Shown piece by piece: positions 1-64,000 of a stretch of 64,000 bases of DNA. Numbering within the stretch: position 1 is the stretch's first letter; every line of letters starts with the position of its first letter. The stretch is from Tubulanus polymorphus (taxonomy: Eukaryota; Animalia; Nemertea): positions 29,802,299 to 29,866,298 of the forward strand of contig NC_134025.1 of the NCBI RefSeq assembly GCF_964204645.1, written 5' to 3'. The notes beneath the pieces were generated by a model, which saw only the letters and a program-made list of their open reading frames with translations, was not told the DNA's origin and ran no database searches. The translations under genes were made by a program, and so were the position numbers.

Positions 1-3000
1 TAAAAGTGCAATACATAACCTACTTCAATCTTCCGAGCAAATATGAGACGACAGGAGATATGAAGATCAGTTGATTTCCTCATTGGATGATTGCCTTTCC
101 TTGGCATAGTTCAGTTCGGATGTTCTGAATAACTTGTCGATTCGATTTCCTTTCGGTTTTACCGAGCCATCAAAAAAATGTTTTTCATATCCAATTAACT
201 CGTGATATACTACCCAGCACTACGACCAGTAGCCGTTTAAGCGTTGCGGTTTCTGGATAAAATTGATGAGACACGGGACATACTTTATCAAAATCATAGC
301 GATCCCTCTAAACCCAAGAGTTTGAAATTTAATGGGACGTCATCAAAATGTCACAGGTCTTCCCTCTCTCACTCTCCCTTTTAAGCTTTGTGATACATGC
401 TTTTTAATAACTCGCCCATTGACGTTATTTTGTCCGTGTGTTTATGCAATTTATATGCAATGAATATTCCGATCAATTTTTGATGTGGCAGATCAGCCTA
501 ATCTAACCTGTCTGTCTAGACAACTCATCACTCTAAATCCTGTTATTGATGTCTACCCCCAAAAAGAAAAGGTTAACGTTGCTTGTTGAGGTTCAGATTG
601 AAGATACTCCTGCCATTCTTACTAAGACACGTCTATGATGGAAGTTATGTCAAAATGTCATGCAATTTGAATTGTCAGAAAAGAAGCTCATAAACATCCG
701 TGGAATCATCACTGATTACATTGATGTACTCGTAGGAGAGCGAGTCAACTAGACTTCAATCAAAAATACGAAGTCAGTGAGGTAGGTCAGTTCTTGACAC
801 ATTTGTTTTACAAACGACACTACAATTCTCTTTCAAGTAGTTTTCTCGACTTTGCCTCTAACCCAATTTTATGGGATCTAATTTGTGGCTTGATTCCAGC
901 GCAAATAAATGATGTGTATAAAGTCGTTATTTTGGGGAGCGATCATTAAAATGCATGCGCTCACTCGGGAAGCTGTTGAAACGAAAGTGTTTTTTGCATC
1001 TCCAGACATCAATATGATCATTAAAGCTTTCTTCCTGCAGACACTGTCCATGTTTCCAGTGATCGTAAAGCTTCAACGTTTGAAGAATAACTTACCATTC
1101 TATGCTATCTACCAGTTCGTCGCCAGCATCTATTTTATTTCTTTGTACCAATTACGAAGACATCAAGTTACAACTGACTGAAGATCAGAAGACGCCGCGC
1201 GGCCCACATTATCGTTTTAGCTGAAGACGTTTGTTACACTTTTTACAACCCGATGCATACGTCTCGAAACTTCTAAAAATACGAATCGTGCGGAGCTGAG
1301 GTTCTTGCACGTAAAAATCATACAAACGCTTCCTCGATGGGGTCACCGATACCTGAAGACTACATCTTTTACGTTCAAAGATATTTTGAGAAATACGCGA
1401 TGCAGAAATTGAGAAGAACGTAGCATCGTCGTGTAATGTTGTATATTGTAAAGGACGGTAGTAGTAGTTACACCCACTCTCATCTATATGCCTGACTGGT
1501 AACGACATCTTGATATCACACATTCCTCTCGGGAGAATAAAGAAAATCATTAGGGAACGTATAAGCCTCTTTAGGATTTCCTGAAGACTGATAGATAGCA
1601 ACAGATAACATGAAAGACAGTGAAGATGCAAACAAATGATTCTGTCACAACTTTCTGCATTGGTCCACCTTCGTCTCTATACGATGATGACTATCGGTGA
1701 TGTGTTTTACGACTTACGCGAAGTAGGAATCTCAACTGGGTTCTTTTAGTCGAGAGCAATTATCGTTGACAGAAAATTAAGATTTTCTTAGAAACAGACG
1801 ATTTATCTCAGTCAAAAACTGGCCGTAGATAATTCGAGTGTGTGTGAGGCGTCTTAACATTCTGAACCGAATCACAGGCGTTCACAATGAACATCAACGT
1901 TATTACGCCTGCAGGAAATTTCAAGCGAAGTATCAGAATTTATTTCATCTCAAAACGATCAATTCGACACTGTGGAAGAAAAACAATAACGCCAACATCA
2001 ATTTTCAACGAAGCTGCGAAACATTGATAAAATTCTCAGAAAACGTCTCGCGTCAATATGAGAATCAATTAAAACAAGATTAACCAACCAGAAAAAAATT
2101 CCAATCTACTTGTATAGAGTACATACTTATAGAAACAGAGCAAATATTAGCAACATCTTATATTAATATCTATATTCATCTTACAGAATTCATGTCACTT
2201 CGAATGACCTTGTGTCGTGATCTAAGAGGTCAATGTTTATGGAGACCTTTACTGATCGAGGGGACATTCCCATATTTTAAGAACAAAAATTTCGTTTTAA
2301 AATTGCATGTTCGTTTATAACCTAATTAATTTGAGACGAGAGCAAAACTCAAATAACAACTGCCGAGTATAGAATAGTTGATTCTCACATTTGGCTGAAC
2401 AGCGCCAGGCCAACGTGCGGAATTTCGGCGAACTAAACAAAAAGAAACGACTGCGACTTCCGAGTCGCGCGCATAGTGCAGTCGTTTCTCCGGAAATGTG
2501 CCATACTCCGACATTCTGCGAGGTTTTTTATCCAGAAAAAAATCTGAAAAATCTTTCAACACGAACAACAGACTGATATAGGTGTTCCAATCGCACCTCA
2601 CTGGTACGAGCACGGCTGACTGTATGCTGCATGCCAACAACGAACTCGGACAAGACGTTTTTCAATAAAAGAAGGCATACTCCACGGAGATCCCATGTTT
2701 ATTCAATCAATCAATCAATTTCAGATACAAAAATTCGTTCGAAAAAATCTACAAACGGACAGCGTTAAGATACGATATTGAAAACTAAAAGCAAGTGCCA
2801 TTTTTACAAAGCATTTTATAATCGATGATTTATCGTCATAAGTAAAATCATTCTCTTAACTACATTTAATACGTTTTCTCATCGAATACTAAGTCAATAT
2901 CTATATACATCGTTTTAATACCTAAATCTTCGAAGGTTTCAAAGAGCCAGTAAAATACACTGGAACATGTGGCAAAGAATGATTACGGACATTACGGACA

Positions 3001-3872
3001 CTTGCCATTGATTCATAAATATAAATATAGAAAATTACAATCATAATTGTAGCGTATTGCAAAGAAAGTAGTTTAGAGAATTCTTAACGACTGAACAGAG
3101 GAGCGACGGGACAGTATACTCAGCAATAAATATGTTAAAGCGCTATAGAAGCCAATAGACCAGTGAATTAATAAATTACCAGACCCTACACTTACAACCA
3201 TCGCATATTTACGAGCAGATATCATTTTCCACTAACTATCAAACTTCATTTTTTTTGATTCGTTTAAACTTGAGGTTGAATTAGAAATTAATCCGAATTG
3301 AATGTATATCTATGGTATATATCTGATGATAAAAGTAAAATCAATCCGGCGATTCCACATGTCTATATCTACTTATATATACCACAGAGCTTGGACACCG
3401 AGCTCGTAGAGAAATGGTTATACTCAAATATTAAGTCATGATTACATTCGATTCATCGTTTTAAGTAAATTTTGATTTGTAAATTCTACATCAGTTTGAC
3501 ATTAATAATCAACATATAAAACATGTCTCATCAAACCCTGTAAACATATATCATCATCACCAAACCCCTTAATGTCATTCATCTCAATAAATAAAACTTG
3601 ACGTCATCATTTGCAGCACATTTTACTCAGTTCCTTGTTATTTAAACGCTCTTAGTGAGAACGACGACCGGTAACTTTCATGACAAAACATACGTAAATG
3701 ATTTCTGCTAAATCATCAGAAAGTTTTTCTACAAACAAATAACAATCGACCGATCCTTCAACGATGGATACAAACACAAATAGTCGTTATCTATTCGACG
3801 ATCATATTCCGCACAAATTGCTGCGTCCGGTGATAAAAAATGTTCTTCTATTTTTATTGATGTTTGTCTGTT

Positions 3873-6800
3873 TTACACGACTGTCGACGCGCTAATTGTC
3901 GACGTTCGCTGTCCATTATCCATTTTATTAGTGTCGTCATATTTTTTATGGTCATCAATTAAAGAACCGGTCGTGGACGGTGCTGAAGAAGCTGTCGAAG
4001 TGTTTAACAACGCGTTAGGATTCTTTTTATTGTACCGATTACTCAATCGCTTTCTGTCCAACGAATTGAAATTGCTTTCTCGTTCTTTCTCCATCAATCT
4101 ACGCGACGCTTCTTTGCGATTCTTTTCCCAGCGACAGTAAACAATTAGCAAGACTATCGTCAAGATAACAAGTGGTACTCCAACCCCGATACACACTCCC
4201 ATGATGATAATAGTTTTCTGTTGTTCATCCGCTGAAAAGTAGGAAACGTATTTAGATATTTACATCGAATATCGAGGGCTTTAGAATGTATGTATTTTCT
4301 ATAAAAATAATCAAATCATTATAGTCTGAAAGGTTGTATGAATGCTTGATTGGTAATATTCGGCTCACCGCTGGGGGTTAGAGCGCATTTACAATCCGAT
4401 AACACGCTGCAGTATTACGGATATCAACGGTCCGTCAATGAAGTACCCCTCGTACTAATTATCCCCGAGGAATTTCGGCAATCCTTGATTGATTAATTAC
4501 TGAAGATTAAACACAGCGGGGAAACAAAAACACCAAGGCGATAAATGAAAATATTGACAGCTAGTTACTGTTTACAGGAGAATAGGCGCCATTAGTGTGT
4601 AACAGTAATACTGAGACCTATATAGATGACGTATCATAGGGAACTAATTCATTTTTTTTCTCAAATTGACAAATACGATATCGCAGAAGCCCCTAGCTTC
4701 GGCAGAGCAACGCGAAATGTCAAAGCCCTATAAAGTCACACGGAAGCGACAACGGTCGGTATATTTGATTACTCAGACCAATAAAAGACTTCCAGATATT
4801 TAACTGAAAGTTGCACCATCCAAGCCGACGGACGCCCTAGTCTGAATACCAGACGATGGTCGGGTTCCTCAGGCTGGTGTTGTGGGGGGTTCGGGGGAAG
4901 TGAACCAAGCACCTAAAATGTTCAAAGAGCCCTTCAAAAAGTGCTCGTCGTGTTTTTTGTTTGGAAAATGAAAAATGATCATTCCGTAAAAAGTCTTTAA
5001 TTACTCGTAAATATGTCATTATTGAATATTGGAGATAAATATTAATTCAACGCCATATAAATTATAAACGTTGTTTAAGTTTAGTTTATCGAAAAAAATC
5101 ATATTTAAAATCAATCTTTTTTCAATAGGATAGTGCCCCTTTTTCAAGAAGATAGTGCCCCATTTCACTGTGAAAAAGTGTCATTTTTCCTTGGACTGCT
5201 CCTCGTTAAAAGCTCGGCTCGGGCCTTTTCCCCTACGTCGTTTAGGAACAACGGCTATAGATACTAGACACCCGTACAAAATATATACATACGACAATTT
5301 TCCTCGTCACTCAGGTCATTACTGCAATCGTTATAACCGTTACATCTCAGTCCCGGATCTAAACATTGAGCCGATTTAGTGCAACGGAATTGAGTCGGAT
5401 TGAAACATTTCGGCAACTCTGAAAAAACAAAAGAGACAAATAGAATTATATGGAAATATGCAGAGGTCATAAGAAAGGTCATGAATTTTGATTTATTAGA
5501 TTCCTAAACTGTAACTTGAGATTTTTGCTCTTTTTTAAGTTATTTCGTATTAAGTATGTATGTATATGTCTGGTTACATTTACACAACTGGGATATTTTC
5601 ACTCGATATCAAAAGCTTTGACACCAAAGCCACACTATAGCTAACTAATTACTCATTAACCTGAATTCGTAGGTTCCAGGGGCCTCTCAATACGGGCTAA
5701 GCTCATTTACGTTCTACAACCAATCTAACTGAATAACCGGGGTAAGACCAAAAAACTTTGCATTTTGTTAAGTCGATTGTGGACCGAAGTCCATATTTTA
5801 GATTAGTGACCAATTCGGAATTCTTCAACCCTGAAATACATCGATGATTCAGAGATCAGTGAACTAATTCCGCGATCATCAGAATTAACTGAATAATCGC
5901 CTTATAAGTGACCTCGATTAAAACAGTTTTATAGGAAAACGTATTGAATTGAACGCTTCATCGAGTCGACTATATGTTAATCATGCAGAGTTCAATTTCC
6001 GATCATCTACAACCGATACATGTTCCCCATAAGCCGTAATCATCATCCCCCAACCATTACTATTTTCAGATGACTTATTTCTCCATCCGGTTAGAAATAC
6101 TGATCACAGATAAAATGCAATGACAGTTACCAGATAATTACTCCGAATATATTGACTCTTTTGCTACAAAACAAGCCATATTTCATAGTTCACACTACTG
6201 TGTTGTGTACTAGTGATTGGTCAAAGTTGAAGAACATATTTCTTCGTAAATTTCGATGTTTCAATATTGCGATGTCTGAGTGCATAGAGATAGGATACTT
6301 ACGGGCATTTTTGCAATCATTGAAATAGATAACGGTATCATCTAAAAACATCCAACCGCTGTTTGTAGCTGTCCAATCCATTTGTATAAGTATCTAGAAA
6401 ACGGTAAATATATACGTTTAGATATTGTAACACAAATAGATCTACGAAATATTTCTGTTTTCTCCATGAGACAATCAACCCGAATTTTTGTAAACTGTAA
6501 GTCAAATACTGTCAGACAAATATGCAGCATGGGACATTAAATAACCGGTCATTTGACAGTTTTTAACTTCGAGCAATTGTTTTGATGAGTCCCGGTACAC
6601 GAAACTAGCGATCCGAATTTTTCATCTAATGGTTCTCGATTAGATGTGATGGGTGTTTAATGGAGAAAGACACAGATAATAGACACAATTCCTACTATTT
6701 ATCAGACAATTAATCATTATATCAGCCATCAGAAAATAACTCCTATACCGGCAGGCTCGAAACAAATATAATCAAAAAAGTGTAAACCGAGGATATACAT

Positions 6801-9009
6801 TATAATGGTACAAAAATTGCTCAAGTCAAATACTGTCAAATCGTGTAAAGGGAAACTACATAATACTTTGTTTATTTACCTTAAATCCGTCAGCAGTTTG
6901 TTGAGTAATTGTATGTTCGATCAACTGATAAGGAGGACTGGGCGGGTTGATAGTTAACTCTTTCTTGAGAAGTTCAGTCTTCACACCTTTAGTATCTTGC
7001 AGTAAAACGCGTAAGGTCGGTTTTTGAGACTGGCTCAACTGGAAATAATAGCGGGTCCAGAACCGCAGACATCTGTTTTTACTGGTGAAGTTTAGTAGAG
7101 GTGAGATAAACTGGGCTTCATTTATCTTCGATAAAACTACCATATGTCCTTCCATATCTTTATCTACGTAAAAACAGAAACCGAACCGATGTTTTTAATA
7201 CAATCTTTTACAATCGTGAAAAAATTGTTTTATACTTCTAATGAATATAAATGAGGTTTTTGTTAAACTGGTATCATAAATCTTGGGTTTTCTCTGGAAC
7301 ATAAAATCTGATGGGGCTGTCCTAGTTCTGTAAGTAGTTTTTGTTCTATAAACTTACTGTACGTGTGCTCTCTAATGTAAGTCTCACGTCCTGTGTGTTT
7401 TACAGTCCATGCACCAGGCGGATTGCTTGTCCACCCGCAATCACCGTTTTCGAATGTGCAGTAAAATTTCGAACCCTCTGAAAAAAAAATTGTCGAAAAT
7501 CTTAAAGAATTTTGTACTTAGAAATCGAGAAACTCCAATCAACGTTTATTGAAATGGAATTCTGGACTGCTTTCAATAGATAATGAGATTTTGATTTGAT
7601 TTATTATCCTCCCCCATTGGATTGGCATTCTCATTTATTTCTCTCCGATCTCGCCTTATTCTCGAATCGATGAAATTAATTTACTTTTCAAAAAGTACTG
7701 AATAGAAGCGGGGCAGTTGTGAATGATGACACTAATTACTCGACCTCGGTTGACGACAAATTAGGATATCTACACACACACACACACGCCGGGGGAGTGC
7801 AACAGATCGTAAACTATTGAAGCTTTACATTTTTCAGGGCAATTTGATGAGATGTGTATTGATAGTAATGTACAAATATAACGTAGAATTGAATGATTGC
7901 CACTGTTAGAGATCTCTATACTCATGACAGCAGATACCGTAGTCGGGTTGAAGTCCTTATAAGGACAAGCGACTCAAATGTCAATACATTTCCTCGCGAT
8001 AACGAAGAGAAAACGGGAACCGATTTCCGCGTATGTTTTGGTAATTTCGCCTTAAAAAGAATAACTACCACACGTTTCTTAACAACGTATAGGAATCTGG
8101 TGGTAAACCCCGAGGGAATTAAAATAATGACTCAGTTTTAGTTGCGACCACAACACACCTCATATTTCCATGCTGACTCATTTAATATGGACAGTTTTAA
8201 CAGTAACCGATATAGACTTGCACTTAAAACTACAGAATATTATATCCATTAATTCTTACATTTCTATCTATATTACGAATATGTTCAGTGGTATTTACAA
8301 CTATGGCCCGGTTTTGATAAACGTAGCCCTATATATCATATATCTTGTTGAGACATAAAATTGGTCGGTCACTTGAGTCCAGGTGGCGAACGTCCCTATA
8401 TGTAAAATATCTATGCATGTCAATACATTGTATTACGATGCACGTTTTAACAATGAAATAATATATGGACCGTTTTTACTTTCTGGTGGTGTCATATACA
8501 TATTTTCTATATGATATTTTCTCTTCAGAAAGATGAGTAGTTAACGACGCCATTTGGAACAGGCAAATAAAAACTACAAAATCGTCAAAACGTTTAAAAA
8601 ATGTTCACCATTCCCATTACAATATACACAAAACGCTGACACACATATGTCGTATAATGCGTCTGTTGATTTTCACATATGAAAATACGTACACAGGTTT
8701 TTGATTGCCGCAATTAAAAATGAACTAGACGTTATATGTTGTTATACCACACAGTTTTGATATCAAAGCCAAAGAGAAATCGTACATTTGTGCTAGACGA
8801 GGTGAAATTGGAGTTGAGTGAACAGAATTACGATCAACTATTATCTTATCTTTGTTCGTGCCATTTGTCTTACCTGGTTTGGTATTTGGTTCGTTCGCTT
8901 GTGTTGTAGATTTGGCTACTGCAGCTGCCGAAGTCGATGAAATATTTAACCAGAACAAAATACTGAAACACAGAAGTCCAACAGAAATAGCCGACGACGC
9001 GCTCTCCAT
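3873..9009 (-). CDS. Type-I membrane protein with signal peptide, MAM domain, one LDL-receptor class A repeat, TM helix and short cytoplasmic tail (multi-exon)
   Basis: Exons joined by eye: 9009-8874 (MESASSAISVGLLCFSILFW signal peptide); ~7478-7357 (FYCTFENGDCGW, MAM start); ~7165-6880 (AQFISP..CLRFW, MAM); ~6395-6303 (GWMFLDD, MAM end); ~5419-5292 (CFNPTQFRC..CLDPGLRCNGYNDCSNDLSDEENC, LDLa); ~4232-3873 (TM GVCIGVGVPLVILTIVLLIVYC plus basic tail). Confidence 0.8.
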
Positions 9010-10034
9010 TCTTTGAAGAATTCGGCAACTCAAAACTAGTTATAACAAAACAGATATAGTCCAATGTCTATACGACAGTTATCTCTCCTGACAGTGGTGA
9101 CGACTCTTTCCAGTAATTATTACACACAAATATGATATGATCGTGGCAACTATTATGTAATTCAATGGTAGATTTTGATTCGTGACCTCATCTACGTAAA
9201 TGCCGGCGTTACCATCATGTCGTGACTAACTAACGTAGAGCGACATACAGCGAGTAGAGCGAGACATTCGTTCCGATTACAAACCGAACGCCATACTGTG
9301 TACAAAGGCCAGGGAGAACTAAGCTAACACAAAGGCCGGTATTCGCACAATAGCAGGCTGACTATGTCAATCCTTTTTCAACGGGTTCACCCGTCGAGTC
9401 GGCCCCCTTTCCAATCTAAAGATTAAGCCCTTAAACAAAACGCAGTTTCCTGTCTTAAAAAAAAGAATGTAGCGATTATTTTCCGTTTCTTTCATTGTTC
9501 ATTGAGTCAGTGAAGGGCTTTGTTAAGGCGGGAATATGAACATGGAATGCGCCGCGAGACGATACTCTGGAATAACTGATGGGCTGATTCATCCGTACGG
9601 GAAAATTTTGCAATCAAATTTGAGATGCAGGTTTTTCCGAGAAAATCTGAGACAATTACAACATTCTCGGTGCTTCATTATAAACGATCAGTGCGAGATA
9701 AAAATGATCGTCGTAATTACTGTAATCACTTTGAATCAAATTTCTTTTCATCGTTTTAGTACCAGCGATGCTCAGCCACGTGCGGGGAATCGGTTTGTAG
9801 CTCATATCATCGAATGCTCAGTTTGGACGGGAATGCTCAGCTAGCTTGACAGCTAGTTGACACAGGCACGGTTAGGCCAATGCAATTTTCAATATGTAAA
9901 TACATGTATTCATAAAACATATCCAGAAATAAACATACAAAAACACTAGTAAATTACTTAATAACTGTCTATTTATTATGTAAAACAACTCGACGACAAT
10001 TTTATTCAGTTGGCCTTAAACACAAATCTTTAGT

Positions 10035-11146
10035 TCATTCTAAATCATCCATAGTCATCACTGTCGGTCCCTGTGAGGACGCTGCAGCTAATCTCTGAAA
10101 AAATACGATTACACGTATCATCATTAAAATTATAGAAATAACTTCATTGAACTGTTAATCATACAAGTCTGAAAATGTTTCAGCTAGCGGTTTATATCAA
10201 CAAATGCCTATAAAACGTTTATGTAAACATTTCAACTATATCTGAATGTTCATCTTCAGGAATACTAGAAACTTGCGGATACCTTTCTGGACTCCATTCA
10301 TTCTTTAAATTATCATCACATACAAGTACACAGTGTTTCATCCATATGATAAGTTAGATACCTGATCACAGACTCAAACAGGAACTACTATAAGGATTGG
10401 ATTGAATACATACCGTTGGTGCTAATGACACCGATTCAATAAGTAATTGAAAAACTTGTGGAGGGAGAGTTTGCTGCAGTACTTGCAATAACTGACTCGG
10501 TTGACCACAAACAGCTACAGCATTGCTTAAATGTTCAACTCCCCTTTCAACATCACCTGAAATTAGATATCGATATAGAAATTAATATTATTTCTAAGGC
10601 ATCTATTGTTCGGAACTAGAAATGCTGAAAGTGAATTGAAATTATTGACTCTTTACCTTGAGCCAACAATTCTTCTCCTTTTTGAATTTCTTGCATGAAA
10701 AACTTCTGCATAGCTTCTGTATCTTTAAGATCTGGAATCTGAAAAGAACATTAAAAATTATGTAATTTCAACTTACTATATAAAACAATGATTCACAAGA
10801 GCAGATTAATTAGAAATCAGGGATCAGTTACTCAGAAGTTGGTTAAAGCCTTTCATGAAAATCTTTTACAAACCTGACTTGTGCTTGTTGGTTTTTTAGT
10901 TTGTTGTTTAGCTTTTCTCCTCCCTACAAAAACGGAAAAATATCACAATCAAATTACTGTGAGAATTCTTTTAAAAGCAATCTCTAAATGCTGAATAAAG
11001 ACGACGTACGTACTTTCTCGGAGTTTCTCTTTAAACAATGGGTCACTTCTGCGTTTTCGATCGAAATAAAAGCAGTAACCGATGAAGCATAAACCAGCCC
11101 CTGCTGCAGCTATTCCAAATGTTGTTTTAGACATCATCATCATCAT
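10035..11146 (-). CDS. TOMM20: Mitochondrial import receptor subunit TOM20 (multi-exon)
   Basis: N-terminal GIAAAGAGLCFIGYCFYFDRKRRSDPLFKEKLRE; later exons PDLKDTEAMQKFFMQEIQKGEELLAQG and GVEHLSNAVAVCGQPSQLLQVLQQTLPPQVF; ends MDDLE-stop at 10035. Confidence 0.95.
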
Positions 11147-11955
11147 CGCTTACGATTTCCTACAAAAGGTGAAATTCATTCGACAAAATTAATTACAAAG
11201 TAACTGAACTTATGAAAGGAAGCTTCATCTCAAAGTGGGAAACTGGACTCCTATCTTTCTTCAGATCGGCGGCAGGTCAGGACACGCAGTGAGGTAGACC
11301 TAATTATTACCTGTCCTGCGGCCAGCGACACCAACATCACGTCGCCACGGCACGCACCACAAGTCAACAAGAATGATTGGTTATCTCTACTATAGACTAC
11401 TATCCGGCGCGGCGTGAGGCTGAACAGATCCCCACACAAGGTCATAATTAAACAAGTCTTTCGGAGGGAAATAGTCGTGACTTTATGTAGGATATAGACC
11501 GTCGGGCATACGGAAATATGTAGAAAATTGCTCGATAAAGAAACATTACCTCAAAAAATCAACCGGGGGCTATGACTAAATACTGCACTTGAAAACCATT
11601 TCCGGGTTTTGGACATCTGGTCGGACGCCATCAATACAATTTAATTGAAAATATATTGAAATACGAAGATGTAATTTAAACACCAATTTACTTATTTGAG
11701 CGTTTTTTAAATTGAATAAAATGCTACCGATAGAATGAATAAATTAAAATCATTGTTTCGATGGATGACTAACGTTAGATCGATCAATTTAAATGAATTG
11801 AATTGATGATAGATTGATGATGATAAGTCATATGTTTCGAGCATATTTTTAGGATTTCTCGTGCAATAAAATCTAGGAATCTATACGTGGCATGGCATTA
11901 GTTTATAGAGAGTTTAAACCAATCTGATAGAATAGCAGTACGCAGACAGAGAATA

Positions 11956-14900
11956 ATGGAAGAACGGGTAACTTTCTTCAAAATCCAGATTTCATTTCAA
12001 TTTCATTCAGTCAATTGACAACTGACAGCTGTCAACAAACAAGTCACAAATACAAAACATTAACCTCAATCTGATCAGATACAAATGAAACATATCTATT
12101 TCAGGTGATTTTTTGTAGAGAAGGTGTTTTTCTGCACGCGACCGTTCATAACCAAGATGATGACGATTCTCTTGTTCCGGGAAGAATTATTATCACTGAG
12201 AAAGTATGTTCGACCACCCACCCCCTACCCTGATGTAGGACCCTCTCTGACTCTTTTACTTCTCTTTATCTAACTTCAGGCTATAGGAACATTCATCGAA
12301 TGGAACCCTGTTGATATAGAGTATGATGTCAGTGATAATCAAAACACTGATGCTGAATGGGCCGTCATAAACGCCGTTTCTCAGAATTCGCATTCAGGTA
12401 AAAAATATTCTCTCATCAAAATATTCTTTGTTTCAGGCCTCGGAATCTGATGTTGTACGTTATTGTTTTTTTTTTTTTTTTTTCAGAAACTGTAACCTTC
12501 ACTAAAGACAGTAGCTCAGTATCGGGACCGCACAGTAAAGCGACAGTATCAACTCACAACAAGCCACCGAGACCTCACAAACAAATCATTAATTTCGATA
12601 TAACCGATCTAAAAAGTTTCAAACGCTCAAATCCTAGTCTCGGTTGGTCTTATATTCATTTCTTATTGAAAGATGGAACGACGTACCCTGCTTTACATTT
12701 CCACCAGGGAGGAACCACCGCCTTGATTAAACATCTCGAGAAATATCTATCGATTAAAAGGTTTGTCAGATAAATCACCACTGCATTAGACTTATCTAAA
12801 TTAACCCTTTCAGTGCTGACTATTTGATACCCGAAAGTGCTGAAAATGATTTGAAAATTTTAAGAAATTCCACCCCAGTGTATTTACCACAAAGGGCACA
12901 CCATTTGAGTGCGTCTACACTGCGGCGCGGTGTATCATCAATTACCAATATTTCAATATGTTTGATAGATGCTGCCATCTTTCTATAGAGATACAAACTT
13001 ATTACTGAATTACTGATAACAACAATACACCGCGATGCAGTGTACTAGCAAAGTCCATCACTTGATTTACGCACCCCACTAAGCTGGGGGGTAGATATGC
13101 TAAGGGGGTTAAGCGGGTTTGACTTAATATTCTAAATTCATTAACAGAAGATGATATTGTAATTTGATCTCAGTAATTCTTGTGCACCGTGAAGTAAACC
13201 TGATAAAGTTGTCTCGTCTTGTCTCGCATAAACAGTTTATTGAACGATTGTTTCAGGTCTGCGAATAACAGTCAACTGTATCTAGTTAGAAAACATGATC
13301 CGGGTGCTCTTCATAAATCATTCGATGAGTTACAACTATTCGGTGATTCTTCTGCTGATTTAGTTTCCGTAAGTTCAGATATTGCGCACGAAATCTCGAA
13401 TATCATCACAGAAGCGATAACAATATAAACCTCGTATATCCTTTTAAATCTTTGGAATTATTTTACAACATTTCGTTTTTCAGAAATTCATCAAAGATCC
13501 GTATTCTACGACACTGGGCGGATTTAGTAAAGTTACGAATTTTCTGAATCTGTTGGTCGCTGACCCGAATTCAACAACGAGACCTCGAGAAGAAGAAGTC
13601 GTTAATATGATTCAAGAAGAACTTCCCGGAGTTGATATTAATAATAAAGATGAACCCGGTTTTGAAATGATAACTTGCGTAAGTTACAATCATTGCTGTA
13701 TAAACATTCATGTTTATTGCGCGTGTTCACTGTACAATGATTGAAGAGTGGTATATTTAATCAACAGGCTTCGCTGCCACCGAGACAAGACGTTACTCGC
13801 GAAGATCCACTCTCTCCCCAAGAGTGGTCAAAACACATGAAACCTGATGGACAAATTACTGATATAGAGAAACTTAAACAAAAAATATTCAGAGGAGTGA
13901 GTAGAAGTCATATTGTTTGAAGCGTAAGAGTTAGATGTTTGAGGTTAAGACGACTGATATTTTTACAGGGTGTCGATCCATCAATTAGAATCGAAGTGTG
14001 GAAATTCCTTCTGGATTATTATTCATGGGAATCAACGTATAAATCCAGAATTGAAGAAAGGAAGAAAAAAGTGTGAGTTGCACGAAAACGTGAACAGGAA
14101 TGTGTCTTCATGTTTTATATCTTGTTTATTTTTGTTGTTTCAGAGACGACTATTTCAGAATGAAACTTCAATGGAAATCTATCAGCAGCGAACAAGAAAA
14201 ACGATTTAGTCAAGTCAGAGATCGGAAGAGTTTGATAGGTACGACTCAATTCACCTCATTCAGGGTTTATTCCTGTCCTCGAAATTTCTACACCTCGCTA
14301 CACGTCTTTATGATAGGAGAAATAAATAAAAATGTTGAATCTATTTTCAGAGAAAGATGTGAATAGAACCGATAGAACTCATGTATTTTTCCAAGGCGAA
14401 AATAATCCTAATTTGCAGGTTTTGAATGATGTGCTTATGACTTACTGCATGTATAACTTTGATCTGGGTAAATATCATTTTTAAATCATCATTAATCACA
14501 TTCTTTATCTTCTGAAATATTTTACTGAAATATTTGTATGGTTTATGATTGCAGGCTATGTTCAAGGAATGAGTGACCTGTTGGCTCCAATTTTAGTTGT
14601 AATGGAAAATGAAGTTGATGCATTTTGGTGTTTTGCTGGGTATATGGAAATAATGGTGAGTCTCACGGACACCTGGATCCAGTTCCACGACAGTTGTGAG
14701 TTTGAGTTAACTAAGTTGAAATAAGTTCATTTTCAATGAGTTGACTCAAAACTGTCATACTGGGTCCTGCTTATTGCTGGTAAATTATCAAATATTGCAT
14801 TGATTTATTGAAATTCATTCCCATTTTTATAGTGTTCAAATTTTGAAATGGATCAACAGGGAATGAAAGATCAGTTGTCAAGACTGCACACACTAATTCA

Positions 14901-16206
14901 GTTCATAGACCCACAACTATGCAATCACTTAGGTATGATATATAGTTGACTATAAAGTCACTAAATTCAAGATGATGGAATTAATGGAATTTGATATTAA
15001 TCTATTTCAGAAAGTCATGAATCTAGTAATATGTACTTCTGTTTCCGATGGTTGCTCATAATGTTCAAAAGAGAATTCTCTTTCCCTCAGATCATGCGTT
15101 TGTGGGAGGTATGTACTTCATATTTTTTCTTTAAAATGCTGATCAAATGACTACCTCTACTATGACTATGAGGATACATGTTGGTTTCCATAGACAAGTG
15201 GCTGTCCAATATCAATAGTAGATAAAACCCACAATAAAAAGAAAAAACTATCTGGTAACTTAACGTTTCAACTCAATTCTATGAGCCATTTTCAAAAACT
15301 GAGTTGAAATGTTAGGCTATAAGATAGTTTTTTCTTTTTATTGTGGGTTTTATCTACTAATGCAGTGGCGGATTTAGCCTACCGCACTTGCTGCTAATGC
15401 GGTAGTCAACATTTTTCCTTTTTGATTCCTTGGAAAAAAGTACCCATATTAAAACAGGATTTTTCTCTTCCAAAACCCAGGAAATGTCATCTCAGCCCTT
15501 TAAATTTTTCAAAATTTTCTGGGGGAGGGCTGTAATGAAGATACATGTTTTTGTACTTGTAGGTTCACTGGACCGGACTGCCTGGTCCTAATTTCCATCT
15601 ATTGATCTGTATAGCTATACTAGATACAGAAAAGAACACGTTGATCGATAATGGCTTTGGATTCACTGAAATTCTTAAGGTATTCCATCGATTCCATTGT
15701 TCACAATTAGATTTTGTTCTGTTATTCATTTTAGTTAACTCTGAAATCTTAGCTCACGATACCATCTTAAAAGGGGGTCTTTAAGAATCGTGGGAACGCC
15801 AGTGTCACACAAACTTCAGAATTTAATCTCTTCTTTCAATTCTAAATCTGATTTATGTTGTTTGTTTGTTAATTACTAGCACATCAATGATATGTCTGGA
15901 ACGATCAATTTAGAGGAGACGTTATGTAAAGCAGAGTCGATTTACCTTCAACTGGTCAACTGTACGAATTTACCGAAGCAAATCTGTGAAATCATCGGAC
16001 GTGAAACGACCGATCGAGAAAGTGAAAGCGGTGGTTCATCTACGAGGATGAACGGAGGAGCAACTCCGGCGGGAACTCCGGGATCGATCTCATCCACGCC
16101 GAGTAATTCACAACAGATGATCCACGGAACGGGGACACCTCCTGATGATGACGACAGTTTAGAATTTGTGAATAATGTCGATAAGACAATCGGTATGTGG
16201 GCGTAG
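11956..16206 (+). CDS. TBC1D15: TBC1 domain family member 15/17 (Rab7 GAP), multi-exon
   Basis: Exons encode VIFCREGVFLH, YPALHFHQGG, TTLGGFSKVTNF, LRIEVWKFLL, DYFRMKLQWKSIS, EKDVNRTDR, GYVQGMSDLL, YFCFRWLLIMFKREF, NGFGFTEILK; the last exon is ORF 15892-16206. The start exon MEER|gtaac at 11956 is inferred. Confidence 0.92.
12801..13112. mobile_element. piggyBac-type MITE (TTAA-CCC...GGG-TTAA)
   Basis: ttaaccctttcagtg at the left end and gggttaa at the right end; related to 48763-49044 (inverted) and a partial copy near 37599. Confidence 0.6.
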
Positions 16207-17706
16207 ACATGGATACAAGGCAGCCTGCATCGCAGCCACAACCCTTACTCCTGAGAAAAATTCTTAGTGTGCGGATATCTTGAAGAAATAGGCCAAGAAC
16301 TAGGTGTTTTTGAAACCCATGTGGACTCTGAGGCATCAATTCTTTAAAAATTTACCACCCAGATCCCCCGACCCAGATCGCTAGATACACACGTCAGGGA
16401 TGAATCCAAACAGAGCACATGATCCAGTCACAATTCTCCTTTTTATTTCCACCCACAACTGAAAGAACAGCAGTCTATAGCACAAGATTCGGCTTATATT
16501 GTCTTTATTGTCCCTAAATGCCTAGAAATTTATGAAAATGCACTGGAATTTCTAAATTTTTCAGCCCTCTGTTTCGGCTACGCTCACTCTGCGTGGAAAC
16601 TTATAACTGTATTCCCTTTTCATTTCTTTGTATACTGTGCCTATCAAAGAAAGTCTACCCCTGGATGTGCCCCTGCGTGTACCCCCCAGTATCATGCTAC
16701 TGCTGATAGTCATCATTGGTGGGCATTCATAGCGTACGCTCGCGTCAATATGCTGGTCACTTCTCTCCTTCGAAAAATATTGTATTTATTTCGCGTGTGT
16801 ACTTTATGAATGTCCCTCGTTTTAACGTGATTTTATTTGTGTACATTTGATAAGGAATTGAAGGTGATAGCTGCAACATTAATTAAAATCGGATCCATGA
16901 ACAAAATAATTGTACATAAGTTGATCCCATTTGAAGCTATTTATTTGTATTAAATCAGTTAGGGATTTTTTCAGGATTCAAGTTGATTTTTTATCACGAT
17001 CTGTATTTTGGTGTTATGGTGATGAATGCTGAAACTATCGGGTAATTTCATTGTGCCCAAAATATATATTCGTATGCATATTGTGTATTTCTGATATTTT
17101 GTATGAAACAATAATCAAAACCTGCGAACCATCATTCCTTTCATAAAAGAGAACAAAAACTGCTGGTTTTAAGGGTTTGTTTCGGCTTGTTTGAACAAGT
17201 GCTTTAAAATATAACATGTATTTATCAATGTAACTCAAGAAATCTAATGTATGCACGAATCAATCTGCAGCTTTCAGGACCCAGTTCCACAGTTTGAGTT
17301 TAAAGTAGTTCATTTTCATTGATTCCGAGTCAAATGTCAACTAAGAACTGTGGACCTAGATGGGGGTCCTGGTCAATTTGATATTCGCAATACTTGTAGC
17401 TCAATTGCATCAGTATGTAATGAATATACTTAGTTTTCGATGGACTGACTAAATTAACATTTGATTATTATATTTTTTGGTTCCAATGTTTACTGAGCAG
17501 TTTCTAGCTGGTCTATAATCATCCAGAGAAGATAATGTGCTAGTATATATTCATTGTTATAACGTCTAATTTGTAAAAAATAAATCTCATAAAAAATGGT
17601 ATAAATAGAAATACATTGTCTATAATCATTATTCTGTTGTGAGTTATAGGTAACTCTTTAGTTGATATTCTGAGTCAATTCGTAAATCAGTTCTGCCTTC
17701 ATATTT

Positions 17707-19926
17707 TCAGGTATCATCCATACATAAACTGAGCACACTTTTCAAATCTTTTAAAACAGTTTCTGGTTGAACACTAAAGTTTGTTACATCAATGTTCATA
17801 AAGTCTTCATCGTTAAGCATATCCTCTAAAATTACTTGAATCTTTGATAGATCAAATTGCCAATGATAAACAGCGCACTGCGGCTCATTGTGCAGTAAAC
17901 ACAATTCAGATTGTCCTAGATCAACGCAGTTCTGTACGAGACCTCTTCTATTCTCCAGAATTATCAATAAATATCGGAAAAAATCCACATAATTAACACC
18001 ACTACTGGCTTTAAGAATTAGCTGAAAGATATAAGAAAAAGAAAAGACTATTAGCATAAAAAAATCAATGCAAGTGAGTACGAGGTTTATTTGAAGTTCA
18101 CCTGGCACTGTTTGACCCATTCACTCGCTTCCATCGTGACTCGACAATCTTCGATTTCATTTTGAACGTCTTTCAAACATGATTTTATATATTTCCAGCA
18201 GGTTTCCACATTACAACCATTAAACCAGTTATGATTTAAAGAGATTGTGTCTTCCTGAAATATCAAATCAACCTTATACAACACTGTCATGTTTTCTGAG
18301 ATGATCTTTCTACATGGCTAAGTGATGGAACGCTCATAATGTTGATGACTTATTCAAATGATGAAGTAATGTGACAACAGAGATATAGCGACTACCTCGT
18401 TGAAGACTTGATGATGCCATCCACTCGGTACAAAGATTATTTCACCCGAATTCTGTATGATTTCATATCGACTGGTGACTTTATCTACATTTGGATAAAT
18501 CGATTTATCCTTCAAATCATCGCTAGTCACGTCAAATGGTAGTTGACCGAGTTTATTCTTCAACAAATCTTCCTGCCCTTATATTCAAAATGATTACATG
18601 TATTCTTGAACGATTTTGATGTTGTGATTCGGGGCTGGGATTATAATCAACTAACCTGGTGCATAAAGAATCCATCTTTTACGACCACAGATATTAGCGG
18701 ACCAACTGTATGATCTCATCACATCAGCATGAAATGGAGTCCTGTCAATTACAACAAAACTTATGATCATTATGGAGCCCTGAACCATGTGAAGCCTGGA
18801 TGATCACTTAATGAAGGTGGACTGATATAAATGTCTTTAGTCTGGGGTTTGTAGTTCAATTTCAATTAAAAATATCTCGGGCGAAGTTCTGAACACATGT
18901 TAAGCGTGGATATTCGCCTTTTGAAAGTTTGTAATCACTTTTTGAAAGTTTGCCGATAAGATGTCTACCTGATACCTACCACGAACCTTTGGGGCCCATA
19001 TAAACAAACCGATAGTCATCAATATTCAGGTGATTACAATATTCATTCAACCAATCAGAGGTGAAATAAATCGGTGTCGTGTAAATATCACAGTCTGGAA
19101 AAGATCTGATCGAAAAAATCTTTGTTGAGTTTTAAGGCATTTTTTAAAACAGGTCTCTATAACAGTAGACTCCTAAATGGAAATAAGTGGGACCAGCTGG
19201 TGGGTGCAATCCAGTGTCTTTTTGGCCTAGCTAGATACTCTCCTGACCAGAGATTTTTGTTTGAGTTCAAACACTGGATTTTTATTCACTTTCTGTTATA
19301 ATGATTTCAAGATTTGTTAGAGATAATTCAACTCGAGTTAGAGGAGTCTACTGACACCGTATCTGATATATCTATTCACCTCATACAATGCCAATCTTTC
19401 AGATAATCACAAGGTAGTTGGTTTGAATAATCACTTTCCACGTACTTCATCCAGTAATCTAAATAATCTTTCATTGATTTATCCGATTTCGGATGAGAAT
19501 TAAATTCCTCTTTATCGCAATGAGCAATTGGCACAACAGCATCACCTGAATTTCAACAGTTTCAATCAGTTTTCATGTTTACTGAATTTCGATGAAAAAC
19601 CAATTCGTTAAGGGATTTTCTCTCCAAAATAAATGCGACATAAACGACATACCGAATGTAGTTTTAAGGAATGACCAATAAGGTTTATCATCGTCATCCG
19701 CTGAAACCCAGTTCTTCCTACAACCCCAGTCTTTAGTGATATGAGCTGCAAATACGCATGGTTTATTTGCGAGTAGATATTTTACGAAAAATTCTTCATA
19801 TGTAATTTCCTCATTTATCCGATCAATAACAGCCTCAGCAGGCGCAGGGTCACATTCCGTGCTGCCTTCTTCCGTCGATTCAAGTTGTTGTTGATGTTCA
19901 GTTCTAACTCTTCTGCACACTGCCAT
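17707..19926 (-). CDS. JMJD4: JmjC-domain 2-oxoglutarate/Fe(II) oxygenase JMJD4 (multi-exon)
   Basis: YEEFFVKYLLANKPCVF, YLKDWH, DYRFVYMGPKG, TPFHADV..SYSWSANICGRKRW, EIIFVPSGWHHQVFNE, EDTISLNHNWFNGCN, QCQLILKASSG motifs across exons. Confidence 0.93.
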
Positions 19927-20471
19927 ATGAGTAGTCTAAAAGTACCTGTTGTTCCCTGGTATTCAGACTCATCTCATTTTCATCTCAGTAGTCTACTCTA
20001 AAAGTACCTGTCCCAGCCTAAGCCGTTGTTCCTGGTTTCAGACTCATCTCAGTTGTGTTGATCAGGTGCCGTGTTTAATTGGAAGGGAATTTAATTGGAA
20101 GGGACACTAGATTTAACTTTTATTTGATCGACACAGGAACCAGTTCCTGACGGTTTTAGGCGGTTCCTGACGGTGTTTAGTATGACCGATCTGACCAAAG
20201 GTTATTTCGGATAGCTAAGAAACTGAAGCCAGCCGCAGTGTGATGAGTTCGAGTCCCTAAATTTGGAACTGGAGAAACTGCTGTTGGTTTCCCAAATTGT
20301 ATTCAACAATGACCAGGGACGTGTAACTTATCTGAAGATTACATTTCTTATGAAAAAAAAGTAGCTCGACTAAAGCACCCCACTTTTTATGTGCTGTGCT
20401 CAATTAAATGCAGACCAGCTCAGAAATATGAAGGGATCGTGACACAAATACATAAATATTTTCTGAATCGT

Positions 20472-20746
20472 GCACTGTCACAGGGGCGGATCTAGGATTT
20501 TCCATGGGGGGGGGGGGGTGTCCAATGAGAAAAAGGGGCACTTTTTACGAAACACCACGTACTCCGGATACACAATTTTAGGGGGTGGTTTCGGTCATTT
20601 CATGCGATGAAAAAATATTATAGGTGGAATTTATAAAACCTTGGTCAAAAAAATTTTTTGGGTGACATTTTTGAGGGCACTTCAAAGTTGAGGGGGGGGG
20701 TCCGGACACCCCGACATCCCCCCTAGATCCGCCCCTGTGCCAGTGC
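20472..20746. mobile_element. MITE-like element with CAGGGGCGGATCTAGG terminal inverted repeats inserted in cluster 1
   Basis: gcactgtcacaggggcggatctagg (20472-20496) and cctagatccgcccctgtgccagtgc (20722-20746), one mismatch; no ORF; absent from the equivalent spacers at 26920-26980 and 28945-29010. Confidence 0.75.
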
Positions 20747-20787
20747 TTGTACGGTAGGATGTACTGTGAGGATGAGACAAATGATCA

Positions 20788-20856
20788 TTGTTACCAGCAC
20801 TGACCTGTGCTAATTACTGATAAATCACACCAGCACAAAGTCAGTGCTATTATCAG
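20788..20856 (-). ncRNA. Hairpin type A example; predicted 3p UAGCACAGGUCAGUGCUGGUAA (20812-20791)
   Basis: Arms CACUGACUUUGUGCUGGU / AUUAGCACAGGUCAGUG; apical UGUG at the start of the loop; CAUC (CNNC) at +17 from the predicted 3p end. Confidence 0.8.
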
Positions 20857-20920
20857 AGATAACCTCGACATCTTTCAAACGTGTTGGAATCCTTCCTGCG
20901 TCTGTGTAGATCACGACATC

Positions 20921-20988
20921 ACAGATCCCCACATACTCATGTGCTAGTGTTTTATAAATAACCAGCTCAGGAATATGAAGGGATCTGT
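20921..20988 (-). ncRNA. Hairpin type B example; predicted 3p UAGCACAUGAGUAUGUGGGGAU (20946-20925)
   Basis: GAUCCCUUCAUAUUCCUGAGCUGGU pairs with ACUAGCACAUGAGUAUGUGGGGAUC at 22 of 25 positions including G:U; CUAC (CNNC) at +16. Confidence 0.8.
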
Positions 20989-21033
20989 AACAACTTGTGT
21001 GCCTTCAATCATAATTTCTGTCGAGTTTTGTCC

Positions 21034-21101
21034 TTTGCCCTGGTATCATTTGGTGCTAGCAAACAAACATTAAACGAGCTCTCAGATGATACCAGGAGAA
21101 A
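21034..21101 (-). ncRNA. Hairpin type C example; predicted 3p UAGCACCAAAUGAUACCAGGGC (21058-21037), miR-29-family seed
   Basis: Stem CCUGGUAUCAU/AUGAUACCAGG; the 5' end UAGCACCA equals that of miR-29/285/995/998; CGAC lies at +14, slightly off the canonical position. Confidence 0.78.
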
Positions 21102-21148
21102 CATTTATACTTTAATTCTTGGTGATTTTAGGTGTCAGTATCTTGAAG

Positions 21149-21211
21149 CGCTCCCAGCACATGCCTGTGCTAGTAAACATCTAAAACTACCACGAGACTT
21201 GGACCAGGAAC
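21149..21211 (-). ncRNA. Hairpin type D example; predicted 3p UAGCACAGGC(A/C)UGUGCUGGGAG (21172-21151)
   Basis: Basal pairing GUUCCUGGU/GCUGGGAGC and apical pairing GUG(C/G)UAGU/ACUAGCAC; CACC (CNNC) at +17. Confidence 0.75.
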
Positions 21212-21840
21212 AATACAAAATAGAGAATAAGGATGAGACAAATGATCACTGTTACCAGCACTGACCTGTGCTAATTACTGATACATCACACCAGCACAAA
21301 GTCAGAGTTAGTTACAGAAAACTTCGAAATCTTTCGCGTTTGAATCCTTTTTCGATGAGTAAAACACCACAGATCCCCCCATATTTATGTGCTAATGCTC
21401 AATGAACGACCAGCTCAGAAATATGGAAGGAGTCGTGATATAAGTATTCACATGTAGTTCGATGCACTCCTAGTGCAAGCTCAGGTAGATGAGACAAATG
21501 ATCACTGTTACCAGCACTGACCTGTGCTAATTACTGATAAATGACACCAGCACAAAGTCAGTGTTAGTATCAGAGAAAACCTCGACATCTTTCAAATCTT
21601 TTATTTATTCAGATCTGAATAACACAATATCACAAATCCCCACATATTCATGTGCTAGTTGCTTTGTTAAAGACCAGCTCAGAAATATGAAGGGATCTGT
21701 AACTTGTGCATGTACTCGCAATGATTTTTTCTACCCGCTTAACTGCCATGTTCGCTCAACATTGTTTAGTCCATTTTTTAGTCCAATCCTCGATGTAAGC
21801 ACTAGGTATAATGATGTAAAGCTGTCTGGCTGACCAAGCG

Positions 21841-22068
21841 TTGAATGATGAACGATGGCAAAGGGGACCCATTTTTATCTAAGAGACGTTAGCTTAATTG
21901 AGTAAATTAGTGTTTTAGTTTTGAGACACACGAGTGATCATCAGTGATCGATATTCTCAATGTTTGTTTAATTAGTACTAATTAATACTCAAACTCGGGT
22001 TTAGGTTTAGAAGTTTTTTCTCTAAGTGGCGCCTGTCTGATTGTCGAACAAACAAATAATCGACAAAC
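21841..22068 (-). promoter_or_regulatory. Putative promoter of miRNA cluster 1 (duplicated block)
   Basis: Similar to 31026-31262. On minus, GATAAAAA (G at 21879) lies 33 nt upstream of the A of the Inr-like TCATTC (21848-21843). Palindrome TTAATTAGTACTAATTAA at 21968-21985. Confidence 0.55.
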
Positions 22069-22484
22069 TGTTATCAACAAGATAAAAATTCTATCCTTGG
22101 CCAGAGACGATTCAAATAAAATACGTTATTGTAGTTGAAAATATATTCCTTCGACTCTAGTAAAGCTTGGAGTAATTGCTCCAAGGGTATAAAGTATTAT
22201 AGCCCAAAAAAGTTTTAATAGCATCAATTTTCGCTAGTACCTTATAAAAAAGAATATAATCAATTTAGGTGCATCCAAAATGAAACATATTTACACCATA
22301 AATTGTTTTCATGCGTAAAGAAGGGGGCATGATATGGGACCTAGAACCACGAATATCGGTGAAGTGAAACAATAAACAGATTTCGTACTTGACATATAAA
22401 GGTCAGGTTAAGTGTTAATTGGAGAATTGTATCATATCAGTCATTGTTCAGTAGGCTGTTGGTTGATGCGGATGTGAGGTGAAG

Positions 22485-25400
22485 ATGGCTTCTCTTCCTA
22501 TACGACTTTTAGGGCTGATGTTATTAGCTGTCAGTCTATTGCAGGTTGATGGACAGGACGGTAAGTAAAGGACTGAAACTTTCTTGATCTTGCCATGACG
22601 CAGATTTTCTTCGAACGGAAAAGGTCATCATCTTCATGATGATGAAACAGAATAATAGTGTACTAGGATATGGCTTTACAATGATAGAAAGAACAGGCAG
22701 TGCAGCTGGACCTTTTTGAAAATTTCGTCATATTTGTCATACGTATTTGCATATCGCTTTCGGTTTTTTTAACATCGTTCAGAGGGAAGGATCTAAGAGG
22801 GCGGGTTGACTATGAATGAGAAGGCAAGATCCAAGTGAGCATTGCATGCGTGTGAAGCAAAAATATATAGGGTATGGAAATTAAAGGGCATGAGGGAAAT
22901 ATTCGAAATATGCTGGGTTTTTATTCATTGTTGGTTTTTGCGCGCGGATGCCCCGAACCGACCCTTGGTTCCGTAACTGTTGCTCATTAGAAACATATTT
23001 TTGGCGGCATTCAAAAGGCCATCGGAATGCTTCAAACAATATCCCAGAGTAGGAACTCCGACCCCGTTTTGCCGATTATGATTGAACGTGTTTTATGAGA
23101 TGTACGAGTTTTGTCCATCATTAGATACACACTCAGTATCCGCCCATGATGATAACGATGTCAAGAGAGTGTTATGGAATATGTGTCAAAGATGATGGAA
23201 ACTGTTTTATTCGCCCTGGGATCAACGAAATGTATATTACATACATTAATTACGCGTATAATCACCGGGAATTAGAATGGTTATTCTGTTCCAATTAACG
23301 TTAGAGTGAGATATGTGCACTTAATGATTTTTTTTTCATGAAAAAGTATGTAATTGAAACACAAAGTAGCGCTGTAGCCATAGAAAACTTTATACGAATA
23401 TACCTCTTTGAAATCTGAAATAACTGTCTTACATAACATTCTTACTTAGAATGTACAATTTATATCATGTCTGTCCTTTATCTACGATCAACGGCCAAGC
23501 TGCCAACCATTCTCCAATTGCGATGAACGGACTATCAGGCAATGTCCAATAATACGGTAAAATCTTACAACACGGAAAAGAAAGATGAGTTTGAAAATTT
23601 TCTTTTTGAGCTAGTAGTTTATTTCGACGTTTCGACTAAATCAATCATCTTCAGGAATGCTTATTTATAACAGCAATTATGAAGTATATATGTATGAAGT
23701 ATATATGTATATACAATCTAGAACAAAAAGAATCAAGTATAATACAACATAGAAAAAATAACACTACATTCGTCATTATACAAAGAAGTAACCATTGATA
23801 CGATGTAAGCACTCTGTTAATTCTTTGCACTGCAATTCTATTCTAGTAGAAAAATGATACAAACCATTATGACTGACAAAAGAAAAGACTTTGTGTCAAA
23901 ATATTCAAAAAGTACACTCATTATTGATATCATCAAAGACTAGTCATAATGAATTTGTTTATAGAATTTATAAAACTTCAACAAAAGTTCGTTCTTTCAT
24001 TTATGCAATAACTGACGATTATTAATCTGTTCTGTTTATAACTGTTGCAGTAAGTCAATATCAACGCCTCTTCCAAGACCTGTTTTCAAACTACGATAGA
24101 CGAATTCTCCCGAGGAAAGACCAGAAAACCGTTCAAATACAATTCGGCGCAGCACTGATTAAAATAAATGAATTGGTAAATACGTTATATAGTGGACAAT
24201 ATCTCTATCTTCATGAATAAACATTATTCCTGATACAACGAGGGATGGGCATCTGAATAAATCCGATGTGAAATTTTCAAAATATCCCAGAAATATTGGA
24301 AATGTGCCCCTTTAGCCTTTTTCAGGACCCTCTGCTCCCCCCCCCCCACTCAATTGAAGTGCTTATTGTAGTTGTCAGTAACATCTCGAATGCGTCAGAA
24401 AATACAGGGCATAAATACGAGCAGGAATTTACTTTTCAAATATCTTTTTTCTAGAGTGAACGACAACAAATGTTACACGTGAACCTATGGCTTCGTATGG
24501 TAAATATATATAACTAGTGATTTCAGTTCAGTTTTGTTAATGCATGATCATTACATGAATCGTCTGGCGTTTTAACAATTTTGTTATGATTAGCATTGGA
24601 ATGACTTTCGTCTGGTTTGGACTCCTGCTGATTATGGTAACACCAGTGTTTTTCGTGTACCTGCCGATAATATTTGGTACCCGGATCTTGTCTTGTACAA
24701 CGAGTAAGCTAAAGTCTTAACACAGCCTTTTAAATGATCCAAAACTCAATCGTCAAAAGATATATATGTGATATTTTTGCGAATGTGACAAATTGTATGT
24801 TCTTTGATTCAGTGCCTCGGGTGGATTTGCTATACCAAGTGTAAACGGTAATGCTCACGCATTGGTCTACTCGGATGGTTCGGTCTTATGGATTCCCCCT
24901 AAACAGTTTCAAGTCATGTGTGAGATAGAGACATCAAGATTTCCTCACGATAGACATACGTGTTCGATGAAATTTGGATCTTGGACGTATAGCGGAGACT
25001 TGGTAAGTAGGACTCCAGTCTGAACCTGTGTCATAATACTCATTATTATTTATGAGGTAAGTATAAAGCCATAGCCGTGTAACTGAGTTCTTGAAACGTG
25101 TCCCACTTGTATGGTGTGATTCAGATTTATCTTTGATAGTGCCAAGATTAGTTAATTTTAATTCGCGTTAGAAGCAATATTTGATTACCGCGGCCAATTG
25201 CCGATTTCTGACAGGTTCTAATATTGCCGCAGCGAATTTACTTCAATTTTGTCAAAAACATAGTATATTTAGAAAGAAAAAAAAACATAATGCAGTAAAT
25301 TATTGCCGCGCCTACGCCACTGAATTTTCAAGTTCTCTCCCTGAGTAAAATGACACAAACTGTGGAACTCCATCCTGCTTCAAAGTGTGTATTATAATTA

Positions 25401-26324
25401 TACAGCTCAATATGACGTATTACGAAGGCAGAGAGGATCTTGATTTGAGCGACTATTCGGCAAATGATGATTGGGAAATAGTGGCGTCAACCGGTCGCAG
25501 ATTCGATAAATTCTATCCATGTTGCGTCGAGCCGTATCCGGACATTACTTACAATCTGACTTTAAAACGTACAAATCCAGATTTCTACGTCACATCGATA
25601 TTTCTACCCAGTGTCATATTGACGTTCATCGTACCCTTCCTTTTCCTCATTCGACCCGACAGATACGAGAAATCCATTCTAGGTACGTGTGAAATCATGC
25701 GAAAGATTATCATTCTGGCAATTAACACTTTATGAAAATGTTTGGCGAAATTTCACTGTTTTATCTAGGGATTGGAGCAACGTTAGGACTTCTATTTTTG
25801 TTGAAGATTAGTCTAGATATTTTCCCATCTGCGATGAAGAAAACTCCCGTTATTCGTAAGTATAAAAGTATCAAGAATAAGCTTTGATAATTTGAACGAT
25901 CCGTTTGATTATCTGATGTTTCTTTTTAACAGTAATGTTCCAAGCTGGTGGTTTATTCCTGGCCGGAATAGGTTTACTGATCACTCATATTCACGGTAAC
26001 TTATGGATCTCTAATTTCAAGAATTCGCCGCCGAATTGTCTTACATCGGTAAGTTATCCTATCTTTTTTTCTAATGGTCGAAATGCAGTTGAAATCTCCA
26101 AAACGTGAATTGATGGCGCATGTTATTTATTTTAGTTGTGTGTCCAATGTTTTGGACGTATTACATGCGTTGGTGCTGATGATGATGGCGAACCTTTGAA
26201 TGGCGAACAAAAGTCAGCTGCGGCAAGTGAATGGAGATTGCTGATCGCGGCCTGCAATCGGTTCTTGTTCATCGTTTTTATTGTGCTTATCACTGTTCTT
26301 GCATTTATTTTGCTCACTCCTTGA
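22485..26324 (+). CDS. Nicotinic acetylcholine receptor alpha-like subunit (Cys-loop channel), multi-exon
   Basis: Signal peptide [23 protein letters not shown]; [17 protein letters not shown]; WNDFRLVW; [10 protein letters not shown]; Cys-loop [15 protein letters not shown]; KFGSWTY; loop [12 protein letters not shown] with vicinal cysteines; M1-M4 ending [21 protein letters not shown]-stop. Confidence 0.9.
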
Positions 26325-26742
26325 AATACATAAAAATTTCCGTTTGAGCTAGTTTCCATCAAGTCAAAAGCAAAGAGCGCTCAGTTCACAAGATATAGGT
26401 CTAAGGACCACACAATATACATCTAATCAATATGCACGAATTCGTTTATGTTTATAGCTTCATTTGGCATTATATGGTACAATTATATATAACAATCTAG
26501 CAGTCTATCTAATTCTAACAGCATGTAAAAAATCTTTTTGTATTGAATGGATTTTATTCGAATATAACATTTTTTCAAATAAACGTATGTTTAATAAAGA
26601 GCAATAAGAGTAAAATTTGACGAATTTTCGTCGTCTTCTTAAAAGTTATTTATCCAGTATATGATATTCATAATTTAATTGTTTCAATATCTGGGATCAT
26701 TCCTGGTACAGCTGTGTTAAAAGGAGTAGCATACGAAGATCA

Positions 26743-29700
26743 CTGTTAACAGCACTTGACCTGTGCTAATTACTGATATATCACACCAGCACTAAGTCGG
26801 TATTGGTATTAGAGAAACATTGAAATCCTTCTTCGGGTTTGCAGTCAACAAGATCGCAGATCCCCACATATCTATGTGCTAGTGCTCAATTAATGACCGG
26901 CCCAGAAATATGAAGGGATTAGTGACACAACTATTCACACACATGCGCTCTTATAGTGCAAGTTTGTACGAGTAGATTCTGTGAGACAAATGATCATTAT
27001 TACCAGCACTGACCTGTGCTAATTACTGATAAATCACACCAGCACAAAGTCAGTGTTAGTTACAGATAAAATATCGAAAACTTTCTCGTTTAAATCCTTT
27101 TTCGATGATTGAAACACCACAGATCCCCACATATTTATGTGCTAATGCTCAATGAATGACCAGCCCAGAAATATGAAAGGAGTCGTGATATAAGTATTCA
27201 CATGTAGTTCGATGCACTCCTAGTGCAAGCTCAGGTAGAATATGAGGATGAGTCAATTGATCACTGTTACCAGCACTGACCTGTGCTAATTACTGATAAA
27301 TCACACCAGCACAAAGTCAGTGTTAGTTACAGAAAACATCGATCCTTCCTGCATCTGTGTAGATCACGACATCACAGATCCCCACATACTCATGTGCTAG
27401 TGTTTTATAAATAACCAGCTCAGGAATATGAAGGGATCTGTAACAACTTGTGTGCCTTCAATCATAATTTCTGTCGAGTTTTGTCCTTTGCCCTGGTATC
27501 ATTTGGTGCTAGCATACAAACATTAAACGAGCTCTCACGTGATACCAGGAGAAACAAACCTTTGAATCTTCCCTGAAATCAAATCTGTTGTTTGGCATTC
27601 ACGTATACTGGTGTCAGTATCTTGAAGCGCTCCCAGCACAGGCCTGTGCTAGTAAAACATATAAAACTAGCACGAGACTTGAACTAGGAGCAATACAAAA
27701 CAATAAACGATGACCTGTGCTAATTACTGATAAATCACACCAGCACAAAGTCAGTGTTAGTTACAGAAAACATCGATCCTTCCTGCATCTGTGTAGATCA
27801 CGACATCACAGATCCCCACATACTCATGTGCTAGTTGTTTATAAATAACCAGCTCAGGAATATGAAGGGATCTGTAACAACTTGTGTGCCTTCAACCATA
27901 ATTCCTGCCGAGTTTTGTCCTTTGCCCTGGTATCATTTGGTGCTAGCATACAAACTTTAAACAAGCTCTCAGGTGATACCAGGAGAAACAAACCTTTGAA
28001 TCTCCCGTTTCTTCTATCTGTTGTTTGGCATTCACGTTACTGGTGTCAGTATCTTGAAGCGCTCCCAGCACAGGCCTGTGCTAGTAAAACATATAAAACT
28101 AGCACGAGACTTGAACTAGGAGCAATACAAAACAATAACGATGACCTGTGCTAATGTACTGATAAATCACACCTAAGTCAGTGTTAGTTACAGAAAACAT
28201 TGACCCTTCCTGCGTCTGTGTAGGACACGACATCACAGATCCCCACATACTCATGTGCTAGTTGTTTATAAATAACCAGCTCAGGAATATGAAGGGAACT
28301 GTAACAACTTCGTAAGGCTTCAACCATAATTCCTGCCGAGTTTTGTCCTTTGCCCTGGTTATCATTTGGTGCTAGTAAACAAACTTTAAACAAGCTCTCA
28401 GGTGATACCAGGAGAAACAAACCTTTGAATCTCCCGTTTCTTCTATCTGTTGTTTGGCATTCACGTTACTGGTGTCAGTATCTTGAAGCGCTACCAGCAC
28501 AGGCCTGTGCTAGTAAAACATCTAAAACTACCACCACGAGACTTGGACCAGGAACAATACAAAACAACGAGAAATGAGGATGAGACAAATGATCACTATT
28601 ACCAGCACTGACCTGTGCTAATTACTGATAAATGACACCAGCACAAAGTCAGTGTTAGTTGCAGAAAACATCAACATCTTTCAAATCCTTCTTCAGGTTA
28701 CAATATCACAAATCCCCACATATCTATGTGCTAGTTGCTTTATCGATGACCAGCTCAGAAATATGAAGGGATCTGTACCTATTGCATGTACCCGTAATAA
28801 TCCCCACCTACGCCCCAGTAACGTTCAAGTAAACGACATCATGCAAACGTCCTTTCAAATTGGCAGTAGACAATATCACGGATCCCCACATATCTATGTG
28901 CTAGTGCTTCAATTGATAACCAGACCAGAAATATGAAGGGATTCGTGACACAAGTATTCACTTTCATGCGCTCTTATAGTGCAAGTTTGTACGAGTAGAA
29001 TGTGAGGATGTGACAAATGTTCACCGTTACCAGCACTGACCTGTGCTAATTACTGATAAATCACACCAGCACAAAGTCAGAGTTAGTTACAGAAAACATC
29101 GAAATCTTTCGCGTTTGAATCCGTTTTCGATGAGCAAAACACCACAGATCCCCCCATATTTATGTGCTAATGCTCAATGAACGACCAGCCCAGAAATATG
29201 AAAGGAGTCGTGACGTAAGTATTCACATGTAGTTCGATGCACTCCTAGTGCAAGCTCAGGTAGAATGTGAGGACGAGTCAATTGATCACTGTTACCAGCA
29301 CTGACCTGTGCTAATTACTGACAAATCACACCAGCACAAAGTCAGTGTTAGTTACAGAAAACTTTGACATCTTTCAAACGTGTTGGAATCCTTCCTGCGT
29401 CTGTGTAGTGCACGACATCACAGATCCCCACATACTCATGTGCTAGTGTTTTATAAGCAACCAGCTCAGGAACATGAAGGGATCTGTAACAACTAGTGTG
29501 CCTTCAATCATAATTTCTGTCGAGTTTTGTCATTTTCCCTGGTATCATTTGGTGCTAGCAAACAAACATTAAACGAGCTCTCAGATGATACAAGGAGAAA
29601 CAAACGTTTTTACTTTAATTCTTGGTGATTTTAGGTGTCCGTATCTTGAAGCGCTCCCAGCACAGGCCTGTGCTAGTAAAACATCTAAAACTAGCACGAG

Positions 29701-30976
29701 ACTTGAACTAGGAACAATACAAAACAACGAGAATAAGGATGAGGAAATAGATCACTGATACCAGCACTGACCTGTGCTAATTACTGATAAATCACACCAG
29801 CACAAAGTCAGTGTTAGTTACAGAAAAAATATCGAAAACTTTCGCGTTTAAATCCTTTTTCGATGAGTGAAACACCACAGATCCCCACATATTTATGTGC
29901 TAATGCTCAATGAATGACCAGCCCAGAAATATGAAAGGGGTCGTGATATAAGTATTCACATGTAGTTCGATGCACTCCTAGTGCAAGCTCAGGTAGAATA
30001 TGAGGATGAGACAAATGATCACTGTTACCAGCACTGACCTGTGCTAATTACTGATAAATCACACCAGCACAAAGTCAGTGTTAGTTACAGAAAACATCGA
30101 TCCTTCCTGCATCTGTGTAGATCACGACATCACAGATCCCCACATACTCATGTGCTAGTGTTTTATAAATAACCAGCTCAGGAATATGAAGGGATCTGTA
30201 ACAACTTGTGTGCCTTCAATCATAATTCCTGCCGAGTTTTGTCCTTTGCCCTGGTATCATTTGGTGCTAGTAAACAAACATTAAACGAGCTCTCAGGTGA
30301 TACCAGGAGAAACAAACGTTTCAATCTTCCCTTTCTTCAATCGGTTGTTTGGCATTCACGTTACTGGTGTCAGTATCTTGAAACGCTCCCAGCACAGGCC
30401 TGTGCTAGTAAAACATCTAAAACTAGCACGAGACTTGGACCAGGAACACTACAAAACAACGAGAAATGAGGATGAGACAAATGATCACTGTTACCAGCAC
30501 TGACCTGTGCTAATTACTGATACATCACACCAGCACAAAGTCAGAGTTAGTTACAGAAAACATCGACATCTTTCAAGTTCTTCAGGTTAGCAGATCAAGA
30601 TATTCCCACATCCCCACGTGCTAAAATGACAGCTAGCACAGGAACATGCGGGAACCACGACAGATCCCATGAGACATCGAACAGAAACGCTACAAAACCT
30701 TTCCTAAGCATTACAAATCCCCACATACTCATGTGCTAGTATTATATCGAAACCAGCTCAGAAATATGAGAGGATCTGTATTTACTTAATGTACCATCAA
30801 ACATTCTGAGTTCTGTCCTTTGCCCTAGTATCATTTGGTGCATTAAGCGAGCTCCCACACGATACCAGGAGAAACAACGCTTAGTCCAATCCTTGGTGAC
30901 TGTGTTCCACGACGCTCCCAGCACAGGCCTGTGCTAGTAAAAATCTGAAACTACCACGAGACTCTGACCAGGAACG
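26743..30976 (-). ncRNA. Candidate microRNA cluster 2: about 36 tandem pre-miRNA-like hairpins (11 A, 12 B, 6 C, 6 D, 1 E; about 3 degenerate)
   Basis: A at ~26743, 27000, 27264, 27711*, 28142*, 28599, 29026, 29289, 29755, 30022, 30488. B at ~26859, 27122, 27374, 27808, 28235, 28708, 28877, 29147, 29420, 29880, 30132, 30712. C at ~27487, 27921, 28349, 29533, 30245, 30819*. D at ~27628, 28060, 28489, 29652, 30384, 30913. E at 30603. * = damaged. 3p arms are nearly invariant within a type, while loops and spacers vary. Confidence 0.85.
30603..30654 (-). ncRNA. Hairpin type E (single copy); predicted 3p UAGCACGUGGGGAUGUGGGAAU
   Basis: UUCCCGCAUGUUCCUGUGCUA pairs with UAGCACGUGGGGAUGUGGGAA with two mismatches; 10-nt loop. 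Confidence 0.6.
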
Positions 30977-31025
30977 CTACAAAACAACTTGACTGCTTGA
31001 CTGTGTCGTTATAAGATGCGAGACT

Positions 31026-31262
31026 TGAATGATGAATGATGGTTTAGTGGGCCCATTTTTATCTAAGAAACGATGGTTAATTGAGTAAATTAGTGTTTTA
31101 GTTTTGAGACACACGAGTGAACATCAGTGCGATCGATTCTCAATGTTTGGTTAATTAGTACTAATTAGAAGTTAATTAATACTCAAACTCGGGTTGAGTT
31201 TCAGAGATTTTTCTTTTAGTGGCACCTGCCTAATTGTTGAATAAACAAACAATATACAAACA
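31026..31262 (-). promoter_or_regulatory. Putative promoter of miRNA cluster 2 (duplicated block)
   Basis: Paralogue of 21841-22068 with the same 33-nt spacing from GATAAAAA (G at 31063) to TCATTC (31032-31027) and the TAATTAGTACTAATTA palindrome. Confidence 0.55.
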
Positions 31263-31852
31263 AGAGCAGACACAATTTCGAACTAAACCAACATCAAAAT
31301 CGCAAAAGAAAATGGATCGAATCAAAAATTCATTAAATTTTGGTTACCGGAACGTCGATAGCCTTTTTGATCGTAGTTAAATTAACTTAATGATTTTCTT
31401 TATTTGAAGACAAAGACAAGTTTTATCGAAATTAATTATCTCCACTTTGAGATACGTTTGGCATGTTGATAGTCGTCTGCGCGTTCTTTCAATACATTAT
31501 GGGCAAACTCTAGGGTTGGTTAGAATTCTTTGATCAAATTTGGTCCAAGACGAATAATGATGACATCATCTTGGTATCTGGGTTCGTAGGTTCCAATTGT
31601 CCATGGGTTATATAGGAACTTCTTCCACTGTTACTTTTATTAAGTTTTTCTTTATCCTCTTGTCTTATGGAATAACATTGAATATGCAACGGTCCGAACC
31701 TTCGTGAACACGGAAAACAACATTAAAATTAAGCTTCGATTGCTTCGTCGCTTTTCCGACAAACAAAATATACACAACTATTCTATAATTCATAACATCA
31801 ATTTCTTTATTCATCGAATCGATATAACTTAATATAACAATATATAAAACTA

Positions 31853-34800
31853 CTAGGTGTCGGGTAAAGTTCCTTTCAGATACCACACCATTCCTTTATG
31901 AACGCAATAATCCTAGAAAACAACAGCAAAAACATTAAAGACATATGAAAATAACCCGTTGAAGTGGAAAATTGAGATTGTTTTCAAACTGACCTTTAAA
32001 ATGCGTTTAGTATCGGCCTCTAGAGGTGCCTCACCAGTCACTAATTCAACTTGTTGTTTTAAAGCTGCATTACGTATTTTACACTGTTTAGTGAACATAT
32101 CTAACATAATACCGCGTATCTACAAGAGAAACAATCATTCTGTTTACTATTACAGTTTAATAAACCGTATGTAAGAGCAACAGTAAATGAAATACTCACA
32201 ACATCAAATTTATCTCCGGTTTTCGCCAAAGCGTACATCGGTTCTTCTTTACTATTCACGGGCCACTGTAAATAAATACATTGGGAGAACGATAAACACA
32301 CTCAAACGTGGTGAACGGATAATAAGATAAAATCCCACAATTTACAGATTAAAAGAATTTAAAAGCAATCTCACCCTAGAGATCATCGTCACACCTGACG
32401 ATGATCTCTAGGGTGAGATCGAAACGTCGTGTCTTTTAAATTAAATATTTTAGATTTAATAAATAAATTCTTGTTTTTAAATTCTTTTAATCTGTAAATT
32501 GTGGGATTTTATCTTATAAATACATTGTATACAATACATAAAATGATGAATTTCTAATGCACTGTAATTCTATATACAGAATATTTAATGCAATCTATCT
32601 TCAGCCATTCATATCAATTTAGCATGAAGTGTGGACCTTTACTCATAGTTCTGAACCAATGCGAAGTGTGGATGAAGTGTGGATGAAGTGAGGATGAAGT
32701 GTGGATGAAATGCGGATGAAATGTGGATGTTCATTATAAATTTAATAAGGCTCGAGTGAAGTTCTGAACACGTTTGAAGTGTGGACAATCAAAGATTGGA
32801 AGAATTGTGAGGAATGTGTGAGGGTTATGGGAATCCGAGGTCCATATATTACCTGATTATTTAACTTCACTCCCCCGACCTCTACCACAGTCTCTTCGAG
32901 CAGTTTCTCCGATATTCCTCCCGTTATCGATGTCTCTGACGACGAAATCTGCGCTAATTTAATCGAAAATAATCGTTTTAAATCCGATAACGAGATCACG
33001 TAGCGACTGTACAGTTTTTCCTGGATGAAATTGCGTAATTCCATTTTCACTTCCAGCGAAGTCGCATTGTCGTTCGTAGAATGAGTCTCAACGGATATTT
33101 CCATCGGAACGCAGTTTGATTCACCATTAACGCGAGCTATTTGATTATTATCGACCTCCATTTGAACGTTGGTCTCGTTATCGCTGGGTTCTGATTGCGA
33201 ATGCGCACGCGTTCGCTCGCTTTCACTTTTAGTACGCGATCGAGAACTGTTTCTGCGTCTCCTCGGTTTCTCAACAATAGCTTCAGCTACAAATACAATT
33301 TTGCTAATTAAATTTGGAAATGAACTAATTTTTACTTTACTTTGGAACTAGGTCCAAAACTTTCTTTGCTGTATTCTAATTAAGACTTAATTTATCACCT
33401 TTGATCTTTTTCTCCATTTCTTTAGTTATTTTGAGCACCTTCGCCAGTTGTTGATACTTTGCATCCCACAACATGTTTTGTCTTTGAACAACATCTGGAT
33501 GTCTGAAAAATATAGCGTCATCGTTTTTCGAATTTGAAAAAAAATATCAACACTCAGCCCTGACCTATATCTATAGCTTACTTGTCTATGAATTCCTTAT
33601 CATATTCCATAATAAATTCCCATCCAACGTTCACCCGAACTTTGGACATTTGTTGTAAGATATCTTTGACATCTTCTGCCGGAAGCTGAAACATAACGAA
33701 GGTCACGCTTCAAAACATATTACATGCATAAACTAACTCACGAAATAATATAAACACCAGTCGTACCTTTATCACAGATGAAATATCTTTTCGCACGATA
33801 AAACGATTTTGAGTAAAACGCCAAACCTACAATTAGAAAAATACACGATCATAGAATAATAGATTTTAACACAAGATTCATGGATTTGATATCAGGACAC
33901 ATATAAAGACTGCCCTTTACAGCCATTACTGCCATATGCTAGAGGTTCGTAAAATATCTATTATCTTTTTATCATTACTATTATAATGACAAATCTGCCA
34001 CCGGGTTTAGAATAACATACCACATAGTCGCGGCCTCGACACAAGACTTCAGCTGGTATTCCACTATGAGCACTACACGTATCCTTAGGATACAAAATCT
34101 CACTGAAATTATATAATACCATTTGACCGATTCGATCGTAAAAATTCTTGATTCAAACTCTTTAAAACAGAATATGATTTCAAATACCTTTTTACCATCC
34201 AGCAACCTTGAACAAGCATCGCGACTTGTTGTAGAGATCTGAGAGCTATCGCTGGATCTGTGTCTCGTGGTAACAATGCCATCAACTGACTGTACTTTAT
34301 AACTTTGGCTGAAAGAAAAACCGAAAACTATCGCGTTAGTCCTCTGCTGTAATGCACGCATCTTCATCGTAATCGATCGGAATTTGACAGTTATTTTACC
34401 ATTGATTAGTAATGCTTTGATTTGATCACTTATCGTCATAGTTTTTAACTGCGTCATTGAAAGCACATTGCTCGGTAAAGCTGGACGTTCTCTGAAAATA
34501 AATACCATTCATTCGATCATTACCTGCACAGATCATGGATCATCTACAATGGAAATTAGCGATTAGATTTAAACTTACTCGGTTTTGTTTGCCTCGGGTG
34601 GAAGAAGCATCGATATGTAATCTTTAGCTGAACTGTGAAATTCGGAAAAATCTTGACTTCGATTCGAGAACAAATTTACCTTTTCAGCTTCACTTAGTTC
34701 ACTCTGCAATCGAAACAATTTGGGACTTTGTACAATTATGAGGTTTATTTCCTAGATAAATTCAGACCTAGATGAATGAGTGAGAAAATCCAATGTTTGA

Positions 34801-36420
34801 TTACTGGGAAGTTACTAAATTTATCATTCCTGTCAAAATATGGTGTATTATTTACTTGTGAATGATGATATTCGCACGGAATCCACGATTCCTGTTGTTG
34901 CTGTTTATGCAGATATTCGTATGAAGCCAAACGCCGAGCTTTCGCTTCTTCAGATTCGGGACGAGAGAATCGAACTGTTACTGGTTTTGCTTCTTCCTCA
35001 ACTTCTTCCTGTAAATCACCTGAAATTATCATCAACAAGAGTTCAGTCACAGAGTAGAGAGCATAGACGGAATCTTAATCAATAAAAAAAAGCTTTTCTA
35101 AGCCATATTAAAGTATGCATAAATCTGCAGCCTCCTTGAACCTGCACCCTTTCAGATGTTCGCTATTCTTGTGAAGTGAAAGTTGGACGATCAGTTTTTG
35201 AAAATATGCTGTTTTAAAATGTCTAATGTTACAAATAAATATAATTTTCCTGTACACAGAGTTGTGTTCACAATACTGATATTGATACTCACCATCATTC
35301 TCTGATTTTTGTCGACTGTCTGCTTTATCCAAATAAGTAAAACCTGGCTTCAGTTGGATCAAACCGTGTAAAGGAGTAATGTGCAGTTCACCTAAAACAA
35401 TGAAAACACATTTTAAAATCGTTTCAACAAAAGAATTGAAAATTGCTTCGCGATCAGCTGAATTACTACCATTTTTAAATAGACCAACCGCGTACTGTTT
35501 CATCGAAACAACATTCGGATCAGAAATTAGAATCTGTTTATCCATAACATTTCTGGAAAATAGAGAAATTATAAAAAAACATCATTCCTGATATCATTCT
35601 ACAGATTGGACCGGTATTCTAATCGATACTTACGATTCAAACATGGCGCCATCCTCTCCGCCCCCGGCACCACTACTAGACGAGCCATCCACATTTAACG
35701 CTATCTGTTCGCCTTTACTCTTCGCGTAATTCGGACCTTGTGTATTTATTCCTAGCTCAAGTTCAACCTATTGTATAAAATCAAACATTTAAGGTTCGAG
35801 TAATTTTTAAAATTTGGAATATTTCTTATACTGAAGTTAGCCTACCTTTTGTTGAATAGGTTTTATTCTAGCCGCCAATCGCGGGACATTGTCATAAGGT
35901 AAACTAGCAGGTCGTACTGGATACTGAAAATAAAACAAATCAACAATAACAGAAAGCAGCAGCGAGCTTAGCAAGGTCCTTATCCTGTAGGTAGTAGCTA
36001 TTTAAACATTCTAGCTAGTTAATAATTGGGTAGCCTACCACTACTAGATATTGATTGGAGATTCACTAGAATCAAAACCATACCTGAAATAAGTAGAGGT
36101 TTTCTGCCAAACTCGAAGAAAGATACACATCGATCTAAATGTAAAAAGAGGCAAAGATTTAGTTAGATTAATAATAACAGGTAGTTTTGATTTTCAGCTG
36201 TAGATGGCGCTGAATGATGCCGGTGACGAGCTTATAACGCACTTTTAAGCCTTATCAACACTATATACATCAGTTAACAGTCACAGCACTCGCAGGATCT
36301 GAGAGATACTATCTTTCTTTAACGTTTAAACAGTAGCACGATTTTTCTAGCATTTTACAACAAGCTGAAACCACTAAAAATTACCTCGTGTTCAACTGGA
36401 TCGTCGTCCAAGTCAGCCAT
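31853..36420 (-). CDS. POLR3E: DNA-directed RNA polymerase III subunit RPC5 (multi-exon)
   Basis: MADLDDDPVEHE|IDVYLS..LYLFQ|YPVRPA; VELELGINT..NYAKSKGEQIALNVDG; YAVGLFKNGELHITPLHGLIQLKP; AMLVQGCWMVKS; C-terminal exon DYCVHKGMVWYLKGTLPDT-stop at 31853. Confidence 0.93.
32322..32517 (+). mobile_element. Penelope-like inverted remnant containing a minimal hammerhead ribozyme motif (32391-32432)
   Basis: ~42-bp outer inverted repeat; inside, acac-CTGACGA-t-GATCTC(tagggt)GAGATC-GAAAC-GTC-gtgt. Confidence 0.6.
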
Positions 36421-36723
36421 ATTGATGTGCGCGGACCACAACACGGACACTCAATCTCAGTACGACCACTTCACATTCTCAAATTCGGCTTTGAATCCAT
36501 ACAATCCATGCACAGAGAACTCCCAACAACAAACCCGTCACCCAAGAGACTAATCAACCCGCAGACGGTTTGAATGACAGGCCGTATCTGTCCGGATCGC
36601 ATTCCGGGTACTGCACCAGCCCCTGGCATGCGGGTATACGTCGAAGTCGAATACGGCGAAGTGAATGTGAAACTCCGAAATTTACTCAATTAATTTTCCG
36701 CCACGCCCGTCCGAGCGGCTAAA
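36421..36723. promoter_or_regulatory. Likely bidirectional promoter between POLR3E and ZFC3H1
   Basis: Divergent start codons only ~300 bp apart; locally GC-richer sequence. Confidence 0.65.
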
Positions 36724-39700
36724 ATGTCTAATACACCTTCAGAAATTGGTCAGAGAGAGGAAGGAGAGCTGTCGGATGATGATGAACTATTTGATTTTGA
36801 AACACTTAAATTAATTGGGCCTACAACAGGAGGAGGTGGTGTAGATTATCAACTAATTAGTAGACATCCCCTCGGCGTATCCTACTCCTCAAACAATCAG
36901 CCGCAAAAGAGTCGTAGTTTAGTTTCACCCTTACAGTCTTCCCGTCATTATCACGAGAATTATGACACTCACTTCAGCAGTAGTAGATCGATGGACCAAC
37001 AGCGTTACAACTCGTCGCATCATTCCTCCGCATCCCGCAGCGGAGGAGGCAGAACGACGACGGGAGGATTTTGGTCGCGATATCAGAGCAGTTTGTCGTC
37101 GTGGTCGGAGAGATACTGTCACAGTAACGAGAGACGTAGAGATGAGAATAAAAGAGTTAGATCGAGATCTCCGATTCATCGTTCTTCATCTTCCTCCAGT
37201 TGTAATACAACTCAAATAACCGATTCAACCGGCAAAGAATTCGCCGAAAACATGTCGGGTGTAATTAAACAATGTATCCTTTTATTGAGAGAGAGAGGAA
37301 TGAGAGAGGATTAGCCCCTGTATGCAAGGATACTGGGGCCGGCTTAGACTTAATACCATTTTAATACCAACTTAGTTCTATAGCCAATCTAACAACTTAA
37401 GACCAGTCTTAAGATTTAAGACCACTTTTGGACTTAAGTTACGACTGTGAAACTGGTCCCTGGGGATAGAGTTCAATGTGACAAGCAGCGCTGTGTCGTG
37501 TGTCGCCAAGTGCGTTCAATAATGATGATAGTAATGGTAATGAAATTTATACCTATAAATTCACAGTCTTCATTAAGCTTTGATAACGAATCATTGTTTT
37601 AACCCTTTCAGTGCATCTACACCGCAGTACAGTGTATTAATACACCGTAGTACGGTGTATTGATATACCACAGTACGGTATGCACCACATTATATTAATC
37701 AGTGGTGATGGACTTAGCTAGAAACTGCACTGCATTATTGATGCAACAATTAATAATTGGTTTTTATCTATTGAATGGCAGTACCTTGTGAATGTAGTGA
37801 AATATGAGTAACTTATGATACACTGCACTGCAATGTAGATGCGCTAGCTCTATTCCCATTTTTCAACAAGTCTATAAGATATTCCACTATCATCATCTAT
37901 CCTCCACATTCATTCATGATTCTCAATCGACAATTTCAAACCGAAAGATTCTTGACGAATTGATCAGCTCGAAGTCACCATTCATCGGAAAGTCACGGCT
38001 CTAAAAAAGATCGGGACACAATCAAACAGGAGATCGAAGAATGTCGAATAAAATATCGAAATATCGAAAAACAACTTGAAGATTTGGATGAACGCGTGAA
38101 AATGAAACAGCAGCTTTTAGATGATCAGTCTCCTCGTGAGTGTCGCTGTTTTTCTGAGTCTGATTTGGTGTAAATCTCACTGCTTTTAAAACTCTATAAT
38201 TATTTATTTGTAGCAGTGGAAATTAATCCGATGAAACCCATTGATCGTCAAACCGCAAATTCACAAGTGATAGTAAGTTATTGTATCCCTGTATTCATCT
38301 AAAGTTTGATAACTCCTCAGAGACCCGTTGTGAGACTACAGTGATCTATTTATCCAGTCCAAAAGTTATCATAAATCCTGATAATACTAAGTTCGAAATA
38401 GTTAAGAAAGAACAGACATTTATTTTGGAATGACTAAAATGATGTTGTGTTCGTTGTGTTTAGGTGGAAGATGAACCCGATGAGTTAGAGTTAAGACGTC
38501 GTGCTCTCGCATCTGCGGTCAACGCTCAGATAAACGATGAATCATCTTGTTCTCCGGTTCCATGTACAAACAGTACCTCGGACGCTTCTATCAAACAAAC
38601 GACTAGTGAACGAACTAACGGAAATGTCTCGAATAACGTTAAATTAATCATAGAAAAAAAGAACCAGATTCTGCCCCGTAATAAGAATTTTCTCGATACA
38701 CCAGAAGCCGTAGCGCACAAATCAATGATAGATTTGACATCGGAACAAACTCAGATAATGCCGGTTAAAACGACGCTTTTTAAACCGAAACAAGTGATGA
38801 GTCCCGTTTCAACATTGACAGGAGTGGCTGATGTCGTACCATTCCTTGATACATCATTTCAATCTTTGCTTAAAACGAGTCCCGCGAAAGTTCGTCGCAA
38901 TAGAAGAAGAAGTAAGTTTATTTGAATTGTAGATACAAGGGGTTCGCGTCGAGTGCGGTGTCTATTCTAATAGAATTTTGATTTACCTCGGCAGTATATC
39001 ATCGGAGTCTCGGCAGTTAAAGCGTTTTAAAGCCCAGGGCCCAGTTTTATGGACTGGTATTAACTTTAACCCGGGGGCAAACTTTATTCATTTTCAATTG
39101 AGATTCGGGGGATTTGCAAATTGTTGGAAAATGGCCACTCCGGTGTGTCTTTCGACGGATTTTATTGTTTTTCTTTTTTGTTTTCAGAAGGAAGGCGAAA
39201 CAGAGCGAAGAAATTATTAGAATCTAAACCGACTGGGTCCATATTCCGACCCGGCGTTATAAGAAATGTTCTGTCGATCGAGAGTCCCGATCAGCAAGTC
39301 GAACAATTCTTAAAACTGGTCGGAAATAAACAGAATAAACAATCGCAGCAAGGTTCAATACACGATGTGTTAACGTTGAAAAATGAAGACGATCGAATTA
39401 ATAAATTCATCCAACACGTGGCTTCATCGGCCAAGAAAAAGAAACCGGTAAGTTTAACAACGATCTCTCGTGTCTCGTGCTGAGTTTATTGTACAATTCA
39501 GGTAGCATTTAGTTATTATCTTCCAGGGAAGGCAAATTACGGGGCAAATGCAAGATAATTACGAAGTCGAAGAAATGGATCTGGATAGTGAAGTCGATGA
39601 ATCTAATACAGGTATTTGAACTGTTAAATCTTTACCCATAGTTTATTCATTTGACTGACTACTGGACACAGTTCAGGTTCGTGATGATCGGGTATATGAC

Positions 39701-42700
39701 CGGTATATGTGTTCTGTGTTTGAAACAGGAATTCAGTTCATCGATTCGATACCACCTCGGATGCAATATAAATATGATCCCAGCGCTGTGGATTACGACG
39801 CGTCCGAGAATAATCTAGAATATGATCCAGCGATCAGTTTAGGCTACGATCCGATGCACTATACTGGTAATACAGCGCACCATTTATCCAGCTATCGGTA
39901 TATTACCCCCGGTGTAAGTTATTATTGTTTAATCTCCTCGGATAATCATCTAAAAATAGCGAAAACTTATTTAATATATTGAATGTATTTTAGGAGATAC
40001 TCCTCCCTCATGAGTTACAAGCTCCGCCTCCTCCCCCACCCCCCGACAGCGATTCTCCACCCCCTCTTCCCGACGAGCCTCCGCCCGTCGAAGATACTCC
40101 GATCCCTCCACCCGAATCTCTGCCAGAAGATAAGCAAGATGATGATGATGATGATGAGGATGATGATGATGATGCTGTTCCAGATGAAGATGCTGAATTG
40201 TTACGAGCTCAGCTTCTTCAATCCGTCACTGATAAACGTCGTAAGAAACTGAATCATCCGGTAAGCTCTTTAAAAACTCATTCTTTACAAGATTCTTTTG
40301 AGCATGTTCACTGCCCACTACAAGATATCTTGTAGTTCCAGTTCTGCCACTATGAGTTATCCAGTAGCTGATCGTTCTTATTCACTGTTACATACTTGCA
40401 TTCAGCTATGACACAGTTCTTGATTGGCTGGCACTGCGACAAACTGCTTCATCGTCAATTTTGAACCACAGCTGAAAAAGCTCTATTGCAGACTATTTGA
40501 TGTAGTAACTTGGATGAAACACAGTGGCAGCGAATGTGTTTTAAAACTAAGAAATAGTTATTATTGAATGTTGTAAATGTAATGTAATGATTTTGTGTAG
40601 GATGAAATCCGGGAATCATCGCCGATGACACCACTCACCAGTCGGTCACAATCACCAGCTGTACAACAAACAGATCAATCACCTCTTAATATCTCGACGA
40701 AGAAACATTCAAAACGTGTCGTCATGCCGTCGATAGACCTGGTAAAACTTCTCGTTAGAATTTCGATCAGAAATCTGAATTATCGCTGATTCTCGATCAG
40801 TCGGGAAATCCATCAGGTTTATGAGAAATCCGAATTATCGAGTGTTCAATTGTTTATAATTTTCAGCCGGGAAAGTTCATTATTCGTATCGGTAGTTCGG
40901 AAAGTGAGACTGATGAAGAAGAAGAAGAAGAAGAGACGGAAATACAGGAAGAAAAACACCCTTTAACTTCGATACCACCGACTAAAAACCTGGCATTCAG
41001 TATAAATTTAGACCGGTTTCTGAGAGAACAGAGGAACACTTCAGAGGTAAAGAATCAATTCATTTATTATAGATCCAGATCCTGTTATGCAGTTATGAGT
41101 TAAAGTTTCTGCATTTTCAATGTTTTAACTCTTTGCAATAAGTCAAATCTTAACTCGGAACTGAGTCTCACTAATTGAAAATGAACTTGTTTTTATTCAC
41201 AACCACGGAACTGGATCCTATGAGTTTCGTTCTAACTGTATCGTGATTTCAGTACGCTACGTAGTTATCATTGCTGCCCTTTTCATTTTGTATCAAGGTT
41301 CAAACTATCGAAAAACCAACGGAGTCAAAGCCAGCAACACTAATCAAAACCAAAACTAAAAAACCTAAAAAGAAAATATCGGTGGACGACTTCAAGAAAA
41401 TGGAAGAGAAAGTACATAGAGAAAGGTAATAAATATGTTTAGAAATATTGTGAGGGCCATTTTGTTATTCTCATTAACGAGTTGTGGAGGAGCTTGTTCT
41501 GTTGTCACATCGGTAAAACTTGATGACTCTTTTACCTGATGAAGCTATCATGCATTATAAGCAAAAGTTCATACCAGTATTTCTTATAAAACCAGTTTAC
41601 CTACAATGTTACCACCAGTCTCCACATTTACTGATTGATAATCTGAAATGTTCAATTTGTCTATTGTAGAGCGTTGCTCGCCACGGATCAAAATAAGCTG
41701 AAGAAAGAACGTTTGCTGTTTGTGAATAAAGCGCGTTTGTTGCAAGGTGCGGAAAAACGCGTCGAAAAATTGAAAGAAATGTTAATGACGGCAGAGAAAA
41801 ATGTGAAAGATATTCGCGAACATAAGACCAAATTAGCAAACACGGTAAACACAGCTTTAAACTGTCAGGGATTGATGTGAAAAAATGGAAGTCTTTAAAA
41901 AGATTGTGATTATTAATGAAAATGACTGAAAAATTCAGAAATAAGTGTTGAATATTTGGATCCCCTTTTTATGCCATATACTGTGTGTTAAAAGTTAAGA
42001 AATGATGTTTAATCCGTCCAGATTGTGATCGGTAGCCACTTAGGTTATTGTACCCTGATGTGAAAAAATGTGAAAATTCTGGTATTTTGCCATGAAAAAA
42101 AGTGTAAAAAGCCAATTAATTGTAAGGATGTGAAACCTAAACCACTGTAGAAAGAAATGATCAAAATCTTACGTGGAAAGATACTTTATTTTTATCTGTG
42201 CTTTATCTAGGTTAACATACTGGTACGCAGGACGAAGGGAAGAGAATCAAATCTGTCAGTTTTAGACGCTCAACTGAAAACAATCGGTCGACGCATCTTC
42301 GGTGAGAAGTACAAACCTAAATGGCTGATCGAGCATGAAAAAAAATCAGTTCAGGTTCGTTTCTTTGATTTATATTCTTACATAGCACCGTACTAATTGC
42401 AGCAATCAATCATGGCTTTCTACGCATAATATCAAAGCATAAAAATCGTCAAGATATCATAAAACATTCTGACATTACGAAGATATAAAAAGATAACGTT
42501 TTAAAGCATCAATAGGTTTTCCTGATATTTTAAGGGACACAAAAGCTCTACTTTCATAATTTTAGAATAGCACAGGTTTGAGTGGAGTAGCAGGATCCTG
42601 AGTAGACCTAAGAGAATGGGCTGGTTCATAAAGAGACACGATTTTGCCGCCCTGATAAGGAGGTCTAATTGTTTTCGGAGTTTGAAAAGTATTTACTGAT

Positions 42701-43054
42701 ATTTTGTTTTGATTTCTAGGAAACTCAAGAGCAATCGTCGTCGACTGTATCTCTCGACGAAGAGAAACAACGATTGTTAACATTACAGAAACAGTTAGCG
42801 GATAAAATCAAAGAATATCGTTTACAAGAGAATAAAACGGCATCGACGGAAAACCGACAACAACATCATAGAAAATCAGTTCATATCGCGGCAGTTGTAG
42901 CTCAACCGATGGTTATTGATAACGGCGATAAAATAGATCTACCGCATGTGAACGAAACCGAGATCGAAATGTCGCGTTTCGACGAAACCAATCGTAAACA
43001 TTCAATACTGGAATTGAACACGAGTACGAAACCTGAGTTTGTAGATAACGAGAC

Positions 43055-43098
<44 letters not shown>

Positions 43099-46000
43099 GA
43101 GTTGAGAATCATTCCCCAACTGATAATCAGGAGAAAACGATCGACACGATTGAGGAAAAAACACCGGAATTGATGAAAAAAATCACCAAGCTTCAGGTAT
43201 TGAATACTACTGATCAATCGCTGTATTCGGGAAATGATTTACTGTTGATAAAAACATCTTAGATTTTGTCTTATTTCAGAATGCAGCCAGTAAATTGAAT
43301 TCTATTGTAGCGCGTTCGGGCTGGTCTCCTACTTATAAATTACAACAACAACAATTCAAACAGCCTAAGGTATAGTAGAATATAGAACACAGTTAACTTG
43401 GGAGTGGCAAAATGAGTTGAGTGAAGGATTGAGAAAATGAGATCGGAATTCATGAAATAATTTCGAGAAAGGTTTACTGTATTTAAAACAATGTCTCCAG
43501 TTCCTCAGTTCTGAGTTCAGATTCGACTTATTGGTAATAAACTAATTTAACTCCAGGACCTGATGCACGGTAGTTATAAGTTATGATTGAAATCTATTTA
43601 TTAGTTGATGAATGTAAGAGTTACAGATCGAAACAGCGCAACTGGGAATAGTGAAGTTCAGACTAAAGCCTTTCAGCCTTACACTAGCATGCTGACATCA
43701 TTCAAAGGTTACAGGTAATTAATTCATCCAACCAAGAAACTTGTCTCATAACTTCTCTTCCAGTTTTGTGATTCCGATGATGATTAAAATGCATGTTTTT
43801 CAGATTGGGTCGCTTTTATCGAACCCGCGAAAAGCTACCGCTAAACTCAAAAACATACGCGAATAAAATCGATCCGAAGAAATTAGTCTGTAGATTTGAT
43901 TTGATGGGAAAGTGTAATGATGATAGCTGTCAGTGGTAAGTTAGACAGTTTGTATATTATGATCTCTAATTCTAATCCAACTTTTACTTAGATCATCGGC
44001 TCTTCTTGGTTCGATTTTCAGGCAGCACAGTAAAGACTATACGATGACCGATAGTGAAATATTACAGGATATATTATCGTACTGTCCCGCAGAAGCTGGT
44101 GTTACTGCTGAATCTACCGCCGAAGAAATTCCAAGTATTATAGGTAAATATTACCAGCAGTTGGTGATGTAGGTGAAGTCAATGAGTAGTGGTCTTCCTC
44201 ATACTAGTATTGGTCTTGTCAATTCATCCATGTGTCCAAATTTTGTGGAAGGTTGTCCTTTTTGAGGGGAACAAACCTCGGACCTGCTTCTGGTTATTCT
44301 TTCTAAATGGGTTGAGAGGGATGGCAAGTAAATCATGACTTTCGATGGATTGATCTTCAAAAATGACTATTAAATTTCTTCATTCTTTACCGCAGAGAAA
44401 TACACGAATGAGTTGCTGTCCAATTCGAAAATCAATTTCGATAAATTGTGTTTCTTGTTGGTGACGCGAGTGAACGCGCGATTAGACAAAAAACATCCTT
44501 ATTACGTTCCGAATGAAGCGAGAAAATGGAATCCTAAACCGACGGTGGAATCAAAGTGGACGATTACAAGCGTAGAAAACGATCATCAAACATCCGTTGA
44601 GCCGTCCATAGAGAAAGAGACAACTAAAACAGGTTCGAGCGTAATTAAATTGGACCTTGTTCTAAAAATGAAGATGTAAAATGATTTTTGATGTACCCTT
44701 GCTTAACACGAACAATCTAGGACTAAAAAATCATCAGTTGCCCAAAGGTTGGTTAAACTATTGGTTAGATTGGGTAGCTTGAAAACTCGACCACCAGTTG
44801 AATTCCCTAACTATCGGTTAAAGCAAAATGACCTTCCTTTGAGCAATTGGCCCCTGAATGATAAGATACAAGAAATCAATTTAGTTTATGTCAGAGTTAG
44901 TAAAAAGTCTGTGTTGAACATGGCTGATAAAGGCTGAGTTGACTATGGATAGAGTTGTTTTTATTCAGAGTGGTTAAACAGACTGACAGTCAGTGATCTG
45001 GATGATATGATCTGCGAGCAGGATTTACGCTATTTTATCCGCGCTGGAGACACGGTCGAGACGATGGAAGAAGCTGTACTCGACGACCCTCACAATACGT
45101 CGTTATGGATTAAATTAGCGTATCATAAACTTCACGACGCGTACAGCGAACCGGGCGTAGCGTTAGACCACGCTCTAAACGTGATGTCACGAGCCCTCGA
45201 GAAACACCGGCGTTGCAAAGATCTCTGGCTTCATTATTTATCTCTTTACGAAAAGCGATCTGAATTGTCGGATTTGTGCGATTTGTTTGAAATGGCGGTT
45301 AGATACGCCGCGCATTACGACATCTGGTGGAAGGTAAAATAACCTTTTTCAATCCTTCTTAATTATCTTTAAAACTAGACAGAAATTCTAGCTTTCCGCT
45401 TATCATTTCTTACCGAGTTAAACCCACTTAGTTTGATCAGAATCCAGTTTCATAGTTGTGAGTTTAAGTTAACTCTGAAGAACTCCAGTTACACAGTGAT
45501 GATTTACTCCTATAGGAAACTGTGATACTCAGTCTATGAAACTGGGCCCTGGTGAATGAATGATCCGTTCATGTTGACCTGTTATAGGGTGTAACTATGG
45601 TTTATTGCAGTATTTGAAGATTGTAAAGACATACAGTGAGAAGGAGGCTGTATGTAATCGTATACTGACCTGGTTATCAACTCAGTCGATAACTGATGAT
45701 AACTCATCAACTCAAATATCACATCATACTCTCGAGATAGTGTTCTATCTAGTCAATTTGAACAGTATAACTGGAAGGTTTCGTCCGGCTGGACAAGTTC
45801 TTCAGGTATTTTTTCATGCAAATCTCAACGGATTTCAGAAGCATAAAATGTTCGATTCTTTATTTTAAATCCTCTCAAATAATGTATATTTCCTAGGCTG
45901 TATTAAAAGGAAAACCGGTCGGTTCTGTCAACGTTCATCAAATCCTGACTGATAGTGATTTATGTAAACTACATTTAGCGTATATTCACATGCTAGAATT

Positions 46001-49000
46001 CAGGCAACTACCCGACGAATGGTTTATCAATAAACCAGGTCGACTTGTACTAAAGGTCAGCTCTCAAATATTGCTACTCATCTCCTCTGACCGTTCCAGT
46101 TCATGAATCTGTATCTGTTTTATTTTTAGGAGCTTCCTGTGTTTGTGTGGGATACAAAAATCCGTTCGAATTCGGAAGTTTTGATAAAACTTCTACAAGC
46201 AGCCATGAAATCGTTTAAAAGTGACTGTAAGATGACCGAGATATCTCTGTGCTTACGGGAAAACCTCACAAATCTTCAAACCGCTTTAAACAAGTAGGTT
46301 TTACCAGCCATTATTTTGAATATCGTTGTTGAGAAAATTATTTGTATATCGATGTTTTTTGTAGGACCGAAATTGCGAAGGAACAATGTCGTGAATTGTT
46401 GAAGAATAATCCGGATTGTGCTGAATTATGGATGCAGTTGGCGTGTATTTATTTACGCGATGAAAATGTATCTGGTGCTGTAGAGGTTTTCGTTGAAGCT
46501 GTGAAATTGAATCCGCATTCTCCTGAACTCTGTTTCAAACTCGCCCAAACTCTCCGCAATCAGGTACGTAAAATATACTCGTATTTCATCGTTCTGGGCC
46601 TAGTTTCACGAACAAGTTTCATTCAAGTTCTTGCTTTAGTTGCTTATATGGTTACTTTATGTGTTAGATTATTCTGCTCCCACATCTCTGAAACTCAGCC
46701 CATGGTTACTAATAAAATCAAAGATTTTTTGTGAAACTGGACCGAGGGCATCCTCATGTGAAAATTTTCTTCTTTATTATTTTATATAGAATGATAGAGT
46801 TGGTGCTTCTCAACTGCTGTGTAAATATGTCAATAGAATGTTTGTACTTTCCGCTGCTGCTGATACAAAGCCTACCCCGACTCAGTTATACCGACTGTTA
46901 CTGGGACAATCCATATCGGTCCTGACACAAATACCTACAATCGTATCCACAATCGATCTGCGGAAATTGAAAGAGAAACAAGTTTATATTTGGTTGAACT
47001 ACTGGTCAGTAGATTTCAAGTTTTTTTTATAAGTGATTTATCCGATACTGTATAAATTTTGTTAGTTATGATTTGGTTGTAGTTTGTTATTGGAATTACG
47101 CGGTGATCATAAACAAACATGTGAAATGTATGAAACGGCTCAATGCGTTCTACGCAAAACGGAAGACGTACAGCGAGTCTGGGTCAGGTATAACTTTTAT
47201 AACTTTTCAAATTCTGATCTTCATTTTCTCTTTATTCATTTCGTTTTTGCCTCGATTTCTGCAAAAGTAGATAACGTTTTGTTTGTAAAGTTATTTGCAG
47301 TATCGATTGAACTTCGTGTCGATTGAATCCGATGTGAAATTACAGCAGAAAGAATTCCGTTTCTTACTGGAACTGATTCAACGTTGTCTCGTTTCGATGC
47401 CCTCTCAATTCCCGGTCCCCGATCATCCGCAACAGTATTACACGGATTACAGCTTCCACAACCAGGTGGCGCTCCTCGTTTTAGATAGTTTAACGGACGT
47501 CGAGGAGCAGGAAAAACTATTCGATCGTTATTTAAACGTGATGTCTTCGAATACGCAACTACTTAAAAGGTAGGAACGTTGACCGCGGTGACTAATCACA
47601 TACAGCCAGTCTGTATCGATGAATTGTAACATTTTAAACCTCGAAATTTCTCTGACTCAAGGAATTTTGTGTAATAATCACATGGAAAAATCAGGAGATT
47701 TGTAAATGGGAGGAAAGTGGTCACCTAGCTTTATGTGACTAGCCCCTGCAGTTGAACCATTCTAGAATTTATTTCCTATGAATGAGAAGACGTTAAGAGT
47801 AAATCAATGATTTTGATATTATTTGTATTTGTTTAGGGCTGTAAGTCATTCAATCTCGTGTAGTAATATACCACGAGCTCGGATTCTAACACTGTCAGCC
47901 GTTCACTCCCATCAGACGCCAGTCATCTCTTTATGGAAAAGGTAGGAAACTTTATATCGTAATAAAGTGACATCTAGCGACCAGTTTAGTCATTACTGTC
48001 TGTCACATACACACTGCCAGCCTATATTTCTCCTGTAACCCTGGAGGCAGTTTAAAACTATTCAACTCTGATTGTGACCTGCAGTCGTTGATGTTTGTTT
48101 CTATTGAATGTTTGTTTAGATTCACTCTTTAGATGTCGATGACTCATTTTATATTACATTAATAACGCATTAAAGCAATTTGTTGTTAAGTAATTTCTCA
48201 ACGTTTTGATGTTTGAATCAAACTGGTGTCGGATTGAGTATTGAAAGTTTGTTAGGAAGCTTTTCATGTGTTTATCAGCCAGTGACGGAGCCACGTTGGA
48301 CGTCGCTACTGCCTGAAACCAGTGATGATTCACGCTCTGTTTATCAAAACTATCACTTTCATCAGCATCATTTATTAGTCTCCATTAGATGACCATTAAT
48401 TTCATCAAAGACATCAGTTATAACGAATTCCATCAAAAACGGCGTCACAATCGCTGCATAGTCACAATCACTGCTGAGTAACAACCGATACAGTTTCACA
48501 ATCGGTGATGTAAAGAGCGAATTTAGGTGGGTAGACCGGTCCGCCCTCTTCAAATTTCGAATGTGCCCTCCAAAAAGACTGGACATTTGTTTGCATAGAA
48601 GATTCTAAAAAGACTAAAAATAAATCCAAAAGGGCTATGAAAGCCTCTTATTGTCCGACTCCCTGAGGGAGCCCGCCACCAATGTTTCTCTTGCAGCCCT
48701 TGTATTGCCAAATCTGCCCTTTTCAAATCAAGTGCCCATTCCAATTTTCAGATCCACTCCCATTAACCCCTTTCAGTGTGTCTACACCGCAGTGCGGTGT
48801 ACGAATCAGTGATGTATTTTGCGAGTACACCGCACTGCGGTGTATTGATTTAATTAGTGATAACTAATTATTTCTCTTGAAAGATGGCAGCACCTGTCAA
48901 ACATAGTGAAATACTAGTAACTAATGGTATAGACGCACTATAGCGGTATTCCCGTTATTCAACACACTAGGGTGGAATTTTTTAGAATTTTCAAATTATC

Positions 49001-52000
49001 TTCAGCACTATAGGGTATTAATTAGCCAGCATTGAAAGGGTTAAAGAATCGTAGATCCGCCGCCCTTGGATGTACAGTAATTTTCACGTAACTTATACAA
49101 ACAATCTACAGTTGTCAACGGTTACTGAGTCATTGAACGGATTGTTGACTCAATCGTGTGTTACGAAGCTGTTGGCCTTTTCGGGACCTCCGTTAATTGG
49201 ATGAAGTCGCCGGTTATTCGTAAAACGGTTTTATCGATGAAAACTTTTTGATTGGTTTTGACGGTCGATGAATAAATCTCGGTTTTAATCTCGTTAGAAT
49301 AAAACCAATTATTCTTAACGAGATCATTATCAATGTTTTACTGTCCGTTTCTCGTGTGGTGTGAAGTATATTCAACTTTTTCATTCGAACGCCGATTTTG
49401 AACACCGTTTAAAAGTTGAGAAGTCTAGGCATGGGCTCAGTTTTTATTCGCTATTGATCGTTGAAATTCTTCAAAGAAACGTCTGCCGAATGTATATCGA
49501 ACGCGAAGATGAATTTCGCTGCGCGGTGAATTCAACTTCTGTAATAAGTTTCGTATTCCAACTAATAACATTTTCCATCAGTTCGTATTGATCTTCGATC
49601 GATTGTAGAATTCTTCTGAGAAACTTCAAAATCAGTTAGTCGTATGAAGACGAGATAGAATTGATTGAATTTGTGACATTTATAACGTGTATAAACATGT
49701 AATATTGCTAGAACGAAAGCTCGCAATTTGGACCGTTTCAAATGTCGAATCCGTCCGTCACAAATCTGGTTGAGAGTTCGTCACGGCAAATTTTTCTTAT
49801 TCATAGCTTGAGTTACGGATATGAATCAGCAGTTTTTCGAACAGTTGTCGGACGCGTTTTATCCGTGGTTTATCAGCGTTGCGTCGCGCTGCGTACTGTC
49901 GGGGGGTTTTAACCATACGAGCAACTAGTCCTAAACAATCCGTGTAATGAACCTATGACTCACGCACCTCTTTCTATTCACGACCACTTCCATCCAAAAT
50001 TAGTTCGTCGGGCGGCGGCGAAAAACATCGCCGGGATTTCTAAAGGATTTCGTATAAAGCTCGGGTGAATATTGCGCTGTTAAGTTGTTGAATTGCTTGT
50101 TTAATGAGTGATTCACGGAATCGAGAATCCGGACGTTGTAGAATTGGCGATGAAAACCAGATTGATCGAGATTAGGGTCTTAAACTGTAAACATTACTCG
50201 ATTGAAATTAATTCTCTATTTCCTCCGTATCCAGTTTTATGAATGACTCAAAAACTCTCGTCTATCGCGATTTATTTTTCGAGACCATTTTTCATCTTCG
50301 AATAATCTTTTCATTAATAATCTGTCAGTTGAAATTGAATCTTTTTGAAAATTTAATCAGTCCCAAGAGTTTAATCAGCCGACGAGTGAACTCAATCTCT
50401 TTGTGTTAATACGCCTTGTAAATCACGTAGATTTTTACGATATTTTGTTTTCATATCGAGCCTAACGCAAGCGCCAGGAAAACACCTCGAAACAATATAT
50501 GTAGTAATTTTGCATTTGAATGTATGAAATGCTGACGTGCATATAAAAAAAGAAACTGAAATGAAGTTACGGGACTACCTAGCATTGTTTCTTGTTTCAC
50601 AAAAACCATCATGTCGGAGATGGTGTTTCGCTAAACAGTTTAAAAGTTTCTGTTTGGTGTTTACTAAAAAAAAAACTTGAAGCAAAGCTGGTCTTCAGTG
50701 TGAAATAACGGCATTCTAGTTTGATATGATCAATAATGCTGTAGCAGACTGAAGACCTTTAACAGCGAGTTATGATACTGAAACTAATCTTCACATTTCT
50801 CACTTCATCTATTCATCATTGATTTTATAGGAAATCACTGAATCTGCTTTTTGTCAAACTGAAATGAGAGATACGTATATTTGTGTATTATATTATATTG
50901 ATTATTTCTCTGCACTGATTAAAGCTATGATTCTAATACATCTATCTGAATACTGACATCAAACGTGATTCTGTCCAAAAAGTGGTCTTACAGATATTAT
51001 TAAGACTGGTCTTCAATTGTTAGATTGGCCACGGAAATAAGAATATGGGCTTAGACCGGTCTTAAATCTAAGCTGTGAGTGTACAACAACTGGCCCCTGT
51101 TCCATGTTCCTGGCTGTGACTTGACTTGAAAATTTACTTATTTTGATATATCTTAGACCCAAAATATGTGTCCTGTCGATTGAAAAAGGCAGTTTGTCGT
51201 TTAAAAATAAACTCTTTCATTCAATTTCAGTGCAATAGCCATTTGTTTGCAAGAAGGAAACTTCAAAGAGGTAAAAAATGTTGTTTTTTTTTCTATTTGA
51301 TTCGCTGCGAGTGCAGCTCACTGTCGGCAGTCTAGTCTGGGTGAAACCCCATCTATAAACTGTTTAATGATGAAAACAGATGTTTAAGACATCTCCGCAA
51401 CCGGTTCAGTTTTACCAGTAATTTATTCATTGTTTCGTGAAGCGAAAATCTGATTTTTAAAACCGTACCGTTAACCCTTTCTTCACCAATCCTGTGTGAA
51501 ACTAACAGGGTATTTACCGTTAATACATTAATTCGAACATTTTCTTTTGTGTATTTCAATGAAATTTTCTGTTAGGGTGGCTACTGACCTGGAAAAGGAA
51601 TCGGATAAATCTAGAAAATAATAAGGGAAAACGTAAGAGATTCGAAAAATTTACCAAAAACTGGAAAGATATCTCAGATAATGTTATTGACCGCGTGTTT
51701 CTTTATCAATACGTGATTCAATGAAAAATGAATGAATTGTAACATTTTAAATATAGAAATTTCTCTGATTCACTCGGGGAATTCGTAAATGGGCGGAAAG
51801 TGGCCACCCTGTTATTGATAGCACTTTTCAGATGTTGGCAGCCCTGTACGGACTGAGCGACCGTGTATGGCAGGAAAGGGTTAAGAAAGTGATAGCGCTC
51901 TAGCTCGATTCTCCGCTCGATTCACCGCTAGATTCCCCGCTAGATTCCCCGTTCATTGTGTCCGTTCTTTCATCGGATTAATATAAAATCCGTTATGATA

Positions 52001-55000
52001 GATAATGTACCTGTTATTTTGACCTCACAGAGTTCTATCGATATTCACCGTGTCGACAAACCGTATTAAAACACATCAAGTCGTACGATGCGAACAAATT
52101 TCATTACGTCGTCTTCGGGTCAAAATTCCGTCACATTTTCTCTCGCGCGTTTTGCGTGAGTCATGTTCGCGGCGCGATCGAGTTCAGTATTTTATTAACA
52201 AGTGTCGGATGGCTGGATGATTAAACCACTTTGTCTCATGCCTGTCAATGATATCCCATCCCTGACTCGTTTTCCCGGGCCGGAAAATCGCCTCGAATTC
52301 GATTTGCGCCGATTCAATGGCGAATTGATATGCGACGAAAAGGCTTTCGATTCAGTTTTGCGAATAATCGAGGTTGAACAGTTTGATCGTAATTCAATCC
52401 GAATGATAAGATCGTTCGAATCAAATGACGCAAAATCTCAGAACTGTTAGATGATTTGAACATCAGCATTCTGATTATAACTGCTTTAGAATTGGTGCCT
52501 GTAACTATCTACATGCAGTCGGCTAAGAATGTCCGACTTAGAGTAATTCAGATTTAGGGATATTCGTTTAAAATTCAACCGAGTAAAAAAAATCTAAATT
52601 GAGCCTACTTCGCACAAACCACATCATAGCTGTCTATAGCGCTATATAAACTCTTGTGGTATATGAATAATCCTTACAATTTATCTTTTAATTGTGGGTA
52701 TTTGTTAAATACTTGTAGAACATTTCTATGTTGTTGCGTATATTGTTTGTTGATAATGGCTACAGATATGTTTGTTATTGTTCCATTGTTTTGTATCAAT
52801 GTTGCTTCATATCTAGAAATTTCACCGTTTTTTCTCTCTTCTAATTTTTGAATATTGTAGGCTAGGAACGTGTATAAACAAGCAGTAAAACAGATGCCTT
52901 ATGAAGTAACTCTGTGGAAAGACGTAATGTTACATTTCTATTTCACCGTTTCATCATTCATTTCATATTTCATAGAATACTCATCGTTATTATGAATTTA
53001 GAGGTTCTGGAGGTGTCGGTATTTTTTCTCAATTTTTCTAAATGTTCATCCTTCGAGGCTCAAGAGAATTCATACTGGTACTGATAAAAAGGGTCTTTCA
53101 GGAGTCTGGGGGAAGCATCATGGGTTTTGGGGTAGCTTTCAGGAGTCTGGGGAAAGCATCAGGGGTTCTGGGTTAGCTTTCATGAGTCTGGGGGAAGCAT
53201 CAGGGGTTCTGGGTTAGCTTTCAGGAGTCTAGGGAAAGCATCAGGGGTTTTGGGGTAGCTTTCAGGAGTCTGGGGGAAGCATCAGGGGTTCTGGGGTAGC
53301 TTTCAGGAGTCTGAGGGAAGCATCAGGGGTTCTGGGGTAGCTTTCAGGAGTCCGAGGGAAGCATTAGGGGTTCTGGGTAGCTTTCAGGAGTCTAGGGAAG
53401 TTACAGGGGTTTCCCGGTAGCTTTCAGGAGTCTGTGGGAAGCATCAGGGTTTTGGGATAGCTTTCAGGAGTCTAGGGAAGTATCAGGGGTTCTGGGGTTG
53501 CTTTCAGGAGTCTGGGGATGTTACAGGGGTTCTGGGGTAGCTTTCAGGAGTCTAGGGAAGTATCAGGGGTTCTGGGGTTGCTTTCAGGAGTCTGGGGAAG
53601 CATCAGGGGTTCTGGGGTAGCTTTCAGGAGTCTGGGGGAAGCATCAGGGGTTCTGGGTTAGCTTTCTACGGAAGCTTCAGTGTTTTCGTGGTAGCTTTCA
53701 AGAGTCTGCAGAGTCTTTAGGAAAGCTTCAGGGGTTTCAGGTAGCTTATTGTGCTGTTCTATTCTCTTGTTTTCATACTTGTTGATCTGTACGCTTCTGT
53801 TTGAAATTGAAAAACCTCACAAGCAGCACACACCACACGCACTGATGAATAATAGATGAGTTTTGGGTCGTTAGTAATAATTAATGCGCTATTAATAAGT
53901 CTTTAAAGAGAAGATGTTTGAATTGCTCGTCAATCTGTCAAATATAGCACTCGAGTGAATCCTCCTCGTTTCGTTCGATAGCTCTTCACATGTCGTCGGG
54001 TATCGATGAAAAAAATCAGTCGAGTGGTAATTAAAACTAACTCATCAATAACAAGTAATGAGACCTGTAGAATACAGTACAGATAGTCTGGTTCTGTCTG
54101 TGTGTGTGGGTTGTAGTTATAGAGGAGCTGTTATACCTGGTATACAATCAGTAAACATAAAGATAAATAGTACTTTGAAGGTAAACTAGATTTATTTGCC
54201 CCTTATTTCATAAAACGTTGCCTTTTCATCTGAAACGCTCTTTTAAAAAATCTAACATTTCCATCTTTTATAAAAAATAACAAAAGCATTTTTTCGCCTT
54301 CGGTTATTATTATTTTACAGACCGATTTTCCGATACAAAACATCGATAAAACTGCGTAGAATTTCGAGTAGTTTCACCGCAGTGTTTTCAGTGACGACCA
54401 ACTGCCGATAGACAATCGTTACAATTATTGTAAAATGTGTAATATTGTCAGCGGAGGCGGCAGCGGTCAGGAGGAGAGACTGCCGGTGATTCATTTAAAC
54501 CACGCATCAATCACTCTTTGATAATTAATTGTCATTGTGTCATCACACTCTATAACAAACATTACTCTCTGTATTGTTACTCGGTTCAGATAAGTCTAAT
54601 TAATCAGTTAAACGCAGCATTGTTTGTCGTGTGAATTATCAAATATTAGAACACACGATTCTCGATTATTTGTTTGATGATGAATGCGACGTTTTTTCAG
54701 TTATAAATCACTTTAAGTCCACACGCGTTACTATTATCATTATACGTGGTGCTTCGTGGTCATTCGTATGAATTAGTTACGGGTCAATTAACACTCAACG
54801 CTTTTGGTCATGAATTCCACGAGTCTAAAACTATTCACTAATGTACTATAATCAATGTGATGAACTATGACGAATGACATCGAACTTTATGTTAATGCAA
54901 TATTTCAAATATTGCGTTATTGTATTTGAAGCTTTCGTAGTACAGCAACGTACCAGAAGCCGATTTCTAAGTTCTTGGTTAAGATTTTGGCCGAACTTGA

Positions 55001-55420
55001 TCCTTATCTTGACATCTTCTATTTTCGAGTCAATATTTCAACTAAAACGATATCATTTATTTTTCAATTTGTATATATCTGTTGAGGTTTTGGGGGCTTT
55101 TAAATGCTTTATATATTAATGCACTGTATTTGGGGTGGATCTAGTGGGTATTTCGGGCCCATGTTGTTCATCCTCTCAGATTACTATATTTCTGCTTTAT
55201 CCAAACAATTCCCTTTCTTCCTTTTAACCCTAGATCCACCCTGTGTCTGTGTATGTTTGATATTCAGTGTATGTTTGATGTTCTGTTTTCTGCCTATATA
55301 TAGTTTATCCTGTTCGAGTTTGTTCGCGGTAGTTCGACTGATGCACAAATATTGATTAACGAAGCGACAAAGTTGGGATTGAACTTACAAGAATTTCTAC
55401 AAACTATTTCTCACGCATGA
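36724..55420 (+). CDS. ZFC3H1: Zinc finger C3H1 domain-containing protein (PAXT adaptor ZFC3H1), multi-exon
   Basis: N-terminal REEGELSDD motif; low-complexity, Pro-rich and coiled-coil middle (LLRAQLLQS); zinc finger IDPKKLVCRFDLMGKCNDDSCQWQH (~43865-44030); HAT repeats (LWIKLAY..ALNVMSRALE..LWLHYL); last exons ~51231-51270, 52861-52923 and 55284-55420. Confidence 0.88.
43055..43097 (+). repeat. CAG microsatellite encoding polyQ in ZFC3H1
   Basis: In-frame (CAG)n in ORF 42774-43262 giving a run of about 14 Gln. Confidence 0.9.
48763..49044. mobile_element. piggyBac-type MITE
   Basis: ttaacccctttcagtg ... cattgaaagggttaa termini with TTAA on both sides; the interior matches the reverse complement of 12801-13112. 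Confidence 0.7.
53095..53745. repeat. G-rich minisatellite, ~41-bp unit, about 15 copies (ZFC3H1 intron)
   Basis: Unit ctttcaggagtctgggggaagcatcaggggttctggggtag repeated in tandem. Confidence 0.9.
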
Positions 55421-55495
55421 AATGCCCGGGAACGTTGACTAGTAGTCGCCCATATCCGATTGGGCTTTATAGCGCGATTGATAATCTCTGAGTTT

Positions 55496-55690
55496 GCTGG
55501 CCTACTGTCAGTCCGGAGTGGGCTAGCTTGCTGTCAGCCCGGAGTGGGCTAACCTACTGTCAGTCAGGAGTCTGAAAGCTTGCTGTCAGCCTGGAGTGTG
55601 CTGGCCTGCTGTCAGCCTGGAGCTCGCTGGCCTGCTGTCAGCCTGGAGCACGCTGGCCTGCTGTCAGCCTGGAGTGCGCTGGCCTGCTGC
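55496..55690. repeat. ~25-bp tandem repeat in the ZFC3H1 3' region
   Basis: gctggcctgctgtcagcctggagtgc-like unit, about 7-8 copies. Confidence 0.85.
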
Positions 55691-57021
55691 TGGTGACTCT
55701 CTTCGGGCAAAAGCCTGGGAGTCACTTCATATCACCGTGATATAATCTGTATCTTTTCTACTTAATGAAACCAGTTGGATTCAGGATGGAACTATCATTA
55801 TCGGCGTATAAACTGAATGCTGGCTGACTGAAGAGCAGTGAGGAGTTTATAACGTGCTCGTGCCTTTACCGCCCACCGCCCGCCGCCCGCCCACCCAGTC
55901 ACGACAACCACCAGTTTATTTACCGTTAGTGAAATGCTATCACAGATTCACGTGATATCCCTGGTTTTAATGAAGCATGTCTTCCATCTACGGGATACGT
56001 AAGTAAGTATATTTGGGGGTCGAATAGATAGATTCATAACTCGTGGAGTTGTAGGATGTGAAAGATTTCAATTCGTTTGAAATCAGTTTTATTGCACTGT
56101 TTTTCGCGTTGAATGTTCACGCGCTGCTTATGAACTTTTTTAAAAGAATATTTACTGCAAGTGATTCATATATTCATCGTTGCTTCCCTCATTACTATTG
56201 ATTACTATTGATTATCAGAAGACTTTTATTTCGCCCTTTGTGATAAGTAACAAAAGTGACTGTTCATCAAATGATATAATTGCATTTTATTATTTGACGA
56301 TTAGAAAATTCACGAATTCATATCTTGAAATAATTGCTATCTTGTATATAATACTTGTCACTGGTTTCATAATGTCTGGAAATGTCAGAGTTTTTTTCTC
56401 AATATATCAAGATCGGATTCAAACATGACATTTACTGACGATGCACTATTAAAAGTATTAGTAATCATATGTTTATAATTATTATTATTATATTTGTGAA
56501 ATATTATTCAGATGTATTAATACATTATGATTTATTCTAATTTCTCATTGTACGTTATTTTCTGTGTGATTTTTGTTCCATTGGCGCATATTCGGTGTCC
56601 ACATATGGCCTGTGGACTAGAGGATGTCGAGGACAAGTTATTCATTGAAATAGTCAGAAGTCATGTTTATAGAGAACAAACTGGTCCCTGAGTTGTAAGA
56701 CTGGATCCCCATAGTACTGATTCCACAGTGGAGACTTAAAGGCTAAAAATAAGCTCATATCTTATTAGGCAGTTTACTGGACCAAAGTGAACTAAGCCTG
56801 TTGACTATAGAACTGGTGGCAGGGATTTTACAATCTCTGGCCTACGAGCAATCATCTATCTCATCAGATGATTGCTCGTAGCTCTCACTGACTGAACACA
56901 ATACAATGATACAATGTAAGGATCTCGGATAGGAGGAAGTGAAAGTAAAATGGGATTCATCAAGCCGACAAACAGCACAGTCAAATATCTGATAATTCAT
57001 CACATCCCTCAAGTCATTACA

Positions 57022-57196
57022 CAGTCAACCCCCGATATACCGCCCACGCCGGTACAGAACGATTTTGGCGGTATAGAGAGTATGGCGGTATATCGGGGTT
57101 GTTTTACTATGTATTTGTATAGAGATTTACTTTGAGAAAACCTGGCGGTAGGCGGGGTGGCGGTATATGGGAGGGCAGTATATCGGGGGTTGACTG
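57022..57196. mobile_element. Tc1/mariner(pogo)-type MITE
   Basis: Inverted termini cagtcaacccccgatatac / gtatatcgggggttgactg followed by TA. Confidence 0.65.
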
Positions 57197-59083
57197 TATA
57201 TCCCTATTTTGATACCTAATTCAATCTACTAAGTGTAAGTCGTATCAACACAAGGATAGGTCACAACTACGACGACTTTAGTTAGTTTAGTCATCGAAGT
57301 GATGATACCGAAACACAACCATTTCTATAGTTTCATAGGAGTAAAATAGTACATAAGTAAAATAGTACATAATGTAATTGATCTTGGAAGAATATGGTTT
57401 GTAAAATGTTGGCTCGAATGAAGACGCTTATGAATAGTTAGTTCAATTCGTCCTCGTATAGCGTTAATGACCTTGCAATGATTTATTAGGTCCTCGTTCT
57501 ATAATTATTAATCGTGAAAAAAAAATATCAGTGCTGTCAATAAGGGATGGTTGAAGAGAGGGATGAGTGAGAGGAGTGGGAGGGCTGGATGAAATCAGTC
57601 AAGAGTTAATTATACGTCGTACATCAACTGTTGATTATAGTGTGATATTACGGCAATTAAACTAGAAGCAAACAGCTGAGTCCAACCATCAGAGATATTT
57701 GTCCTTTTATACCGGTGAGACCTAGAAAATAGCTGCAGAGATCAGTGTGTGGCAGTTACAGAGCTGCAATTTTATACCCATCGATCGTTGAGAATCTGGA
57801 TACACATCAGGAAAACATTTCCAGCAGAGACCATTCCTCGTTTAACACATCGCCGCGAGGCAGAAAACAAGAAATAACATACATTTTCACAAGTACTCGG
57901 TTTTTTATATTTGAAAATATGTATAAAATTTTATTTACATAACATTTTACAAGATGTCTTCGTTGAATAAGATCAAATGAATAGTTTCTACAAGTTACTG
58001 AATTCAAGAATTTATGATTATATTAAAGTGTCTTAGTTACTGAAGTTGATGCATTCAGAGAGGGATAAATACATCGTTTATATTCACAATTATAGAGGTC
58101 TTTTGCTTTACCAGGTGACCAGGCCTAGTCGGGCAAACCATCGACTCTAGAGCCATGGGTCCATGGTCAAACACAATGAGTGATTCATACATATGACCAT
58201 GGGCGTATAAACTATAATCTAGTTTATACGGCCATGATATGACAGACCATCGAAGTTTGTGAAACCTCTGATTTATTTTTGTATGACTAGTCTCCAGCAC
58301 TGACGTACAGACAAACTGTGACGTCACGTATGCGAGACCCCTAGGACTTCTGGCACAAATCCAAAATCCAATGTAAAACGAAGTAGAGTCCATGGCTGAA
58401 AGCAATGCAATATGAATATGAACGGTGAATGTATTCACAATCACTTCGGGGAATTAACATCACTGTATTTTTCGTCCATCAGAATTTCTGAGAATTATCA
58501 TTCAAAAAAGAGTGGTCGATATTTCAGAATATTCGGTCATATGAGGACAGTTTCCAAATTTGCGTTAGTTTATAATATTGAAAAATAGACTCGTAGAAAT
58601 CTTGCGTGTGATCGATTACAAAATATCTTTATACAAATATACATGTTTCAATATACACAATGCATGTAATTACATTTTATCCTTATTCCCTCAAAAATGA
58701 ATCATTCTGAAGTTCAGGATGCGTTACTACTAATGAACTACACTGCACTGCACTGTCTGTGCGCGTTACAATCTGATACTAACTGAAATACTCTTTATTA
58801 TGCAATCACAAGTCACGTCATATATTAATTGATATATTCTGCACGATATATCTTAGTCTTATTGAGACTCAAAACTGAAAAAAATTCTCAAGGAAATCGT
58901 CGATATAAACAATCAAAGAGGCTGAATATAAGAAATAAATGCTTTATATACTTATGTACGTAATACAATGTTGTTCTTTACTTTGATTCATAAAACTTCC
59001 TTCTAACGAAATTGATTATTTCCAGTCTAAATTATTGAAGAATTATAGAAGCGAATATGAAGCTAAAGATAGGGATGGATGGA

Positions 59084-62000
59084 TTATCCCTGATTATTGT
59101 TCATGTTGTAGAGACGCCTCATTTTTTCCTGCTCGGTCATCGTCTGAAAAATACAGAAATGACGACAAAAACAGAAAATTAATAAAGCTAAATTACCACC
59201 ACATACAAAAGAACCAGGAAAGAACTCGTAATTGTGGTTCATAAATGTTTAAAATAGAAGGGAATTTACCGTTTGCTGTCCGGGACACAGAGGTAAAACA
59301 CAATATCTTCTTTCTAAACGCGAATCGCAAGGCTGTCCACCCCATCGGTCTTTCTTGATGATTGATCTGGTTCGCTCTTGTATGTTGTCATCTCCACATG
59401 TTTGAGGACAAGGCGACCACTGAGACCATTCTCCTAATTCACAGTCTCTTGCTGCAATTGATAGACAGATACTGATAGCTGACGGCAATGTACTGTCATA
59501 TCATAATTACACTAAAAGTTAGGATATCATACAATCAATATGATGCCATGATTCACTTGGCATTTCCATAGACGTCAATGATACACTTCTGATGTTCAAT
59601 TACTGGTGGTTCCAGCTCGCTTTACGTAGAAATGCAGAACTTGGGCGTTATTTCCGATTTTTTGTTATATATACTTACGACATTTTGCCGCGTGCTTGCA
59701 TCGCTTTCTTTGTACAAGTTTTTTCGGACACGGTTGTCCGCCTTCTTCAGCTTCTCGTTTAATCATCCTGGCGCGAGTGCTGTGACCTCGACCGCATGTC
59801 CGAGAACACGGTGACCATTCTGACCACTGAGTGACCATACAGTCAGCCGTATCCCCGGCCTGAATACCCGGTATACTGTTTATACTGTGGTCTGGAATTT
59901 GGCGCCTGCCTTGGCTTTCTAAATCTAGAATAAACAAAATGTAACATTGAAGAACAGTTTCACCAGTTAAAGATTTAGCAGATATTATTAGATTATGTAT
60001 CATTATTCTTTATCCCAAACTACACGATGATAAAAAGGAAATGCCATTCAAGTCGATGTTAACCAGGAGAAGTTACAAACTTGTAACCATAAAACACGGC
60101 CCTGGCGCCATGGAAATGCATACAACCCTCAAAATCTGTTTTTATACACATATGCTGGTATCATCCATCCACATATCATTCACTAGTATTATAAGTGGTC
60201 AATTCAAATTCTCATTCTAACCCCAGGGGCGGATTTAGACTGTGTCGACCGTGTCGCCCGACACGGTCGGAATTCTAAAGTGCCTTTTTATTTTTTCTCT
60301 GTATCAAAATTTGCCGTTGTAACCACCCGAGATACACAATAGATATTTTTCCTAAATATAAAACCTATGTTTCTTGACTAAATGCCTCTCAGAGATGCTC
60401 AGAAAGCTCTAAAATGTTAGTAAAATCTAAAACATTTTGCTGATATGCCTTTCCGCCCTGAATTAAGAATATATGCCCTTTTTATTGGTCGACATGGTCA
60501 CAACATGCCCCTGGATCCACCCCTGAACCCGGGCACCGACCGACCACGATCTTCGTTTTAAAACAACACTTACGTCTTTTTAACTCGGCGCAATCTCTTT
60601 CGCACTTCTCTTCTGTTTCAAAACGATTACCATTTCCACGACAACCTCCATAATGGAACGGTATGCATTTTCTCATCGTTGTTTCGAAGTAATACCTCAG
60701 GAAACTGCCTCTACACGGCCCTACATCCTTCGGTAATTGACAGGCGGCTGAAAAATGAAACAGCACTCGATATGTAAATACGCGCAAATCTGAGTATCGA
60801 ATTTGACTCTATCGTTCGAACGAAAACAATAGTTACCTGAAAAGTTTTTGACAGCTCCTTCACGAGAACAGTCATCGATTCGACCCGTACAAGTTTCTCT
60901 CTGATGCAGATCGCGTGAACAATCGCGTCCTTCGAGTCGTCGGATATAGAATCTCTGTCGTTCTCTGATACCTTCACCGCAAGTGACGCTACACGGGGAC
61001 CACTCGGACCAGGCGGATACCGCGCATTCCTCGCTGTAATCGCATTCATTTTCTATTCCTAAACAATTCTCTTTCTCCATTAATGCTATGTTACACATGT
61101 TTGGATTGATTCCTGTAATTAACGATCGTTTTCTGACCATCATTCCAACTCCACAGGTTACGCTGCAAGCTGACCAATCCGACCAATCAGATACTGCGCA
61201 TTTACCTGAAAATAGTACAATTTTTACGTTGAAGAACAGTTTCAAAGCTTCAATAGAGAATATCGACAAAAACATCATTATGAGCTGGTATGTACATTTT
61301 TCACTTTTTTCAATACTAAGTATTGGTAAAAATGACATTATGAGCTAGTTCGTACATTTTTGTTTTTTTTTTTCAATACAAAGTATTGGTAAAATTGTCA
61401 TTGTGAGCTGGTATGTATATTTTTGCTTTTTTCAATACAAAGTATTGGTAAAAATGTCATTGTGAGCTGGTATGTATATTTTTGCTTTTTTCAATACAAA
61501 GTATTGGTAAAAATGTCATTGTGAGCTGGTATGTATATTTTTGCTTTTTTCAATACAAAGTATTGGTAAAAATGTTATTGTGAGCCGTCATTTTTGATTA
61601 GATATTCAAAACAATACGCGTGTCACCATAATACTCTGACTAAGAGTATTGTCGAGGTGAAACTAACCCATCATTAACTTCTTCTTGGCCATGTCCTCGG
61701 AAAGATCAGATCCTTGAGTAAATCGTTCATCAGTTAAAGTATCACGCACGCATTCGTCATCGCTGTACGGATCTAAACGCCTTAGAAATATCGTAGCCAT
61801 CGGTTTTATCGGTTCGGGAGAATGGAACGGCGACCTCCAATCATCAGGAAACCTGTTCGTTATTTTGTGGATTTTCTCTTGCGGTTGAGTTTTCCAATTA
61901 TCCGACTAAAAAAAAGATATCCATTCGTTCGAAAAGGTCAAGTGTTTGATATCGATACCTTTTTTCGAATCGGTACCAAAGTTACTACGATATTCTGTTA

Positions 62001-63585
62001 TTGTTTACGAGGATCTTTAATCAAATAAAAAAACAATACAATGGAATGTAGACCTATTGATCTTATATCCTGTAAATGTCTGTTGATTTGATGGAAGATT
62101 GATGATAAAGTACTATCTATTTCTGTGTCAATTTTTATAATTCATTTGCTTGTTTGTTCAGAAGCTCTAGATCATCGAAATAATACAAACACGAATGGCA
62201 AAAATTAATTTCTTTTTTTTCTCTTACAGCTCTGTCCTTTAGTGGGACCATCAATTTAGGGTTTTGTCAATTGAACGAATTTTGATTGTGAGACCAGACA
62301 TTGAATCGACAATCTGAGATCGAAGATCGAATGGCGGATAAGTTGAATAATGACGCTGACACTCAACAGATAATCATCATCTATTCTCTAGCGTACCCGA
62401 TAAGATATTCCGCTGTCTGTACCAGCATCCCACGGGTACAATTCAATTCTCTGATCACCAGCCCACTTACAGTCAGGCGTACACAAGTTTAATCCGCTAA
62501 TACCTGCATGAAAAAGAGAACATCATTGAAGTAACTGAACAAGTCGTGCAAACCATTCATTTTCAAGAACTGTCACGGTTTTAAAAACGTACCGACACAC
62601 CAGTCAGGACTGGGTCCTATCATTGACAATAATGATAGTAGATTGTGAGTGCGATTAACAGTGAATCGAGCCCAGCGAATTTGATTCAGATTCACCCAGA
62701 TTCCCGGCGTCATTATAACCGTCCTTACACGATTTCCCTGCAAAATCAAAGCATATCGATGTAGTCATCCATCACGTGGTTTCGATGCTGAAATACGTAG
62801 AAAACCCGCCACTTTTTTACGGAAGAAACTACGTCAAGGACACCTGCAGCGGGAGACATTGATTTGGCGTCTTTTAAGACACATTTGGGAATAATTAACA
62901 GCTGAGCCATACAGTATTTTACCTGAGGCTGCTATCAGTAAACGACGACCAGTATGTAAATAGACTCTAAATGTACACATTACTTTACAATACAATACAA
63001 TATTAAACATAATAGAAAAAGTGCATTACATGATTAGGACATTAAGTACATCGTTATTTTTTCAAATGACTGAATAGTTCACAACATTCCGCCAAAGGAT
63101 ATCATAATTTTGTCATAAATGACAGAATGATTTAGAGTTTTCCTCTGTCATAAGCGACGGTCACACGAGGAGATTCTGGGCTTACGAAGCACCGTATTTC
63201 TGTGGTGCCGAATTTGTCGGAATATCGTGCGTACAGAGCACGTGATTAAAGCCCGCTTTAGTTATGCCGATATTGAGAGTGATTTCAAGATGGCATTTCC
63301 ATTTTCTTGTATATATTTTCCATTCAAAATCCATTCTTAACCTATTCTCCAGTCTTCCGAATAGCAGCTTGAATTGCCAGTATATTTGGTGTTACAACTG
63401 TAGCTAACGTGAGTGAAATAGACGCGACTTACATGAGCTTTGATTTCTTGTTCCAATGTTCTCGGATAACCGAATTCACAAACATCTTTTACGCCTTTTG
63501 TAGCGATACCGCCGTATTTCCAGATCGTGTAATCTTTACTGTGCGAGGCCCCGACTATATGAGACCAATGTAACAAATGCCTGGC
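59084..63585 (-). CDS. SPON1: F-spondin / spondin-1, 3' part (spondin_N, TSP1 repeats, Kunitz domain); 5' end lies beyond the window
   Basis: HWSHIVGASHSKDY..; LSLLSMIGPSPDWCVG; LYPWDAGTDSGISY; TSP1 CAVSDWSDWSACSVTCG repeats; Kunitz CQLPKDVGPCRG..FHYGGCRGNGNRF; two further TSP1 repeats; last exon ends at 59084. Confidence 0.92.
60224..60526. mobile_element. MITE with CAGGGGCGGAT-type termini (similar ends to the 20472 element)
   Basis: caggggcggatttag ... ctggatccacccctg; similar ends also at 55131-55243. Confidence 0.55.
61268..61585. repeat. ~59-bp tandem repeat in a SPON1 intron
   Basis: Unit tttttcaatacaaagtattggtaaaaatgtcattgtgagctggtatgtatatttttgc, about 5 copies. Confidence 0.9.
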
Positions 63586-64000
63586 TGTAAAATAAGATTA
63601 GTTTTACCATTTAGATTTAGGAAAAGATGAAGACTTTTGCGATAAGATTTATTTTCGGCCTAATGCGAATACGATATAAGAAACCACGTAGCCCTCTTGG
63701 CTGGGAATATTCCATCTTTTAAAAAGCTTTTACCTATTCTGTGGCATATATTTTCGCTATTAAGACCTGACGTTAAGAGCCATATTTCATTATGATCGTT
63801 AGCGTTTCATTAGTGCAACAGGAAGTTGACAATAAGAGCTTTTTATCGGTGAGATTGAGAGAGGCTCATCTGAGTGTGAGGGGCGCCAAATGTAAATAAA
63901 TATCTAGCCTTTTCATAAAGAAACCAGCACTTTGTATGCAGTAAGGGACGAACTACTACAAACAAGAGCTCGTCGCAGGTAATAAAGACATGTTCCGCTA

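Follow-up and report, generated by a model that had tools for sequence, protein, structure and literature searches.

Array layout and surroundings

The window analysed is a stretch of 64,000 nucleotides from contig NC_134025.1 of the nemertean Tubulanus polymorphus. It contains two tandem arrays of short hairpins on the minus strand, with a promoter-like block upstream of each. The window also has JMJD4-like and RPC5-like gene exons, a ZFC3H1-like exon, for which a search gave no named relative, and a spondin exon that agrees with Tubulanus polymorphus at 121 of 122 positions. The features discussed here are as follows.

26743..30976, minus strand: large array, 35 3p arms starting UAGCAC (32 intact) and one seedless type C copy
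31025..31261, minus strand: promoter-like block upstream of the large array, its function proposed
20791..21694, minus strand: sister array, 8 hairpins in the order DAEABCDA
20375..20440, minus strand: degenerate D/E-type copy, the ninth of the sister array, seed U lost
20481..20737, unstranded: MITE-like insertion, bounded by terminal inverted repeats of 15 bp, that interrupts the tail of the sister array
21841..22068, minus strand: promoter-like block upstream of the sister array, GATAAAA at 21879 and TCATTC at 21848

A preliminary description of this DNA counted approximately 36 tandem hairpins in 26743..30976, and this number stands. The minus strand carries 35 TAGCAC sites in positions 26768-30936, against 0.87 expected per strand, and a degenerate type C hairpin without the seed (approximately 30815-30880) brings the total to 36. 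The sister array, its degenerate ninth copy and the duplicated upstream block had been missed. The order of the units in the large array is BDFABCDAEABCDAEAEEABCDABCDABCDAEAEA. The five hairpin types proposed earlier are all multi-copy (A 14, B 7, C 6, D 8 and E 7 over both arrays, with D and E closely related), and the singleton F has to be added to them. Hairpins are spaced 104-198 nt apart, with two steps of 70-71 nt where copies are truncated. Truncated or degenerate copies are found at 28153, 27722 and 26768, and together with the shuffled unit order the truncated copies indicate unequal crossing-over. The minimum free energy (MFE) fold of the degenerate ninth copy, which sits past the MITE-like insertion, does not recover a hairpin. 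Contig depth is high in the bin 20170-20803, which overlaps the insertion.

All hairpins had been proposed to share one seed. This is correct for nucleotides 1-6 (UAGCAC), but nucleotides 7-8 vary and give four seeds at nucleotides 2-8 over the 43 sites: AGCACAG (21), AGCACAU (15), AGCACCA (6) and AGCACGU (1).

The block upstream of the large array has a TATA-like GATAAAA at 31063, Inr-like TCATTC motifs at 31039 and 31032, and 9 TAATT sites, counted on both strands. The two blocks are approximately 230 bp long and identical at 199 of 224 aligned bases. We suggest that each may be a Pol II promoter.

Folding, precursor geometry and processing motifs

When both arrays were folded, 37 of the 43 hairpins had z<-2 and the mean MFE was -31.3 kcal/mol, far below the -14.1 kcal/mol of 150 background windows, in agreement with the preliminary description. 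That description also let G:U pairs define the strand, which is right for 37 of the 43, but for five of the six type C hairpins the plus strand gives the slightly better fold.

For a canonical animal miRNA hairpin the cut-off is about 16 pairs. In the majority of intact copies 17-20 of the 22 mature nucleotides are paired, the exceptions being 27511 (15) and 26881 (16). Most intact precursors are 58-61 nt long, with stars of 22-23 nt and loops of 13-16 nt, and match the MirGeneDB medians (arms 22 nt, loop 15-16 nt, approximately 60 nt in all); the loop of the singleton F is 8 nt. The hairpins thus have the structure asked for by MirGeneDB, namely arms of 20-26 nt, a loop of at least 8 nt, 2-nt overhang geometry and about 16 or more pairs. 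One precursor of each type is given below.

30025..30085, minus strand: type A, 61 nt, apical UGUG, mismatched GHG at +3 to +5, CNNC at +17, z -5.5
29654..29712, minus strand: type B, 59 nt, UG at -14, CNNC at +17, z -7.0
27924..27983, minus strand: type C, 60 nt, seed AGCACCA, the weakest hairpin, CNNC at +14, z -1.7
27812..27869, minus strand: type D, 58 nt, GHG sequence at +3 to +5, CNNC at +16, z -6.1
21373..21430, minus strand: type E, 58 nt, star arm resembling Capitella 'confident-14', z -5.3
30602..30653, minus strand: type F singleton, 52 nt, seed AGCACGU, z -4.0

The window for the CNNC motif is +16 to +18. Of 40 intact copies, 29 have CNNC at +16/+17, compared with 8-11% in the background, and counted by type it is present in four of six (p~0.002). 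Of the same 40, 23 carry GHG at +3 to +5. A basal UG at -14 is confined to type B (6/7 copies) and an apical UGUG to type A, in the majority of its copies, so that CNNC, GHG, basal UG and apical UGUG are all represented among the Microprocessor motifs. The fold of type C is weak (z -1.0 to -2.8) and mostly better on the plus strand; together with its CNNC at +14, this suggests that its cut sites may be shifted.

Divergence between copies and repeat status

Tandem Repeats Finder reports the array as a repeat with a 434-bp period at 94% identity, and truncated and seedless copies are present. Both are what a local satellite, a decaying repeat or a source of piRNAs or siRNAs would give, its units folding without being processed as miRNAs. 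The substitutions are distributed otherwise. Counted as mismatches per cell in the 39 intact copies of types A-E, divergence is 0 at nucleotides 1-8 (partly by construction, because the sites were chosen by TAGCAC), 0.018 at nucleotides 9-22, 0.040 in the star, 0.080 in the loop, 0.09-0.10 in the lower stems and 0.22-0.27 in the flanks, where recombined junctions inflate the value. The order is mature < star < loop < flank, which bears out the earlier observation that substitutions fall mostly outside the mature arm. In the D/E alignment three pairs have changed on both sides; 266 of 500 shuffles reach the same number, so this covariation is not above the control.

Genome-wide copy number was approached by contig depth in DNA run X1, a rough measure, since depth is not copy number. 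The depth sum is 27-143 over the arrays, 24-68 over unique flanks and 337-65,572 over repeats. Depth near that of single-copy sequence, far under that of repeats by this rough measure, and the non-uniform decay along the unit argue against a dispersed satellite or transposon, as the preliminary description had expected. Run X3 was uninformative, with one 50-base piece across 19 kb that includes the JMJD4-like and RPC5-like exons.

The positions of CNNC and GHG are kept across different sequence types, the promoter-like block is duplicated, and homologues are backed by reads (see below). In another nemertean, Notospermus, an endo-siRNA signature was not detected. Taken together, we regard a satellite or piRNA/siRNA source as very improbable. 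Hairpin geometry, Microprocessor motifs, the gradient of divergence and the homologues sequenced with 5' ends exactly at UAGCAC support the reading of the locus as a tandem, polycistronic, high-copy cluster of putative pre-miRNAs and not a satellite, as first proposed, and with high confidence we take the arrays to be genuine miRNA genes.

Probable relation to MIR-29

MIR-29 is placed at the bilaterian node in MirGeneDB 3.0 and has the seed relatives miR-285/995/998 and miR-49/83. As in Mir-29-P1 and Mir-29-P2, the mature arm of the Tubulanus hairpins is the 3p arm and starts UAGCAC. The preliminary description did not recognise the arrays as a described family, which is not supported: type C has the MIR-29 seed AGCACCA on its 3p arm (6/43 sites) and is identical to Capitella Cte-Mir-29-P1 at 17 of 22 positions, compared by eye. 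Past UAGCAC this leaves 11 of 16 (p=6e-4). Against the Rfam mir-29 consensus type C has 15/22. The remaining 37 copies have another seed, differing at nucleotides 7-8, and show no similarity to the MIR-29 mature arm past UAGCAC.

No Rfam family reached its threshold over the entire window. The top match anchored at UAGCAC is mir-29, for which type C scores 22.8 and 21.1 bits, half of the gathering score of RF00074 (46.7), and on types B and D that level is matched by unrelated hairpin families. Since that threshold is missed, we file the arrays as related to MIR-29, not as members of it. In Platynereis, Capitella, oyster and Lingula, canonical MIR-29 comprises two clustered genes, compared with 43 copies in the two Tubulanus arrays. 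Other candidates were discarded. The Rfam matches to mir-4773, -2329, -4798, -891, -308 and -3912 are generic hairpin matches far under threshold. MIR-12096 gave no main-text match and none in Platynereis supplement 4, and miR-746 is missing as MIR-746 from the MirGeneDB family table.

Probable homologues in oyster, Capitella and Platynereis

The proposal that the locus is lineage-specific is not supported, as close relatives backed by reads were found in three species. These are unnamed miRDeep2 hairpins on Platynereis scaffolds 13 and 24, the Capitella entries confident-14 and Candidate-23, and oyster NC_047563.1_16214. Like the Tubulanus hairpins, they have 5' ends at UAGCAC, stars of 22-23 nt with GCUGGU/GCUGAU-like ends and precursors of 55-62 nt. 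The layout is tandem and multi-copy in both annelids, and the precursor printed for oyster has a CNNC at +17. They differ in nucleotides 7-8 (CA, UA/UG and AC, depending on the species, versus AG, AU and CA in Tubulanus) and in spacing, the copies listed for Platynereis and Capitella being hundreds of bases to kilobases apart and those of Tubulanus approximately 120 nt. The oyster entry is a single locus among those listed.

The type B mature arm is identical to oyster reads at 20 of 22 positions (p 7e-7; 4e-5 after approximately 50 comparisons). Against the oyster reads listed, 7/7 type B arms matched at 2-3 mismatches, with 0.00 expected by chance, and the 5' ends of the listed reads (164 reads in 13 rows) are all at UAGCAC.

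A Capitella hairpin is matched by types D and E. A 15-nt piece of its star finds 13 array sites at 1-2 mismatches and one unrelated site, where 0.19 are expected. The multi-copy UAGCACA entries of Capitella are of the 'candidate' class only, with approximately 200 reads.

The Platynereis miRDeep2 list gives 144 matches to 'uagcacc' in approximately 72 rows. Among those listed, 14 rows are non-canonical; scaffolds 13 and 24 carry them in tandem, and they have 24,088-59,410 mature reads and also star reads. The UAGCACC set is absent from the curated list of its source paper. One of the 14 non-canonical rows is identical to the type C star at 16 of 23 positions, in register.

Star identities are in part forced by pairing with the shared seed. 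This does not apply to GAGCU, common to the stars of D, some of E, those of C and two Capitella stars, which is the mismatch opposite mature nucleotide 5 and is free of the pairing constraint.

A novel nemertean family that converged on the UAGCAC start of miR-29 and of the annelid and oyster hairpins would fit the missed Rfam threshold and the seeds of types A, B, D and E, which are not that of miR-29; families in MirGeneDB are moreover set by descent and not by seed. We consider convergence improbable in view of the oyster match, the unforced GAGCU and the resemblance of type C to Mir-29-P1. A relationship of the arrays with both MIR-29 and the trochozoan homologues is probable. The resemblances to the oyster, Capitella and Platynereis hairpins and to Mir-29-P1 make a family that is related to MIR-29, amplified, variable in its seed and spread through the trochozoans the most likely identity.

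Searches with the mature sequences and seed variants in the main text of the literature found no miRNA paper, a scan of metagenomes with the type A arm gave no matches, and a phage blastn gave none either.

Proposed function

In brief, Microprocessor would crop the 58-61-nt precursors, aided by GHG and CNNC, and DICER1 would free the 22-nt 3p arm for loading into a miRNA Argonaute. The nemerteans examined possess DICER1 and lack DICER2. A high dose of small RNAs starting UAGCAC is predicted to repress mRNAs with sites of core GUGCUA, and the variation at nucleotides 7-8 may broaden the targets around the miR-29 site.

On balance we lean towards polycistronic miRNA arrays of a MIR-29-related family, common also to annelids and molluscs, that were amplified in tandem and act at high dose, most likely in embryos or larvae. 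Expression mainly as an embryonic or larval burst is somewhat favoured. The same genes and family could instead serve at high dose in the adult, in the gonad, in a specific tissue (compare the testis clusters) or in a general, miR-29-like role, which we regard as rather unlikely. The sequence alone does not tell at which stage the genes would act, large tandem clusters are known in Drosophila testis too (PMC8915122), and counts of the oyster homologue are similarly low in ovary and somatic libraries. Low adult counts are also compatible with an early-stage gene sampled off-peak, and the Platynereis relatives are abundant in reads pooled from 24-144 hpf, larvae included. Novel Capitella miRNAs are enriched overall from post-zygotic to larval stages, a trend of the novel set as a whole and not of the UAGCAC entries in particular. 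Within an early role, the clearance of maternal mRNA specifically is a tentative suggestion, drawn from the clusters discussed below; the oyster and Platynereis data are silent on a maternal-to-zygotic role, because the former are uniformly low and the latter pooled.

These arrays join unnamed miRDeep2 entries, dispersed over three phyla, into one candidate family with the target core GUGCUA. The question can be put to a direct test in Platynereis, Capitella and oyster, laboratory animals for which small-RNA data exist. The family would suggest one way in which MIR-29, itself old, acquires new targets, namely through amplification and change at seed nucleotides 7-8.

Comparison with known amplified clusters

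In fish and frog, clearance of maternal mRNA is driven by high-copy miRNA clusters of the same seed. The Tubulanus arrays are tandem, multi-variant and high-copy, as is typical of miR-430-like clusters, and share with miR-430 and miR-427 a common seed core, concerted evolution, loss of variants and changes at seed nucleotide 8. The miR-430/427 seed, AAGUGCU, is a different one, which places the arrays outside that family. Zebrafish miR-430 has a promoter for every two or three triplets, whereas Tubulanus has one promoter-like block per array. Maternal clearance is demonstrated for miR-430, while the likeness in Tubulanus is one of layout, seen in sequence alone.

For spiralians, our literature searches gave no named conserved family of such clusters, the nearest being the embryonic cluster on Capitella scaffold_488 (PMC8915122). 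It too consists of spiralian tandem duplicates and has been likened to miR-430. Among its members listed, one starts UAAGCACC, with the AGCACC core shifted by one base. The seed register is another one, and the resemblance to the Tubulanus hairpins drawn here is one of layout and core. We speculate, with reservation, that the arrays could represent a spiralian counterpart of miR-430: an ancient, unnamed offshoot of MIR-29, common to nemerteans, annelids and molluscs, that was repeatedly arrayed while nucleotides 7-8 drifted, removes maternal or early mRNAs and has stayed uncurated because its copies multi-map.

Two hairpin arrays

We analyzed two arrays of hairpins whose 3p mature arms start with UAGCAC:

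26743-30976, minus strand: large tandem array
20791-21694, minus strand: smaller sister array

The feature itself is real. It is very probably a miRNA megacluster, with an organization of a known kind, and we are highly confident that the arrays are genuine miRNA genes. The large array holds 35 minus-strand TAGCAC sites (26768-30936; 0.87 expected) plus a seedless type-C hairpin near 30815-30880, in agreement with the roughly 36 hairpins of the preliminary description. The sister array adds 8 sites, 43 in total; a TAGCAC at 20849 falls in a 5p flank and is excluded from every count. There are five multi-copy hairpin types, A-E (D and E being close relatives), and a singleton, F. The unit order is BDFABCDAEABCDAEAEEABCDABCDABCDAEAEA in the large array and DAEABCDA in the sister array.

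Folding gave z<-2 for 37 of the 43 sites, and representative folds were checked against 200 shuffles. Placement on the minus strand holds for the 37/43 that fold better there, the exceptions being five type-C copies and one truncated copy. The idea of one common seed survives in part: nucleotides 2-8 fall into four variants, AGCACAG (21), AGCACAU (15), AGCACCA (6) and AGCACGU (1), so that only nucleotides 1-6 are shared by every copy.

The type-A copies at 28153 and 27722 (minus strand) carry the same deletion, by which the 3p arm now abuts the flank of the following type-B unit and which was later duplicated; we regard this as a marker of unequal crossing-over. On the minus strand (30915-30936 and other type-A/B arms), type-B mature arms are near-palindromic, and type-A mature arms include GUGCU, which is complementary to the seed of the same arm. 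An arm that folds on itself in this way might load less readily, or its symmetry might be a trace of an inverted duplication at its origin.

Precursor geometry and processing motifs

Assuming a 22-nt arm beginning at the U of UAGCAC, most intact precursors measure 58-61 nt and have stars (the opposite arms) of 22-23 nt and loops of 13-16 nt, and the MirGeneDB medians in the available part of PMC11701709 agree with this geometry. Motifs were counted in 40 intact copies, the truncated or degenerate copies 28153, 27722 and 26768 being dropped. CNNC is found at +16/+17 in 29 of these (background 8-11%); in type C it lies at +14/15, and F lacks it. As copies are not independent, the fairer count is by type (4/6, p~0.002). 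GHG occurs at +3 to +5 in 23/40, with the middle base mismatched in type A. Divergence within types increases from seed through mature arm, star, loop and lower stem to flank. Pairing is found in 94.9% of cells of the D/E alignment, where one pair of the mature arm alternates between C-G and U-A; covariation there was no higher than in shuffles.

Upstream blocks and genomic context

The same sharp-edged block heads both arrays (199 of 224 aligned bases identical):

31025-31261: block heading the large array
21841-22068: block heading the sister array

It contains GATAAAA 31 nt ahead of an Inr-like TCATTC, and TAATT occurs 9 and 6 times in these ~230-bp blocks, against a window mean of 5 per kb. 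Going by consensus motifs, the block is a putative Pol II promoter. A[AT]TAAA signals were found downstream of both arrays.

That the arrays are no true satellite, as already proposed, is supported by summed contig depth in the DNA sequencing run X1, which is not copy number and comes from a possible source of the assembly: 27-143 over the arrays, near the unique flanks (24-68), versus 337-65,572 in repeat-bearing bins. X1 contigs are short and cannot confirm array length. A contig that differs at 20 positions extends from 25763 across unique DNA into the large array at 26951, so the locus is present beyond the haplotype of the assembly.

The genes on either side are of kinds usual in animals. 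Pfam matches comprise RPC5, a TBC1D15-type Rab-binding domain, a ligand-gated channel and spondin, and the spondin exon is identical at 121/122 positions to a nemertean protein named as Tubulanus polymorphus. JMJD4 and ZFC3H1 are our own provisional labels for flanking genes. Other features are:

20481-20737: MITE-like element, 15-bp terminal inverted repeats, within the sister-array tail
24026-26321, plus strand: compact nicotinic-acetylcholine-receptor-like gene (Neur_chan_LBD, Pfam) between the arrays, converging on the end of the large array, with polyA-like signals on the two strands overlapping at 26558-26679
~32290-32480: short repeat of very high copy number, probably a MITE, inside an intron of RPC5 (X1 bin depth 65,572; joints to the opposite strand)
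53095-53666: ordinary minisatellite, 41 bp unit
55496-55689: ordinary minisatellite, 26 bp unit
61268-61585: ordinary minisatellite, 59 bp unit

Probable relatives in other phyla

A window-wide Rfam scan gave no family above threshold. Type C scored 22.8 and 21.1 bits against mir-29 (threshold 46.7), and unrelated hairpin models score equally high on other types. MIR-29 has the 3p seed AGCACCA, and miR-29/285/995/998/49/83 form one seed grouping in the section available of PMC2486268.

Among the first 32 of 50 oyster supplement matches (PMC11114477), 13 rows sum to at least 164 reads (libraries labelled Ov and Mt); every listed 5' end is at UAGCAC, with one mismatch to the oyster locus. This read sequence matches 7/7 type-B arms at 2-3 mismatches and no other site in the window (0.00 expected).

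Among the first 32 of 154 Capitella supplement matches (PMC8915122), 'confident-14' has 2,106 mature and 13 star reads. Its star is identical by eye to the D/E star at 16/22 positions, and a 15-nt piece of it, chosen post hoc, gave 13 array matches and one unrelated site. Candidate-23 begins with UAGCACA and has several copies on scaffolds 60 and 324. Type C is identical to Cte-Mir-29-P1 at 17/22 positions. A top member of an embryonic cluster on CAPTEscaffold_488 begins with UAAGCACC, its AGCACC core shifted by one base, and may have target sites overlapping those of the UAGCAC family.

The Platynereis supplement (PMC12257675) has 144 'uagcacc' matches, about 72 rows at the two matches found in every row looked at. 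Rows 37-52 hold two canonical Mir-29 and 14 others, located on scaffold 13 (39 kb span) or scaffold 24 (21 kb span), with 24,088-59,410 mature reads counted jointly across copies. In the curated tables, as far as available, the motif occurs in Mir-29-P1 and P2 only. The type-C star is identical to one of the scaffold 13/24 stars at 16/23 positions, a likeness partly forced by pairing. Three hairpins on scaffold_241 carry a mature arm resembling a UAGCACC-family star on the other arm, possibly an arm or strand switch.

With these oyster and annelid likenesses, a lineage-specific family, as first proposed, is unlikely. Given the sub-threshold Rfam scores as well, we call the arrays MIR-29-related and stop short of counting them as members, and we place them within a trochozoan group of UAGCAC hairpins for which we found no name. 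Kinship with MIR-29 and with these trochozoan hairpins is probable. Our literature search turned up no publication about miRNAs of Tubulanus or about this family. MirGeneDB 3.0, in the part consulted, includes Lineus with five NOVEL families, and the portion seen of a Notospermus study reports 91 unassigned genes; these, or unlisted Capitella, Platynereis and Notospermus rows, may already hold orthologues.

Proposed function

We suggest that each array would be transcribed as a Pol II polycistron, its hairpins cut by Drosha and DICER1, and its miRNAs would exert pooled repression through sites with a GUGCUA core. DICER1 is present and DICER2 absent in those nemerteans that have been examined. 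Expression stage is the weak step: the Platynereis samples behind the reads were pooled over 24-144 hpf, and for oyster both ovary and soma show low listed counts (PMC11114477). We lean slightly towards an embryonic or larval burst of array miRNAs, and consider a role in maternal clearance rather doubtful.

The novelty lies in finding, in a nemertean, a locus with two putative promoters, and in connecting it with hairpins from two other phyla that have reads but no name. MiR-430 is a fish tandem cluster that clears maternal mRNAs. In layout the arrays resemble it, with variants in tandem, concerted evolution and changes at nucleotide 8 of the seed (PMC10417697).
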